From the NCBI GenBank assembly GCA_963674965.2, contig CAXXFL010000001.1:1088001-1152000 (forward strand): a stretch of 64,000 nt of DNA, in the 5' to 3' direction. A program made the translations under genes and the position numbers. The stretch is from a bacterium. GTDB lineage: Bacteria > RBG-13-61-14 > DATKZS01. This document shows, one piece after another, positions 1 through 64,000 of the stretch. The notes under the pieces are model-generated. The model was given only the letters and a program-made list of their open reading frames with translations. It was not told where the DNA came from and ran no database searches. Position 1 is the stretch's first letter; the number at the start of each line of letters is the position of its first letter.

Positions 1-76
1 ATAACGGCCCCTTTTTCTCCGTCGTTCAGCATTTATTCTCCTCGAAAGCGCGCGCGGATGTTTACCGCTTGCATCT

Positions 77-775
77 TCAATCCCGGAAAACCAGCTTGCC
101 GCCAAGATGGCCCGCGTACGCGGCCGCGCCCAGCATGGCAAGATGGATAATTACATAGACGTACCTTACTCCGCCGGCGTCCGCCACCAGGGGATCGATA
201 AGACGCCATACGACCAGTAGCCAGCTAAGTCCGGTCACCACTATCCCCATTATAATCTTGGTCTTGAAGACCTTGGTCATGTATCCTTTGAATTTGATCC
301 GCCAGTCGATCCATCCGGAAAGCAAAACCAAAGGCATGGAAAGGGCCACCACGCCCAGGTTGAAAAAAGCCGCCAGGGACAGGGCGCTCGAGCTCGCGCC
401 CAGGAACGCGAGGCTCAGGTTGGCTAAATTTAAAACCACGGAGCCCAGCAGAAAAAAGACTATGACGGGAATAAGTCCGTTGGGAAAATGCACGGCTATG
501 GGATGGGCCTTGTTCTTGTGCATCAACTCTCCCAGCGCGCCCAGGGGAGGGGAAGGGGTCTCCGACTTCTCTTGCGCCTTCGCTTCTTCCTTTTTAGCCC
601 GTGCCTTGGCCTTGGCCCCGGCCATGCGGGCGTCGTATTCATCCTTGGCTTTTTTGCCCTCCTCGCCGGGCAGGCGCTCGAACTTGTCGCTCGAGGCCCC
701 GCAAACCGGGCATTTTTCCGGAGGTCCCTCTCCCTCGTGGATGTATCCGCAGACGGTGCATTTCCAGTAACTCAT
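77..775 (-). CDS. Rubredoxin-like (rubrerythrin-type) domain fused to a DUF2231-like 4-TM membrane domain
   Basis: N-terminal [24 protein letters not shown] (two CxxC). C-terminal HPIAVHFP, hydrophobic helices and GHLGGKLVF. Confidence 0.8.
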
Positions 776-971
776 TTAATCCTCCGCGCCGTTTCCGGCC
801 CCCGCGACAGGCGCCGGTAAGTTTAAGACGAATCCATTGGACCATAAATCTTTCATCATGAATTTATTTCATCCTTGCCCGCTTTGCAATAAAAAGAAGG
901 CGGAAAAATCCCGATGGGTGGTGACAATAAGGACATGGCATAGACCCTTGGCCCTCGTTTTGGAAAAAAAC

Positions 972-998
972 TAAAGGAATCGGAAATGGAAACGATAA
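972..998 (+). promoter_or_regulatory. Sigma-28 (FliA) promoter of flagellin
   Basis: TAAA (972-975), N15, AACGATAA (991-998) versus consensus TAAA-N15-GCCGATAA; 78 nt upstream of the flagellin ATG. Confidence 0.75.
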
Positions 999-1076
999 GA
1001 AGGTTAAGTGACTGGAGAAAAGACAGTTCAAAGATAAAAAAAGGTTAATCACCTACGACGCAAGGAGGAATAGAAA

Positions 1077-1913
1077 ATGGGATTAGTAATCAATAACAAC
1101 CCGGCATCGGTCAACGCGCAGCGCAACCTCAACTCGGCCAACATGAACCTCAACAAATCTCTGTCGAGGTTAAGCTCGGGCCTTCGGATCGTCACCGCCG
1201 GCGACGACGCCGCTGGACTCGCGATTTCGGAGAGCCTTCGTTCACAGGTGGCCAGCTTGGAGCAGGCCTCCCGCAACTCGATGGACGGCATCTCGATGCT
1301 GCAGATCGCGGAGGGCGCCCTCAATGAGGTCAGCTCGAAGCTGATCCGTCTTCGCGAGCTCACCATGCAGAGCGCCAACGGGACCGTCAGCGACGATCAG
1401 AAAGACATGCTCGACAGCGAGTTCCAGGCCCTGACCGACGAGATCGACCGTATCGCCAAGGCGACCAACTTCAACGGCAAGAAGCTCCTGGACGGCTCGA
1501 CCACCTCCGTGACCTTCCAGGTGGACGTGGGCACCACGGCCGACGTCGATACCTTCGCCGTCACCCTGACCTCGGCCCTGGCCTCCGACCTCGGGATCGA
1601 CACGCTCGACATCAGCTCCTCGGCCAGCGCCGACACCAACACGGCCCTTACCGCCATCGACGCCGCCATATCCTCGATCGTCGATATTCGGAGCGACCTC
1701 GGCGCCGCCCAGAACAGGCTCCAGACCACCATCAACAACCTGGGTATCGCCATCGAGAACAGCATCGCCGCCGAGTCCCGCATAAGAGACGTGGACGTGG
1801 CCAAGGAAACCTCGCAAATGGTCAAATACCAGATCATACAACAGGCGGGCGTCAGCGTCCTCAGTCAGGCCAACATGAACCCGCAGATCGCGCTCTCGCT
1901 CCTGCAAGGGTAA
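1077..1913 (+). CDS. fliC: Flagellin (short, 278 aa)
   Basis: N-terminal INNNPASVNAQRNL...RLSSGLRI...DDAAGLAISE. C-terminal RSDLGAAQNRL...AESRIRDVDVAKE...SVLSQAN...ALSLL. AAGGAGG SD. Confidence 0.97.
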   Translation: MGLVINNNPASVNAQRNLNSANMNLNKSLSRLSSGLRIVTAGDDAAGLAISESLRSQVASLEQASRNSMDGISMLQIAEGALNEVSSKLIRLRELTMQSANGTVSDDQKDMLDSEFQALTDEIDRIAKATNFNGKKLLDGSTTSVTFQVDVGTTADVDTFAVTLTSALASDLGIDTLDISSSASADTNTALTAIDAAISSIVDIRSDLGAAQNRLQTTINNLGIAIENSIAAESRIRDVDVAKETSQMVKYQIIQQAGVSVLSQANMNPQIALSLLQG

Positions 1914-1953
1914 ATGGGAGCTTGATATAAAACGGCGAAAGCCGCTACCCGGC

Positions 1954-1995
1954 CGGCCCGCGAGAAAAAAATCCTCGCGGGCCGCTCCTTTCTCT
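1954..1995 (+). terminator. Hairpin between convergent fliC and TPR genes, probable terminator
   Basis: cggcccgcgag / ctcgcgggccg 11-bp stem (1954-1984) followed by a pyrimidine-rich tract. Confidence 0.55.
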
Positions 1996-2006
1996 TTCCG
2001 TGCAAC

Positions 2007-2873
2007 CTAGGAATCCAGGAAGAACATGGCTTCCTCGTAATGGAATAAGATTTCCTCGCGGGAAGGACCATCGGGCGTGTTTTCGAGGGCGTCGCTGAAA
2101 TACTCGAGCGCCGACTCGGCGTCTCCGAGCTTATATAAAACCCAGCCCATTGTATCCATAAAGGCCGGGTTGGACGGCTGACCGTCGAGGGCCGAGTTCG
2201 CCAGCTCGAGAGCCTCGTCAAGGTCCACCGCCTCCTCGGCCAGGCTATAGGCAAGATTGTTTTGCAGCTCCGGTGAAGCGGGATTTATTAGATATGCGTC
2301 GAGGGCAAGGTCCGTCGCCAGCTCCAGGTCGCCCTCACCGTTCGCCGCCAGGGTGGCCATGCTCAGCAAATGAACGTCATCCGGAGAACTCTCCAAGAGC
2401 TCGTCCAAAAGAGCCTGGGCGTCAGCGTAGGCCCCCTCCCACAATAGCTTCGCCGCCAGTATGCGCTCCCGGTCGAAGGCTCCGAAATCATCGTAAAAGC
2501 CCCCCTCCTCCTCGGTATCCTCGAACCACGAGGCCTCGCTCGTGTCCCCCGAGTCCATTGCCGCTTCTTCATTCTTGGCGACCGTGTCTATGCCGTTACC
2601 GGCTCCCCGGTCTTCACCGATAAGCTGCTCGATCCAGCTCATGGCGTTGGTCGCCTCCAGGTGTCCGGGCGACAGGGCCAGGGCGGCCGCCAGGTCTTCA
2701 CGCGCGCCAAGGTAGTCCTTTCTATCGGCCTTTTCCATGGCCAGGGATACCTTGTCGTCCGCCAGATAGGAATTTTCCTGGGCCGGGCTTATATCGCCGC
2801 AACCGCCCTGAAAGATAAAGATTAAAAACATAAGCGGCCAGATCATCGCAAACGGTCGTTTTTTCATGTCCAT
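2007..2873 (-). CDS. Tetratricopeptide-repeat lipoprotein
   Basis: Signal peptide with lipobox-like QGG-C. TPR motifs (NNLAYSLAE...A...A; DTMGWVLYKLGD...A). Confidence 0.8.
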   Translation of the reverse strand: MDMKKRPFAMIWPLMFLIFIFQGGCGDISPAQENSYLADDKVSLAMEKADRKDYLGAREDLAAALALSPGHLEATNAMSWIEQLIGEDRGAGNGIDTVAKNEEAAMDSGDTSEASWFEDTEEEGGFYDDFGAFDRERILAAKLLWEGAYADAQALLDELLESSPDDVHLLSMATLAANGEGDLELATDLALDAYLINPASPELQNNLAYSLAEEAVDLDEALELANSALDGQPSNPAFMDTMGWVLYKLGDAESALEYFSDALENTPDGPSREEILFHYEEAMFFLDS

Positions 2874-3079
2874 GCCTCCGTGAGGGTTACATTCCTTTGG
2901 ACGCGAAATTTCTCATCCAGGTTCCAAACGCCCGGGTCAGGGAAAAGTTTTCCCTCAAAAAGCCCCAACCCTTCCTTTTCATGGACACGAAAAGGGCGCC
3001 TTTTTGCCTTCTTGGCTTTCTTGCGTGAAAATGACCAGGAATCGATCTCGCCGCCTCAAACTGCGGCCCAGGATTTTAT

Positions 3080-4498
3080 ATGAAGGAAAATGGACCTTTA
3101 ATCATTCTCACGGCCCAGCGGGTCTGGATGTACCGCAAGTTCCCGCCCTACGGCATTATGTACGTGGCCCGGGGGCTTCGGGAAGCCGGGTTCAGGGTCA
3201 GGATAATCCATCCCGAAACCGGCCGCGCCGGCGCCGTGGCTGAGGCCGTTAAAAAGGAGCGGCCCCTTTTCGTCGGCTTCAGCGTCATGCAGGGACCGCT
3301 TCTACTCGAGGACGTCGAGATATCTCGCGCCTTGCAAAAAGAAGGCATCCCCGTGGTATGGGGCGGCATCTTTCCCTCCATGCTGCCCGAGCTGGTCCTT
3401 TCCGCCGACTACGTCGATTACATCGTGACCGGCGAGGCCGAGTTGACCTCCGTCCAGTTCGCCCACGCCCTCGCCTCCGGCAAAAAGCCGGAGAACGTGG
3501 CGGGAGTCGGATACAGGGAAGACGGCGGCGTACGTCTCAATCCACCGGACCCGTTCCATAAGGACATCGACTCCTTTCGTCCGGACTGGGACCTCATCCG
3601 GATGAAAACATACCTCGAGGTATACCCCAAGTCCCAAAGCGTGCTCCTGCGCGTGCCCCTCTCGAGGGGATGCCCTTTCCCCTGCTCCTTTTGCTACAAC
3701 CAGGTGCAAAAAGACCGCAAGCTCTTCCGCATCCACGGCCACGAATGGGTAAGGCGCGAACTGGACTTCTTAAAGGACAAGTGGGGCGTCAACATGGTCC
3801 ACTGGGTGGGCGACAACCCCTTCTCGAAGCCCGAGGTGGGAAAAGAAATCATCGGCGCCGCCAAAACCCCCTGGATAAGCGCCACTCGAATCAACCTGGT
3901 GGACGAGGAATTCACGAGCTGGATGAAGGAAACCCAATGCCAATACCTCGGCTTCGGCATCGAAAGCGGCTCGGACCGGGTGCTCGAGATACTGAAGAAG
4001 GGCTTCACCGTCGACACCATAATAAAGGGCATCGGACACCTCGACAAGGCGGGCGTCTTCGGCGTGCTCAGCTGGATGCACCTTATCCCCGGCGAGACCA
4101 ACGAGGACAGGAAGATGACGCGAAAGCTCATGGACGAACTTTACCGCATGACCCCCCGGATATATCATAGCGGCGTCCATGGCCTGCGCCCGTGGCCGGG
4201 AACGATCTTTTGGGACGAGGCGGTCAAGATGGGTCTCGAGCCGCCCCGGACCCTCGAGGACTGGGCCCATTACCAGTACGTCAGCCCGCCCCTGTTTGGA
4301 TGGACCAAGGAGAGGCTCTACCGTTTGACGGTCATGAACCGCGTGCTTTACGGCCGGGCCAGGACCGCTCCACGCCTCGTGCCCGACTGGCAATACGAAA
4401 TCTTCCGGAGAAGATTCCTCCGCGGAAAATTCCCCGGCGCCCTCGAGGAAAAACTGGCCGCAAGTCCGCGCCTGAAAAAACACCTCGAGGATTTATAA
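3080..4498 (+). CDS. B12-binding radical SAM protein
   Basis: N-terminal PPYGIMYVA...VVWGGIFPS...GEAE cobalamin-binding domain. SRGCPFPCSFC (CxxxCxxC) and FGIESGS. Confidence 0.9.
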   Translation: MKENGPLIILTAQRVWMYRKFPPYGIMYVARGLREAGFRVRIIHPETGRAGAVAEAVKKERPLFVGFSVMQGPLLLEDVEISRALQKEGIPVVWGGIFPSMLPELVLSADYVDYIVTGEAELTSVQFAHALASGKKPENVAGVGYREDGGVRLNPPDPFHKDIDSFRPDWDLIRMKTYLEVYPKSQSVLLRVPLSRGCPFPCSFCYNQVQKDRKLFRIHGHEWVRRELDFLKDKWGVNMVHWVGDNPFSKPEVGKEIIGAAKTPWISATRINLVDEEFTSWMKETQCQYLGFGIESGSDRVLEILKKGFTVDTIIKGIGHLDKAGVFGVLSWMHLIPGETNEDRKMTRKLMDELYRMTPRIYHSGVHGLRPWPGTIFWDEAVKMGLEPPRTLEDWAHYQYVSPPLFGWTKERLYRLTVMNRVLYGRARTAPRLVPDWQYEIFRRRFLRGKFPGALEEKLAASPRLKKHLEDL

Positions 4499-4552
4499 TT
4501 TAGACTCCGGCCCCTCCGCTTTATTATCTTTCCTTTTCAGCGCGCCCCCGCC

Positions 4553-4579
4553 TAAAGACTCGGGTTTTCGAGCCGATAA
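4553..4579 (+). promoter_or_regulatory. Sigma-28 (FliA) promoter, perfect consensus
   Basis: TAAA (4553-4556), N15, GCCGATAA (4572-4579); 28 nt upstream of ORF 4608. Confidence 0.75.
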
Positions 4580-4607
4580 GATAGACGGTAACTATCAGGG
4601 GGTCTTA

Positions 4608-5297
4608 TTGAAAGTCAACCTTCGTCCAGCCGATCTTTACTGGCTTCCGCCTTCCCGGGAGGGAGCGGCGCGGGAAGTAGAGGAAAAAACCTTGCCCCAG
4701 GCCCGGACCGGGCCCACCCTGGTGCTTCTAAGCCGGGAAGCCGGAAAAGGGCGGGCCACGCGGCTGTTCGTCCATCGCTTTATGAAGGGTTTGGAGGAGT
4801 TTTGCCCGCGTCCCCTTTTCCCGCCCCTTCCCCCTTTCCGGCCGGAAGCCTCGGCCGAAGCCGTCGCCAGGGTCGTCTTCGACGCCACGCTCGAGATCTT
4901 CAGGGAATGGGCCCGGGCCCAGCCCCGGACGCCGGAGGCAAAACTGATCGCCAGGTTCCAGGCCCTTATCGAGAAGGAAATAATAACGAGCGCTAAAAGC
5001 TCCATCAAAGAGTTAAATCGAGAAGACGAGGATTTCCGGATATCCCGACTCGAGATCGAGGCCGTTAGCGCGTCCCTCTCGAGAAAGGCCGGGCTGTATT
5101 TCCGTACCCGCGCGGCCATGGCCCTGGAGGGACTTCACCGCCAATCGGAAACCAAATCCACACCTCCCGAGTACCGGCCACGAAACGCCGCCTTCCCCGG
5201 CTGGGCCGAAGTCGTATCCGGCTCCCCCTCCCGGGCGGCCCTGCTGGTGGGGACCGCTATCCTGTGCGCCATGCTGGTCATCTTCAAGATGATGTGA
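4608..5297 (+). CDS. Hypothetical protein, DUF5610-like helical segment plus C-terminal TM helix
   Basis: TTG start after AGGGGG. PEASAEAVARVVFDATLEIF...AQP...RFQALIE resembles DUF5610 proteins. Hydrophobic C-terminus. Confidence 0.55.
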   Translation: MKVNLRPADLYWLPPSREGAAREVEEKTLPQARTGPTLVLLSREAGKGRATRLFVHRFMKGLEEFCPRPLFPPLPPFRPEASAEAVARVVFDATLEIFREWARAQPRTPEAKLIARFQALIEKEIITSAKSSIKELNREDEDFRISRLEIEAVSASLSRKAGLYFRTRAAMALEGLHRQSETKSTPPEYRPRNAAFPGWAEVVSGSPSRAALLVGTAILCAMLVIFKMM

Positions 5298-5430
5298 GCT
5301 ATTGAATGAAAAAAAGTCCGCGCCTTTCCGATTTGCCGCAGAATAGGTCACCATGCCCGAGCCTGGCCTGACATGCATAAGGATATCCCGTTATAACGCT
5401 TGATAACCCGTCCCCAATGCGCGAGAAAAT

Positions 5431-5468
5431 AATTGTAATTGCGGTCCATCTCGGCCTAGAATATTAAC
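5431..5468 (+). repeat. 38-bp imperfect direct repeat, copy A (contains sigma-70-like promoter TTGTAA-N18-TAGAAT)
   Basis: aattgtaattgcggtccatctcggcctagaatattaac matches 7327-7364 at 32/38 positions. Confidence 0.8.
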
Positions 5469-5551
5469 GATGAAAAAAAAATTTCGCGCGACCGGATAAA
5501 GGCGCGTCCCGGGCCACGATGAGAACATGGAGAAACTCCAGGGAGTCCCAA

Positions 5552-5662
5552 ATGAATACATCGAAGGGGAAGACGGGAATAATACTGACGGGGATCGTTC
5601 TTGTTCTGGTAACGATGGTCATGGCTTGCGATCGCCAGCATTTTTTCACCCCGCCAAGGTGA
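5552..5662 (+). CDS. 36-aa lipoprotein-like micro-ORF or truncated lipoprotein gene
   Basis: AGGGAG SD. MNTSKGKTGIILTGIVLVLVTMVMA-CDRQHFFTPPR*: positive N-region, hydrophobic H-region, lipobox-like VMA-C. Confidence 0.45.
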   Translation: MNTSKGKTGIILTGIVLVLVTMVMACDRQHFFTPPR

Positions 5663-5693
5663 GGGTTATAAAATCCATCCCATATTATAATTG

Positions 5694-7127
5694 CTGAACT
5701 TTAGAACTTTTTAGTCTGGTTTGCACGTATCGACATTAAGCAGCCTCCTTGAGGGGCGTAATTTCCTCTGGTTTGGGGTCGGAATGGAAAGCGGGAGAAA
5801 TTCGCAAAGCCTTGTAGAAAGCGCGTCGGAGCCGACCGACGCTTGGGGGGCCGCTCGGGTCCCACCACGGTTCGGCCTCGATCTTTTCCGCCTCCGGGAC
5901 GCAAAGGGCAAGCAGGCCCAAAAGGCCGTAGGCGACCAGGCAGAGGTTGGCGTGGCGCTTGATGGCCGTGAACGACCTCTGGCGATAGTCGCCGAAACCG
6001 CCCGCCGTCTTCACCTCCCGGAACAACTCCTCGATCTTCCAGCGGCCCGAATACGTTTCCAGCGCCCGCTCCGGCTTCATCTCGACGTCGGTGGTGAAAA
6101 ACACGTTCATTTTTTTGCCGGAGCGCCGGGGGAAAATGATGACGAGTATCGGCTTGTCGCCGAGGGTGGCGCTGGGGACCATCACCCCGACGAAGGCCTC
6201 GATGGTAACGGTCTTGCCGTAAATCCTGGCCTTGATTTTTTCGCGCTTCGATCTTTTCAACCACAGTTGTTGGGGGCTGAACTTCTTGCCGCGCTTGGGC
6301 GGCCTTCCCGGACCATTCTTCCTTTTGGGGAGTTCGTAGAGCGCCGCGTTCGAGCGGAGGCGGCTGATCAGGACCACCTCTTTGCCGTCGAACTCGAGAC
6401 CGGCCAACTTGGCCTTGGCGTAGAGGTTGTCCACCACCAGGACCAGTCTCCGAGCGGGCCAGGAGAACCTTTTTATCATCATGGCGGCCAACTCGATCTT
6501 GGTTTTGAACTCCCATCCCTTGGGGCAAAACTTTTCCTGGACGAAGAGCAGCGCCGAGAGGGGGAAGGCGAACCACTTGCCCCCGCGCTCCCATAGAAGC
6601 GCCATCACCACCCAGCAGTGGCCGAGCACCCGGCGCTTTTGATGGCCGGGGTTTTTGTCCGTCGGGTCCGGGTAATAGCCCAGACCGAAGAACTTCTTGC
6701 CCCATTTCTTGACCAGGGTGTCGTCGACGGCGACGACGATCTCGTCCATGATCTTGAGTCGTTGGGCCACCAGGTCGAGCAGGCATTGACTCACCTTTTG
6801 GCAGGACCACCGGCCCTTGCGCATGAAAGCGTAGGGCGTGGTCCAGTGCATGACCCGGTGGACTTGGGTGAGGCGCATGACCTCGGTCACGCAGTGCTGG
6901 AGACCGAACAGCGCCGCGTGGGCGATAATGAAGGTCTGGAAGTGCTCGAACCCGGGCTTGGAGAAGCAGTTGACAAATACAAGCATCAGCGGCAACATAA
7001 GAGCTTGAGCGTTCATCAGCGTTCACTCCCGCGTTATGAGGGCCGATCACACCTCTCATTATACGGGAAAAACTGGTGAACGCTATTTTTACATGGTGGA
7101 ACATGGCTAAAAAGTTCTAAAGTTCAG
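5694..7127 (-). mobile_element. Intact insertion sequence (IS701-like/IS4 superfamily DDE), 1434 bp
   Basis: Perfect 21-bp terminal inverted repeats ctgaactttagaactttttag (5694-5714) / ctaaaaagttctaaagttcag (7107-7127). 8-bp direct target duplication TATAATTG (5686-5693 and 7128-7135). Confidence 0.93.
5736..7016 (-). CDS. DDE transposase (IS701-like, DDE_5-type)
   Basis: VAVDDTLVKKWGKKFFG, VVDNLY, SRLRSNAALY and YSGRWKIEELFREVK motifs; lies inside the TIRs. Confidence 0.9.
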   Translation of the reverse strand: MNAQALMLPLMLVFVNCFSKPGFEHFQTFIIAHAALFGLQHCVTEVMRLTQVHRVMHWTTPYAFMRKGRWSCQKVSQCLLDLVAQRLKIMDEIVVAVDDTLVKKWGKKFFGLGYYPDPTDKNPGHQKRRVLGHCWVVMALLWERGGKWFAFPLSALLFVQEKFCPKGWEFKTKIELAAMMIKRFSWPARRLVLVVDNLYAKAKLAGLEFDGKEVVLISRLRSNAALYELPKRKNGPGRPPKRGKKFSPQQLWLKRSKREKIKARIYGKTVTIEAFVGVMVPSATLGDKPILVIIFPRRSGKKMNVFFTTDVEMKPERALETYSGRWKIEELFREVKTAGGFGDYRQRSFTAIKRHANLCLVAYGLLGLLALCVPEAEKIEAEPWWDPSGPPSVGRLRRAFYKALRISPAFHSDPKPEEITPLKEAA

Positions 7128-7196
7128 TATAATTGACACCGCATATCCATTCCCTTGCCGATTCGCCGACTTCCGCTTTGCTCAATTCTAAATAAT

Positions 7197-7317
7197 CTGG
7201 ATGAATTTTTTGCCACCGCTTCAACCGCCGCGGCCAGGAGGAGCAACTCTTCGACCGACTGATCCTGGCCTGCGCCAGATCGACAGGGGTGATATTTTCG
7301 GAGTTAACCGCATAGCC
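7197..7317 (+). pseudogene. IS1595-family transposase C-terminal remnant with probable right end
   Basis: LDEF/[frameshift in T run]/CHRFNRRGQEEQLFDRLILACARSTGVIFSELTA* resembles the YLDEFCYRFNRR...LF.RL..AC C-terminus of IS1595 transposases. Ends ...gagttaaccgcatagcc. Confidence 0.75.
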
Positions 7318-7326
7318 ACATAAAAG

Positions 7327-7364
7327 AATTGTAATCCCGATCCATCTCGTCATAGAATAATAAC
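7327..7364 (+). repeat. 38-bp imperfect direct repeat, copy B (promoter-like, upstream of znuA)
   Basis: aattgtaatcccgatccatctcgtcatagaataataac; 32/38 identical to 5431-5468. Confidence 0.8.
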
Positions 7365-7475
7365 ATGGATGTAGATGAAGCACGCCTTGATATTGGCGCG
7401 TCAAGTGAAGACGTGTTTACTTATATCAATAACGAGACGGCAAATGAGCCGCCATTATAATAGAGAGAAAGAAGA

Positions 7476-8462
7476 ATGATTAAAAAGATTTTTACGGCAG
7501 CGTTGGCATTGTTTATATTTGGGGCCTTCGGATGCAGGCCGAAGGAGGAGAAAAAGCCCGAGACCGGGGAGGGTCTTTCCATCTTGTGCTCTTTTCTTCC
7601 CTTGTGGGTGTTTACGGTTAACGTGGTGGGCGGCCGTCCCGGCGTCGAGGTGGACGTTTTAATCCCGGGCCATCAGGGGCCGCACGACTATCAGCTTACG
7701 CCGGCCGACATGCAGAAGATCGAGGGGGCCAACCTTTTCATCGCCAACGGCTATCACTTGGAGGAGTTTCTGACCGACTCCCTTCGCGAGGCCCGTCCCG
7801 ATATGCGCGTATTGATGGCGGCCGAGACCGTGAAGCCGATCATGATCGGGGATGACGGCGCGGCCGTCATCCATCTCGAGGCGGAAGAAGGGCATGATGA
7901 GGACGAAGCTTCTGGCCACCATCATGACCATGGCGTGGGCGGCGTGGACCCCCACGTTTTCGCCAGTCCACGCGACGCGGCCAAGATGGTGAACGCCATC
8001 GCCCTCGAGCTTATCCGTCTCGATCCAGAGGGGGAGCCGACCTACCGGGCCAACGCCGAGGCCTACATGAAAAAGCTGGAGGCCCTGGCCGACGAGTTCA
8101 AGGCCGTCGTGTCCGGCGCGAAGAGCGCCAAGGTGGTCACCTTCCACAACTCCCTCAACTACCTGGCCCGCGACTGCGGCCTCGAGGTAGTGGGAGTAAT
8201 CGAGAGCTCGCCCGGACAGCAGCCCTCCGCCGGAGAACTGGCCGCCCTGGCCCGGACCATCCGGGAGCAGGGGGCGGTCGCCGTCCTGGGGGAGCCCCAG
8301 TTCTCGGACGCTTTGGCTCGGGTGCTGGCCGAGGAATCCGGCGCCCGCCTCTCGAGCCTGGACCCGGGGGCCACCGGCGACATGACGCCCGAGGCCTATG
8401 AAAAGACCATGAAGGCCAACCTGGCCACTCTGCGCAAGATACTGCCGCCTGAAAGCCCTTAG
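7476..8462 (+). CDS. znuA: Zn/Mn ABC transporter substrate-binding lipoprotein (cluster A-I)
   Basis: Lipobox AFG-C. GPHDYQLTP, His/acidic loop GHDEDEASGHHHDHG, DPHVF, VTFHNSLNYLA. Confidence 0.88.
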   Translation: MIKKIFTAALALFIFGAFGCRPKEEKKPETGEGLSILCSFLPLWVFTVNVVGGRPGVEVDVLIPGHQGPHDYQLTPADMQKIEGANLFIANGYHLEEFLTDSLREARPDMRVLMAAETVKPIMIGDDGAAVIHLEAEEGHDEDEASGHHHDHGVGGVDPHVFASPRDAAKMVNAIALELIRLDPEGEPTYRANAEAYMKKLEALADEFKAVVSGAKSAKVVTFHNSLNYLARDCGLEVVGVIESSPGQQPSAGELAALARTIREQGAVAVLGEPQFSDALARVLAEESGARLSSLDPGATGDMTPEAYEKTMKANLATLRKILPPESP

Positions 8463-8560
8463 ACTCAGGCTGGAAACGATCGGCCGTCAGGGCCGGTTTC
8501 ACGAATCGCGTCGCCAAGGTTATAATTCTTATTGCCCGGACGCGAGGCCAAGACCCATAC

Positions 8561-9379
8561 ATGACGGAAGAAATAACCACAACCTCCGGAGGCGAGGCAG
8601 CCATCCGGATAAGAAACCTCGAGGTCGAACTGGGAGGAACGCGGGTCCTGACCGGCGTCAACGCGGCCATCATGAAGGGCGAGATCACCGCCCTCATCGG
8701 ACCCAACGGAGCGGGCAAAACCACGCTCCTTCTCGCCATGCTCGGCCTCATCCATTACAAGGGCAAGATAGATTACCTCACCTCGAACGGGCGGCCCATG
8801 ATCGGCTACGTGCCGCAATACCTCGACTTCGACAGGGGCATCCCCATTACGGTGATGGATTTCCTCTGCATGTGGCGCCAGCGCCTGCCCGTCTGGATTT
8901 CCCACTCCCGCGTTCAGAGACGGCGGGCCCTCGAGGCCCTCGAGTGGGTCGAGGCCGCCCACGTGTCCGGCCGCGTTCTCGGGGCCCTCTCGGGAGGAGA
9001 GCTTCAACGCGTTCTCCTGGCCATGGCCCTTCTCGACGAGCCGGAGATCATCTTCCTGGACGAGCCGGCCAGCGCGGTCGACCGTCACGGCGAGGAAATA
9101 TTCATGCGACTCATCGGGCGCATCAACCGGGAGCGGGGAATTACCATCCTGATCGTCAGTCACGACATCTCGATGGTGACCCGCATAGCCCGCCAGGTCA
9201 TCTGCCTCAACCGGCAGGTCCTTTCGGAGGGCAAGACCGCCGAGATTCTTAACGAGAACACTCTCGCCGCCTGTTTCGGTCCTGATAAGGGCCTTCTTCT
9301 TCACGACCACCACTGGGACGGCGAGGTCCATTGCGCCCAATCACCGGACTCGAGTCCGGAAGGCCGGGAGACCGACTGA
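8561..9379 (+). CDS. znuC: Metal ABC transporter ATP-binding protein
   Basis: Walker A GPNGAGKT, IGYVPQ, LSGGELQRV, LDEP, SHD, His-rich C-terminus. Confidence 0.9.
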   Translation: MTEEITTTSGGEAAIRIRNLEVELGGTRVLTGVNAAIMKGEITALIGPNGAGKTTLLLAMLGLIHYKGKIDYLTSNGRPMIGYVPQYLDFDRGIPITVMDFLCMWRQRLPVWISHSRVQRRRALEALEWVEAAHVSGRVLGALSGGELQRVLLAMALLDEPEIIFLDEPASAVDRHGEEIFMRLIGRINRERGITILIVSHDISMVTRIARQVICLNRQVLSEGKTAEILNENTLAACFGPDKGLLLHDHHWDGEVHCAQSPDSSPEGRETD

Positions 9380-9381
9380 AT

Positions 9382-10224
9382 ATGGAACATGTCTATTCGG
9401 TCATGGACCTTCTGCTTCCCTTCGCCTGGGCCGAGCCTTTCTTCATGAAGAGGGCGCTTTTGGCCGTGCTCCTTGTCGCTCCCGTCTGCGCGGCCATGGG
9501 AGTCATGGTGGTCAACTTCCGCATGGCCTTTTTTTCCGACGCCATCAGCCACTCCGCCTTTACGGGCGTGGCCCTGGGGATTCTTCTGGGAGTCGATCCC
9601 CGGTTTACTCTCATCATCTTCGGCGCCCTGGTCGGCCTCGGAATCATGGCCATCAGGGGCCGGAGCAGCCTGTCCGTTGACACCATAATAGGCGTGTTCC
9701 TGAGTTTTTCCGTCGCCCTGGGCATAGTGGTGGTCAGCGCCAAGAAGGGCCTTACCCGCGATCTTCACGCCTATCTTTTCGGCGACGTCTTCGCCGTCAG
9801 CCCTTCCGAGCTGGGACTCATGCTTATCCTGGCCGTGGTATGCGCGGCTTTCCTGGTGGTGTTTTTTAACGACCTTTTCCTTATCGGCGTGAACGAGCGA
9901 GTGGCCAAGGCCCATGGTGTCAACGTCAAGGCCCTGCAATATTTTTACGCTTTGCTTCTGGCTCTGGTGGTTACCTTTACCATCCGCGTGATCGGCCTTT
10001 TGCTGGTAACGGCCATGCTGGTGGTACCCGCGGCAACGGGCCGGAACCTGGCGCGGTCGGTAAGGACCATGTTCTGGAGCGCCATCCTGGTGGGTTCCCT
10101 TAGCGGAATCGCGGGTTTGGTGACGTCCTTTTACGTAAAGGGGGCCGTGGGAGGCGGGACCATTATCCTGATAGCCTGTCTCCTTTTCATGATAAGCCAA
10201 CTATACGCCACGGTGAGAAACTGA
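9382..10224 (+). CDS. znuB: Metal ABC transporter permease
   Basis: FMKRALLA...AFFSDAISHSAFTGVA...YLFGDV. Start placed at ATG 9382, just after the znuC stop. Confidence 0.9.
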   Translation: MEHVYSVMDLLLPFAWAEPFFMKRALLAVLLVAPVCAAMGVMVVNFRMAFFSDAISHSAFTGVALGILLGVDPRFTLIIFGALVGLGIMAIRGRSSLSVDTIIGVFLSFSVALGIVVVSAKKGLTRDLHAYLFGDVFAVSPSELGLMLILAVVCAAFLVVFFNDLFLIGVNERVAKAHGVNVKALQYFYALLLALVVTFTIRVIGLLLVTAMLVVPAATGRNLARSVRTMFWSAILVGSLSGIAGLVTSFYVKGAVGGGTIILIACLLFMISQLYATVRN

Positions 10225-10254
10225 GCGCCTCCGGGCCGCTTGCCCCGATACGTC

Positions 10255-12483
10255 ATGCCTGATTTAAAAGACTCGGTTAAAACCTCGATCCTGGCGGCGG
10301 TCTTTTTCTTTTCCGGCTTCGCCGCCCTCATGTACCAGGTGGCCTGGCAAAGGCTTCTTACCATACATTACGGAGTGGGCGCCGTCTCCATTACCATTAT
10401 CGTAACCGTCTACATGTTCGGCCTCGGGATCGGCGCCCTCGCTGGCGGGGCTATCTCCGAGAGGACCCAAAGTCGAGTGCGGCTTTACTTCGCCATCGAG
10501 CTGTTAATCGGGCTGTTCGGTCTTCTAAGCCTTTCTTTTTTGAACGCCCTGGGCAAGGCCACCGCCGGGGAAAGCGCGGCCCTTTCCCTATTATACGTAG
10601 CCCTGTTCCTGGCCGTGCCCACCTTCCTTATGGGATCGACCCTCCCCATCCTGGTCAAGATTTACAACGGCTACAAGCGAAACGTGCTGGGCTCGGTGAG
10701 CTTCCTATATTTCATCAACACCATGGGCGCGGCCGCCGGGTCGGCCTTCACGGCCTACGTCGTGGTTGGCTTTTGGGGACTGGACGCGGCCGTATATCTG
10801 GCGGCCCTTATCAACCTCATATTGTCGGGCATGATCTTTTACATCGGCAAGGAGGACAAAACCTTTGGCGCAAAGGCGCCCGGAAAGGACGAGCCTCTTG
10901 ATGACATGCTCGGCCGTCTGGCCTATCCCCTGGTGCTGGTGACGGGGTTCGTGGCCATCGGCTACGAGATCGTCTGGTTCCGGGTAATAGGGACCCTGGT
11001 GAAGGCTTCGCCCTACTCCTTTGCCACCGTGCTTTCCGTTTATCTTGTAGGCATAGCCCTTGGCAGTTTCATCATGGAAAGACGAGCTCGCGGGCTTTGT
11101 GGCGCCGACAAGAAAAGTCTTTTTTTTATCATCCAGTTTTTTATCGGGGTCTCGGCCCTTCTGTCCATCGTCATTTATTATCGGCTTACCGAGCACACGC
11201 CTTTCAGCGCGGTGACCAGGGCGTCCTTTATGGTCGAGATCCATCCGTCATTGCCGGACGGACCCGGGCTGACCCGGTTCATGGCGGCGACTGACGTCCT
11301 TTTCTGGCCCCTGTTTATCGAGCTTGTACCCGCTCTCTTCATCGGCGCCGGCTTTCCCTTGGTGGCTTACCTAGCCCAGACCCGGAGCGGCCGGGAGGGA
11401 GGGGCCGTCGGCTGGGTGTATTTCTTCAACGCCGCGGGAAACGTTCTTGGCGCGGCGGTAACGGGCTTCGTGCTTCTCAAATACCTGGGCTCCGAGATCA
11501 CGCTGTTAGTCTTCGGCTTCGTGAACGTCTTTATGCTGGTTTTCGCCGCAAGGGGCCTGGGGCGGAAGTTTCCCATTAAATTCCGCGTCCCGGCGGCGGC
11601 TTTGACTTTTACTGTCTTGGCGCTTTTTTTCCCCACTGGCGGCGAACTTTATAAAGCCATACACCAAAGCCCCGGCGAGGGTTTCACGGAGTTTTTTAAA
11701 GAAGGAGTCGATACGGTGGTGATGACCTACCGCAAGGCGCCTTACCTGACCAATTACATTGGGGGCATGGGCCACGGCGGCCGGCCGGGATGGTTTTTTA
11801 TCGCCGAGACGTCCGAGGCCCTGACCCATCTCTCGAGCACCGGCGACGTCCTGGTCATAGGCTTCGGCACGGGCACGCTTACGGAGACGGTCCTGTTGAT
11901 GCAGGATTTAAAAAGCGTTACCGTCGTCGAGTTGAGCGAGACGCTCATGACCAACCTTTTAAAGATGGACCTTTTCCGAGACGTTCTTTCGGACAGCAGG
12001 ATTAATCTGGTTATCGACGACGGCCGAAGGTATCTTCAAGCTAGCGACAAGCAATACGACCTGGTCCTGATGGACCCGCTTCGAGTGACCACTTCATACG
12101 CCAACAACCTTTACTCGAGGGAGTTCTTCGAGCTGGTTAAATCGCGCATGAAGCCAGGGGGCGTCTTCATGATCTGGATGGACGACGACCGGACCGTCCC
12201 CAAAACCGCCGCCACCGCGTTCGAGCGCGTTAAGTTCTATCGGCTGGGACTGGTGCAGTATTTCGCCCTCGCCTCGGACCAGCCTCTTATTAAGCGGGAC
12301 ACAAGGCAACGTTATATCGAGTCCCGGATGAACCCTCAAGTCCTCGAGCGGGTCAACGCCGTCTGGGCCAGGTCGCTTTATCTGGGAGACGAGGAATACG
12401 TGAAGCGGACATACGCGGAAGGGCCCATCAATGAGGACATGAAGCCGCGGGGAGAATATTACCTGGGACTGAAATCGGACTGA
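10255..12483 (+). CDS. Fused multi-TM membrane domain / spermidine-synthase-like SAM-fold protein
   Basis: FFSGFAALMYQVAWQRLL repeated TM module. C-terminal VLVIGFGTG, VVELS, DDGRRYL, YDLVLMDP, NLYSREFF. Start uncertain (10240 TTG or 10255 ATG). Confidence 0.85.
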   Translation: MPDLKDSVKTSILAAVFFFSGFAALMYQVAWQRLLTIHYGVGAVSITIIVTVYMFGLGIGALAGGAISERTQSRVRLYFAIELLIGLFGLLSLSFLNALGKATAGESAALSLLYVALFLAVPTFLMGSTLPILVKIYNGYKRNVLGSVSFLYFINTMGAAAGSAFTAYVVVGFWGLDAAVYLAALINLILSGMIFYIGKEDKTFGAKAPGKDEPLDDMLGRLAYPLVLVTGFVAIGYEIVWFRVIGTLVKASPYSFATVLSVYLVGIALGSFIMERRARGLCGADKKSLFFIIQFFIGVSALLSIVIYYRLTEHTPFSAVTRASFMVEIHPSLPDGPGLTRFMAATDVLFWPLFIELVPALFIGAGFPLVAYLAQTRSGREGGAVGWVYFFNAAGNVLGAAVTGFVLLKYLGSEITLLVFGFVNVFMLVFAARGLGRKFPIKFRVPAAALTFTVLALFFPTGGELYKAIHQSPGEGFTEFFKEGVDTVVMTYRKAPYLTNYIGGMGHGGRPGWFFIAETSEALTHLSSTGDVLVIGFGTGTLTETVLLMQDLKSVTVVELSETLMTNLLKMDLFRDVLSDSRINLVIDDGRRYLQASDKQYDLVLMDPLRVTTSYANNLYSREFFELVKSRMKPGGVFMIWMDDDRTVPKTAATAFERVKFYRLGLVQYFALASDQPLIKRDTRQRYIESRMNPQVLERVNAVWARSLYLGDEEYVKRTYAEGPINEDMKPRGEYYLGLKSD

Positions 12484-12489
12484 CCCTGC

Positions 12490-13293
12490 TTATTGCTTGC
12501 CGGGCCAGTCGGCGTGAATCTTGACCAGCTCGTGGGCCTGTTCCGGCGTTCCCATTGGTGGGCCGAATTTTCCCTGCAGCTTGACCATGCCGTGAGGATA
12601 CTCCTTCTCGACCCATATGTAATAGGCGGGCATGAAGGCCTTCATCAGCCGCGAGCCGCCGATCCATTTTCCCGCGAACTGCTCGAGGTCGTATTCCATC
12701 CTGATCTTGAGGCACTCGAACTCGCCGGCGGGGACTTTGATTTTTTCCACGGCCTCCACGGTGAGGGTCACTTTCCACGGCTTCATTTCCGGACTGAATA
12801 AAAGATAACAGTCCGTGCTCTGCCCTACTCCCATGTTTATCACCATGGGGGCCAGGGCCAGGACGTTGACGTGAAAGGTGTTGGGAGGAAAATCGTAGAC
12901 CTCATCCCTGTAGTCGTGCTCGTAGCGCGCCACGACTTTTCCGCTGCGGCTGGTGATTTTTTTCTCGGCCTTGATAAGTGAGTAGTTGTCGGGATCGAGA
13001 ATAAACTCCCACAGCACCGAGTCGCCCTCGGGGGTCCTCTCCTCGCGCTTGAAGGCCAGGACCTTCTTGCCCTCCCAGGTGGTCGAGCAAAGCCAGACGG
13101 AAAACTCGGTGGCGTCGAAATAGCGCTTTTCGTCGCCGCCCGGCTCGCCGCCGTCCACGTTGATCACGCGGTAGTCGCGGCGGCACTGGTCTTTTACGTC
13201 AAGTTCTCCCCGGACCCCGGCGGCCAGTATCAGGGCAAAGATTAATACCATGCATATAATCAGCGCTTTAAAAAAGTTATTATGCTTCATCAT
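12490..13293 (-). CDS. Exported hypothetical protein (DUF3108-like)
   Basis: Signal peptide and EKIKVPAGEFECLKI motif. Confidence 0.6.
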   Translation of the reverse strand: MMKHNNFFKALIICMVLIFALILAAGVRGELDVKDQCRRDYRVINVDGGEPGGDEKRYFDATEFSVWLCSTTWEGKKVLAFKREERTPEGDSVLWEFILDPDNYSLIKAEKKITSRSGKVVARYEHDYRDEVYDFPPNTFHVNVLALAPMVINMGVGQSTDCYLLFSPEMKPWKVTLTVEAVEKIKVPAGEFECLKIRMEYDLEQFAGKWIGGSRLMKAFMPAYYIWVEKEYPHGMVKLQGKFGPPMGTPEQAHELVKIHADWPGKQ

Positions 13294-13549
13294 GACCTCT
13301 CAGAGATGGCGATAATACAGAATATACTTACTTTTCCGGCCCGCCGCCAGAGCCGGGCGGGCAATGGTCCAAAGCCCTCTCCCGGTTTCCTCGTCGCTTG
13401 CGTATCGAGCGTTATTTTCACTTGCGCCGAGGACGGACAAAGTACTATACTGCCTATTGCTGTATGACTTGCTTTATCCGGCCGGCCGTATTTGCCGGAC
13501 CCTTGATTTACCGAATGGCACGTAAAGTTTTCGCGACTGGGAGGTCAAC

Positions 13550-14629
13550 ATGAAGGTAATGGTTAACGGCGCCACGGGTCTGGTGGGCATGGCCATAATG
13601 GACGCCTTTCTCGAGGCGGGTCACGACGTTCGGGCCAGCGATCATCCGCGCTGCGATTTCCGGGAGGTCGAATCGAAAGGGGTTGAGGTTGTTCCCGCCG
13701 ACCTGGACGACGCGGACGCCCTGGATAAATCCGTCGAGGGCATGGACGTTGTCGTCCACGTGGCGGGCATCTTCGATCTTGGCGCCTCGCCCAAGCTCCT
13801 TGAACGCGTCAACCACCAGGGCACGCGCGACGTGCTCGAGGCCGTGCTTCGCAAGGCGCCCAACTTGCACCGCTTCGTTCAGATCGCCACGGTGGGCGTT
13901 TACGGCGAGCCCGTCCGCTGCCCCTGCAAGGAGGACGACCCCAAACGGCCCAGGAACGCCTATGAAAAAAGCAAGTTTAAAGGCGAGCTTGCCGCCTTCG
14001 AGTACCACAAGAAACACGGCCTGCCCGTGACCTCGATCCGTCCCACCCTGGTATACGGGCCCAGGGCCAAGTACGGACACGCCATGTTCATCGCCGGCCT
14101 TTGCCTTTTGAAGCACAAGACCGAGCGCGACTGGATGGTCGGTCTGACCTCGGGGCCCAAGACCAGCCACGTGCACGTTGACGACGTGGGCCGGGCCGCG
14201 GTGCTGGTGGCCGAAAAAGACGGCGCCATCGGCAAACCCCACAATATAGCCGACCCCAACCCGGTTGACGGGCTGACCTTCTCCAAGGCCCTGGCCGAGC
14301 CGATCGGTTTCGAGCTACGGCCCTACGTCCCCTACGTGAAGCCCCTCATGTCGCTGGTGGGCGCGGCCTTGCCCTACGTGCCGCAAAGGCCCATCGACTG
14401 GTTCAACGGCTACGTGGCCAAGTGGTGGGACGAGCTTTGCGACGAGAAGGGCCTGTCAAAGGAACTCAACCTGAAGGCGGACAAGGACTGGATAGGCTAC
14501 TGCACGGGCGACAATTTCTACGACGTGAGCAGGATCAAGGAATTGGGCATGCAGTGGAAATACCCCGACTGCGTGGAGGGACTCAAGGAAACCATCCAGT
14601 GGTATCGGGACCGGGAATGGATTCCATGA
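13550..14629 (+). CDS. NAD-dependent epimerase/dehydratase (extended SDR, 3-beta-HSD-like)
   Basis: VNGATGLVG, HVAG, YEKSK (YxxxK), RPTLVYGP. GGAGG SD. Confidence 0.9.
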   Translation: MKVMVNGATGLVGMAIMDAFLEAGHDVRASDHPRCDFREVESKGVEVVPADLDDADALDKSVEGMDVVVHVAGIFDLGASPKLLERVNHQGTRDVLEAVLRKAPNLHRFVQIATVGVYGEPVRCPCKEDDPKRPRNAYEKSKFKGELAAFEYHKKHGLPVTSIRPTLVYGPRAKYGHAMFIAGLCLLKHKTERDWMVGLTSGPKTSHVHVDDVGRAAVLVAEKDGAIGKPHNIADPNPVDGLTFSKALAEPIGFELRPYVPYVKPLMSLVGAALPYVPQRPIDWFNGYVAKWWDELCDEKGLSKELNLKADKDWIGYCTGDNFYDVSRIKELGMQWKYPDCVEGLKETIQWYRDREWIP

Positions 14630-14664
14630 TAGAATAACAATCCTTGGCATATCAGGCCGCTCGA

Positions 14665-14698
14665 GGCCCCCGTCTTTGTCGAGACCGGGGGCTTTTTG
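14665..14698 (+). terminator. Intrinsic terminator
   Basis: gcccccgtct...agaccgggggc stem followed by ttttt. Confidence 0.6.
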
Positions 14699-14730
14699 CG
14701 GCGGGCGGCTTTATAAGAGGACTTGGTTTG

Positions 14731-15612
14731 GTGGAGAAGATTAAGGGCGATATATATCTGGTTCCGGGCAGGAGGGGAGGACATTACCCTCACTGCAACT
14801 CTATTTTCATCGATTCGGACGGCCGCGCCGTGATCGATCCCGGCTCTCACCGCAAGGCCCTTCGCGAACTGGGGGAGAGGGGAGTCGAGACGGCCCTTTT
14901 ATCGCACTTCCACAGCGACCATATCCGGGACCTTCGCGAGCTCCCCGAGGCCCGGATTTTCATCCACTCCAGCGAACAAGACGCCCTGGCCGGCTGGGAA
15001 AAAATGTCCCCCTTTATCTGGTTCCCCGAGGAAACGCCCGACCAAATCTGGATCGGACGCAAGGACCGGGAGGTCGGGGGATGGGGATGGGACGTGTCCG
15101 GGACCTTCACGGGCGGCGACGAAATTATTATCGGCGACGTTCGAGTCGTCGTTATTCATGCTCCCGGCCATACCGTGGGCCACTGCTGTTTCTGGTTTCC
15201 CGAGGAGAAGATACTTTTCTCGGCCGACGTGGATTTCACGGACTTCGGCCCGTGGTACGGCAACGCCTGCTCGGGCGTTAAGTCATTTAAAGAGTCGATC
15301 GAGCTTCTTAAGAACTACCGCCCGGAGGTCACCGTTACTGGCCACGAGGCCGGCCTTATCGAGGGAGACCTCGAGCGGCGCCTCGATATCTACGGACGCG
15401 TAATAGACCTTCGTCACGAGCGCATTCTCGAGTTTATCAGGGAGCCCAGGACCTTGAACGAGGTGACGGCCCAGGCTTTCGTTTACGGCGAGTTCTATTC
15501 CAAGGACAATACCCTTCACGATCCCGAGTGGCGCATGGTCCGCCACCATCTCGAGTGGGCCGTCGAGCGGGGCGAGGCGGTCCTCGACGGCGGCGCGTAT
15601 CGCGCCTTGTAA
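14731..15612 (+). CDS. MBL-fold metallo-hydrolase
   Basis: SHFHSDH, HAPGHT, D and TGH motifs. Start probably TTG/GTG at 14728-14731 after AGAGG. Confidence 0.85.
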   Translation: MEKIKGDIYLVPGRRGGHYPHCNSIFIDSDGRAVIDPGSHRKALRELGERGVETALLSHFHSDHIRDLRELPEARIFIHSSEQDALAGWEKMSPFIWFPEETPDQIWIGRKDREVGGWGWDVSGTFTGGDEIIIGDVRVVVIHAPGHTVGHCCFWFPEEKILFSADVDFTDFGPWYGNACSGVKSFKESIELLKNYRPEVTVTGHEAGLIEGDLERRLDIYGRVIDLRHERILEFIREPRTLNEVTAQAFVYGEFYSKDNTLHDPEWRMVRHHLEWAVERGEAVLDGGAYRAL

Positions 15613-15619
15613 TCCTCGT

Positions 15620-15650
15620 CAAAAAGGGCGCCCTGTTGGACGCCCTTTCC
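15620..15650. terminator. Bidirectional terminator between convergent genes
   Basis: aaaaagggcg...cgcccttt stem with A/T flanks. Confidence 0.55.
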
Positions 15651-15682
15651 CGATCGCTCGATCACGTTAATACTTTTATGGA

Positions 15683-18600
15683 TCAGCTTTTGTTTTCTCC
15701 CGTCTTGCCGGTCGGGATGGGAGGCGGGGTTTCGGTTTTCGTTTTACGCCGGAAGAGCTTTTTCATATCCAGGGCGAAATCGTCGAAAATCTGGTAAAAA
15801 ACCGGAATGACGATAAGGGTAAGGGCGGTCGAGGAAATCAGTCCTCCCACCACCACTATGCCCAGGGGCTTTTGAAGCTCGAGTCCCTCGGCGCGGCCCA
15901 TGGCGATGGGTAAAACGCCGAACAGGGTTGTAAAGGCCGTCATTAAAATAGGACGGAGCCTGGTCTTGCCCGCCTCGATGATCGCCTCGCGCCTGTCCAT
16001 GCCCTGTCGGTGGAACTCGATGATAAAGTCCATGAGCACGATCGAGTTGGTAGCCACGATGCCCACCAGCATGATAAGGCCGATAAAGGCGGTGACGCCG
16101 AAGGCGGTGTCGGTAATGTAAAGTCCGGCCACGGCCCCGGTGAAGGCCAGCGGAATGGCGACCATGATGGTAATGGGATGGATGACCGACTCGTAAAGGC
16201 TGGCCAGGATAAGGTACACGAGCAAAATGGAGGCCGCGAACATCATGGCCAGATCGATAAAGGCGTCCTTTAAGTCCTCGATCTCGCCGCCGAACTCGAC
16301 CAGGTATCCCTCGGGAAGGGTCGGCCGGATTTCCTCATCCAGTATCTTTCTTATGTCCTCGACGATCTGGCCCAGGTCACGGTCGTCCGTCTTGTTCGAG
16401 GCCACCTTGACCAGACGCGCCGAGTTCTCGCGCTCGATCTTGGACGGTCCCTCCGAGTACTCGAAATTGGCCACGTCGCGAAGCTTGACCGGGAAACCCA
16501 TGGCGCTCATGACGGTGATTTCCTCGATCTCATCGAAGGTGTCCCGCTGGTCCTCCCGAAGCTGGATGGTGATGTCGTGCTCGTCTCCGGCCTCGCGGTA
16601 GAGGCTGGCAAGCTCGCCGTCAACCGCGGCCTTGACCTCGGTCAGCACCTGGCCCGTGGCCAGGCCGAAGGCCGAGAGACGGTCCCGGTCGAAGCTGTAT
16701 CTGAACTCGGGAACGCCCTCCTCCATGGTCGTGGTCACGTCGCGGGTGCCGGGTACCGTTTTGACCCGGGCGGCGATGCGGTCGGAAATCTGCTTCAATA
16801 TCTTGAAGTCGTCGCCGTAGATTTTAACCTGGATGGGCTTCTCGGAACTGAAGTCCAGGGACCCCGCCTGCTGGAAACTCATCTCGACGTTGGGGTTTTC
16901 CTTGCCGAACCTGTCCCACATATCTCTTAACTCTTTGTCCGAGGTCTTTCTTCCCTCGGCCTCCTTGAGCATCTTGATGTTCATCTCCGCCCGGTTGGTT
17001 CCCTGCTCGCCCCCCATGAAGGCCGCCCGCTCCCGGTCTCCGCTCTCGCCCACCACCACGAAGAAATGGTGGTAGTCGGGCAGCTTTTGCAGATCGGACT
17101 CGATTTTTTTCATGACCGCGTCGGTCTCGGCCAAAACCACCCCGGGCGGCAGCTTGATGGTCGCCCTGTATAGTCCTCCCACCAGGCGGGGAATGAACTC
17201 GTACTTACCCAGGGCCACCATATGGAAGGTCATGGCGCCAGTAAGCGCCAGCACCACGGCGGCGAGCACGAGGGTCAGGTACCAATGGTCGATGGCCCAG
17301 GCCACGACCGCGCCGTAACCGTTGCTGATGGGCCCGAAGAACCTTCCGCTCTTGGCCCTTTTCTCCTCCGGCTCGGGCTTCAATAGCCGCGAGCTGAGCA
17401 TGGGCACCACCGTGAAGGCCACGACCAGGGACCCCATGAGAGCGAAGAAGATGGTGCCGGCGAAGGTCTTGAAAAGCTGGGCCGAGAGCCCCTCCGTAAA
17501 GGCCACGGGCAGGAAGATGATAACGGCCACCAGGGTCGCGCTGACCACGGCCGTGGCCACCTCCCTAAAGCCCTTCTCCGCCGCGGTAAAGGGGTCCTCA
17601 CCCTGGCTCAAGTGCCGGTAGATGTTCTCGAGCACAACGATCGAGTCGTCAACCAGCTTGCCCACCGCGATGACCATGCCGCCAAGGGTCATGATGTTGA
17701 GAGTGTAGTCCGAGAAATACATGGCGATAAAAGCCGTAAGCAGGGATAGAGGAATCGAGGTGATAATGATGATCGACGGCCTTACGCGCCAAAGGAAAAC
17801 GAAAATGACCACGGCGGCCATGATGCCGCCCTCGATGGCCGAACCGCGCAGGGCGGTGATGGAGTCGGTGATGATCTCGGAAAGATCGAAGCTGACGGCG
17901 ACCTTGACTCCCGCGGGCAGGGTCGCCTCGATATCGTCGAGTTGGGCAATGACCTTCCTGGCCACCTGCACCATGTTGGCGTCGGTCTCTTTAAGGACCG
18001 CCATGCCGATGCCCTCGCTGGGCCCGTCGTGGAAATCGACGATCCGGACGATGCCGCGTTTTTCCTTGAAGGTGTCGACTATATCGGCCACGTCCTTCAG
18101 CTTGATGGGGGAGATGGCCCCCTGGCCCGCGAGGTTGTCCCTCGATCCGGTCAGGGCCTGGACCAGCTTTCCGGACTGCATGGCCTGCATATCCATCTGG
18201 GTCATGCCGTTGCCGACCACTATCTCGCCCAGTTCCTCGAGGCTCTCGAACTCGCTCATGCCCCTGATCCGGAAGTTATAGGCGCTGAAATCGACGTCGC
18301 CGGTGGTCAGGTTCAGGTTCTGGTAACGGATGGCGTTCATCACGTTGAGATAGTCCAGCCCGTACCTTTCCATTTTTTCCTTGTCCAGGTTCACCTGGAT
18401 TTCCCTTGTGAGTCCGCCCAGGGTCGCGGCCGAGGCCACGCCGGGCAGGCGCTCGAGCTGGGGAGCGATCACGTCCTTGCTGAGGTCGGCCAGGTCGGCC
18501 AGGTTTCTTTTTCCCGTGGGATCGTGGATGTTAAGGAAGAGGACGGGGAAGTCCTGGAGGTCGATGCGGAGCACCACCGGCTCGTCAATGTCCTCGGGCA

Positions 18601-18955
18601 GGACCTCGCGGACCATGGCTATCTTCTCGCGGATGTCGGCGCTGGCCGAGTCCAGGTCCGTGCCCCAGTTGAACTCGGCGTTGATAAAGCACATCTCCTC
18701 CTGGGCCGTGACCTTGACGTTCTTCACGTTCGAGACCGCCTTGATCACCGCCTCGACCGGCTTGCCCACGCGCTCCTCGACCTGCTCCGGGCCGGCGCCG
18801 TCGTACCCGATGTAAACCACCAGGTTGGGAAAGCTGATCTCGGGCATAAGGTCGAGAGGCATCCGGGAAAGGGAAAGAAGCCCGAGAACGACCATCATGA
18901 TCATGCCCATCGCGATGGTGACGGGCCTCTTTATGGGGAATTGAAATAGGTTCAT
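15683..18955 (-). CDS. RND efflux transporter permease (AcrB/AcrD/AcrF family)
   Basis: IKRPVT...PLDLMPEI, GKLVDDSIVVLENI, RLRPILMT; 1090 aa. Confidence 0.95.
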   Translation of the reverse strand: MNLFQFPIKRPVTIAMGMIMMVVLGLLSLSRMPLDLMPEISFPNLVVYIGYDGAGPEQVEERVGKPVEAVIKAVSNVKNVKVTAQEEMCFINAEFNWGTDLDSASADIREKIAMVREVLPEDIDEPVVLRIDLQDFPVLFLNIHDPTGKRNLADLADLSKDVIAPQLERLPGVASAATLGGLTREIQVNLDKEKMERYGLDYLNVMNAIRYQNLNLTTGDVDFSAYNFRIRGMSEFESLEELGEIVVGNGMTQMDMQAMQSGKLVQALTGSRDNLAGQGAISPIKLKDVADIVDTFKEKRGIVRIVDFHDGPSEGIGMAVLKETDANMVQVARKVIAQLDDIEATLPAGVKVAVSFDLSEIITDSITALRGSAIEGGIMAAVVIFVFLWRVRPSIIIITSIPLSLLTAFIAMYFSDYTLNIMTLGGMVIAVGKLVDDSIVVLENIYRHLSQGEDPFTAAEKGFREVATAVVSATLVAVIIFLPVAFTEGLSAQLFKTFAGTIFFALMGSLVVAFTVVPMLSSRLLKPEPEEKRAKSGRFFGPISNGYGAVVAWAIDHWYLTLVLAAVVLALTGAMTFHMVALGKYEFIPRLVGGLYRATIKLPPGVVLAETDAVMKKIESDLQKLPDYHHFFVVVGESGDRERAAFMGGEQGTNRAEMNIKMLKEAEGRKTSDKELRDMWDRFGKENPNVEMSFQQAGSLDFSSEKPIQVKIYGDDFKILKQISDRIAARVKTVPGTRDVTTTMEEGVPEFRYSFDRDRLSAFGLATGQVLTEVKAAVDGELASLYREAGDEHDITIQLREDQRDTFDEIEEITVMSAMGFPVKLRDVANFEYSEGPSKIERENSARLVKVASNKTDDRDLGQIVEDIRKILDEEIRPTLPEGYLVEFGGEIEDLKDAFIDLAMMFAASILLVYLILASLYESVIHPITIMVAIPLAFTGAVAGLYITDTAFGVTAFIGLIMLVGIVATNSIVLMDFIIEFHRQGMDRREAIIEAGKTRLRPILMTAFTTLFGVLPIAMGRAEGLELQKPLGIVVVGGLISSTALTLIVIPVFYQIFDDFALDMKKLFRRKTKTETPPPIPTGKTGENKS

Positions 18956-19002
18956 GACTGCTCTTTCATGCCGCGGACTTATGGGTTAGCCAAGGAATCG
19001 AC

Positions 19003-19998
19003 TTATTCCGCGCCCTCGTCCGGGGAGTTTCCTTCCGTTTCATCCCCGGACGCTTTTTCCTCCTGGCCGGTTTCAATGGTCACCAGGGTCTGGTCCTTGA
19101 ATACCACCAGGTCCCGGTCCACCACCCGGTCGCCCTCCACCGCGCCGCCAACGACCTCGTAATTTTCGAGGTCATAGTAACCCAGCTTGAGCTCGGTCAG
19201 CTCGATCCTCGTTTCATCCTTGTTTTTTTCGCTGGTCTTGACAAGGAAGGCCAGGTCCCTTCCCTGCTTTCTCATGATGGCCACCTTGGGCACGAGAGGA
19301 ACGCCGGTCTTCTTGTCGGCCACTATCTCGAGGCGGGCGAACATGCCCGGCTTGAGGGCCCGGTCCGAGTTGGAGATGGATATTTCCGCCACGGCCGTAT
19401 GGGAAAGCTCGTCCAGGACGGGCTCGATTTTGGTAATGGAACCTTTAAAAACCCTGTCCGGGTAAGCGGCGGTCTGGATACGGACCGGGTCTCCCACCTG
19501 CACCCGGCCCAGGTCGCTCTCGATGACGCTGGTTTTTATCTTGACCACGCTTAGGTTCAGTATGGTGGCAACCGGCTGCTGGGCCGAGACGATCGATCCC
19601 TTGTCGTCCTGTATGTAGGCTATCGTTCCCTTCATGGGGGCCTTCACGCCGTAGGCCAGGTACTGGGCGCCGACCTCGTCCCGGTTGACCGTAAGCAGTA
19701 CCTGGTCCAGGCTCACGTCGTCTCCCTTCTTGACCCGGGCCTCGATCAGCTTGCCCGGAAAGGGTATCTTGGCCAGAACGTCGGCGCGCTCGCCCGCCTC
19801 GATCTTGCCCGTGGCTTTGATCAAGTCCTCCACGTCGCCGGTCCCGATGGTCGCCACGTGAACGGGAATGGCCTGGGCCACGTACTCCTCTTCCTTTTGG
19901 GAAGCCTGATAAGCAACATAGCCCTTGGTACCTATATAGCCGGTCAGGACTACCAGCAATAACAGAACGATGAGAAACAATACGGTGCTTGGTTTCAT
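19003..19998 (-). CDS. RND periplasmic adaptor (membrane fusion protein)
   Basis: N-terminal TM, VKKGD, VKAPMKG, LKPGMFARL, VPKVAI. Confidence 0.92.
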   Translation of the reverse strand: MKPSTVLFLIVLLLLVVLTGYIGTKGYVAYQASQKEEEYVAQAIPVHVATIGTGDVEDLIKATGKIEAGERADVLAKIPFPGKLIEARVKKGDDVSLDQVLLTVNRDEVGAQYLAYGVKAPMKGTIAYIQDDKGSIVSAQQPVATILNLSVVKIKTSVIESDLGRVQVGDPVRIQTAAYPDRVFKGSITKIEPVLDELSHTAVAEISISNSDRALKPGMFARLEIVADKKTGVPLVPKVAIMRKQGRDLAFLVKTSEKNKDETRIELTELKLGYYDLENYEVVGGAVEGDRVVDRDLVVFKDQTLVTIETGQEEKASGDETEGNSPDEGAE

Positions 19999-21446
19999 GG
20001 TCTGACGTCCTTTTCCTCCGGCATGCCCAGCGCGGCCTGGAGCTTGTAGTACGCGACGACGTAGTCTTTGACCGCGGTCAGGTAGTCGCCCTTTGCCTGG
20101 GTCACCCTCGTCTGGGCGTCCATTACGTCAAGGTTGCTGGCAAGGCCAACCGAGTAGCGGGCCTTGGCCGCCTCATGGTTCTTCTCGGCGGCGGCCACGT
20201 TTTCCTCCTGCGCCTCGATGGCCTCGCGCGCGGCCTTGAGGTCTAAAAGCGCCATCTGCACCTGGGTCTTGATCCCAAGCTCGAGCGCCCTTTTACCCTT
20301 CTCCGCCTGCTGGAGCATTCCGTAAGCCTCGGCCACCTTTCCCTCCGTCTCACGGCCGTCGTAAAGGGGCATGGTGGCCACTATGCCCGCCTGATAGCCG
20401 TCCATCCACTGCTTGTCGTTGGGGGGCATGTCCTGGCCCCGGTCCCAGGAATAATTGCCGAACAGGGCCAGGGTCGGATAAGCGTTGGCCCTGGCTATCT
20501 CGTGAAGCTTCCTGGCCATCTCGATGCGAAGCTCCATGATCAGGGCCTCGGGCCGGGCGGTAAGGGCCCTTGTATAAAGGTCCTCGGGCACGGGCAGGAC
20601 GTGGGGAGTGTATTTAAGCTCGCCCACCGCCTGGACCGGCGTCTCGAGGTCGATATTGAGGTAATTGTTCAGTCCCAGCCGGGCCATCTTGACCCCGTTT
20701 TTTATTTGTATCTGTCGGGGCCTGATCGAGGCGAGCTGAGCCTTGACCTCGAGAACGTCAAGGTTCGACACCAGGCCCTCCTTGTAGAGGGCCTCGACCT
20801 GACCCAGGTGCGCGGCCACCGTGTCATAGGCCGCGTCCACCACTTTTTGCATTTCCTGGGCCCAAAGAAGATTGTAAAACGCCTGCTCGACGTTGAAGAT
20901 CAACTCGTTCTTGCTCTGCCTGACCTCCTGCTCGGCGGCCTTCTTGTTGAGGTCCGCGGCTTTGACGCCCTTTTTGATTTTTCCGCCCGTGTAAAGCGCG
21001 TATTGGGCCTCGATCTTGACTCCGTAGATGTCGCCTTCCCTGTCGCTTGACATCTCGAAGCTGGGAAAGCCGATGAGGTGGTAATGCTGGGGGGAGGACA
21101 CCGAGGCCGGGTCGTTGGGATCGATGATGCTCACGCCGGTGGGGAAAAGGGTCACGTCATCACCCGTTCCGAAATCGGGAAGCTGATTGGACCTGACGGC
21201 GTTACCGGTCACCTTCAGGGTCGGGTTCCTGGCCGCCTTGGCCTGTATGAGCTGTCCCTGGGCCACGTCGACTCCGGCTTTTTTGACCTCGAGCTCGGGG
21301 TTGTTGTCGAGGGCCATGGAAACGCACTCGTCAAGGGTCAGCCTAACCGGCTCGTTGGCGTCAACGGGTGGTACCACCTGGGACCCGAGAGGGGCCGCCG
21401 CCAGAGCTAAAAAAATTATCGCCATGGCTGAAATCACGGATCTCAT
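19995..21446 (-). CDS. TolC-family outer membrane efflux protein
   Basis: LTLDECVSMALDNNPEL and twin OEP repeats (LYKEGLVSNLDVL / RYSVGLASNLDVMDAQ). Confidence 0.92.
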   Translation of the reverse strand: MRSVISAMAIIFLALAAAPLGSQVVPPVDANEPVRLTLDECVSMALDNNPELEVKKAGVDVAQGQLIQAKAARNPTLKVTGNAVRSNQLPDFGTGDDVTLFPTGVSIIDPNDPASVSSPQHYHLIGFPSFEMSSDREGDIYGVKIEAQYALYTGGKIKKGVKAADLNKKAAEQEVRQSKNELIFNVEQAFYNLLWAQEMQKVVDAAYDTVAAHLGQVEALYKEGLVSNLDVLEVKAQLASIRPRQIQIKNGVKMARLGLNNYLNIDLETPVQAVGELKYTPHVLPVPEDLYTRALTARPEALIMELRIEMARKLHEIARANAYPTLALFGNYSWDRGQDMPPNDKQWMDGYQAGIVATMPLYDGRETEGKVAEAYGMLQQAEKGKRALELGIKTQVQMALLDLKAAREAIEAQEENVAAAEKNHEAAKARYSVGLASNLDVMDAQTRVTQAKGDYLTAVKDYVVAYYKLQAALGMPEEKDVRP

Positions 21447-22096
21447 GCCTTGTCCTCCATGTTCGAACGCCTTCGCGTTCCATTAAAAAATATGTCCAGA
21501 GCAAGGGGGGCCTTCTCTTGGAGGGGATAGGGCTGATCGGCGTTGACGTATATGAAAAGAAGAGTGTGCATGATACCGATAAAGGTCATGGCCAACTCGG
21601 CCGGGGCCATCGGTTTGAACAAACCCTCGTCAAGTCCTTGCTGCATTATCTTTACCATCTTAAGAAGGTATTGCTGATATTTCTCCTGAACCACGTCGGC
21701 AAAGAACCCCTTCGAGCTGAAATCGAAGTTCGAGCGCTGCTCGGCGAAAATCTTGAAGAAATAACGCTCCCTCTCGAAAAACCCGAGAATCGTGACGACG
21801 AAATTATTTAGCTTGTCTTCTATTCCGTCCGCCTCTTCCATCGCCTGGTCAACCTGACTTTCAAGAGCGTCGATCTTCTCGGATAAAAGGGAGAAGTATA
21901 GCTCCTCCTTGTTCTTGAAGAAGTTGTAAAGAGAGCCGGTGGAGAACTCGGCCTCCTTGGCTATCTCGCTCATCGCCGCGCCGTGGTAGCCCTTTTCGGC
22001 GAAAACCTTCACCGCCGCGTTGATGATTTCCTTTCTTCGGGCAAGGAATTCACGCTCTTTTCTACTAAGCTTGGCGTCCCCTGAATTATCGTTCAT
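21443..22096 (-). CDS. TetR/AcrR family regulator
   Basis: IINAAVKVFAEKGYHGAAMSEIAKEAEFSTGSLYNFFKNKEELY HTH. Confidence 0.95.
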   Translation of the reverse strand: MNDNSGDAKLSRKEREFLARRKEIINAAVKVFAEKGYHGAAMSEIAKEAEFSTGSLYNFFKNKEELYFSLLSEKIDALESQVDQAMEEADGIEDKLNNFVVTILGFFERERYFFKIFAEQRSNFDFSSKGFFADVVQEKYQQYLLKMVKIMQQGLDEGLFKPMAPAELAMTFIGIMHTLLFIYVNADQPYPLQEKAPLALDIFFNGTRRRSNMEDKA

Positions 22097-22326
22097 TAAT
22101 TAAATCCACGTTCAGTTTTTGCATGAAGAAAATCACATATTGCCAATAAAGTCAAACTCTTTTCATCTATTACCCTCCTTGACAAGCGACTGAAAGGACG
22201 AAAAACTTTTTCCGTCCGTAAAACTTCGCGCGCCGCGAAAAATAATCGAATATAATTCAAAGCCTTGAGCGTTATACGCGCCGGGAACGGTCCCGGCCTA
22301 TATATACCGCGCGGAAAAACAACGCC

Positions 22327-23745
22327 TCAGTCGAGGTCCACCGGCTCCCCCAACTTCATGATCTCGACCGACTTCACGCCGTCATCCAACAGCACGTCCT
22401 TCAGGTGCCCCTGGGCGTCGGGCTCGCCGTGGACCAGGAAAACCCGCTTGATCGAATCCTTGTCCAGCTTCCTTACCCAGCTTTTGATCTCCTCGTAGTC
22501 CGCGTGGGCGGAAAAGGCGTTGAGTATCTTCACCCGGGCGCGCAGAGGATAGCTCTGCCCGAATATCTTAAGCTCCGACTCGCGGTCGGCGAGTCTTCTT
22601 CCCAGAGTATGCTGGGCCATAAAACCCACGATGAGAATCACGTTTTTCGGATTTGAAACGTTGTTGGCCAGATGGTGGAGTATCCGCCCGCCCTCGCACA
22701 TCCCGCTGGAGGAAATGATCACCATCGGCCCGTCCATGGAGTTGAGCGAGATGCTCTCGCTCGTGCTGGTAACGAACCTCAGCGTCTCGAAGCCAAAGGG
22801 GTTCTTGTGATGATCGATAAAGGCCTGCCGAGTCGCCTCGTCGTAACACTCCGGATGGGTCCTGAAAATGGAGGTCGCGTTCACCGCCATGGGGCTGTCC
22901 ACGAAGATGGGTATCTCCGGTATCTTGTTCTCGTCCCGCAAAATGTGAAGATGATACACGAGTTCCTGGGTGCGGCCGACCGCGAAGGACGGGATGATAA
23001 GCTTGCTCCTGTTCTCCCATACCTGGTTTACAACCTCGGCCAGCTCGACCCTGGTCTTTAAAAGGTCGTCATGCAGACGGTTGCCGTAGGTCGACTCGCA
23101 GATAAGATAGTCTATGGGCGGCAAAACCTCCGGGTCCTGGATGATCGCCTGGTTGTCCCGGCCCAGGTCCCCCGTGAATCCGACGGAGACAGTCTTTCCG
23201 TTGGACTTGATCTCAAGCCTCACCAGGGCCGAGCCTAAAATATGTCCAGCGTCGAAAAACTGGGCCTTGACCCCATCGGCCACGTGGAAAGGCCGGTTGT
23301 AGGATATGCCCACGAAATATGAAAGGCTCTTCAAAACGTCCTGCTCGTTATAGAGCGGCTCGACCGGCGTCTGGTCTTCCTCGTGCCCGCTCTTGGCGCG
23401 CTTTTTCATGATAAACTCGGCGTCCTTGGCCTGAAGATGGGCCGAGTCCATCATTATAAGAGAGCTGATGTCCCGCGTGGCCGGCGTACAGTATACGTTG
23501 CCGGTAAAGCCATGGTTAACCAGGATGGGTATGGCGCCGCTATGGTCGAAATGGCCGTGACTTAAGAGGAGGGCCTCGACGCCTTCTCCGTCAAAGGGAA
23601 AATTCTGATTCTTTTCTCTTGATTTGCGGCGCGAGCCCTGAAACATGCCGCAATCGAGGAGGACCCGGCGCCCGTCAATCTCGATTATATGCTTCGAGCC
23701 GGTAACTTCCTCCGCCGCTCCCCACGAACACAACGTAATTGGCAT
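22327..23745 (-). CDS. MBL-fold beta-CASP ribonuclease (YSH1/CPSF-like)
   Basis: GAAEEVTGS, LLDCGMFQG, SHGHFDHSG, AGHILGS, ESTYGNRLH, FSAHAD, VHGE. Confidence 0.92.
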   Translation of the reverse strand: MPITLCSWGAAEEVTGSKHIIEIDGRRVLLDCGMFQGSRRKSREKNQNFPFDGEGVEALLLSHGHFDHSGAIPILVNHGFTGNVYCTPATRDISSLIMMDSAHLQAKDAEFIMKKRAKSGHEEDQTPVEPLYNEQDVLKSLSYFVGISYNRPFHVADGVKAQFFDAGHILGSALVRLEIKSNGKTVSVGFTGDLGRDNQAIIQDPEVLPPIDYLICESTYGNRLHDDLLKTRVELAEVVNQVWENRSKLIIPSFAVGRTQELVYHLHILRDENKIPEIPIFVDSPMAVNATSIFRTHPECYDEATRQAFIDHHKNPFGFETLRFVTSTSESISLNSMDGPMVIISSSGMCEGGRILHHLANNVSNPKNVILIVGFMAQHTLGRRLADRESELKIFGQSYPLRARVKILNAFSAHADYEEIKSWVRKLDKDSIKRVFLVHGEPDAQGHLKDVLLDDGVKSVEIMKLGEPVDLD

Positions 23746-23983
23746 AACTTCTCCTTGATCGACTCCAGCATATATCGCCTCCGCAAAGAAATATTTGAGC
23801 TAACTTTATCACGAGAAAATGGCCCTGTCCAACCTTGGCCATCCCCCGAAAAGGCGCGGGAAAAAGGACTGAGCCATTTATTCCAGGCGCGGTGAAAGGG
23901 CGTTTCGCCGCCTCTCTTGATTCTCCGCCTCCGGATTCCCCCGGGTTTGTAAGGCCGACTTAATAATGTAACATGTACTCATC

Positions 23984-25021
23984 GTGGCTGTGAACACCAT
24001 TCGCGTTGGACTTTACGACGGGTCAACCGGACGAGGCACGGGACCCGATACCTACTGCCGCTCCATACGGGCGGCTTCCCTGCCAGGCGTGAGCTTTGCC
24101 GAGGTATCCCCCGATTCCTCGCCTGAGGCCGACCTCATTCACGTAACCGACGCCAAGCGCGTGCCGCTTTCCTCGCTCGAATCCTGGCGAGCGCCGGTTA
24201 TTCTCGATTTTCACGACGATTACTGGACAAAGTTCCGAGCCTTCCCTTCCCCCGACGCGCCCATCCGCTGGATAAGACAAAAACAGCTTTACGGGCGGCA
24301 CTTAACTTCCATCTCGAAAGCGGCCGCCATCGTCGTTCACTCCGAATCGGTCAGGCAATCCATCGAGACCTTTCTCGATGAAACGAAAAGATCGAGAAGT
24401 AATCCCGGGCCTATAACGCGAGTGGTCAGGTACGGCGTCCAGGCTCCCGACTTCGAGGGACCCAGATCGGAAGACGCGGGCGAGCGGTTGATACTTCTCG
24501 TGGGCCGCGACGTCTTCAGGAAGGGCTTCCAGACCATGGCCCGCGCCATGCGTATCGTCGTCTCGAGGCAACCATCGTCAAAACTGGTTGTCATAGGAGA
24601 CGAGTACCCTCACTCGAGGATCGCCGCCCATGTCCTCGCGGCGGGACTGCCCGCCACCTTTCTGCCGGCCGCGCCGGCGAGCGAGATCATCCGGTGGTAT
24701 AAGCGGGCCTCGGTCCTGGCCCTGCCCAGCCGCCTCGAGGCCTTCGGCATCGTGCTTATCGAGGCCATGGCCGCCGGCACGCCGGTGGTGGCCTCGAGGG
24801 TCGGCGGCATACCCGAGGCGGTCGAGGACGAGGTGAGCGGACTTTTACATGAACCGGGAAACCATCGCGACCTGGCGGATAAAATCGTCCGGACCCTGGA
24901 GGACGAGGAATTGCGCTCGCGACTCGTCAGGGGCGGACGGGAGAGGGCGAGGCTGTTTTCCATCGAGAACATGGCCGCCGACCTGGCCAGGGCATATAAG
25001 GAAACAATGGAGACGATATAA
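23984..25021 (+). CDS. Glycosyltransferase family 4
   Basis: VGR...RKG and LPSRLEAFGIVLIEAMAAGTPVVASRVGGIPE. Confidence 0.9.
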   Translation: MAVNTIRVGLYDGSTGRGTGPDTYCRSIRAASLPGVSFAEVSPDSSPEADLIHVTDAKRVPLSSLESWRAPVILDFHDDYWTKFRAFPSPDAPIRWIRQKQLYGRHLTSISKAAAIVVHSESVRQSIETFLDETKRSRSNPGPITRVVRYGVQAPDFEGPRSEDAGERLILLVGRDVFRKGFQTMARAMRIVVSRQPSSKLVVIGDEYPHSRIAAHVLAAGLPATFLPAAPASEIIRWYKRASVLALPSRLEAFGIVLIEAMAAGTPVVASRVGGIPEAVEDEVSGLLHEPGNHRDLADKIVRTLEDEELRSRLVRGGRERARLFSIENMAADLARAYKETMETI

Positions 25022-26257
25022 ATGGCGAAGCTTACGAAAAAGAAAAGAATCGTCTTCGCCCTTCTTACCCTGTTCATCATTCTTGCCTCGGCGGAAACCA
25101 TTCTTCGCCTGAAAGATTTCAGCTTTTACTTCAATTTCAGCGCCGACCTCCTGGGCATGCCCCTGCTCGACCTGCATAAGCTGCGAAGGGTACAGAACAA
25201 GGCCGTCGATTTCGATCCCTACCTGTTCTGGAAATTCAAGCCCAACCAATACCTGGATAATCGCGAAGCCTACGGAAAACCCGTGACCATCAACTCCCAC
25301 GGATTCAGGGGACCGGACTGGCAAGATCAAAAACCCAAAGGAGTCTATCGGGTCGCCTGCCTTGGCGACTCCACCACCTTCGGCTGGAGCGTGGGAGACG
25401 AGGAGACCTTCCCCGTCAAGCTGCAAAAGGCGCTGGAAGAATCACTCCAGGGGTCCGGCCTCAAGGTCGAGGTCTTAAACCTGGGCGTGACCGGCTATAC
25501 CTCGCGCCAGGGCAGAGAACTCATGGCCAGGTACGCCGCCGATTGGAAGCCCGACCTGGTCATTTTCGCCTTCGGCCCCAACGACAGGCTGCCGGCCTTG
25601 AAAAGCGACCGGGAGCATCTCGAGAACCGGACTTGGGCGCGGGGCAAGGTCAGCGTCTTTTTTCATCGCTTTCAGGTTTACAAGCTTCTCAAGGCGGGCG
25701 TTATCTACCTCGAGAACCGGGCCAGGGGAAGGAGCCTGGACCCCGCCACTTATATTTCCCAGCTCAAGCGAAAGGTCAGTCCCGACGAATATCGGCAAAA
25801 CGCGGCCGAGGTTAAAAAGATTTGCGACCGGATCGGCGCGGACCTCATCATCGTCGACGTGGACTTTCCATCTCTTCCCGAGGACCACGTTTACGAGGAA
25901 GTTAAAAAACAGGCCGATCAAAAAGGCGCCGCGTTTCCCGCCGGCTTCGGCTCATGGGACCCTGAAGCGGTAACCCGGGACGCCTGCTGGGAGCTGTCCG
26001 TAACCTGCGTTCACGCGAGGCCCCTGTTCAAGGAAAAGCTGGCGATTATTGAAAGCGATAAACTCGATCCGGCCCGGGCGGCTGAAATTGCCGAACGCCT
26101 TGGAGACCTGGTGGAGAAGGAGCCATGGCGATATCTTATGGTCGATAACGGCCACCCCAACGGATGGGGACATGAGCTATTGGCCGCCGAGATATTAAAG
26201 GCCATCAAGGCCCTGCCGAGATACGCGGAGCTCCGGGCCGGGACACGGGCGCCATGA
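25022..26257 (+). CDS. Membrane-anchored SGNH/GDSL hydrolase
   Basis: INSHGFRG, LGDSTTFG, NLGVTGY, GPND, DNGHPN. Confidence 0.88.
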   Translation: MAKLTKKKRIVFALLTLFIILASAETILRLKDFSFYFNFSADLLGMPLLDLHKLRRVQNKAVDFDPYLFWKFKPNQYLDNREAYGKPVTINSHGFRGPDWQDQKPKGVYRVACLGDSTTFGWSVGDEETFPVKLQKALEESLQGSGLKVEVLNLGVTGYTSRQGRELMARYAADWKPDLVIFAFGPNDRLPALKSDREHLENRTWARGKVSVFFHRFQVYKLLKAGVIYLENRARGRSLDPATYISQLKRKVSPDEYRQNAAEVKKICDRIGADLIIVDVDFPSLPEDHVYEEVKKQADQKGAAFPAGFGSWDPEAVTRDACWELSVTCVHARPLFKEKLAIIESDKLDPARAAEIAERLGDLVEKEPWRYLMVDNGHPNGWGHELLAAEILKAIKALPRYAELRAGTRAP

Positions 26258-27285
26258 AAAAAGCCTCTCCTCTTCGCCGTCTGGCCTTTTCCCTGATACC
26301 GGCGCTGATTTTCTTCGCGCTGCTCGAGGTCTGTCTTCGGGCCACCGGCTTTCATTACCAGCGCTCCCGTTCCTATATGACCTTCAACTTCCCGAACCCG
26401 AACGAGCTGCATAATATCTTCCAGCCCGATCCGGAGCTGCTCTGGAGGCTCCGTCCCGGATACGTTTTAGGTGAGGGTTTCGCGCCGCTCAACTCGAGGG
26501 GCTTTCGAGGCGACGAGTCGTCCCCCAAAAAACCGGGGCTTTTTCGGCTGGCCTGCGTTGGAGACTCCGTCATCTTCGGCCGGCCCGGGGCCGACCTGGC
26601 CGCTCTGATCGAGGAGGCCTCAAGCTCTTCCCTCGAGGCCATGAACTTCGGCGTGCCGGGTTACTCGAGCTGGCAAGGTAAAAAACTCCTGCCCCGGATA
26701 CTGGAGGAATACAAGCCCGACGCCGCGCTGATAATGTTCGGATGGAACGACCACTGGCTGGCCAAGGGGTTCGCGGACAAGGACCAGATCGTGACCGAGT
26801 CCATCGCCGCCGACGCTCTCGACCCGATCCGAGGCCTTCGAGTGTACCAGCTTCTGCACAAGACCTCGGACAAGCTCCGGCAAACCAAGAAAAACGCGCC
26901 CGCCACCCTCCGCGTGTCAAGAGAAGATTATAAGGAGAACCTTGTCGCCATGGCGGACCTCGCCCGCGGCGCCGGCGCTATTCCCATCTTCGCCGTCCCT
27001 CCAAGCGCCATCGGAGTGGACAAAGTCCCCGACTACCTGACCTACCTCGAGTTTATTAAGAAGCAGGAAGACCTCGCCAAAATTCACGGCCAGTACTCCG
27101 AGATCACCCGCCAGACCGCGATGGAGCAAAAGGTGGTCCTCGTTGACCTGGAGAAGACTTTCCAGGGAAGAGACCTTCGCGAGTTGTTCAACGACCCTTC
27201 CCGGGACGTTATTCATCCCAATCCGGAGGGCTACCGGATCATGGCCGAGGAGATAGCCCGGACCTTGGCGCGAATCGATCGCTGA
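26254..27285 (+). CDS. Membrane-anchored SGNH/GDSL hydrolase
   Basis: LNSRGFRG, VGDSVIFG, NFGVPGYSS, GWND, DVIHPN. Confidence 0.88.
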   Translation: MKKASPLRRLAFSLIPALIFFALLEVCLRATGFHYQRSRSYMTFNFPNPNELHNIFQPDPELLWRLRPGYVLGEGFAPLNSRGFRGDESSPKKPGLFRLACVGDSVIFGRPGADLAALIEEASSSSLEAMNFGVPGYSSWQGKKLLPRILEEYKPDAALIMFGWNDHWLAKGFADKDQIVTESIAADALDPIRGLRVYQLLHKTSDKLRQTKKNAPATLRVSREDYKENLVAMADLARGAGAIPIFAVPPSAIGVDKVPDYLTYLEFIKKQEDLAKIHGQYSEITRQTAMEQKVVLVDLEKTFQGRDLRELFNDPSRDVIHPNPEGYRIMAEEIARTLARIDR

Positions 27286-27467
27286 TTTTGTTGGCTTCCG
27301 GCTTGCATTCCGGCCCGTTACCGCAATAAGATACGGTTCTCAGGGAGAGGAGCAGGGGAGTACTTCCGCCCGGCCGGACGGGTTCATGGGGAAGCAGGGT
27401 GGAAGCTACTCGTAGTTTTTTTACGATGGCTCATCGAGCCATGTTCAGTAACCATGAGGAGGCTTAA

Positions 27468-28751
<1,284 letters not shown>

Positions 28752-28831
28752 TCAAGACGAAACAAAGTCTCGGGCGGCCGGGCGCGCCCCGGTCGGGACG
28801 GGTTTGCCTACTGAAATTCAAGGAGACGACT

Positions 28832-29884
28832 ATGGGCTTTTTTACGATAGAGTGGCGAGACGGCAAGGTCTTGATGATCGACCAGCGCCGTCTTCCGGTC
28901 GAGGAAATTTACAACGAATATACGAGTTACGAGGAAGTGGCCGAGGCCATCGAGGTCATGGTCATTCGAGGCGCCCCGGCCATAGGCGTGGCCGCGGCCA
29001 TGGGCGTGGCCCTGGCGGCCCGGGAGGGAGCGGCCAAGGACTCGGAAGCCGATTTCAAGGGTACCATGGAGACCGCCTACGCCCGTCTGCTTAGGACCCG
29101 GCCCACGGCGGTCAACCTCTTCTGGGCCATTGACCGCATGAAGAAGCTCGAGAAGAGCATGAACGGCGCCTCCCCCCGCGAGATCGCCGAGGCCATGGAA
29201 AAAGAATCCATCCTGGTCCTCAAGGAGGACGTCGAGATCAACCGTAAAATGGGATTCAAAGGGGCCGAGTATATCGACGACGGTGACGTCGTCCTCACCC
29301 ACTGCAACGCCGGGGCCCTGGCCACGGGCGGATACGGAACGGCCCTGGGCGTCATCAGGGCGGCCGTCGAGCAGGGAAAGAAAATTCAGGTCGTGGCCGA
29401 CGAGACGCGTCCCTTTTTACAGGGCGCCCGCCTCACGGTGTGGGAGCTTATGAAGGACGATATACCGGTTACCCTTATTACCGACAACATGGCCGGGCAC
29501 CTTATGAAGATGGGCAGGATCAACAAGGTCGTCACCGGCGCGGACAGGGTCGCCCATAACGGCGACGCGGCCAATAAGATCGGGACTTACTCGGTGGCCG
29601 TGCTGGCCAACAGACATGAGGTCCCCTTCTTTATCGCGGCGCCCCTCTCGACGGTGGACCGCGATACCCCGACGGGCGACCAGATACCCATCGAGGAAAG
29701 GACCCCCACCGAGATCACTCACGTGCTCGGGACCAGGATAGTGCCGGAGGGGACCAAGGTATTCCATCCGGCTTTCGACGTGACCCCCGCCGAACTGATC
29801 AAGGCCCTTTTTACCGAGGCCGGCGTGGCCGAGCCGCCAAGCGTGAAAAACATCGACGCGCTCTTTCAAAAAGCGGGACGGTAA
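28832..29884 (+). CDS. mtnA: S-methyl-5-thioribose-1-phosphate isomerase
   Basis: [54 protein letters not shown]. Confidence 0.96.
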
Positions 29885-29906
29885 ATTCAAGACACGGAGT
29901 TAATGA

Positions 29907-31001
29907 ATGCGGGACATTATCGGAAAAAGCAAATATGAGATAGACACGCCCGCCTTTCTTGTCGACCTTGACAAGCTCAAAGGCAACGTCCGGAAAATGG
30001 CCGACTTCTTCAAGGACAAGCCATGCGGGCTCCGGCCCCACTGGAAGACGCCCAAGACGGTCGAGATAGCCAAGATGCAGCTCGAGGCCGGCGCCATCGG
30101 CATCACCTGCGCCAAGGTGAGCGAGGCCGAGATACTGGTGGACTCGGGAGTCAAGGACGTTCTCATCGCCAACGAGGTGGTGGGCCCAAGGAAGGTCGAG
30201 AAACTGTCGGCGCTGAACGCTCGGGCGGACGTCAAATGCGCGGCGGACGACCCGGGCCAGGTAAAGGCCCTTTCCGAGGCGGCCATTGCCGCCGGCGTTA
30301 CCATTGGCGTGGTTATAGACGTTTTCGTCGGGCTTCCCCGCTGCGGCGTGAAGCCCGAGGACGCCGCGGCCCTGGCCAAGATCGTGGACCAGGCCGGTGG
30401 ACTAAAGCTTCGGGGCGTGATGGGATACGAGGGCCACGTGGTCAACATCGAGGACGTGGAGCAGCGAAAGGCCGAGGCTCACAAAAGCATGGGCATGCTG
30501 GTCCAGGCGGCCGAGTCCATCCGCGCCTCGGGTCTTCCCTGCGACCTCGTGTCGGGAGGCGGAAGCGGAACGTACAACTTCAGCGGGACCTTTCCCGGCG
30601 TGACCGAAATCCAGGCCGGCTCCTATTGCCTCATGGACGTGAAATACGGAAAGCTGGACATGGGCTTCGAAAAGGCCGTAACCATACTCTCATCCGTCTG
30701 GTCCAAGGCCCCGGCCCTGCCCGGCTGGACCATCATCGACGCGGGCATGAAAACCATGACCTACGAGTTCGGTCTTCCCGAGCTGATCGGCGTTCCCAAC
30801 GCTCGGCTGGCCATGCTCAGCGAGGAGCACGGTCACCTGTTCGCGGAGGGCGCCGACCCGGGCCTCGAGCTGGGGGACAAGGTCGAGCTGTATCCTTCCC
30901 ATATCTGCACCACCATCAACCTGCACGACTGGATGTACGTCATCCAGGACGAGGAGGTTGTTGACGTCTGGGAAATCAAGGGAAGAGGAAAAAGCCGGTA
31001 A
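29907..31001 (+). CDS. DSD1-family PLP-dependent enzyme (D-threonine aldolase / D-serine dehydratase-like)
   Basis: DTPAFLVD, LRPHWKTPK (PLP Lys), CAKVSEAE, GYEGH, EIQAGSY, SEEHG, PSHICTTINLHD. Confidence 0.88.
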   Translation: MRDIIGKSKYEIDTPAFLVDLDKLKGNVRKMADFFKDKPCGLRPHWKTPKTVEIAKMQLEAGAIGITCAKVSEAEILVDSGVKDVLIANEVVGPRKVEKLSALNARADVKCAADDPGQVKALSEAAIAAGVTIGVVIDVFVGLPRCGVKPEDAAALAKIVDQAGGLKLRGVMGYEGHVVNIEDVEQRKAEAHKSMGMLVQAAESIRASGLPCDLVSGGGSGTYNFSGTFPGVTEIQAGSYCLMDVKYGKLDMGFEKAVTILSSVWSKAPALPGWTIIDAGMKTMTYEFGLPELIGVPNARLAMLSEEHGHLFAEGADPGLELGDKVELYPSHICTTINLHDWMYVIQDEEVVDVWEIKGRGKSR

Positions 31002-31014
31002 GGGATTTCTCGGG

Positions 31015-32262
31015 CTAGACAATAGTCAACAAGGACGCGATCTCGGCGTGGTCTCCTTCCCTGGCCGCGTCGAGAGGCGTCTTGCCCTTCTCATCCTTGG
31101 CCAAGGGGTCAGCCCCTCGTGAAAGAAGAAACTCGACCAGGTCGGACCTTCCCGACCTCGAGGCCAGGTGAAGCGGCGTCAAACCCGCCGCGTCGCGGGC
31201 GTTAACCTCGGCCTTCCGGGCCAAAAGCAGCTCCGCCGACTTAAGGTCCCCAGCCTGGGCCGCCGCGTGAAGCGGAGTAAAGCCACCCCGCGCCCTGGCG
31301 TTCACGTCCGCGCCCTTCCCGAGAAGCAGCCAGACCATGGCCTGCCGGTCCTGGGAAATGGCCACGTGAAGAGGAGTACGGCCCTGGTCGTCAACGCGGT
31401 TGACCCTGCCCGGGTCCTCGGCCAGAAGCTCCGACACCGCCCGCAGATTGCCCAGCATCACCGCGTCCATGACGTAATAGCGAGCGCCCTTCTCGATCAG
31501 GTGGTCGGCAAGGCCGGAGTGCCCCCTGCCCACCGCGCGGTTAAGGGGCGTGTAGCCCGACTCCGTCTGGTGGTTGACGTTGGCCCCGCTCTCGAGAAGC
31601 AGGTCCACAGCCGCCCGGTTGCCGGTCTCGGCCGCCAGATGAAGGGGGGTCATGCCGAGTTGATCAACCACGTGGACGCCGGCGCCCTTCCCGATTAAAA
31701 GCCTCATGACCTCCACTTGCTCGCGTGAGGCGGCCAGATGCAAGAGGCTTCTTCCCAGGCGGTCGGACGCGTTGGGACCGGCCCCCCTTTCGACGAAAAG
31801 CGCCACCGCGTCCCATTTGCCCGCCGCGGCCGCCAGTATGGAACAGACCACGCCGTCGGCGTCGGCCAGGTTGGGGTCCGCGCCAAAGTCAAGAAGATGG
31901 TTGACGGCCTCGAGGCTTCCCGCCTGGGCCGCGGCGTGCAGGGCGGACCGGAACCTGAGGTCAAGGGCGTCCACGCCGGCCCCGTTTTCCAGAAGCAGCT
32001 TCACCGCCGCGCCGTGGCCGCCACCCGCGGCCAGGTGAAGAGCGGACTGGCCGGCCAGGTCACGGGCGCCGATCTTGGCCCTGGTGTCCAGAAGCACCCG
32101 GAGTATCTCGGGGTCGCCCCCCATCGACGCCAGATGGAGGGGCGTAAGACCGCGGCCGTCCCTGGCGTCGACCGCCTCGGGGTCTTTAAGCATGACCTTG
32201 GCGGCCTCGAGGTCTCCCTTTTCGATCGCCTCATGAAGCGATATGTTCTCTTCCATATTCAT
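31015..32262 (-). CDS. Ankyrin-repeat protein (about 11-12 repeats)
   Basis: Repeated G.TPLH.AA..G......LL..GA.VN motifs. Confidence 0.95.
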   Translation of the reverse strand: MNMEENISLHEAIEKGDLEAAKVMLKDPEAVDARDGRGLTPLHLASMGGDPEILRVLLDTRAKIGARDLAGQSALHLAAGGGHGAAVKLLLENGAGVDALDLRFRSALHAAAQAGSLEAVNHLLDFGADPNLADADGVVCSILAAAAGKWDAVALFVERGAGPNASDRLGRSLLHLAASREQVEVMRLLIGKGAGVHVVDQLGMTPLHLAAETGNRAAVDLLLESGANVNHQTESGYTPLNRAVGRGHSGLADHLIEKGARYYVMDAVMLGNLRAVSELLAEDPGRVNRVDDQGRTPLHVAISQDRQAMVWLLLGKGADVNARARGGFTPLHAAAQAGDLKSAELLLARKAEVNARDAAGLTPLHLASRSGRSDLVEFLLSRGADPLAKDEKGKTPLDAAREGDHAEIASLLTIV

Positions 32263-32355
32263 AAATGAGTTACGATCGCGAGCGCAATATTAGATTAACC
32301 GCAAATAAAGAACCCTTCCAGGAAAAATACGGTCGGGTAAATTAAAGGGACGGTA

Positions 32356-33882
32356 TTATCGCTCGAGCGCCTTTTCAAGAGAGGTGGCCCAGATAACGTC
32401 GCTTCGGCCGTCCACCATGGCGATCACGTCTCCCCTGATGGCGATGTCCCGGGTCCGCCATCTCGGCGCGGCTATCTTCTCGTCGATTCCCGCCCGGATG
32501 TATTTCCCGCCCAGCGCCCGCTCCGGGTCGATGACGTAAATAAGGTCGTCGCCAAGCGAGCCGTTGATCTCGAAAAGCCTTTTGCCGTCCGTGGCCAGTC
32601 CCCTCGAGAAGCCGGCGTTCCGATACCACGCCACCACGGCGTCCGAGGCGTCCCCCTTGGCGAAGGCCTTCTCGTAGTCCACCACGATGGTCTTGTAAAG
32701 GTGCATGTACTCGCTGATCAGCATGCGCCTGGTCCCGTTTAGCTCGACGAACTCGCAGGCCACGGGCGCGTCGAGGGTCGCGTCGAAGCTCCGGTTGATC
32801 GCGGCTATCTTTCTTTCAAGACTATGGGCCACGTCGATCTCGAAGACGCTTCTCGAGAGGCGGTCGGTGATGTAGAGCATGTCTCCCAGCGTGGCCGCGC
32901 CGTGTTGCCGGTGCATGGCGAAAGGAATCCGGAAGGAACCCTCGAGCCTCAGCCTTTGCATGGGACCCCTCACGTGATAGATGGTCGCGAAACTGAGTTC
33001 CCGATCGAAGGCCGACACCAGCCAGCCGTCCTTATACCCAGCCACGGCCCAGGGGTTTTCGTTCTCCTTTAAAAAATACAGATCCGAGCTTTTCTCCCAT
33101 TTCGGCTTGACGTCGGGGAACTCGACCATGGCCACGATCTGGGTGTAGGCGCCGAGGAATAAAAGAACGGCCACCACCGAGGCCGGGATAAAAAAGTTGA
33201 GTGGACGCCAGAACTCGGGCGGCTTTCCTCCTTCCCGCCTTATGGTTCTCTCCTGCTCCATGATCTTGGGCAGGTCGTACTTCCAGTTGAAGCCGCGCTT
33301 GAGACGGAGGAAGCTCTGGACCGCCGAGAAGGTCATGACCGCGCAAAATATGGGGATGAGAAAAGGCGCCAGGTTCAGCCCGGTAAAGGCCCAGACCATA
33401 TACATGCCGTAGACGATGTACTTGCTCCGGAAGATGTACTGCATGGGTATGCCCTGAGCGTTCTGGATAACGCTGAAGGCTATCATCACCACGTAGACCA
33501 CGATATAGTAGGCGCCTATCTGCCCGTCAACCATGTCGTAATGGATAAAGCCGAGCATGATGACGATCATGCCAAGCTGGTCGACCACCACGTCGGTAAA
33601 GGCGCCCGCCTGGGTCGGCCGGTTAAGATACCTGGCGTAGGCCCCGTCTATGCCGTCGAAGACCACGTATAGCAAAATAAAAAGAAAGGCCCGGTGCGGA
33701 TGCGACACGAACCAGACGACCACGCCCGTGAGCAGCGCGAGGCCCGTGTAGGAGATGGCGTCGGGCTTGATATGAAGGCGGACGAACGCCCTGCCCATCC
33801 ATCCGAAAAGACGGTTCTTGATCTCGTTGGCGCGCTTGGCGCCTTCCCGCTCGGAATCGGTAAAGGTATTGAAAAATGAAAT
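32356..33882 (-). CDS. CDP-alcohol phosphatidyltransferase fused to a C-terminal beta-rich (propeller-like) domain
   Basis: DGIDGAYARYLNRPTQAGAFTDVVVD signature. Frame is open to ATT at 33882 behind GGAGGT; first ATG is 33798. Confidence 0.8.
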   Translation of the reverse strand: MSFFNTFTDSEREGAKRANEIKNRLFGWMGRAFVRLHIKPDAISYTGLALLTGVVVWFVSHPHRAFLFILLYVVFDGIDGAYARYLNRPTQAGAFTDVVVDQLGMIVIMLGFIHYDMVDGQIGAYYIVVYVVMIAFSVIQNAQGIPMQYIFRSKYIVYGMYMVWAFTGLNLAPFLIPIFCAVMTFSAVQSFLRLKRGFNWKYDLPKIMEQERTIRREGGKPPEFWRPLNFFIPASVVAVLLFLGAYTQIVAMVEFPDVKPKWEKSSDLYFLKENENPWAVAGYKDGWLVSAFDRELSFATIYHVRGPMQRLRLEGSFRIPFAMHRQHGAATLGDMLYITDRLSRSVFEIDVAHSLERKIAAINRSFDATLDAPVACEFVELNGTRRMLISEYMHLYKTIVVDYEKAFAKGDASDAVVAWYRNAGFSRGLATDGKRLFEINGSLGDDLIYVIDPERALGGKYIRAGIDEKIAAPRWRTRDIAIRGDVIAMVDGRSDVIWATSLEKALER

Positions 33883-33932
33883 GGCGGACCTCCCCCCGGC
33901 CCAGTCTGGCGCCGCGGCGCTATATCAGCCGG

Positions 33933-34352
33933 CTATTCGCCGACGATCTGCACGATAACCTCTCTTCTTCTCGCGCGGTTGTCGTGATCCATCAGCACTA
34001 TCTGCTGCCACGTGCCCAGCATAAGGCGGCCGCCCGAAAAGGGGACCGCGAAGCCCGCGCCGGTCAGGGCCGCCCGGACGTGAGAGAAGCCGTTCCCGTC
34101 GTGCCACCTCAGGTTGTGCTTGTATTCCCGGTCCGCGCCGGCTATTTCCTCGAGGGCCCGCTTCAGGTCGGCCACGGCCCCGCTCTCGTACTCGATGGTG
34201 GTTATGCCCGCGGTCGAGCCGCCCACGAAGGCCAGGCAGATGCCCGACTCGAGTCCCGACTCGGAGACGGCGCCCGCCACCTGGCCCGTGATATCGATAA
34301 TGTCCGAGAAGCCCTTGCCCTCGACCTCGAACGTTTTCGTGACCACCGCCAC
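33933..34352 (-). CDS. yjbQ: YjbQ/UPF0047 family protein
   Basis: STAGITTIE, YKHN...DGNGFSH, LGTWQQI..D. Confidence 0.88.
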   Translation of the reverse strand: MAVVTKTFEVEGKGFSDIIDITGQVAGAVSESGLESGICLAFVGGSTAGITTIEYESGAVADLKRALEEIAGADREYKHNLRWHDGNGFSHVRAALTGAGFAVPFSGGRLMLGTWQQIVLMDHDNRARRREVIVQIVGE

Positions 34353-34369
34353 GGCCGCCTCCTTGAAAA

Positions 34370-35593
34370 CTAGCCGAATATCTTGCGGTCGAACAGGCCC
34401 GCGTTGACCACCTCGCCCTTCATGACCGTGTACTCGGGAAAAATCCGTTTGTCCGTCTTGCGCTTTTGCCTCTTCACGTCCTCGCAGACGAAGTCGCCGG
34501 TCTCCACTTTAAACACCGTCATGGTGGCCTCCGATCCGACCTTGATCTCACGCTCGAGCCCGAGGAACTGGGCCGGCTTGGAGCTCGCCTTGTACATTAT
34601 GTCCTCGAGCGGAACGCCCAGGGTCAGGAATTGGGTGAGCACGTTGGCGAAGGTCCTGGCGTAAAGCCTGGTGGTAAGAATATACAGATCGGAACTGATG
34701 GTAAAGTCGTCGAAGCCCTGGTCAAGGGCGCTTTCGGCCGCCTCGAACTGGAAGCTGCCCATGCCGTGACCCACGTCGAACCGGACTCCCCTGGCCTTGG
34801 CCTCCTTGACCGCGTCAAGCAGCTTGAGGTCCTCGCCGACCACAGAGTTCTCGATGGGCCGGAAGCAATGGGTGATGAAGTCGCCTTCCTTGAGATAGGG
34901 AAGGACCTCGGGCAGGGCGGGAGGCGGCGAGCCGATGTGGATCATGAGGGGAAGACCGAAACGGTCGCCCGCCTCACGGCATTTACGCAAGTAATAGAGC
35001 CGGTCCTTCCTGGGCGTCACCTGATGGTCGGCCCGGAACTTGATTCCCACGATCCTGTCCCTGTTTTGCTCGATCACCTTTTCCATGGCCGGGATATCGT
35101 CCCATCCCGTACGGGTCATATAGAAGTCGGTCAGCTTGATGCCGCCCCTGGCTATGTAGATGAAGGCGTAACAGGGGACCTCGTCGCTGCCCTCGGCCGC
35201 CTTAACGAGACGGTTGAAATTGTCCACGCCCGTGGTGCCGGCGTCGACCATGCCCGTCACTCCCAGCTTGGTCCCCAGCCGCTTGATGGGCGAGCCGGCC
35301 GTCTTTCCTTCCCTCCAGCTCACGTAATGCACGTGAAGGTCCACCCAGCCGGGGGAGGCGTACAACTCGCCGCCGCCCCGCGTGGTCCTTGCCCCGGAAA
35401 GGGTACCCGGCTCGGCAATGGCCGAGATGACCCCGTTGTCCACGCCCACGTCGCGGCGCGCGAACTTGCCGTCCACCAGGGCCATCACGTCGCTGAGCAC
35501 CAACTCATGAGCGTTCCCCGCCCGGCCGACCGCGCCAAGTCCCATTACGGCCGCCCCCGCCGCGGCGGAGCCCACGAATTTTCTTCTGTCCAT
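34370..35593 (-). CDS. Amidohydrolase/deacetylase (dihydroorotase-like) with Tat signal
   Basis: MDRRKFVG Tat motif. PGWVDLHVH, DAGTTG, GIK, MIHIG, THCF, DVGHGMGSF, ISSD. Confidence 0.85.
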   Translation of the reverse strand: MDRRKFVGSAAAGAAVMGLGAVGRAGNAHELVLSDVMALVDGKFARRDVGVDNGVISAIAEPGTLSGARTTRGGGELYASPGWVDLHVHYVSWREGKTAGSPIKRLGTKLGVTGMVDAGTTGVDNFNRLVKAAEGSDEVPCYAFIYIARGGIKLTDFYMTRTGWDDIPAMEKVIEQNRDRIVGIKFRADHQVTPRKDRLYYLRKCREAGDRFGLPLMIHIGSPPPALPEVLPYLKEGDFITHCFRPIENSVVGEDLKLLDAVKEAKARGVRFDVGHGMGSFQFEAAESALDQGFDDFTISSDLYILTTRLYARTFANVLTQFLTLGVPLEDIMYKASSKPAQFLGLEREIKVGSEATMTVFKVETGDFVCEDVKRQKRKTDKRIFPEYTVMKGEVVNAGLFDRKIFG

Positions 35594-35633
35594 TTATCGT
35601 CCTCCATTTTTCCCCCATTACAGGGCGACGCGA

Positions 35634-37625
35634 TCATTCGACGATCCTTTTAGCGTTCCTGAAGTCGAGGGTCATCGAGAGGCCCGCGTGATTCACCTCG
35701 ATTAAGTCCGAGTAGCGCTCGGCCGAGACGTAAGGATTATAGTAGCGCTTATTCCTTATTAATGGAATTTCCCGGCCGTCCACCTTGAAAGGTCCGGTCC
35801 AGGCGAACTCGACCGCGCCGAGGGAGGGACTTTCATAGCGAAGGTCCGTTCCCTCCACCTTGAGGTTGGCGCTCGAGACCCGGTCCATGAAATCCTCGAA
35901 GGTCCCGTTTTCCGCCTCCCGGCCCATCTCGATCAGCCAGACGTTCACCATGCCGGGCGCGACCAGTTCCGATTCCTTGCCCCTCTCGGCGCCTTTCCAT
36001 TTTGTTTTTCGTTTCGAGTAAAGCGCCGCGTAGGCCTTGTCCTTTTTCGCGAAGGTCCAGTTTCCCATCCGCTCGACCCGGTCGAAGGCCGCCCGCGGAA
36101 ACCAGGCGTGGGTCATCCGATATCTCCACGTCTCGCCGATGGCCGGCGTGGAAGGCGGGTTATAGATGGCCACCAGTACGTTTTTGTACTGCGCGGCCCT
36201 GGGTCCCGCTCCGTTGCCGTTCCAATAGGAAGGCTTCTTTCCCGCCAGTACCTTGCCCGGGTGCTGGGTGAAGATCACCGCGTCGGGGCCCATGCCGGCG
36301 GTCCAGACGAGATTCTGGGCCATGATCTCGCCGGGCCTCCAGTCCAGCAGGCACGACAGAATATAATCCGGCGTCCGGTAGGTATAGGTATGAGCGTCAT
36401 GCAAATAGGCCCCGTCCGTGGCCAACCGGGCGGCGAAGACGTCGTCGAGCCATCCGGCCTTGTCGGCCAGGACCCCGAGCCTAGCCATGCCCATGAAGAA
36501 GGCGTTGTCGTAAAGCTTCCATTCCCGCCACATTTTCGCGGTCACCGCGGCGGTCTTTTCGTGCGCGTACATTCCCATGCCCCAATAGAGCATGCCGTTG
36601 TCAACGTCGGTCAGGGACTCTCCCATTTCCTCGGCCTGGTTCACGTTAAAGCCGTGGGCCTGGTAATTCTCGTAGGTGGCCTCATCGTCCAGGGCTATCG
36701 AGACCACCGCCGCCGCCGGCCGGTAGCCGGAGGTGGCCAGGGCAACGGCGTCCTTGCTGGCCCTGGGCGGCTCCAATAATACGTCCGGGCGTCCGAACAG
36801 AATATAGAAGGCCCGCCGATTGTCGTCTCCCCTCGCCGTTGTCACCTGCTTCCTGCTCGTCCTGCCATGGGTGCAGATGAAGTTGCCCTTAAATGAATTC
36901 AGGGCCATGTTAAGGGCCAACTGGTCCAGGGCCATGGCCGCCCGGACCCTCATCTCGGGATCGGGCGCGAAGTCGTAAACGTTGGCCAGGGCGAAGATAT
37001 CCTCGGTGTAATAGATGTTCGAGAACCACTCGGAGAAACCGTAACGCTCCCGCCGGTCGAACCACCTCTCGAGCAGCCGCTTGCCCTTTTCCCGGTGCTC
37101 GGCGCCGGTCATGCCGGAGTTGGAAAAGGTCCGGTCCGGGTACAAGGCCCCGGCCAGGTACTCGGCTCCGTTAAAGAGTACCTGGTGGTTTTCGGACCAG
37201 TAGCACATGCTGTCCTTGCCCGGCTCGTCGATCCAGAACTTGAAATCCAGGATGGACCGCTCGAGGGCTTCCCTCCCGTCGGCCGGCAAGCGGGGGTCGT
37301 CGCCGTAAAGATACATGAGCCTCAACATGCCGGCCATGATGAAATCCGAGCAATCGAGCCTCGAGTTGACGTGAATAAGGTTGGCCTCGAGGGCCGACTT
37401 GCGAACGGGCCTGTCAGTGGACAGAAGGGCCAAGGCGCCGAAGGCCCCTTTTACGTCGCCGGGAAGACTTTCAAGGTAGGCCCTGCTCCTCGACTCGTAA
37501 TCGGCTTCCTCAAGAGGCCCGGCGGCCGCGCAAAAAAGAGCGGGCAATATAAGAACCAGCGCCGGCAAGACGCGTTTAAAGCCGTTGCAAAAAGCGGGCA
37601 AGGGACCTCCCATTTTTTCGACCAC
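35634..37625 (-). CDS. Exported hypothetical protein (helical N-half plus beta-rich C-half, heparinase-like layout)
   Basis: 663-aa ORF in an operon-like chain with a signal-peptide-like segment. YWSENHQ and FSEWFSNIY motifs. Exact start uncertain. Confidence 0.65.
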   Translation of the reverse strand: MVEKMGGPLPAFCNGFKRVLPALVLILPALFCAAAGPLEEADYESRSRAYLESLPGDVKGAFGALALLSTDRPVRKSALEANLIHVNSRLDCSDFIMAGMLRLMYLYGDDPRLPADGREALERSILDFKFWIDEPGKDSMCYWSENHQVLFNGAEYLAGALYPDRTFSNSGMTGAEHREKGKRLLERWFDRRERYGFSEWFSNIYYTEDIFALANVYDFAPDPEMRVRAAMALDQLALNMALNSFKGNFICTHGRTSRKQVTTARGDDNRRAFYILFGRPDVLLEPPRASKDAVALATSGYRPAAAVVSIALDDEATYENYQAHGFNVNQAEEMGESLTDVDNGMLYWGMGMYAHEKTAAVTAKMWREWKLYDNAFFMGMARLGVLADKAGWLDDVFAARLATDGAYLHDAHTYTYRTPDYILSCLLDWRPGEIMAQNLVWTAGMGPDAVIFTQHPGKVLAGKKPSYWNGNGAGPRAAQYKNVLVAIYNPPSTPAIGETWRYRMTHAWFPRAAFDRVERMGNWTFAKKDKAYAALYSKRKTKWKGAERGKESELVAPGMVNVWLIEMGREAENGTFEDFMDRVSSANLKVEGTDLRYESPSLGAVEFAWTGPFKVDGREIPLIRNKRYYNPYVSAERYSDLIEVNHAGLSMTLDFRNAKRIVE

Positions 37626-37635
37626 GCCTCGCCGA

Positions 37636-40278
37636 TCAGTTGGGCTCGAGGGTAAGATGGTAAGCGGCCTCGGCCTTGACCCTCTCCGGGTCCATGGTCG
37701 CGGTGACGTACTCGCCGTTGACGTACATCTCGTGCATGTCGCGGTAATGGGGCGAGAGCCACTGCCCGGACTCGGAGCCGTCGATAATCATGAGCGCGTT
37801 GTCCGGGTCTCCCATGTCCATGATGTGTCTCAGCACCGGTCCGCCCATGGTCTTCCAGGGGTTCTTGCCGAAGCCGGCCGTGCTCGCGTTACGAACGGTC
37901 TGGTCCGCGCCCAGGTGCGGATATGGCCCGACGGAAAGCTCGGAAAGCGGCCCCCACCCGAGCGGATGATACCACTTGATGGTATGCAACTTGCCCCACT
38001 CGCGGCTCGAGGGGTCCTTACCGTACTTCTTCTCCACCTTCTTCATGGCGTCGTGAAGAGACTTGACGATTATATCGTTCGCGTCCTCGACGACGTCCCC
38101 GGTGCGCTTGTCGTCGAAAAAGGGAGACTCGCCGGCCTCGACCCACATGGTCACCGCGTCGTCAAGACGGCCGCCCGCCAAAAATGCCTTGTAGTCGCGA
38201 GCGGGCATCTCGTCCTCCAGGGTGTTCCTTCTCAGCTCCTTGATGAAGGTGAAAAAGATGGACGGGGCCGTCGCGTCGTGATCGGCCATGAAGTCCCAAT
38301 TCCTCAGTTCCTCGGCGGCCTTTAATACCAGCTCGTCGTCGGGCGACTTGGCCTCGACCGCCTTAAGTATATAGGGGACCTCCCACTCGGCCCGTTTTAC
38401 CAGCACGTCATTCTGAATCCTGACCATGTCGTCCACGTCGAGCGGCTTTAGCTCGTCGATCAACTCCTCGATCCTCCATGCCCTCCAGCCGTCCCCATAG
38501 TTGGTGGCGAAGACGTAAGGATACCACTCCGCGTCGACCACCTCGTTGTTGGCCGTGACCATGAAGCCGCGTTCGGGATTCACGGCCATGGGCAGCTCGT
38601 TCACCGGGATAAACCCGGTCCAGTCGTATTCTCCCGTCTCGCCCGGCGCCGGCATGACGCCCAGGCCCTTTTTCCGTATCGGTACCAGGCCGCCCGGCAC
38701 GTAGGCGATGCGTCCGTCCGCGTCGGCGGCGACCCAGCTCTGGTTGGGCACGACCAAAAGGTCCATGGCCTCGATGAAGTCGTCCACCGACTCGGCCGCG
38801 CACAGCTTGTTATACATGGCCGCGAAATGCCGTATCTTCACGTTCTCCCGCGGGATGGTCCTGAACTTGACCATGAACTCCTCGACGCTTTTCGAGCTCA
38901 CCGCCGCATGGAAAACCTCGAGGTTGGTATCGAAGTCCCATCCCGTCCAGCGCATGGCGATGGGGGGAGTACCGCGGGGAAGCTTGCCCGCTATATCGTT
39001 GATGATCGGGCCGTGTACGCTGTGCCTTATCTTAACCACCCGGTTTTGCGTCCGCGACCCAACCCTGACCTTAATAATCTCCTCCCTCACGGTGAAGGGC
39101 AGCCACTGGCCCTTGTAGCGATACATGCCGGGCCGGTCGGGGCTGGTCGTCTCGATGAACAGGTCCTGCACGTCGGCGGCGGTGGTGGTGGCGCCCCACG
39201 AGAGCTTGCGCGTGTGGCCGAGAACGGGGTAGGGACTGAGAGGAAAGGCCACGCCATAACAGTCGAACTTGCCGCCCTTGATCCGCATCATGTAAAAGAG
39301 CGAGGGCTCGATATGGGCCAGGTGCGGGTCGTTGCACAAGATGGGAGAGCCTTTCTCAGTGAGCTTGCCCGACACCACCCAGTTGTTCGAGGCCAGAGGA
39401 TAATCGTGATGAAAGAAGCTTTTGATGGCAGAGTCGGCCAGGAGCAGGTCGAAGGCCGCGTCGGCGGAAAGAGGCAGGTCGTATCCCAACTCCTCGCTGG
39501 AGGGGGCCCCGCCGGGTGGAAGGTCCCTGGGACTATCGAGCCCGTTCCGCAGTATCTCGGGCGGCACGATGGTCGGTCCGGGCGAATAATGGAGCGGCAA
39601 TAGTTTCCATCCCAGCTCGGGACCGTACTTCTCGAACAGGCCGTACCTTAAAAGCTCGAGGTCCATGTTCGCCGCCAGCATGCTTCCGATAAACGCGCCC
39701 AGGCTGGCCAGGTCGGCGACCCGGAAGGGCTCGGGCTTCAGCCTCAGCACCTGGAACTCGAGGGGTAGCTCATCCCAGCTCTCGTGGGTCCTTATATACT
39801 CGTTGGCCCCCTCGCAGTAGGCGTTCAAGAGGTCGTAATTCTCGCGGTCGACCTCTCTTAGCATAGCCTCGCCCATCTCGCCCACCCACTTGAGACCCAT
39901 TATCCGCTGCCTTTTGTCCATCTCGAAAGTCCGGAGGGAAAAGCCGCTGATGCCTTGTCCCGGCACTCCCAGGTCCCCGAAAATCTCGGAGAGCCTTCCC
40001 TCGGCGATGGCCCGGAGCAGGGTCATCTCCCAGAGCCTGTCCTGGGCCTGCACGTATCCCACGGCGTAGAACAGGTCGCGCTCGTTGTCCGCGAATATAT
40101 GAGGAACGCCGCGCTCGTCGCGATATACGTTGACCTCCTTTTGCAGGCCCGACATGGACAGGGTCCCTTCATACTGGGCCAGGGGCGGGTCCTTTTCGTA
40201 TTTTCTGGCGGCCGAATAGCACCCGGCGAACGCGAAAAGCACGACAAGGGCGAGGGCCCGCTTTTGTTTCCAAGGCAT
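37636..40278 (-). CDS. Penicillin acylase family Ntn hydrolase (lipoprotein)
   Basis: Lipobox FAG-C. RDERGVPHI, GYVQAQDRL, A|SNNWVV catalytic Ser, NDPHL, TANN, WGKLH, SGQWLSPHY. Confidence 0.93.
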   Translation of the reverse strand: MPWKQKRALALVVLFAFAGCYSAARKYEKDPPLAQYEGTLSMSGLQKEVNVYRDERGVPHIFADNERDLFYAVGYVQAQDRLWEMTLLRAIAEGRLSEIFGDLGVPGQGISGFSLRTFEMDKRQRIMGLKWVGEMGEAMLREVDRENYDLLNAYCEGANEYIRTHESWDELPLEFQVLRLKPEPFRVADLASLGAFIGSMLAANMDLELLRYGLFEKYGPELGWKLLPLHYSPGPTIVPPEILRNGLDSPRDLPPGGAPSSEELGYDLPLSADAAFDLLLADSAIKSFFHHDYPLASNNWVVSGKLTEKGSPILCNDPHLAHIEPSLFYMMRIKGGKFDCYGVAFPLSPYPVLGHTRKLSWGATTTAADVQDLFIETTSPDRPGMYRYKGQWLPFTVREEIIKVRVGSRTQNRVVKIRHSVHGPIINDIAGKLPRGTPPIAMRWTGWDFDTNLEVFHAAVSSKSVEEFMVKFRTIPRENVKIRHFAAMYNKLCAAESVDDFIEAMDLLVVPNQSWVAADADGRIAYVPGGLVPIRKKGLGVMPAPGETGEYDWTGFIPVNELPMAVNPERGFMVTANNEVVDAEWYPYVFATNYGDGWRAWRIEELIDELKPLDVDDMVRIQNDVLVKRAEWEVPYILKAVEAKSPDDELVLKAAEELRNWDFMADHDATAPSIFFTFIKELRRNTLEDEMPARDYKAFLAGGRLDDAVTMWVEAGESPFFDDKRTGDVVEDANDIIVKSLHDAMKKVEKKYGKDPSSREWGKLHTIKWYHPLGWGPLSELSVGPYPHLGADQTVRNASTAGFGKNPWKTMGGPVLRHIMDMGDPDNALMIIDGSESGQWLSPHYRDMHEMYVNGEYVTATMDPERVKAEAAYHLTLEPN

Positions 40279-40364
40279 GTTTCCCTCCTATGCTGGTTTT
40301 TTAGCGAAACGAGACGGGACGGACGCGCGAACGAATCCGGTCGTGAAGCGGCGCTAATATCCGC

Positions 40365-41582
40365 TTACTCGCCGCAATCGAGCGGCACGTTGAATATCGA
40401 GACCGTCCCGGCCTTGTCGCCGGTGAGGATAAGGTCTATGTGGGCGTCGGCGCATCCCTTGGCCTCGGCGGAGAAGGTATAATCCACGCCGGCGGGAAGC
40501 GAAAGCTGGTATTCGCCCTTTGGGCCGCTTTCCACGCGGGTCACGATTTCACTTTTCCCTTTTTCCCTGACCAGGATGACCGCTCCGGACAGGGGCATGC
40601 AGGTCGTGAGGTCGCCTTGATCGAGGTCCCGCGGCTTGCAGGATTTTTTATCCACCACCTGCCCCTTGACGGAATGCATGGCCTGGTTCGACAGCTCGAG
40701 GGGTATGGCCACCGAGTAAATGTCCTCCAGGCCGTACCCCCCGGACCTGTTGCTGGCCAGATAGGCCAGGTCGCCCGAGGCCGGGATAGTAAAATAGATG
40801 TCGGCCATGGGAGTATTGATTATCTTGCCCATGTTGACGGGCTCGGAAAACTTGCCGTCCGCGAGAATGGAATAGAACACGTCGAAACCGCCCAGGCCCC
40901 CGTGTCCGTTCGAGCTGAAATAAAGCGTCTTTCCGTCCTGGTGCATCATCACGTGCAGTTCGTCGTCGGGCGTATTGACGGGCTCCTCGAGCCTCTGGGC
41001 GGGGCCCCACTTGCCGTCTTCAAAGTAGGACGCGAAAATGTCGAAGTCTTTTTTCTCCGTTCCTTCCCTGGGCCTGTCCGAGACAAAGTAAAGACTTTTC
41101 CCGTCATGGGAAACGGAGGCGTTCGAGTCCTTATAGATGGAATTTATCTCGGGTCCCATCCGCTCGACGTCGGCCCAGGGCTTGTCGGGGGACTCCCGCC
41201 TGGCGGTAAAGATATCGCAGATACCCGGCTGCTCAAGCTGGTCGCACCTGGTGAAGTACATGGTTTTCAGGTCCACGGAAATCGAGTCGGGCCCCTCGTG
41301 GTACTTGGTGTTGATCGGCGCTCCCAGGTTGACGGGCTCGGTCCATTGCCCATCGACCCTTCGCGAGGCCCACACGTCCTGGTTGCCCAATCCTCCTTCC
41401 CGGTCGGAGGTGTAGTAAAGCCAGTTGCCGTCGGCCGTGACTATTGGCCCGAAGTCGGAGTCGGGAGAATTGACGAGGGGCCCCAGGTTAACCGGCTCTT
41501 GTCCGAGGGCCGAGCCGGCGGCCCATAAGGCGAATAAAAAGACGAGTGAGCCGACGGTCCAGGGAAATGCAAAATCTTTCAT
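40365..41582 (-). CDS. PD40 (WD40-like) beta-propeller protein with carboxypeptidase-regulatory-like domain
   Basis: Repeated NLG..IN...D..P.I..DG..LYF.S.R.GG.G..DI motifs. Signal peptide. Confidence 0.85.
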   Translation of the reverse strand: MKDFAFPWTVGSLVFLFALWAAGSALGQEPVNLGPLVNSPDSDFGPIVTADGNWLYYTSDREGGLGNQDVWASRRVDGQWTEPVNLGAPINTKYHEGPDSISVDLKTMYFTRCDQLEQPGICDIFTARRESPDKPWADVERMGPEINSIYKDSNASVSHDGKSLYFVSDRPREGTEKKDFDIFASYFEDGKWGPAQRLEEPVNTPDDELHVMMHQDGKTLYFSSNGHGGLGGFDVFYSILADGKFSEPVNMGKIINTPMADIYFTIPASGDLAYLASNRSGGYGLEDIYSVAIPLELSNQAMHSVKGQVVDKKSCKPRDLDQGDLTTCMPLSGAVILVREKGKSEIVTRVESGPKGEYQLSLPAGVDYTFSAEAKGCADAHIDLILTGDKAGTVSIFNVPLDCGE

Positions 41583-41695
41583 CGCTCGTTCCTTTCCTTG
41601 CTCCGAGGCGCTCGAGCCCGCCGAGCGCCGCGCAAAGCGCCAATAAAAAGCGCGCGACCCCCTATGACCGCGCGCCGGCTCGATGTTATATCAAA

Positions 41696-42865
41696 CTAGC
41701 GTACGGGTACCCTGATAATGACGTTCGTGCCCAGGATGACCGCCCCGTCGCTCCTTCTAATGTCCTCCAGTTCCCTCTTGGTAAAGATATCGCGGTTCGC
41801 CGCCAGCAGCCTGGACCAGGCCTCGGGGTTTCCGTAATGCTTGTTGGCCACGTCCCGCAGGCTCTCGTTGGCCCCCGTCCTGTACTCGGTGAAGTTAAAT
41901 CCGCCGGGCACGTACTTGGCGTCGATTACGGTAACCACAACTCCCGACCTGGTTAGGCTCACGTCGTAGGCGGTAAGTTTTTTCAGGTTTATGACCACCC
42001 TTGTCTTGTCGTAATGCTGTCCCACCTTGATGCTCTTGACGCCGGCGAAGGACAGGTTATAAACGCTCTGGGAGGTGGCGTCACCCAGCCCGGGAAAATC
42101 CACGACGATTCGGGGGGGCCGGCTAAGGTCGAAGTCGACGAAGTCCCGAACCCTTCCGTTGGTCAGGATGAGTATTTGAAGGCCGTCCTCGATGGTGCGG
42201 TAGAGGACGTCTCCCACCACCGTGGCCGATCCGCCGCCGCCGGGGCCGGGCATCTGGACCAGCATGGGCGAATACTGGGAGGTGGCCTTGACCTGAGGAG
42301 AAGCCGCCACCCTGGCCGGTCCTCCCGGCCCGTAGGGCTGGGGAGGCGCGCCGGTCTCGAGACGGATCAACTCCTCCTTGGCCTCCTCGTAGGGAAGCGT
42401 ATCGTCGCCCATGCCCTCGTCCTTGCCCGTGGCCTCGAGGATAAGGGCCACCGAGCTCATCCTGTTGTCCAGGCGATAGGTCACGTCCCTCTTGACGTGG
42501 ACCACCACCCGGACCACGGGAACGGACATGGCCGTCAAAGGCCGGACCTCGACGTCGGTTATAAGGTCGGAGCCGCCCACGTTAAGCCGGTCCTGCATGC
42601 CGGACGCCATGGCCGCGGCCTTGACGTCCACGGCCACGACCCTTTCCTCCATGATGAAGGGATAGGCGTCCATGGCCCCGTTTCCAGTGATCAGGACCTG
42701 GTTGCCCTCGGGCACGGAGACCTCGGTCACCATCACCTCGGCGCCGGGCACGTAGCCCTCGGCGTCGGTGAAAATCGAGGAGTCCTTCTGGCAAAACGAC
42801 ATGGTCGCCGCGACCATGACAAGAAGCGCTATACCCGCCGCTTTCCGCGTAACCCAGTGATCCAT
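41696..42865 (-). CDS. AMIN-domain protein with C-terminal LysM-like domain
   Basis: LSRPPRIVVDFPG...IKVGQH..KTRVVINL (AMIN). ESLRDVANKHYGNPEAWSRLLAAN (LysM-like). Confidence 0.75.
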   Translation of the reverse strand: MDHWVTRKAAGIALLVMVAATMSFCQKDSSIFTDAEGYVPGAEVMVTEVSVPEGNQVLITGNGAMDAYPFIMEERVVAVDVKAAAMASGMQDRLNVGGSDLITDVEVRPLTAMSVPVVRVVVHVKRDVTYRLDNRMSSVALILEATGKDEGMGDDTLPYEEAKEELIRLETGAPPQPYGPGGPARVAASPQVKATSQYSPMLVQMPGPGGGGSATVVGDVLYRTIEDGLQILILTNGRVRDFVDFDLSRPPRIVVDFPGLGDATSQSVYNLSFAGVKSIKVGQHYDKTRVVINLKKLTAYDVSLTRSGVVVTVIDAKYVPGGFNFTEYRTGANESLRDVANKHYGNPEAWSRLLAANRDIFTKRELEDIRRSDGAVILGTNVIIRVPVR

Positions 42866-42876
42866 TTTTGCGCCTC

Positions 42877-44451
42877 CTACTGGATGATCTTGAATTCCAC
42901 TCGGCGGTTGAGCTGCCTTCCCTCGTCCGTCGCGTTCGACGCGATTGGCATCCGCTCACCGTAACCATGCGCGACCAGCCTGGAGGGGACTATGCCCCCC
43001 TGCATGAGGTACGTGTAAACCGACTGGGCCCGCCTCTGGCTGAGCTTGATATTGTATTGGTCGCTTCCCTTCGAGTCGGTGTGTCCACCGACCTCGATCC
43101 TTACCTGGGGGTTGGCGTTAAGCCACCTGATGGCGTTGTTCAGACTGTTTTGCGACTCGGGCCTGAGGGTCGCCTTGTCGAAGTCGAAGTAGATGTTGTT
43201 GACCACGAAGGCGACGTCGACCTTGGCCGGAGTGAGCAGGATGTTCTTCTCGATGATCTCGTACACCTGGGTCTGGGCAACGTTGAAGCGCTCGGAGTGG
43301 AAGGTGTATCCCGTGGCCGTGGCGGTGACCGAATAGTCCCGGCCCGCCGGGATCACGACCTGATAGAAGCCGGTGGGCCCGGTCACGCTCTCCTTAATCA
43401 GAGTGTCGGTCATGACGTCGGCCAGCCTGACCACCGACCGGTCGATGGGCGTGCAGGTCCGAATGTCGTAAACCGCGGCCCCCGACGCGGGGTCGGCGGA
43501 GGGCGGCGCGCAGGTGTTCTTGTCGGCCACGATGCCCTTGACGATGATGACGCCCGGGCCCCCGATATCGAGGGGAACCGGAACGGAGTAGATGTCCTCG
43601 ACGCCGTAGGTCCCGGTCCTGGTGCTGGCCAGGTAGGCCAGGTCGCCCGAGGCGGGGATGGTGAAGTACATGTCGTTGTCGGGAGTGTTTATAAGGGGCC
43701 CAAGGTTCTTGGGCTTGGTGAACTCGCCGTTCTCGATCCTGCTGACCAGGATGTCCGCGCCCCCGAAACCGCCGTGGCCGTCGGAGCTGAAATACAGGTT
43801 CACGTCGTTCTGGTGGATCATGACGTGTATTTCGTTGCCCGTGGTGTTGATCTCCGGTCCCAGCCTCTCGGGTTTTCCCCACCTGTCGCCGTTCTTCACG
43901 GACCGGTAAATGTCCCAGTTCCTTCTTTTGTCGGAGGTGGGACGGTTGGACACGAAATAAAGGACGTTGCCGTCGTAGCTGAGGGAGGCGTTGGCGTCGT
44001 TATGTCGGGAGTTGATTTCCTGAATGGCCTTCACGTTTCCCCAGGTCTCTTTACCCTCGTCCCAGTACGCGGTGTAAATGTCGCAAGTGCCGGGCTCTCC
44101 GGTCTTGTCGCACCGGGTAAAGAACATCACCCTCTCGTCGACGGAGAAGGTGTCGGGACCCTCGTTATACTTGGTGTTGATCTTGTCGCCCAGGTTTACC
44201 GGCTCGCTCCACTCGCCGTTCACCCGCCTCGAGACCCAGATGTCCTGGCCCCCGAAGCCCCCGCTCCGGTCGGACGTAAAGTAAAGAGCGTTGCCGTCCG
44301 CCGTCACGATGGGCCCGAAGTCCGAGTCGGGCCCGTTCACCACCGGACCCAGGTTGGTCGCCTCGTCCAGCACCTGCGCCGTCAGGGCGTACCCGATCAA
44401 CATCAAGCATGCCAGCGTCAACGCCGCAACCGATACCCTCATCTTTCGCAT
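42877..44451 (-). CDS. PD40 beta-propeller + OmpA_C peptidoglycan-binding protein
   Basis: PD40 repeats, then NIYFDFDKATLRPES...GHTDSKGSDQYNIKLSQRRA...GYGE..P...NRRVEF. Confidence 0.9.
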   Translation of the reverse strand: MRKMRVSVAALTLACLMLIGYALTAQVLDEATNLGPVVNGPDSDFGPIVTADGNALYFTSDRSGGFGGQDIWVSRRVNGEWSEPVNLGDKINTKYNEGPDTFSVDERVMFFTRCDKTGEPGTCDIYTAYWDEGKETWGNVKAIQEINSRHNDANASLSYDGNVLYFVSNRPTSDKRRNWDIYRSVKNGDRWGKPERLGPEINTTGNEIHVMIHQNDVNLYFSSDGHGGFGGADILVSRIENGEFTKPKNLGPLINTPDNDMYFTIPASGDLAYLASTRTGTYGVEDIYSVPVPLDIGGPGVIIVKGIVADKNTCAPPSADPASGAAVYDIRTCTPIDRSVVRLADVMTDTLIKESVTGPTGFYQVVIPAGRDYSVTATATGYTFHSERFNVAQTQVYEIIEKNILLTPAKVDVAFVVNNIYFDFDKATLRPESQNSLNNAIRWLNANPQVRIEVGGHTDSKGSDQYNIKLSQRRAQSVYTYLMQGGIVPSRLVAHGYGERMPIASNATDEGRQLNRRVEFKIIQ

Positions 44452-44509
44452 CAGCTTGACCTCCTCCCCTCCTTGGGCCCCGCTCGGGGCTCGACATGTT
44501 CGGCCGCCG

Positions 44510-45826
44510 TCAGCGGATGGAAATTTCCACGCGCCTGTTCAGCGGATTACCGCTGGCGGGATCGTTGGCCTCGGCCGGCCTCGTCTCGCCATAGAATGAA
44601 ATAGAAACACGGTCGGGGTTGATCCGGTTGTTAACCAGATATTTGTACACCGATCCGGCCCTCCGTTTGGAAAGGCCCATGTTGTAATCATCATTGCCCA
44701 CCGAGCAGGCGTGGCCTTGAAGCTCGATCTCGACGTTGGGGTTCTCGTTCATGAGATTGATGACCCTGTCGAGCTTGGCCGTCTCGGATGGCCTGACGTT
44801 GTCCTTGTCGAAGTCGAAGTATACGGTCTCGATGTGGCCGGCGCTGGGTCCGGTCCGCCTTCTCGAGCTGGGCATGTACTTGGGCCGCCTGGCGATGACC
44901 TGGGGATCGAGGAAAATGTCAAGAGGAACAACGTAAATGTCCTCCATGCCCGAGCCCCCGCTCATGTTCGAGCTGAAATAGGCCACGTCGCCCGAGGCCG
45001 GGATCGAGAAGTACATGTCGTTTCCCGCCGTGTTGACCACGTCCATGTTCTCCGGCTCGCTCCAGACGCCGGGGCTGGTCTCCTTGGACCTGAAAACGTC
45101 CGCGCCGCCCTCGCCGCCGTGGCCGTTCGAGCTGAAGTAAAGATACCCGTCGGCCGCGTGAAAAAAGGCCACCCCCTCCCACTGGGGAGTATTGACCGGG
45201 GCGCCCAGGTTCTCGGGCTCGTCCCAGTTGCCGTCGTCGCCCAGACGGCAACGCCAGATGTCGTAGCTGGCCTCGTTCTTGAGACGCTTGGGACCGGGAC
45301 CGTCAATGCCGCCGGGACGGGTCGAGGTGAAGTAAAGGGTCTGGTTGATATAGTCCCAACTGGCGTTGGCGTCGGAATAATCGGTATTGATGGGCCAGCC
45401 CACGTCGCGGGGCTTGGACCAGGTCTTGCCGCTGATACGCTCGCTCACGTAGACGTCGCAAAGCCCGTCGTCGGTGGGGTTGCAATAAGTAAGGTAAAGG
45501 TATTGCTTATCCTCACCCCACACGAAGCAGTCGGGGCCCTGGTTGAGCTTGTTGTTGATGGGCAGGCCAACGTTTTCCGGCTCGCTCCACTTACCGTCCT
45601 TTCTCTCGGAAACCCAGATGTCCTGGCCTCCATAACCGCCCTCGCGGTCGGACGTGAAATAAAGATAATTGCCGTCGGGCGATACGATGGGCGCGAAATC
45701 GGAGGAGTCTGAATTCAGCCCGCCGCTTAAATTACGTACCTCCGGTGACAACGCCAGGGCCACGAACGGGGCCGCGACCAGGAGCGATAAAGCGACAAGG
45801 ATTAAGCTCTTAAGCAAACCTTTCAT
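44510..45826 (-). CDS. PD40 beta-propeller + OmpA_C protein
   Basis: PD40 repeats, then VYFDFDK...GHACSVG...YNMGLSKRRA...NRRVEI. Start at MKGLLK after GAGG. Confidence 0.88.
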   Translation of the reverse strand: MKGLLKSLILVALSLLVAAPFVALALSPEVRNLSGGLNSDSSDFAPIVSPDGNYLYFTSDREGGYGGQDIWVSERKDGKWSEPENVGLPINNKLNQGPDCFVWGEDKQYLYLTYCNPTDDGLCDVYVSERISGKTWSKPRDVGWPINTDYSDANASWDYINQTLYFTSTRPGGIDGPGPKRLKNEASYDIWRCRLGDDGNWDEPENLGAPVNTPQWEGVAFFHAADGYLYFSSNGHGGEGGADVFRSKETSPGVWSEPENMDVVNTAGNDMYFSIPASGDVAYFSSNMSGGSGMEDIYVVPLDIFLDPQVIARRPKYMPSSRRRTGPSAGHIETVYFDFDKDNVRPSETAKLDRVINLMNENPNVEIELQGHACSVGNDDYNMGLSKRRAGSVYKYLVNNRINPDRVSISFYGETRPAEANDPASGNPLNRRVEISIR

Positions 45827-46239
45827 TTCCCACCTCTTAAATCTTCCATAATTATGTCCCTCATATTGATTTTCCGGTTCTTTCCCCACCTAATCTCTAT
45901 ACCATTTGGGGCAAGGCATGTCAACAATTTCATGCCAAACGACCAAATAAGTCGCGAGCCCCGGCTCGGCCGGAAACATGAAAAACCGTCTCCGGCCTCA
46001 GCCGTCCATGGCGGGGCCTTTTTATATTTAGTTATAACCCTTTATCCGACGCTCTCGCCGGTCTTTACCCGATACGTATAAAAAAATCTTTCCAGATACA
46101 AAATTAGATTGAAATTATCTTAGTTTATCTCGCTTATTATTTCAAGGCCAAATAACGCAAAATCAACCACCGGCCGGGGTCGTCGTCTTGAAAAATACAA
46201 AATTTCCCCGTTATTTCAGCCGCTTCCATTGCCGAGACC

Positions 46240-47271
46240 TTACGGCTCCACGTATACCACCTGCACGTCCGAAGGCCCGCTCATATTGGCCGGATAGGTA
46301 TTGTCCATGGCCCTTACCATATACTCGTACTCCGTGCCCCGCCTGGCCGACTTGTCAAGATATTCGGTCTCAACTATCGGCTCGGCAAACAAAGCCCCGT
46401 ATTCTCCCAGTCCCCTTAACCTTCGATATACGATGTATCCTTTAACGTCCGGCTCCGGCGACCTCATCCATTTCATCTTAACGCCGGCCCCGGACCAGAT
46501 GGCGGTAAAGCCCCGGACCGGGTCGGGAGGGACCCGGTCGTTGGGTACGACCTCGGCCACGGGAGGGGCCTCACCCTCGACCGGCGCGGCCTTGGCCGAA
46601 ACGATAACCGGCCTTACCTGATAATAATATCTCTCGCCGTTCTTCAAGGGGCCGTCGGAAAAGGAGTTGTCCGTAATGGGCTCCGAGTTTATGGGCCGCC
46701 AGGGAAAGACGCCGGGCTTATTCGAGCGGTAGAGGTTAACCGGCGAGTCGGCCGGAACTCCGGGCGGAAATTCCCAGGCAAGGTCGGCGTGCCCGTCTCC
46801 TCCCCGCGCGACGAGGACCGAGGGGCCGGGGGGCGGGTCAAGGTTCTGGACCTTGGCGGGGGCCGAGGGCTCGCCTCGCCTGTCCCCGTCGGAAACGCCC
46901 CGCACGGAGTAGCGGACGTGATCGAACAGTTGCACGGAACAGTCGCGATACTCCGTTTCGCCGATTATATCCACTACCCGGTAGGCGGGACTCTCGCCCT
47001 CCTCCGGCTCGTCGGCTTTCAGTATCTCGTAGCGGGCGGCCGAGGTCTTCTCGGGAAGGTCGGGCTTCGGGGCCGTCCAGCTAAGCTCGACGCAACCCTC
47101 CCGCGTCCGGGCCGTGAGGTTGCCGGGGGCGTCGGGGGCCGGAACGATGGGCGGCTTGGGAGGCCCCTTTACGCCGCACGAACATAATAAAAAGAGCGCC
47201 AACGAAAACGCGGCCGCCCCGGAAAGGGCTGGCGAGCGGCGACTTGTCCGGCCGTAAATTCTCGCTCTCAT
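46240..47271 (-). CDS. Fibronectin type III repeat lipoprotein
   Basis: Lipobox CS-C, GVKGPPKPP and three Fn3 modules (LSW...Y...Y.VR). Confidence 0.8.
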   Translation of the reverse strand: MRARIYGRTSRRSPALSGAAAFSLALFLLCSCGVKGPPKPPIVPAPDAPGNLTARTREGCVELSWTAPKPDLPEKTSAARYEILKADEPEEGESPAYRVVDIIGETEYRDCSVQLFDHVRYSVRGVSDGDRRGEPSAPAKVQNLDPPPGPSVLVARGGDGHADLAWEFPPGVPADSPVNLYRSNKPGVFPWRPINSEPITDNSFSDGPLKNGERYYYQVRPVIVSAKAAPVEGEAPPVAEVVPNDRVPPDPVRGFTAIWSGAGVKMKWMRSPEPDVKGYIVYRRLRGLGEYGALFAEPIVETEYLDKSARRGTEYEYMVRAMDNTYPANMSGPSDVQVVYVEP

Positions 47272-47275
47272 TGCG

Positions 47276-48004
47276 TCATCCTCCCTTGGCGACCCTTATC
47301 GCCTCGGCAAGGTCAAGCGTGCCCTCGTAGATGGCCCTTCCCGTGATTACCCCGGTTATTCCCTCCGGCTCGAGCTTGGCCAGGGCCCTGACGTGATCGA
47401 TGGTTTTAACTCCGCCCGAGGCGATAATAGGGATATCCACCGCCCTGGCCAGGGCCAGAGTGCTCTCGATGGAAGGTCCCGTCATCATGCCGTCCCTGGC
47501 GATGTCCGTGTATATGATGGCCGCCGCGCCCAGGCCCTCGTAACGCCGGGCCAGCTCGACGGCGGGCAGGTCCGTGACCTCGGCCCAACCCCGGATCGAG
47601 ACGAGGGAGTCCTTGGCGTCGATGCCTATCACGATGGCGCCGGGAAAAAGGGCGCAGGCCTCCCTGGCCAGGTCCGGGTCCTTATGGGCCACCGTGCCCA
47701 GGATTATCCTTTTCACTCCCGACTCGAGATAATCCTCGATGGTGGCAAGGTCTCGAACCCCGCCTCCCAGCTCGATGGGAGCGGACGAGGCGCGGGCGAT
47801 GGCGAGGACCGCGTCTCGGTTCACCGGCTTTCCCGCGAAGGCCCCGTCCAGGTCCACGACGTGGATAAGCTCGGCCCCCAGGCCGGCCCACCTCGAGGCC
47901 ATGGCGGCCGGGTCGTCCGAGTACCTGGTGTCCCGGTCCATCAGGCCCTGCTCGAGTCTGACGACTTTTCCTTCCTTTAAATCAATGGCCGGTATTACCT
48001 GCAA
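47276..48004 (-). CDS. hisA: ProFAR isomerase
   Basis: [47 protein letters not shown] start. Confidence 0.97.
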
Positions 48005-48037
48005 AGGATTTCCTCTTCGCGGCCCGAGGCCGCTCTC

Positions 48038-48754
48038 CTATTTTTTCCCACCCGGAGACTTGTCCTTTTTAGCCGGGGCCCAGGGAAGAACCGACGCGAC
48101 CTCGGCCGCGGCCTCCACCGACATTTGCTCGACCGTGATCCACTTCCCGCCGCGCTTGATGAACTGGGGAAGGGTGAGAAGGTTGTCCGATAAAGGCGCC
48201 TGCTCGTCTCCATATCCAGCGCTCCAAAGGACTTCCCCGCCGGCCGGGTCGATCAGGTGAAGACTGAAGGAAAGGGCCGCCGGGGTACCCGAGGCGTAAG
48301 AGTTGCCGCTCCTGTCCCGGTAGCAATAGATGAATCCGGTTAGGACCGCGTCGGCCTCGACCTCGGAGCCGATCGCCTTTTCCCAGCCCAGGGCCGAGGT
48401 AAGGTCCACCCCTCCCTTTTTTTTGAGCCGCGCCCGCGCCTCGTTGATCTCCGCCTGGGGCACGAGGGTCACCTCCGTTTTAATCCCCTCCAGGGCGTGA
48501 GCGATGGACCTTGACAGCTCGGCCTCGGCCGCTTCGGAGATCGAGCAGGCCGGAAAGGACCACTTGATCGCGGGGCACTCGGCCCGGAGTTCCTTGCCCG
48601 GAGGGGCAACGCGCTTCAAGGGAAGAAAGGCCACGCGGGAGATTTTCCTTCCCTCCAGGCCGGGGGCCTTCTCGATCCTTACGTCGGCCGCCCGGACGGT
48701 ACCGCAGGCGATGAAAAGGGGCAGCGCGAAAAGAATAATTTTTTTAGCTTCCAT
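48038..48754 (-). CDS. Hypothetical lipoprotein-like protein
   Basis: FIA-C lipobox-like motif and RVAFLP...ADAVLTG... pattern (CsgG/TolB-N-like fold suspected). Overlaps the hisH stop. Confidence 0.6.
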   Translation of the reverse strand: MEAKKIILFALPLFIACGTVRAADVRIEKAPGLEGRKISRVAFLPLKRVAPPGKELRAECPAIKWSFPACSISEAAEAELSRSIAHALEGIKTEVTLVPQAEINEARARLKKKGGVDLTSALGWEKAIGSEVEADAVLTGFIYCYRDRSGNSYASGTPAALSFSLHLIDPAGGEVLWSAGYGDEQAPLSDNLLTLPQFIKRGGKWITVEQMSVEAAAEVASVLPWAPAKKDKSPGGKK

Positions 48755-49394
48755 TTACCATCTCTCCGAAGTTCCTGAGCAGCCGAAGGCCCAGGTTCTG
48801 GCTTTTTTCCGGATGGAACTGACAGGCGAAAACGTTGTCCCGCGCCACGCTCGAGGCGAACTCGATCCCGTACTCGGTGCTGGTGGCGATAATGGACTTA
48901 TCCTCCGGCGCGACGTGGAAGGAGTGCACGAAATAAAAATACGAGCCCTCCTCGATGCCCGATAAAACGGTCGCGTCGGACTTTATGCTCACCTTGTTCC
49001 AGCCCATGTGAGGGACCTTTAAATAGTGCTCCTCATCCGGCCCGGCCTCGGGGTCGGGCATGTCGTCGGGAAAACGTGTGACCTTGCCCTTGAAGACGTC
49101 CAGGCCCGGATGAATCCCGAACTCCTCGCTCTGGGTAAACAAGGCCTGAAGCCCAAGGCAAATGCCGAGAAAGGGCTTGCCGCCGTCGATGGCGCCGAGG
49201 ATGGCGCCGATCAAGTCATGCTTTTCCAGGTTCAACATGCAGTCGCGAAAGGCGCCCACGCCCGGAAGCACCACTCCCGAGGCGTTAGCCACGTCCCGTT
49301 TCTCGCTCGTGACCCTGGCCTCGAGGCCGAGCCTCTCGAGGGCCTTGTGCACGCTCCTTAGATTGCCCATGCCATAGTCTATGATGGCGATCAT
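48744..49394 (-). CDS. hisH: Imidazole glycerol phosphate synthase subunit HisH
   Basis: IIDYGMGNLRSV, LPGVGAF, GICLGLQ, VPHMGWN, YFVHSF, QFHPEKS. Confidence 0.97.
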   Translation of the reverse strand: MIAIIDYGMGNLRSVHKALERLGLEARVTSEKRDVANASGVVLPGVGAFRDCMLNLEKHDLIGAILGAIDGGKPFLGICLGLQALFTQSEEFGIHPGLDVFKGKVTRFPDDMPDPEAGPDEEHYLKVPHMGWNKVSIKSDATVLSGIEEGSYFYFVHSFHVAPEDKSIIATSTEYGIEFASSVARDNVFACQFHPEKSQNLGLRLLRNFGEMVNGS

Positions 49395-49439
49395 ATATAT
49401 CTCCGCCGGGCGCCGCGAAACATTCGGCGCCTTTTCCTT

Positions 49440-50042
49440 TTAATCCAGGGCGTCCTTAGTGGACAACACGCCCTTTATCCGAGGATCGAGGGACACGGCC
49501 TGGCCGATGGCCCGGCCCGCAGCCTTGAAGGCCGCCTCAAGGGCGTGATGATAGTTGTCCCCGTACTCGAGTTTTATATGCAGGTTGATCCGGGCCGCCG
49601 AGGCGAGGGCCTGGAAGAACTCGCGGGCCAGGTTGCAGTCGAACTCCCACCGCGCTCGCTCGGGTATCTCGACGTTGTAAACCAAAAATGGCCTTCCCGA
49701 GAAATCGGCCGCGGCCCAGGCCAGGGACTCGTCCATGGGGACGTGGGCCTGGCCGAACCGTCTTATGCCCCGCTTGTCTCCGACCGCCTTGGCGATGGCC
49801 TCGCCGAGCACCAGTCCCAAGTCCTCGGCCGTGTGGTGGTCGTCCACCTCGACGTCGCCCTCCGCCCGGAGGACAAGGTCGAACAAGGCGTGCTTGGACA
49901 AGGCCGTCACCATGTGGTCCATAAAGGCCACCGGGCCCTTGACGTCGATCTTTCCCGAGCCGTCAAGGTCGAGCTCGGCCGAGATATTCGTCTCGGCCGT
50001 CGTCCGCTCGACCTTTACTGCGCGTTTCGATGATTGTCCCAT
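49440..50042 (-). CDS. hisB: Imidazoleglycerol-phosphate dehydratase
   Basis: RTTAET, FMDHM, DDHHTAED, PMDES, NYHHALEAAFKA, STK. Start at ATG 50042. Confidence 0.96.
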   Translation of the reverse strand: MGQSSKRAVKVERTTAETNISAELDLDGSGKIDVKGPVAFMDHMVTALSKHALFDLVLRAEGDVEVDDHHTAEDLGLVLGEAIAKAVGDKRGIRRFGQAHVPMDESLAWAAADFSGRPFLVYNVEIPERARWEFDCNLAREFFQALASAARINLHIKLEYGDNYHHALEAAFKAAGRAIGQAVSLDPRIKGVLSTKDALD

Positions 50043-50071
50043 CCCGTCTCCACGCCGGCGGGGTCCGGCTG

Positions 50072-50878
50072 TCAGGTCACGACCGCGGAGGCGTAAGCCA
50101 CCACGTCGCCATAGTCGCCGGTCACGTCGCCGGAATTCCTGTAGTCTATCACCTCGGCCGAGGTCGCGCCCCGCTCGAGGGCGTAAATCAGCATCACCGA
50201 CGCGGGTATGACCCCGCACATGGTGATCCGCTTTCCCAGCACCACCTCGTAAAGTCCCTTCGGGTCCAGGGCCTTTATCCTTGCAAGGGCCAGGTCGTCC
50301 TTTTTTCGGGCCGACTCGGCGCTCTCGAAGTGAGTCATGTCCGAGCTGGCCACCACCAGGGTTTCCTCCCCGGCCTCCTCGGCCGCCCCCGCCAGGGCCC
50401 CGCCCAGATCGAGGCACTCGGAATAAGAGAGCCGTCCCAGCGAGATGGGCGTCAGCTTGAAGTCGGGCCGGAAATACTGGAGAAAGGGCACGTGCACCTC
50501 GAGGGAGTGCTCGCCCGCGTGGGCCCTCTCGTCCTCGATCAGGAGCCCGGTCCTCGCCTTGATCCGGGAGCCCATGTCCTTGTCCAGCTCCGTCTCCCCG
50601 GTGGGCAGGACCCAGGAACCCTCGCTCATGACCGCCGCCTTAGCGCCCACGCCCCGGTGATTGGGACAGAGCACTATCACCCGGCCGGGTATCTCGACGC
50701 TTCCGTATAGGATTCCCGCGCCCTTGCCCGAGTACATCCAGCCCGCGTGCGGACCCATAACCCCGATGGCGGAACGCTTAAGATCGGCCTTAACCACCAT
50801 CTCGGAGATCATGCGCCTGGCCCGATCGCCGTCGCCGGGATAAAATTGCCCCGCCACCGCCGGCGCCCGTTTTTTCAT
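50072..50878 (-). CDS. amrB: AmmeMemoRadiSam system protein B (MEMO1 family)
   Basis: PAVAGQFYP, PHAGWMYSG, EHSLEV, ASSDMTH, TMCG, VVAYA. Confidence 0.9.
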   Translation of the reverse strand: MKKRAPAVAGQFYPGDGDRARRMISEMVVKADLKRSAIGVMGPHAGWMYSGKGAGILYGSVEIPGRVIVLCPNHRGVGAKAAVMSEGSWVLPTGETELDKDMGSRIKARTGLLIEDERAHAGEHSLEVHVPFLQYFRPDFKLTPISLGRLSYSECLDLGGALAGAAEEAGEETLVVASSDMTHFESAESARKKDDLALARIKALDPKGLYEVVLGKRITMCGVIPASVMLIYALERGATSAEVIDYRNSGDVTGDYGDVVAYASAVVT

Positions 50879-51027
50879 GGCCGAACCTCCCATGCCCGGT
50901 GGGCGAGAAATTTCGCCCGAAACTTTATTTTACTTTATCCGAGGCCTTATTGAAAGAATCCAATAAAAAATGGCGATAAAAAAGCCGCCCCTCCGGACGG
51001 CTTCAGGTTTATATGAGGAGGCCTTTG

Positions 51028-51516
51028 CTAGTCTTCCTTGGTATAGCGCTGCACGATCACGTCGATGATGCTCGAGGTGGACCTGCCCTCCCGCAAGGGC
51101 ACGCGCATGATGAGGCCGCCCTCCGACTTGACCAGGTCGGCGCCCACGATGTTTTCCTCCGCCCAGTCGGCGCCCTTGGCCAGAACGTCCGGCACGATCT
51201 GATGGATAATGAGCTCGGGCGTGTCCTCGCTGAAGGCCACCACCAGGTCCACGGCCTCGAGGCCCGCCAGCACGGCCGCCCTGTCCTCGAGGGGGATGAG
51301 AGGACGCTTGGGTCCCTTGATCCGGCGTACCGAGGCGTCGTCGTTCACTCCAACTATCAGGACGTCCGCCTCGCCCTTGGCCGTCTCAAGGTAATCGACG
51401 TGGCCCGAGTGCAACAGGTCGAAGCAGCCGTTGGTAAAGGCCACCACCTTGCCCTCTTTTCTGGCCTCCTCCCTGATTTGCCTCACTTCATCGATCGTCT
51501 TTATCTTGTCTTTCAA
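51028..51516 (-). CDS. rfaE2: D-glycero-beta-D-manno-heptose 1-phosphate adenylyltransferase
   Basis: FTNGCFDLLHSGH, GVNDDASVRRIKGPKRP, KGADW, STSSII. Confidence 0.93.
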   Translation of the reverse strand: MKDKIKTIDEVRQIREEARKEGKVVAFTNGCFDLLHSGHVDYLETAKGEADVLIVGVNDDASVRRIKGPKRPLIPLEDRAAVLAGLEAVDLVVAFSEDTPELIIHQIVPDVLAKGADWAEENIVGADLVKSEGGLIMRVPLREGRSTSSIIDVIVQRYTKED

Positions 51517-51534
51517 ATTGAGTTTCCTTTATCT

Positions 51535-52188
51535 CTACTTCGCGTGCTCAAGAATCCATACCTCGGGACCGGAGACGGGCAGGGCGCCGCCGCCAATATC
51601 GACCTCGCTTTTTCCCGTCTTCTTGACGTTGGTCATAAGCTCGGCGAACTCGTCCACCCCGGCCAGGGGAAAGCCGCACTTCGCGGTCTTGAAATGCATG
51701 GGTATGACCAGCCGGGGTTTTATCTGCTCGACCAGCTTGGCGGCGTTTTCCGGTCCCACCGTGAAGGTCCCTCCCACGGGCGCGAGCAGGACGTCGACCG
51801 GCCCGAGCTTCTCGAGCTGGCCCTTGGAAAGGAGATGGCCAAGGTCCCCGGCGAAGCAGACCCGCACCCCATCCACGGTAAAGGCGAAGACCGTGTTCTT
51901 GCCTCTTTCCTTGCCGCCGGACTCGTCGTGGGCCGCCTCGATGGCGCTGAAATCAATTCCCTTCGCCTGGCCGGCGGTTTTAAGCACCTTCGGGTTTCCT
52001 CCCACTCCCTCGGCGTAGCTGTGGTCCGGATGATCGTGACTCACCAGTACCACGTCGGCAGGCTCGTCGACCACGCCGTAGGTAAGGGCCCCGCCGTATC
52101 CGGACGGGTCGTAAGGGTCCGTCACGATGACCGAGCCGTCACTGGAAGTAATGGTGAAACTGGCGTGGCCGTTCCATTTGATTTTCAT
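51535..52188 (-). CDS. MBL-fold metallo-hydrolase (Lactamase_B_3-like)
   Basis: MKIKWNGHASF, TDPY, SHDHPDH, GDLGH, PVGG, IPMHF. Confidence 0.9.
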   Translation of the reverse strand: MKIKWNGHASFTITSSDGSVIVTDPYDPSGYGGALTYGVVDEPADVVLVSHDHPDHSYAEGVGGNPKVLKTAGQAKGIDFSAIEAAHDESGGKERGKNTVFAFTVDGVRVCFAGDLGHLLSKGQLEKLGPVDVLLAPVGGTFTVGPENAAKLVEQIKPRLVIPMHFKTAKCGFPLAGVDEFAELMTNVKKTGKSEVDIGGGALPVSGPEVWILEHAK

Positions 52189-52396
52189 AACCTTACCCCC
52201 TTGCGAGCCTTCGCCGGCGTCCCGGCGCCAAACCAAACCTCGCCGCCCGTTTGGCGGCCTCCCTTATGGCCGATCGCTTAATCATAAGCGGTGTCCAAAC
52301 GGGTTGTCAATAAAGTCACGCCGGCCGCGTAACCGGCCAGGGAAGCGCGTGATATAATGTTCGTGCGGAGAGCCGGCGGGCGGCCGCCACGATGAC

Positions 52397-53758
52397 ATGG
52401 TTAAAGGACGCGATAAAAAGAAAAAAGCCGGGGCCAGGAAAATAGCCTTTGACGCCTTATGGAGAGTGGAGGCCAAGGGTCATCACGCCGACGCGGCCCT
52501 CGATCTCCTTTTTTCCGAGAGACGCGTCGAGGAACGGGAAAGGTCCTTCGCCTCGGAGCTTGCCTACGGGACCCTGAGGTGGCGGGGCCTTTTGGATTTT
52601 CATATCGGCCAGGCTTTGGACCGACCCCTCTCGAGGCTGGAGCGGAACGCGCTTATCGCGCTCCGGCTTGGGGCTTACCAGATACTTCTGCTCGACCGCG
52701 TTCCCCCCTCGGCGGCGGTGAACGAGAGCGTGTCCCTTGCTCCGCCCGGGGCCCGGGGCCTGGTCAACGCGGTCCTGAGGAAATTGGCGTCCGGAGAAGA
52801 CCTCGCCGATCCCGGAGCTATAAGCGATCCGGCCGAGCGCCTGTCCGTCGTTCATTCCCATCCCGCCTGGATGGTGGAATACTTTTTTAAATATATCGGG
52901 GCAGAGGAAACGGAAAAGTTCCTTAGCGCCAACAACGTTCGCCCGGTCCTTTCTCTGCGGGCAAACTCGGGAAGGACCAGCCGTGAGGCCCTCGCTCGTC
53001 TTCTGCAAAAGGAGGGAGTAAATTGCTCGGCCGGCCGTTTGAGTCCCCTGGCCGTCACGCTCGAGCGGACGAGAAAGGTCGCCGACCTTCCCGGCTTTAG
53101 CGAGGGCCTTTTCGCGGTCCAGGACGAGGCCAGCCAGTTGGCCGCGCTGGTCCTGGCGCCGTGTCCGGGCGAGACCGTTCTCGACGCCTGCGCGGCCCCC
53201 GGCGTGAAGAGCCTGCAAATAATGCAGCTCATGAAGGGAAACGGGCGGGTGGCCGCCGTTGACAAGGACGCGGACAGGCTCGAGTCCATGTCCGCCGAGG
53301 CCGTCAGGATGGGCGTCAAAAACGTGACCCGAATAGTGGGCGACTGGTCGGAAGAAATCAGTTGGCCCGGCCGTTTCAGGAACGTCTTGTTCGACCGCGT
53401 CCTGGTTGACGCTCCCTGCACCGGTTTGGGCACCATCCGCCGGCGGCCCGAGATCAAATGGAACCGGAGGCCCGGCGACCCGTCCGAGCGTTCCGGCTTG
53501 CAAAGAGGAATTCTTGACGAGGCGATCCGGCTGGTCCGGCCGGGCGGCTATGTCGTTTATTCCACCTGCACTCTCACGGCCGAGGAAAACGATGGCGTCC
53601 TTCGGCCATATCTTGAGGACGGGCGCCTTGCGCTCGAGGACCCGGCGGGGGGACATCCCCATCTTTCGCCTCTGGTTAAAGACGGGGCCATCAGGACCTG
53701 GCCCCACCTTACCGGGACCGACGGCTTTACCATTTACAAGCTGAGAAAGCCAGGTTGA
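52397..53758 (+). CDS. rsmB: 16S rRNA m5C967 methyltransferase
   Basis: N-terminal NusB-like domain, SHPAW, VQDEASQL, DACAAPG, DAPCTGLG, YSTCT. Confidence 0.93.
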   Translation: MVKGRDKKKKAGARKIAFDALWRVEAKGHHADAALDLLFSERRVEERERSFASELAYGTLRWRGLLDFHIGQALDRPLSRLERNALIALRLGAYQILLLDRVPPSAAVNESVSLAPPGARGLVNAVLRKLASGEDLADPGAISDPAERLSVVHSHPAWMVEYFFKYIGAEETEKFLSANNVRPVLSLRANSGRTSREALARLLQKEGVNCSAGRLSPLAVTLERTRKVADLPGFSEGLFAVQDEASQLAALVLAPCPGETVLDACAAPGVKSLQIMQLMKGNGRVAAVDKDADRLESMSAEAVRMGVKNVTRIVGDWSEEISWPGRFRNVLFDRVLVDAPCTGLGTIRRRPEIKWNRRPGDPSERSGLQRGILDEAIRLVRPGGYVVYSTCTLTAEENDGVLRPYLEDGRLALEDPAGGHPHLSPLVKDGAIRTWPHLTGTDGFTIYKLRKPG

Positions 53759-53761
53759 GGC

Positions 53762-53796
53762 AAAAAGGCCCGGACGCCGTTGACGCCCGGGCCTTG
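53762..53796. terminator. Probable terminator hairpin between convergent rsmB and porin genes
   Basis: aaaaaggcccgg...ccgggcctt stem; gives a U-tract on the minus strand. Confidence 0.6.
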
Positions 53797-53811
53797 GTCG
53801 AAGGCTTTTCC

Positions 53812-54978
53812 CTATATCGCCGGCGATAAGGAGACGTCGAAAAGGAACTGCATGTTGATGAAGAATATGTTGTCGTCCTGGTCGTCGGTAAAGTCGTTCA
53901 CCGTGTTTTTATCCACGTAGTTGGCCTGTATTCTGAAGGAGGGGGAAGGCGAGAAGTTGGCTCCGAAGGTCCAGTTTTTCTGGTCGGTCACGTCGCCGTT
54001 CTCGTCGAACTCGGATGAGAACTCGTCGTATCTTATTCCCAGCTCGAGTCTGTCGTCGAAAAAGGCCTGAACGACCTGTCCCCCGTATCCCTTATAGTCG
54101 TAGATATAGTTAAGGGCCACCCACAGGTCGTCCAGATGTCCCTCTCCGTAGAACCCGTAAATCCTGGTTCCCCAGGGAAGCTTCACCAAAAGATCGGCGC
54201 TCCAGGCTTCGCGGTCGATATCGAACACGGTCTTTTTGTCGTCGTAGAGCGCGTCCTCATGCTTGTTGTAGCTGTAATGGCCGCCCAGGGTGACCTCGGG
54301 AACCGCCTGCAGCTCGAGCCTGGCCCCGTAGAAGTATTCACCGAACTTGTTGGTGTAAAAATACTCGGGGCTTTCCTCGCCGCCCACGTAGAAGTTGCCC
54401 CCAATGCCGTTGGATATCATGAGGAAATAACGAAGCTGGGTCGCGTCGTCGTCCCCTATTTTTCCCTTGAAGGCCACGCCCATGTCGCGGTTGTTAGATG
54501 ACTGGGCCATGAGCAACGATATATATGGAGTGCGGGAAAGTGAATAGTCTCCCACCATCTTGGCGAAGGTCGTCCTGGTGATGAAGTCCAGGCCCTGATC
54601 GGGGGTGAGGACCTCGCCGGTCGAGGGTATCTTCATAAGACCCACGTAAAACCCCAGCCAGTCGGCCACGTGATATGCCCCCCAGGCGTCGATCACGTCC
54701 GTTCTTTCCTCGAGCCTCAGCTTGAACATGCCCTCGACCTTGCCGTCCGCGGTGAGGAAGTGAACGCCCAGCCGGCCCTGCTTGAAGTTGAAACCGCTGG
54801 CCTCGTCCACCGCCGGGTCGAGCGTTCCCTGCTGGAGCCGGCCGTTCTCGACCTGCTCCTGGACCACCCACCAGAAGTTGGCGTTGCCCGAAAGAGTGAC
54901 CATGGGACCATCCGATCCCAGGGCGAGGGCGGGAAATATAACCGCCGCCGCGATGGCCAGTATCGCCGTTTTTTTCAT
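53812..54978 (-). CDS. Outer-membrane porin-like beta-barrel (OprO/OprP-like)
   Basis: Signal peptide MKKTAILAIAAAVIFPALALG. GFNFKQGRL, DAWGAY, G.MKIP, RDMGV, RYD, WTFGANF, RIQANY alternating beta strands. Confidence 0.75.
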   Translation of the reverse strand: MKKTAILAIAAAVIFPALALGSDGPMVTLSGNANFWWVVQEQVENGRLQQGTLDPAVDEASGFNFKQGRLGVHFLTADGKVEGMFKLRLEERTDVIDAWGAYHVADWLGFYVGLMKIPSTGEVLTPDQGLDFITRTTFAKMVGDYSLSRTPYISLLMAQSSNNRDMGVAFKGKIGDDDATQLRYFLMISNGIGGNFYVGGEESPEYFYTNKFGEYFYGARLELQAVPEVTLGGHYSYNKHEDALYDDKKTVFDIDREAWSADLLVKLPWGTRIYGFYGEGHLDDLWVALNYIYDYKGYGGQVVQAFFDDRLELGIRYDEFSSEFDENGDVTDQKNWTFGANFSPSPSFRIQANYVDKNTVNDFTDDQDDNIFFINMQFLFDVSLSPAI

Positions 54979-55124
54979 TTTCTTTCTCTCCCATCCTGAG
55001 GCGGAAATGGCAACCGCCGTCATGCCTCGCGCGAAGTCAAAGGCGCGCGGTCTTTTATGACGCTCGAACGTCGTCCCCGGAAGGCCCTTCACGGGCCCGC
55101 CGGGGACGTTTTCCGCGCGTGGAT

Positions 55125-56438
55125 TTATGGCGTCTGTATGCCGTAGCCGTAAAGAAGTATCTTGTTTTCCTGGATCAGGGCCCAGCCGCCGTTGTTGATG
55201 TCGAACTCCTCGCATCCCTCGGGCATGGGCATGACCCTGATAACGACCGCTCCCTTGGCCATGTCCCCGGCGTTATGGCACTTGCATTCGTCGTATGGAT
55301 AGGTATCGGCCTCGGTGCATCCCATTTTATCCTGATCAAGCCCCCAGTCCGGATGCATGACGTATTTGGGGTCAAGGGTATCGCTGCAATCGGAGTCCTC
55401 GAGGTTTGCCATCCACGGGGGAATGACGTTCCGGAAGGGGCCCTCGCCCCCTATCTTTCCGCTCGAGTCGTCCAGATAGGCCTTGTCCAGCAGGCTTCCG
55501 TCCCTCTCGTAGGCCAGGAGGTGCCACATCTCGTCCACGATGGTCTCGCCGTCGCTGTAGCCGTGGGTTTGGGCCGGGTAATCCACGAAGGCGCACTCGC
55601 CGAGGTCGTTGACTCCGAAGCCGTCGAAGAAGTAGCTGGGCGGGAACTGGTCGGCGATCTTATCCACGTCAAAGGTGAGGCTGTAGCCGTCGGGAGCGAC
55701 CACGTGAATTCCCTCGACGCCGGCGCCGTCCAGTTCCAGGTCCAGTCCGCCATAGTGCTTGATGAAGTCCTTCATGCGCACGCCCTTGTAGTTGGCGTAA
55801 TTGTCGAACTGCTGCTTCGAGGTGTTGGAAAGCAGGAACATATCGTACTTGGCGATGCCGGCGTCGTTTCTTACCTGGTTCAGGGTTACCGTCACCACCG
55901 GGCAAAGCGCCTGGCCGGGCATGCTGCCCGCGTCGCCCGGGTACTTGACGTCGTCTATCTCCTCGCGGTTGGTGAAGCCGTCGCCGTCGCTGTCGTTCTG
56001 GTCGATTTTAACCAGGGCGTTGAGGTTTTTTCCATTTAGCATGTAGTCCTTGCCGTACTCGTTAAGGGTTTCCCAGAAGGTGGTGGGAAGACCGAGCCAC
56101 CCATCCATGGGATGCTCGATGTAATGGCAGAAGGTGCAAACGTCGGCCTGGATGTCCTTATAGCCGCCGCCCTTGGGTTTTTGCACCACCCCGCTCTTAT
56201 GGCAGGTCTGGCAGTCGTCAAGACGCGTGCCGTAAACCCACGGGTACACCCTGACGAAGTTGTTGATGTCCGCGTCGCTGGCGTGGCCCTTGTACGCGCG
56301 CGACGAGAAGTTCCTGTCGTCCGCGTTGTCGTCGTCGTGGTCGCATCCCGTTACGACGATGAACGAGGCGCCCACGGCGAAACTCGCCACGATGAGCGCC
56401 GCCAAAGCGCCGCTTGCCGCTTTCCTTAGACAATCCAT
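55125..56438 (-). CDS. GEGP-motif diheme c lipoprotein with molybdopterin-oxidoreductase-like C-terminal domain
   Basis: AGGAGG SD and lipobox VTG-C. CQTCH and CTFCH heme sites, DSDGDGFTNREE Ca-loop. YKGV...APDGY...LLAYERDG...GGEGPFRNVIP. Confidence 0.8.
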   Translation of the reverse strand: MDCLRKAASGALAALIVASFAVGASFIVVTGCDHDDDNADDRNFSSRAYKGHASDADINNFVRVYPWVYGTRLDDCQTCHKSGVVQKPKGGGYKDIQADVCTFCHYIEHPMDGWLGLPTTFWETLNEYGKDYMLNGKNLNALVKIDQNDSDGDGFTNREEIDDVKYPGDAGSMPGQALCPVVTVTLNQVRNDAGIAKYDMFLLSNTSKQQFDNYANYKGVRMKDFIKHYGGLDLELDGAGVEGIHVVAPDGYSLTFDVDKIADQFPPSYFFDGFGVNDLGECAFVDYPAQTHGYSDGETIVDEMWHLLAYERDGSLLDKAYLDDSSGKIGGEGPFRNVIPPWMANLEDSDCSDTLDPKYVMHPDWGLDQDKMGCTEADTYPYDECKCHNAGDMAKGAVVIRVMPMPEGCEEFDINNGGWALIQENKILLYGYGIQTP

Positions 56439-56523
56439 TTTACCCCTCCTGTTCTTCCCGACCCGGCGGACCGGGTCTCGCCCTTTCCAAAAACTGCCGC
56501 GCCTGGCCCAAAAAGGAGGGATC

Positions 56524-56555
56524 GAAAAATAATAAGGCTTCCCCCCTGGGAAGCC
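56524..56555 (-). terminator. Second intrinsic-terminator-like hairpin in the riboswitch leader
   Basis: Minus strand ggcttccc-aggg-gggaagcc followed by ttattattttt. Confidence 0.5.
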
Positions 56556-56570
56556 GGCCACGCGACCCGA

Positions 56571-56601
56571 ATAAAAAAGCGGTTCCCCATAATGAAACCG
56601 C
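56571..56601 (-). terminator. Intrinsic terminator, probable riboswitch expression platform
   Basis: Minus strand gcggtttc...ggaaccgc followed by tttttt. Confidence 0.65.
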
Positions 56602-56615
56602 TCGACCTCGGGCCG

Positions 56616-56719
56616 CGCCTCCTTTCCAAGCATGGGGGGCCGCGAGGTTTCCCCCGCCGCCGAATGGCCGGCTCGCCATAGCCATTTCTCCAGCCTTAGG
56701 CGAAGCCGACTCGGAGACG
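56616..56719 (-). ncRNA. Moco/Tuco (molybdenum/tungsten cofactor) riboswitch candidate, apparently lacking P3
   Basis: Minus strand CGUCUCCGAG...CCUAAG...GCUAUGG...GCGGGG-GAAA-CCUCGC...CCCCC...UUGGAAAGGAGGCG. P1 pairs CGUCUCC/GGAGGCG; GNRA-capped P4; conserved UUGGAAAGG. Confidence 0.8.
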
Positions 56720-56725
56720 AGGAAT

Positions 56726-56754
56726 ATTTTATAAAAACGAGACAGAATAGTCAA
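56726..56754 (-). promoter_or_regulatory. Sigma-70 promoter for the riboswitch-diheme-porin unit
   Basis: TTGACT (56754-56749), N17, TAAAAT (56731-56726); 6 nt before the aptamer. Confidence 0.7.
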
Positions 56755-56888
56755 CAGCTTTGCGTCAATGACCGGCCGGTAAAGGGCGCCTACGAAGAAA
56801 TTTTTTAACAACGGGAATCTCGGGCTACACTAGTAAACGTAAAAGAGACCGGCCGTCGGCCGCGTCTACTCGTCCGCGGGGGAATGTT

Positions 56889-57593
56889 TTGAAGACCGAT
56901 CCAATTATAGTAAAAAAGCGGCTCGCCCGCATACTGGCCTGGGCCATCGTGTTTCTCTTATGGCTGGCCGCGACCAGGGCCACCCTTCATAATCCGCTTC
57001 TGAACTTCTCGGTGGTGGACCCGGGCAGGCTTATGCGCTCGGGCCAGCCGTACGCGCAAGATTACGAGGAGATAAAGTCCACAAAGGGCCTGGGCACGAT
57101 CGTCAATCTGCGCGGCTCCATCCGCGCCGCCGAAAGGGAGTGGGCCGAGGCCAACGGCGTCAAGGTGATCGCCATGCGCATGTGGGCGGATATCCCTCCC
57201 AAGTCCTCCCAGGTGGGGGTCTTCTTCGCCGTCATGAGGGGAGAGCCGATAAACGTCGCGGCCAACGACGATATAATCGTCGAGCACGCCGGGTTGGGCG
57301 GCGAGGAAACGGTGACCTTTCCTTTCCCCGTGCTTTTGCACTGCGAGGGGGGCTCGGACCGGACGGGCGTTCTGACCGCCCTTTACCGCGTGGCCTTCAT
57401 GGGTTGGAGCATGGATGACGCCAAACTCGAGGCCATGCTCAACTGGCACATACCCCCGTCGCATCCGGACCAGTTCAAGTACCTTGACGGCGTCAAAGGT
57501 CCGATAGGCCCATCTTTCGGGGACGAGCCGCGCAAGACGAAGGAGTCCGCCAAGGAGGAAATAAAGGGGCCATCCCCCTCGCCGCTGGATTAA
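56889..57593 (+). CDS. Membrane-anchored protein-tyrosine/dual-specificity phosphatase family protein
   Basis: NFSVVDPGRLMRSGQP, IVNLRG, LLHCEGGSDRTG (HCxxGxxR). N-terminal TM. Confidence 0.82.
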   Translation: MKTDPIIVKKRLARILAWAIVFLLWLAATRATLHNPLLNFSVVDPGRLMRSGQPYAQDYEEIKSTKGLGTIVNLRGSIRAAEREWAEANGVKVIAMRMWADIPPKSSQVGVFFAVMRGEPINVAANDDIIVEHAGLGGEETVTFPFPVLLHCEGGSDRTGVLTALYRVAFMGWSMDDAKLEAMLNWHIPPSHPDQFKYLDGVKGPIGPSFGDEPRKTKESAKEEIKGPSPSPLD

Positions 57594-57633
57594 TGGCGCC
57601 CTCCGTGAGATTATCTTTTACGAGGCTTTAGTC

Positions 57634-58836
57634 ATGTTCGTCGAGTTTTTTTACGAGTTAAAATCCAAGGGCGTGCCGGTTTCGCCCACTTCTTTCCTTC
57701 GTCTTCAGAAGGCGCTCCACCTGGGGCTTATCGAGTCGCTCGAGGACTTCTATACGGTCACGCGCTCGATCCTCGTGAAGAGCGAGCGTTTTTTCGATCT
57801 TTACGACCGGATATTCGCGTATTACTTCGAGGGAGTCGAGTTCAGCGACGATATAAGCCGGGAGCTTGAGGAGGCCATGCGTCCCCTTCTGGAGGAATGG
57901 CTCAAGGACCCCGAGGAACTGGCGGAGATGCTGGGCATGGACCCTGAGGACGTGCTCAAGCTTTCGCCGGAGGAGTTGGTCAAGTATTTCCTCGAGCGCC
58001 TCAAGGACCAGACCGAGGCCCACCATGGGGGCAACCGCTGGATCGGCACTCAGGGGACCTCGCCGGTGGGCCACTCGGGCAAGAACCCGCAGGGTATGCG
58101 GGTCGGCGGTTCCTCCGGCGGCAAGACCGCCGTCAAGGTCGCCCTCGAGCGGCGCTACAAGGACTACTCCGCGGGCCGGACCATCGGCAAGGCCGAGATG
58201 GGTGAGGCCCTCCGCTATCTTAAGGACCTGCGGCCCGTGGGCCCGAGGGACCAGGTAAACATCGAGGAAAGCATCCGGGCGACCTGCCGCAACGGGGGCG
58301 AGATCGACATCGTGTTCGACCGGGCCCTGCGCGACCGCCTTCGGGTGATCCTGATGATGGACAACGGCGGCTGGTCGATGGACCCCTTCATCGAGGTCTG
58401 CACCACCCTGTTCGCCTACGCCCGCAACCAGTTCAAGGAGCTTCATACCTATTATTTCCATAATTGCATTTACGACCGGGTATGGATCGATCCCATGCGG
58501 ATCAGGCAGCCCAAGAAGACCCTGGACTTTGCCAGGGACGACCCGGACTCGAGGCTGATAATAGTGGGAGACGCCTCCATGGCGCCCTACGAGCTTTTGG
58601 GCGCGGACGGCAGCATCTATTACCACGAGCGCCAGTCAAGGCCCGGCGTCAAGTGGCTCGAGTTCCTGGCCGATACCTTTCCCCATTCGGTTTGGCTCAA
58701 TCCCAAGCGAGAGATCACCTGGGAATACACGGAGGGAGCGACGACCATTTCCCATATCGGGAACGTCTTCCCCATGTTCGACCTGACCATCGAGGGACTC
58801 GAGAAGGCGGCGGCCAAGTTGAAAGAGAAAAATTGA
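57634..58836 (+). CDS. VWA-domain (CoxE-like) protein
   Basis: HHGGNRWIGTQGTSPVGHSG, LMMDNGGWSM MIDAS-like motif, YYFHNC, VGDASMAPYEL. Confidence 0.85.
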   Translation: MFVEFFYELKSKGVPVSPTSFLRLQKALHLGLIESLEDFYTVTRSILVKSERFFDLYDRIFAYYFEGVEFSDDISRELEEAMRPLLEEWLKDPEELAEMLGMDPEDVLKLSPEELVKYFLERLKDQTEAHHGGNRWIGTQGTSPVGHSGKNPQGMRVGGSSGGKTAVKVALERRYKDYSAGRTIGKAEMGEALRYLKDLRPVGPRDQVNIEESIRATCRNGGEIDIVFDRALRDRLRVILMMDNGGWSMDPFIEVCTTLFAYARNQFKELHTYYFHNCIYDRVWIDPMRIRQPKKTLDFARDDPDSRLIIVGDASMAPYELLGADGSIYYHERQSRPGVKWLEFLADTFPHSVWLNPKREITWEYTEGATTISHIGNVFPMFDLTIEGLEKAAAKLKEKN

Positions 58837-58870
58837 CAATACGGGCTCGGCCTTTTCCCGGATAAGCGTT

Positions 58871-59665
58871 ATGAAGGACGAAAAGAAAAACAAGATTTCG
58901 CTTGATGACCTGATCGAGCTGATGGCGCGGCTAAGGGGCGATGGCGGCTGTCCCTGGGACAGGGAGCAGACCCCGGAGAGCCTTACTCCCTATATCATCG
59001 AGGAGGCCTGCGAGCTGGTAGACGCGGTTAAGGAAAACGACCCGGACCACGTTCGGGAGGAGCTGGGAGACCTTCTTTTCCAGATCGTGTTCCAGGCCCG
59101 GATCGGTTCCGAGCGGGGCGACTTCGACCTCTACGACGTGATCGAGGGCATTCATCGCAAGATGGTTCGCCGCCACCCCCACGTTTTCGGCGACACTCGG
59201 GTTCGGGACTCGGGCGACGTAAAGCGCAACTGGGTAAGGATCAAGGAGAGCGAGGGCAAGAAAAGGCCGAAGGGGGCCCTGGGCAAGGTTCCCAGGTCGC
59301 TGCCCGCCCTTCTTCGGGCCAGGCGTCTGACCGAGAACGCGTCGGAGGTCGGTTTCGACTGGACGGGTCCCACGGAGGTCATGGCCAAGTTCGAGGAGGA
59401 ATGGGAAGAGTTCGAGCTTGCCCTCTCAAGCGGCGACCCGGACCGGATCGAGGATGAGTTTGGGGACGTGCTTTTCGTGCTGGTCAATCTTTCCCGCTTT
59501 ATCAAGCAGGACCCCGAGGCGGCGCTTAACCGGGCGATCGGCAAGTTCACCCGCCGCTTCGGCTACATCGAGGACAAGGTCGAGGAGTCGGGCAGGAAAA
59601 TGGAGGACCTGACCCTTGACGAGATGGAACAAATCTGGAAGCGGGCCAAGGCCGAGGGCGTCTAA
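58871..59665 (+). CDS. mazG: Nucleoside triphosphate pyrophosphohydrolase
   Basis: LR...GCPWDREQT, EELGDLL, RRHPHVF, GFDW, EFGDVLF. Confidence 0.96.
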   Translation: MKDEKKNKISLDDLIELMARLRGDGGCPWDREQTPESLTPYIIEEACELVDAVKENDPDHVREELGDLLFQIVFQARIGSERGDFDLYDVIEGIHRKMVRRHPHVFGDTRVRDSGDVKRNWVRIKESEGKKRPKGALGKVPRSLPALLRARRLTENASEVGFDWTGPTEVMAKFEEEWEEFELALSSGDPDRIEDEFGDVLFVLVNLSRFIKQDPEAALNRAIGKFTRRFGYIEDKVEESGRKMEDLTLDEMEQIWKRAKAEGV

Positions 59666-59702
59666 GCCGCCTTCTTCCAGGAACGCGATCTAGGAGGACC
59701 GG

Positions 59703-60113
59703 ATGGGTCTCGCGAAAAAAGCGGCCGTCAGATCGGGCCTCATCTTTCCCGGATGGGGCCAGTGGTTCCTGGGCGAGCGCAAGATGGGCCTGGCCATCAT
59801 CGTTGTCGAGACCCTTTTGGTCGTCGTCCTGGGCGTAAGGATCGCCGTCCTGACCTACCGGTTGATCCTTCCGACGGGCAACGTCATGGACGTTCCCGTC
59901 GAGCCGGGCGAGCTGATCGGCTTTATGCTTTCGGGCTTCGGTAAGGTCCACTCCGCGGCCTACTCGGGCAACTGGTGGCTTTTAATTTTAATCGTCGCCA
60001 TCTACGCCTGGAGCGTATGGGACGCCTACTCCCGGGGCAAGAAGCTCGAACTGGCCGGCGCGTCGGAAGAGGCGAATTCGGGCCGGCAAAACGAGCAAGG
60101 AGGAAAGGCATGA
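59703..60113 (+). CDS. Hypothetical membrane protein
   Basis: SGLIFPGWGQWFLG...YAWSVWDAY pattern. AGGAGG SD. Confidence 0.7.
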   Translation: MGLAKKAAVRSGLIFPGWGQWFLGERKMGLAIIVVETLLVVVLGVRIAVLTYRLILPTGNVMDVPVEPGELIGFMLSGFGKVHSAAYSGNWWLLILIVAIYAWSVWDAYSRGKKLELAGASEEANSGRQNEQGGKA

Positions 60114-60892
60114 CCGCGGTAATAGTGGAGAATAAGGACGGCGTGGCCGTGGTGACCCTCAACCAGCCCGAGACTTACAACGCCCTGAGCTTCCGGATGG
60201 CCGACGAGTTCGCCAATGCCATGGTCGAGCTGGCCTCGAGCGACGCGGCCCAGGCCGTGATCGTCACCGGGGCGGGCAAGGCTTTCTGCGCCGGCGGCGA
60301 CCTGAAATGGGTTTCCGAGCACGAGGGCGGGAACAAGGCCGCCTTCCACCAGCTGGCGGGAAGGTTCCACCAGGGCGCTCTCGAGATAAAACGCATGAAC
60401 AAGCCGGTCATCGCCGCCATAAACGGCGTGGCCGCGGGCGCGGGATTCACTTTGGCCCTGGGCTGCGACTTCCGGGTCATGGCCGAGTCCGCTTACATGC
60501 TTCAGGCCTACACCTCGGCCGGGCTGTGCATCGATGGAGGCGGGACTTTCTCGCTTCCCCGACTGGTCGGGGCGGCCCGGGCCCTCGAGATAGCGGCCTT
60601 CGACGAAAAGATCTTCCCCGAAAAGGCCCTGGAATGGGGACTGGTCAACAAGGTCGTCCCCGACAAGATGGTCATGGAAGCGGCCTTGACCATGGCCGAC
60701 GCCCTGCGGGCCAGGTCCATTAATTCCTTTGCCCGCGCGAAAAGGCTTATTAACGAGTCCTTTTCCTCCTCGCTCGAGAGCCAGCTCGAGAAGGAAAGGG
60801 AAGCAATAGCCGAGTGCGGCGCCCATCCCGACGGGACCGAGGGAATCAAGGCCTTCCTGGAAAAAAGAAAGCCCGTCTTCAACCGCGAGTGA
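60110..60892 (+). CDS. Enoyl-CoA hydratase/isomerase family protein
   Basis: TLNQPETYNAL, AFCAGGDL, AAINGVAAGAG, EGIKAFLEKRKP. ATG 60110 after AGGAGG. Confidence 0.93.
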   Translation: MTAVIVENKDGVAVVTLNQPETYNALSFRMADEFANAMVELASSDAAQAVIVTGAGKAFCAGGDLKWVSEHEGGNKAAFHQLAGRFHQGALEIKRMNKPVIAAINGVAAGAGFTLALGCDFRVMAESAYMLQAYTSAGLCIDGGGTFSLPRLVGAARALEIAAFDEKIFPEKALEWGLVNKVVPDKMVMEAALTMADALRARSINSFARAKRLINESFSSSLESQLEKEREAIAECGAHPDGTEGIKAFLEKRKPVFNRE

Positions 60893-60908
60893 TTTAAGCC
60901 GGAAAGAT

Positions 60909-61502
60909 TCAGTCGTCCGAGGGCGCGCCGCCTTGGTTTTTATCGGTGGGGTCGTGGGCCTTGGCGTCACCCGATAGAAGCGCGCTCGCCCTAATTTCCT
61001 CGGGAGTCATGCCCGCCCTGGCGGCCCTGGCGGCCAGTTGAAGCCGCTCGAAAAATACCATGGCCTCTTTGACGTTGACCTGGCCGGATATCTTCACCCC
61101 CCGGGAGGAAAGGATAAAGAAGCTGCGGGGCCAGGCGTACCAGGTCATGAAACAAAAAAGACTGAGAACGATGGCGACCACGCCCCCGTAACGCGCTATG
61201 GGAAAAAAGAACATGACCCCGCCGGCCACGGCGAAGGAAAGGGAGGCCAGGAGCACTATGGGTCTTTTGCCGGTGCCAATAATAAAGGAGTCGAACTCGG
61301 TAAGGGGAAAGGCCGCGGCCATGGCGCCCCTCATAAGGGATAGGTGGGGCCCCAGCGCCCCGGTATAGCCGTTGACCAGGACCCGGTGGTCGGTAAGCGA
61401 TATCTCGCATGGCCGGGAAAGGGCAAAAAAGGGCAGCCTGTCTATTACCTTCTCTCCCGGCAAAAGACAATTCTCCGGCCGCGTTTCCTTGGGATTTCTC
61501 AT
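60909..61502 (-). CDS. Hypothetical membrane protein
   Basis: 197-aa ORF with two TM helices, in chain with neighbouring minus-strand genes. Confidence 0.6.
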   Translation of the reverse strand: MRNPKETRPENCLLPGEKVIDRLPFFALSRPCEISLTDHRVLVNGYTGALGPHLSLMRGAMAAAFPLTEFDSFIIGTGKRPIVLLASLSFAVAGGVMFFFPIARYGGVVAIVLSLFCFMTWYAWPRSFFILSSRGVKISGQVNVKEAMVFFERLQLAARAARAGMTPEEIRASALLSGDAKAHDPTDKNQGGAPSDD

Positions 61503-61517
61503 TTTATGAATTAACCG

Positions 61518-62099
61518 TTACTTGAGAGTGGCCTTGAGCTTGGCTTTGCCATCCTCGACGACCACCTTGAAGCGCACCTGTTTTCCCTTGTATTTCTCCT
61601 GGATGGCGGGCGCCTGTTTTCTGATGCTTTCGGCCAGCTTGTCCTTGGACACGTTGGTGGACTGGTTCAGTTGTTTTCTCGCCTCGACGAAGGCGTTATA
61701 AACCTCGTCAATATGGTCGTCCGATATGCCGCCTTTTTCCTTCCCGCGGGGAGGCGGAGGGGTCCTGCCCGGCTCGGACATCGAGTCGGACTGCGCCCTT
61801 AAGTTGGCCTTGAAGCGGTCGCGGAAATAAGTGCCGGCCTCGATCTGCTGAAGCGTCCGGTTCCAGTGCTGGTTATAGGCGTTGAACTTGGCCACTATCT
61901 GCTGGAAGCGGAACCTCAGTCTGGTATTGGTAATATTGATATTGCTCAGCCGCCGGATGTAGTACTGCACCGAGGTCCGCTCCTGGAGGGGGGCCCTCTT
62001 TCGGCTTCCCATGAAATACTGCTCGAACCAGTTGCGGAGGTCGTCGACCCTTTTCTCGAGGGCCGAAAGTATTTCCTCGTTGATTTCTTCATTCGCCAT
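61518..62099 (-). CDS. MXAN_5187 C-terminal-domain-like protein
   Basis: FEQYFMG..KRAP...NTRLRFRF...W.R.L..IEAG; VYNAFVEAR...VRFKVVVEDGKAKLKA. Start uncertain (62099 or 62147). Confidence 0.7.
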   Translation of the reverse strand: MANEEINEEILSALEKRVDDLRNWFEQYFMGSRKRAPLQERTSVQYYIRRLSNINITNTRLRFRFQQIVAKFNAYNQHWNRTLQQIEAGTYFRDRFKANLRAQSDSMSEPGRTPPPPRGKEKGGISDDHIDEVYNAFVEARKQLNQSTNVSKDKLAESIRKQAPAIQEKYKGKQVRFKVVVEDGKAKLKATLK

Positions 62100-62203
62100 T
62101 TCAGTATCTCCCGGCGCGGCGTCCCTAAAGTTATTATTATCGCCCAAACCGATTCGGTTGTAAAGCCCGGAGACGGGAGAAATATCAGAGGGCCTCCACG
62201 TTT

Positions 62204-64000
62204 TTACATGGGCTTAAGAAGCAAAAGCGACTCGGCCTCCTCCTCGATCTTTTCCGGGCGCTTCTCCGCCCGCATATACTGGCCGTTGTACCACAGGGTA
62301 TGCATGTCCCGGTAATGGGGGGAAAGCCACTGTCCGCTTTCGGACCCGTCGATGACCAAAAGCGCGTCGTCTGGAGCGCTCATGTCGATAATATGGCGCA
62401 TTACCGGACCGCCCATACAGTGGTAACGGCCCTTGCCTACCCCGCCAAAGCTGCTGGCGTTCCTTACCGTGTTGTTCGCCCCGGGATGGGGAAAAGGACC
62501 GACGCTCATCTCCTTGAGCGCCTTGAAGCCCATGGGATGGTACCATTTAATCGTGTGTAGCTTGCCCCACTGCCACGTTTCCATGTCCCATCCCTGGACC
62601 TTGGTCAGCCAATTGACGGCTTCCTCGAGGCATGCCACCAGCAGGTCGTCCCGGTCCTCGACCTTGTTTGGCGTGCGCTTGTCGTCGAAGAACTCGCTCT
62701 CTCCCTCGATAACCCACATCTCGACCGCGTGGTTGGCGCGTCCCTTTATAAACTCGTTGTAGTCCTTGCGCTTGAACTCGTCACGCAGGGTCTTGTCGGC
62801 CATGTAATGAATGGCGTCGTAAAATATGGCCGCCGCCGCGCTGTCGATTGTGGCCTCATAGTTCCACTCGCCGAGTATTTTCGCGGCCATTCTGACCCTG
62901 TCGTTCGCGGGGACCTTTTTTTCCACCGCCGCCAGGAAAAGAGGGACCAGGACCTCGGCCTCCTTCGAGTAGACGTCGTTTTGGATACGGCGCATGTCGT
63001 CGATCGAGATGGGCTTAAGCTCGTTCAGTAGCTCCTCGATGCGCCATGAGCGCCAGCCGGGCGCGTAGTTGCTCGCGAAAAAATATGGGTACCACTCCGC
63101 GTCGACCACCTCGTTGTTGGCCGTGGCCATGTAGCCCCGGGCCGGGTCCATGGCTTGAGGGACCTCCTCGAGGGGCACGAAGCCAGCCCAGTCGTAATCG
63201 CCGCTCGCTCCGGGGGAGGGCAAGGCGCCGATGCCCTTTTTCCGGATGGGCATGAGACCGCCCGGCAGCCAGGCGATATGGCCGTCGGCGTCGGCCGCGA
63301 CCCAGTTCATGTTCAGGATGACGTTGTGCTTCATGCCCTCGATGAAGTCGCCCATGCCCTGGCCCTTCATCCAGTAGTTATACATCATCCCCTCGTTCAT
63401 GATGGGGATAGAGGGGTCCATTTTATCCAGCTCCGCCTGGTACTCCTCGGGCGTGGCGCAGGAAATGAGTTTCTCGAACATGTCCGGGTCTCGCGAGAAG
63501 TCCCAGCCGACCCACCTCAGCGCCATGGGAGGCGTGTCCTTCGGGAGGTCGGGCATGACGTCGTTGATTATCGGGCCGTGAACGCTGTGCCTGACCTTGA
63601 TCTTCATCGTCTTGTAGCGATGGTCAGGGCCATACTGAACCACGCCCGGCCTGATCCGGATGGTTTCCTCCCGGACCGTGAAGTCGCGCCACTCGCCCTT
63701 GTATAGATACTGGCCGGGCCTTTTCGGGTCCACCGTCTCGACGTAAATGTCCTCGGTGTCGCCCATGGTCACGGTCGCGCCCCAGCTCAGCTTCCTCGTG
63801 TGTCCCATTACTATGTAGGGCTGGCCGGGAAAAGCCACGCCATAGGCGTCGATGCCAGCGCCCTTCAGATGCATCACGTAGCACAATGACGGCTCGATAT
63901 GCACCAGGTGAGGGTCGTTCGCAAGCATGGCCGTTCCCGTCTCGGTCATGGACGGTCCAACCACCCAGTTGTTCGAGGCCTCGCGGTTTGGGAACATGGC
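62204..64000 (-). CDS. Penicillin acylase family Ntn hydrolase (partial, 5' end outside window)
   Basis: A|SNNWVV, ANDPHL, TANNEVVD, WGKLH, SGQWLSPHY; paralogue of 37636-40278. Confidence 0.92.
   Translation of the reverse strand, partial: AMFPNREASNNWVVGPSMTETGTAMLANDPHLVHIEPSLCYVMHLKGAGIDAYGVAFPGQPYIVMGHTRKLSWGATVTMGDTEDIYVETVDPKRPGQYLYKGEWRDFTVREETIRIRPGVVQYGPDHRYKTMKIKVRHSVHGPIINDVMPDLPKDTPPMALRWVGWDFSRDPDMFEKLISCATPEEYQAELDKMDPSIPIMNEGMMYNYWMKGQGMGDFIEGMKHNVILNMNWVAADADGHIAWLPGGLMPIRKKGIGALPSPGASGDYDWAGFVPLEEVPQAMDPARGYMATANNEVVDAEWYPYFFASNYAPGWRSWRIEELLNELKPISIDDMRRIQNDVYSKEAEVLVPLFLAAVEKKVPANDRVRMAAKILGEWNYEATIDSAAAAIFYDAIHYMADKTLRDEFKRKDYNEFIKGRANHAVEMWVIEGESEFFDDKRTPNKVEDRDDLLVACLEEAVNWLTKVQGWDMETWQWGKLHTIKWYHPMGFKALKEMSVGPFPHPGANNTVRNASSFGGVGKGRYHCMGGPVMRHIIDMSAPDDALLVIDGSESGQWLSPHYRDMHTLWYNGQYMRAEKRPEKIEEEAESLLLLKPM

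Follow-up and report, generated by a model that had tools for sequence, protein, structure and literature searches.

A P3-lacking Moco RNA precedes a diheme lipoprotein-porin gene pair that may form an outer-envelope step of tungsten acquisition

Anion porins of the OprP/OprO kind are induced by a shortage of a nutrient oxyanion, as in phosphate starvation, and in Bacteroides a B12 riboswitch controls BtuB together with the surface lipoprotein BtuG. For tungsten and molybdenum, a dedicated outer-membrane step of uptake did not come to light in our literature searches, nor did a function of the GEGP diheme family, which is widespread. The known Moco RNA regulon consists of transporter, biosynthesis and enzyme genes. 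P3-lacking Moco RNAs have been correlated with the use of tungsten cofactor, a link that is a 2008 correlation and not a binding measurement, and neither "porin" nor "cytochrome" occurs in the main text of that study (Regulski et al. 2008, PMC2408646). PruR (PDB 7kos, 7kou, 7kom, 7rkb) has been described as a periplasmic pterin-binding protein that is SUOX-like and has no Mo-ligating Cys (PMC11194511).

In the window (the whole 64,000-nucleotide stretch of DNA that was analyzed), a P3-lacking Moco RNA is followed on the minus strand by genes for a GEGP diheme lipoprotein and an outer-membrane porin. The features are as follows.

56726..56754, minus strand: sigma-70-like promoter site, TTGACT-17 nt-TAAAAT (10 of 12 consensus positions matched)
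56603..56728, minus strand: Moco/Tuco riboswitch aptamer, P3-lacking variant (RF01055 match)
56567..56603, minus strand: first intrinsic-terminator-like hairpin (56603-56577; 10 pairs), then a U tract, TTTTTATT
56526..56555, minus strand: second terminator-like hairpin (56555-56536; 8 pairs, 6 of them G-C) with a U-rich tail
55125..56438, minus strand: GEGP diheme lipoprotein gene (P0001, 437 aa; NF041762 match)
56213-56199, minus strand: CQTCH, a CxxCH motif of P0001 (residues 76-80)
56138-56124, minus strand: CTFCH, a CxxCH motif of P0001 (residues 101-105)
55128..55907, minus strand: predicted SUOX-like C-terminal domain of P0001 without a Mo-ligating Cys (residues 178-437; AF2, Foldseek and hhalign)
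55448-55437, minus strand: GEGP motif in the P0001 translation
53812..54978, minus strand: outer-membrane porin gene of the Porin_O_P type (P0002, 388 aa; PF07396 match)

A first-pass annotation, made from the letters alone, had proposed a sigma-70 promoter, a Moco-RNA-like aptamer at 56719-56616 and intrinsic terminators, followed by a lipoprotein with two CxxCH sites and a porin-like gene. All of these were recovered, the promoter as a consensus match only. The proposed aptamer lies inside an RF01055 match that scored 59.6 bits (E 8.8e-12) with the covariance model, where the gathering score is 36; no other match came up in the 6.5 Mb genome when 150 of the 877 first-look candidates were scored. 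The match covers the full model (positions 1-135), and the P3 columns are deleted in its alignment, as in the proposed tungsten-cofactor class. The promoter alone is weak evidence because shuffled sequence would give 1.4 such sites in the 3.7 kb scanned and two were seen.

The first terminator hairpin begins at the final base of the RF01055 match, forming an adjacent expression platform, and all RNAfold predictions of the leader contained it. No clear antiterminator emerged from MFE folding, which also failed to recover the Rfam aptamer fold; a weak alternative pairing of CCCCCAUG with the terminator loop and 3' arm was seen only in a truncated fold. Inspection by eye of six GEGP-operon riboswitches found a terminator hairpin and U tract 3' of the aptamer in five, and folds read in the same way placed tandem hairpins after the aptamer in two other loci (L052 and L070). 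Metatranscriptome contigs from one library, at 55442-55647 and 56283-56518, neither prove transcription nor can show termination, and the stretches without contigs are uninformative. With the full RF01055 model, no P3, a terminator next, and four AFOR genes and one TupA-like gene in the same genome, the leader resembles other P3-lacking ("Tuco") Moco RNAs, whereas the diheme lipoprotein and porin genes behind it are unlike the known regulon.

The lipoprotein ORF has its best start at ATG 56438 and ends at 55125. Its product reached 375 bits with NF041762 (diheme_GEGP), for which the cut-off is 300; the family has 608 matches at E ≤ 0.001 among the candidates scored. The signal peptide is of the lipoprotein Sec type and ends in VVTGC, with residue 32 as the lipid Cys. 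Across 59 GEGP sequences, the Cys and His residues of both CxxCH motifs (C76, C79, H80, C101, C104 and H105) are invariant, as are G331, G333 and P334; a loose RR motif occurs in four of them, in none as the canonical Tat motif. In 70 GEGP sequences C282 and C374 co-vary, with both present in 42, neither in 27 and a single one in 1, the pattern that a disulfide outside the cytoplasm would give.

The C-terminal half of the lipoprotein appears to be distantly similar to the SUOX fold. The AF2 model of the domain has a pLDDT of 94.1, and the best Foldseek matches in the PDB, for the lipoprotein and for the domain, were the PruR pterin binders, then sulfite oxidases or dehydrogenases. All 28 best-ranked chains listed for the whole model and all 22 listed for the domain model have the SUOX fold. 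Foldseek gave probabilities of 0.93-0.99 for the similarity and mostly 0.9 or more for the best of these chains, but with E no better than 3e-3 and TM < 0.5. Profile comparison of the domain with 13 PF00174 proteins (hhalign) gave a probability of 67% and E 5e-5 over 73 columns, whereas a Pfam HMM search gave no PF00174 match to P0001 at E up to 1. PDB sequence searches with P0001 and with profile A1 returned chance-level matches only and no SUOX protein, and in an Atlas look-up with residues 178-437 the first cluster containing PF00174 came third (score 0.87), which is a lead and not evidence. The first-pass annotation had read a molybdopterin-binding fold here from YKGV, APDGY, LLAYERDG and GPFRNVIP, all of which are in the translation, and xGV, DGY, LLAYExxG and GxPxRxxxP are co-linear in GEGP proteins and the sulfite-oxidase family. 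The resemblance that it proposed is supported as a distant one only.

The Mo-ligating Cys column of the hhalign alignment is occupied by Asn205, and Asn is found there in 69 of 70 GEGP sequences. No Cys is invariant in the domain; the sole frequent ones, 282 and 374, are both missing in 27 of the 70. Like PruR, then, the GEGP protein would be extracytoplasmic and SUOX-like without the Mo-ligating Cys. PruR, however, is small, single-domain, characterized by a PW motif and encoded with DcpA-type signalling proteins, whereas the 437-aa GEGP protein is multidomain and encoded beside outer-membrane channels and tup genes; it carries a diheme domain of 130 residues, an insertion of ~43 residues, a long C-terminal extension and, apparently, Asn where PruR has Trp.

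The porin matched Porin_O_P at 31.5 bits (cut-off 20.9; residues 57-380 on model positions 21-370), a weak likeness to OprP/OprO, and five Arg that are invariant in 32 porin-family sequences are the only indication that it may be anion-selective. The operon differs from OprP/OprO in having a cofactor riboswitch instead of Pho and a heme-lipoprotein partner gene, which we call obligate. It is like BtuB/BtuG, by analogy only, in placing an outer-membrane channel and a lipoprotein of a putative cofactor-binding-type fold behind a cofactor riboswitch, whereas the folds, cargo and channel type differ at most loci.

We compared 80 GEGP loci from about ten phyla, including Krumholzibacteriota, Eisenbacteria, Myxococcota, Acidobacteriota, Aminicenantes, Planctomycetota and Spirochaetota; counts across related MAGs are not independent. 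The porin is directly downstream of GEGP at 50 loci, a TonB-dependent receptor is adjacent at 7 and neither is found at 17, and at the other 6 the downstream DNA is too short to judge. A predicted complex of porin (22-388) and GEGP (33-437) scored 0.00 and 0.16, where the mark is 0.32, and is not informative either way. Antisense shadow ORFs in GC-rich loci were left out (clusters 2 and 61, and in L065 the ORF that follows GEGP). A shadow ORF was exposed by a real Peptidase_M20 gene on the opposite strand.

At least one Mo/W item (TupA-like, TunR-like, MoeA, MoaC-MoaB, AFOR or Moco RNA) was found at 40 of the 80 loci, and the other 40 have no Mo/W neighbor. Within 6 kb of GEGP, TupA-like genes occur at 17 loci and TupB-like genes at 15, MoeA at 10, MoaC-MoaB at 8, AFOR at 3, and HTH_17+PBP_like regulators, which we take to be TunR-like, at 20. 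The linked ABC systems best match TupABC, but tungstate specificity of the TupA-like proteins is not established because they score 213-252 bits against a 400-bit equivalog cut-off. A total of 35 Moco RNAs were found in 79 GEGP genomes, 15 of them inside GEGP loci, and only 12 of the 80 loci contain one; P3 is absent in all ten neighboring Moco RNAs whose alignments were shown. The gene order is Moco RNA-GEGP-porin at L003 and L079 and Moco RNA-TupA-TupB-TupC-GEGP-porin at L050. AFOR genes are present in 48 of 50 GEGP genomes vs 14 of 48 unrelated genomes. Given these neighborhoods, the tie of the GEGP diheme family to Mo/W cofactor biology that had been suggested for it holds, and the types of riboswitch and transporter point to tungsten over molybdenum.

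In many uncultured anaerobes the conserved gene pair lies next to genes for tungstate uptake and cofactor synthesis, and it therefore may well represent an undescribed outer-envelope tungsten step. We give about even chances to the operon being the front end, in the outer envelope, of tungsten (possibly also molybdenum) acquisition that is off when cofactor is plentiful. When tungsten cofactor is plentiful, the P3-lacking Moco RNA would switch the operon off, and when it is scarce, transcription would read through the terminator or terminators. The porin would then offer tungstate-like species an anion-selective route over the outer membrane, the Sec-exported, lipid-anchored diheme protein would bind or redox-process W or Mo species in its Cys-less SUOX-like pocket, and TupA-TupBC would subsequently take the oxyanion across the inner membrane. 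Nothing in this proposal explains what two c-type hemes or a pterin-type fold would contribute to tungstate uptake.

An unlikely alternative, though the one that survives best, is that outside the cytoplasm the SUOX-like domain binds a pterin such as molybdopterin, the W/Mo cofactor or cPMP, and that the channel imports this cargo, in parallel to BtuB and BtuG under the B12 riboswitch. The PruR proteins that head the PDB matches are SUOX-like pterin binders that likewise lack the Cys, but the TM scores to them are below 0.5. Asp250 does not vary, and position 252 has Tyr in 50 and Phe in 20 of 70 sequences, which fits stacking and not catalysis, and control by a cofactor-sensing riboswitch suits pterin capture as well as metal uptake. 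TonB-dependent receptors typically take larger cargo, and their presence in place of the porin at seven loci favors this alternative, as does a Kelch beta-propeller between riboswitch and GEGP at L052 and L070. Most partner channels, however, are OprP-type anion porins, of which the known ones are narrow, and no inner-membrane pterin transporter is evident, the linked ABC systems being closest to TupABC. We know of no bacterial uptake of Moco. A narrower form, in which GEGP is an extracytoplasmic heme-linked receptor of Cys-less SUOX fold that captures tungsto- or molybdopterin, or a precursor, from other cells and feeds the porin or TonB-dependent receptor, strikes us as unlikelier still; if true, a cofactor riboswitch would be controlling the piracy of cofactor, and bacteria would have a first known route for taking up a tungsto-/molybdopterin cofactor. 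Because of the gene neighbors and the anion-porin type, the cargo is more likely to be a metal oxyanion than finished cofactor.

Known periplasmic Moco enzymes are exported by Tat after their cofactor has been inserted in the cytoplasm, and attachment of c-type heme requires Sec export. These two routes bear on a further alternative, which we consider improbable, that the protein is a periplasmic redox enzyme with heme and W/Mo cofactor, i.e., a fused analog of SorAB or SoxCD that the cell makes in keeping with its supply of cofactor. It would account for two c-type hemes and a SUOX-like domain in one protein, the structural matches include SoxCD and SorA, and in S. wolfei P3-lacking RNAs were found to precede putative sulfite oxidases (Regulski et al., PMC2408646). 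The likeness to chicken SO (1sox), SorAB (2blf) and SoxCD (2xts) lies in the distantly similar fold and in a link to c- or b-type heme. GEGP differs from these enzymes in having no Mo-ligating Cys, no PF00174 match and no Tat signal, and in having its hemes and SUOX-like domain together in one Sec-exported lipoprotein. Searches of the window's own genome gave no match to PF00174 or PF12727. The absent Cys and the Sec-type lipoprotein signal make a classical Moco enzyme unlikely, and together with the c-type hemes they disfavor a heme-Mo/W enzyme. The terminator layout also suggests that cofactor represses the operon, the opposite of what an apoenzyme would need. The first-pass annotation had left a choice between a cofactor-scavenging module and a new heme-Mo/W enzyme, and scavenging fits better.

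A minimal porin-cytochrome conduit for extracellular electron transfer, to which tungsten would be linked only indirectly, is very improbable: a heme lipoprotein gene does adjoin a beta-barrel gene, but MtrAB/PioAB-type conduits hold a multiheme cytochrome (about ten hemes) inside a large barrel, whereas there are two hemes only here, the barrel is a 388-aa OprP-type porin and no large sheath, TonB-dependent receptors substitute for it at seven loci, and linkage to tup, moe and moa genes and riboswitches extends across phyla.

If an outer-envelope step of tungsten acquisition is indeed what the operon encodes, a protein class would be added to the regulon of P3-lacking Moco RNAs, and the sulfite-oxidase fold would have a new extracytoplasmic use. 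If the module gates the supply of tungsten, it would bear on how anaerobes of sediments and wastewater obtain a scarce metal.

On the minus strand, the window carries a Moco RNA followed by the genes for a GEGP diheme lipoprotein (P0001) and a porin (P0002).

Features of the GEGP-porin operon
56754-56726, minus strand: sigma-70-like site TTGACT-17-TAAAAT, 10 of 12 positions matched
56728-56603, minus strand: Rfam RF01055 (Moco RNA) match, 59.6 bits (gathering score 36), E 8.8e-12, all 135 model positions
56603-56577 and 56555-56536, minus strand: two terminator-like hairpins with U tracts, from a hairpin scan
56438-55125, minus strand: P0001 gene, 437 aa, best start ATG 56438; signal peptide ending VVTGC; CxxCH motifs CQTCH (residues 76-80) and CTFCH (101-105); GEGP motif (331-334)
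54978-53812, minus strand: P0002 gene, 388 aa; Pfam Porin_O_P, 31.5 bits (cut-off 20.9)

The promoter-like site, Moco RNA, terminators, lipoprotein with two CxxCH sites and porin-like gene are thus all present as the first-pass annotation had described them, and its riboswitch is borne out by a significant RF01055 match. Taken alone, the sigma-70-like site is weak evidence, because 3.7 kb of scanned sequence yielded two sites of this kind where 1.4 would be expected. P0001 matched NCBIfam NF041762 ("GEGP motif-containing diheme protein") at 375 bits (cut-off 300) and no Pfam family at or above threshold. A search of the whole genome (6.5 Mb) found no other GEGP gene, and the best 150 of 877 candidates scored for RF01055 gave no second match, though further copies of the RNA may exist. 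The flanking genes, read from the ORF list as encoding a putative RsmB-like methyltransferase (downstream) and phosphatase-like and vWA-like proteins (upstream), are putatively unrelated to metal metabolism; in translation, the divergent upstream ORF (56889-57593, plus strand) includes the stretch HCEGGSDRTG, a putative signature of Cys-based phosphatases. Near-identical contigs in a metatranscriptome library of a different study cover 55442-55647 and 56283-56518, which is no proof of transcription.

The GEGP family is large and mostly metagenomic, with 608 proteins at E ≤0.001 among 8000 candidates scored and 479 cluster representatives in a second search. We compared 80 related loci, assigned from record titles to Krumholzibacteriota, Eisenbacteria, Myxococcota, Acidobacteriota, Aminicenantes, Planctomycetota, Spirochaetota, Gemmatimonadota, Poribacteria and delta-proteobacterial MAGs. 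A porin homologue lies directly downstream on the same strand in 50 loci and a TonB-dependent receptor adjoins GEGP in 7 (Acidobacteriota-type); 17 have neither, and in 6 the downstream DNA is too short to judge. An outer-membrane channel gene therefore adjoins GEGP in 57 of 74 judgeable loci. The porin family has five invariant Arg, which would fit an anion channel. Full-length GEGP occurs in 4 of the 11 genomes of the window's order (the others being those of L003, L052 and L070, matched by contig number and coordinates), and a P3-lacking Moco RNA heads the GEGP operon in all four. Two unusual copies were also seen. In an Acidobacteriota locus, the GEGP C-terminal domain is followed after about 700 nt by another copy (L057:7864-8550; 24% identity to the domain in the window) that looks like a tandem paralogue; in the window's class, a GEGP match (L139 and L141; G091:C52:10465-11483) consists of two pieces that overlap (covering model positions 1-195 and 197-358), the second with one in-frame TGA, and is either a broken or a recoded gene.

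Searched genome-wide with RF01055, up to 60 candidates being scored in each, the 79 genomes that hold these loci gave at least 35 Moco RNAs in at least 21 genomes, 15 of those 35 falling inside 12 GEGP loci. The operon order is Moco RNA-GEGP-porin in L003 and L079, Moco RNA-TupA-TupB-TupC-GEGP-porin in L050 and Moco RNA-Kelch propeller-GEGP-porin in L052 and L070; in seven Aminicenantes-type loci, an opposite-strand Moco RNA 1.2-2.1 kb from GEGP heads a TupABC-MoeA-MoaCB operon. The inserted Kelch-repeat beta-propeller genes (L052:1988-3322, L070:2100-3605) belong to one MAG each, both of the window's order. In the window's RF01055 alignment the columns of the P3 stem are deletions, and P3 is absent from 10 of the 10 GEGP-locus alignments listed. 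According to Regulski et al. 2008 (PMC2408646), P3 is missing from 58 of 176 Moco RNAs, and this class tracks tungsten-cofactor metabolism. The Spirochaetia MAG locus L079 has three P3-lacking Moco RNAs within 5 kb (847-968, 5596-5719 and 5807-5926), including a divergent back-to-back pair, and L003 has two (5688-5812 and 12763-12900) heading convergent operons.

Five of the six GEGP-operon riboswitches examined (window, L003, L050, L052, L070) have a hairpin with a U tract after the aptamer, judged by eye from predicted folds (for the window also by hairpin scan); the hairpins are tandem in the window, L052 and L070, and L079 has no such hairpin. Aptamer plus terminator hairpin is the usual transcriptional OFF arrangement; we infer the switching direction, because MFE folding of the window leader gave no convincing antiterminator.

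Representative neighbours were named by Pfam and NCBIfam. TupA-like binding proteins had NF041772 as best and sole match (213-252 bits, short of the equivalog cut-off of 400); also named were TupB-like and TupC/WtpC-like ABC subunits, MoeA, MoaC-MoaB fusions, AFOR, a MobA-like protein, and HTH_17 plus PBP_like regulators, an architecture we take to be that of the tungstate-responsive regulator TunR. By tblastn within 6 kb of GEGP, the 80 loci contained TunR-like regulators (20), TupA-like (17) and TupB-like (15) proteins, MoeA (10), MoaC-MoaB (8) and AFOR (3). Counting proteins and RNAs together, 40 loci have at least one Mo/W item; none was found in the other 40 by tblastn within 6 kb and RF01055 searches. 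Of 50 GEGP genomes searched, 48 have AFOR-family genes, as do 14 genomes in a sample of 48 unrelated ones and all 13 genomes of the window's class; since related genomes are no independent observations, these counts show a direction and are no statistic. The genome of the window carries four AFOR genes, and one TupA-like gene about 140 kb away; a search of it found neither a PF00174 gene nor a PBP_like regulator. Seven genomes (G043, G050, G053, G056, G062, G064 and G067; loci L047, L054, L057, L060, L066, L068 and L071) have 21-27 AFOR_C matches each, and in five of these loci (L047, L054, L057, L066, L068) a TonB-dependent receptor, and no porin, flanks GEGP.

AlphaFold2 models of whole P0001 (59 sequences) and of residues 178-437 (70 sequences) reached pLDDT 86.2 and 94.1. 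Foldseek against the PDB listed SUOX-fold chains only among the best 28 (whole model) and best 22 (domain model), led by PruR pterin-binding proteins (7kos, 7kou, 7kom, 7kp2, 7rkb), sulfite oxidase of chicken and plant, and SorA; SorT, Thermus SO and SoxCD (2xts) rank further down. Best E values were 7e-3 and 3e-3, none reaching 0.001, and TM scores were below 0.5 save a target-normalised 0.56 to 7kom; the modelled similarity is distant. By hhalign, GEGP C-terminal columns matched 13 PF00174 proteins of other genomes (probability 67%, E 5e-5, 73 columns), and a second co-linear local match paired hilAYeRdG...GEGPfRnviP with llAxxmxGxpLpxxhGxPlRlVxP, leaving some 43 residues as an insertion specific to GEGP. 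Given these co-linear alignments, the sulfite-oxidase-family motifs proposed for the C-terminal half in the first-pass annotation are a reasonable reading. Asp250 is present in 70 of 70 sequences with an aromatic at 252 (Tyr 50, Phe 20), within an APDGY motif that would correspond by position to the conserved SUOX Tyr. Between the heme and SUOX-like domains, a conserved DSDGDG (55998-55957, residues 148-161; sub-threshold Temptin_C, TSP3_bac and Amuc_1099 matches) may be a calcium-binding loop.

PruR, as described in PMC11194511, is a periplasmic SUOX-like protein that has no Mo-ligating Cys and binds pterins, which by analogy would make it the closest working model for the GEGP lipoprotein. 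Capture of a pterin or finished cofactor, on the BtuB-BtuG pattern, is the strongest alternative, though we consider it rather unlikely. A true heme-W/Mo enzyme is less likely still: the fold and hemes would suit one, and P0001 fails on the defining features of the Moco-enzyme family. PF00174 gave no match to P0001 in the Pfam search, and the Mo-ligating Cys column holds Asn205 (Asn in 69 of 70 sequences). The only frequent Cys of the domain, C282 and C374, occur together in 42 of 70 aligned sequences, are jointly missing from 27 and appear singly in 1, a distribution typical of a dispensable disulfide and not of a metal ligand. The N-terminus is a lipoprotein signal, 58 of 59 sequences having the aligned Cys and 4 a loose RR motif. 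Periplasmic Moco enzymes are loaded in the cytoplasm and exported by the Tat pathway, whereas covalent c-heme attachment requires Sec export of an unfolded chain; thus we know of no route by which Moco could be loaded into one polypeptide chain that leaves by Sec and carries c-type hemes. Beyond the two CxxCH histidines, invariant His52 and His388 could be distal heme ligands. The pairing of diheme protein and porin might also suggest a porin-cytochrome electron conduit, which we regard as very improbable; what probability remains falls to some other role, sensing included.

An acidic run, DHDDDN (56342-56327, residues 33-38), follows the lipid Cys and presumably resembles the surface-export signals of Bacteroidota lipoproteins. 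Over 58 sequences (columns of the family alignment A1), the six residues after this Cys include a mean of 2.2 Asp or Glu, and at position +2, 31 sequences have Ser and 5 have Asp.

Our literature searches on GEGP/diheme proteins, Moco riboswitches with envelope proteins and outer-membrane tungstate/molybdate uptake found no description of this module, and the main text of Regulski et al. 2008 (PMC2408646) mentions neither porin nor cytochrome. We favour, at roughly even odds, the GEGP-porin operon as the outer-envelope front end of tungsten acquisition. When cofactor is low, transcription would pass through the leader, and the anion porin would let in tungstate-like species, a TonB-dependent receptor perhaps taking its job in heavy tungsten users (21-27 AFOR matches in each genome). 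The diheme protein with its lipid anchor and SUOX-like domain would bind or redox-process the incoming species, its hemes, speculatively, converting thio-tungstate/thio-molybdate, or reduced or mineral-bound forms, to an oxyanion acceptable to TupA, and TupABC would finish uptake. In L050, the whole proposed path is encoded in one putative transcript.
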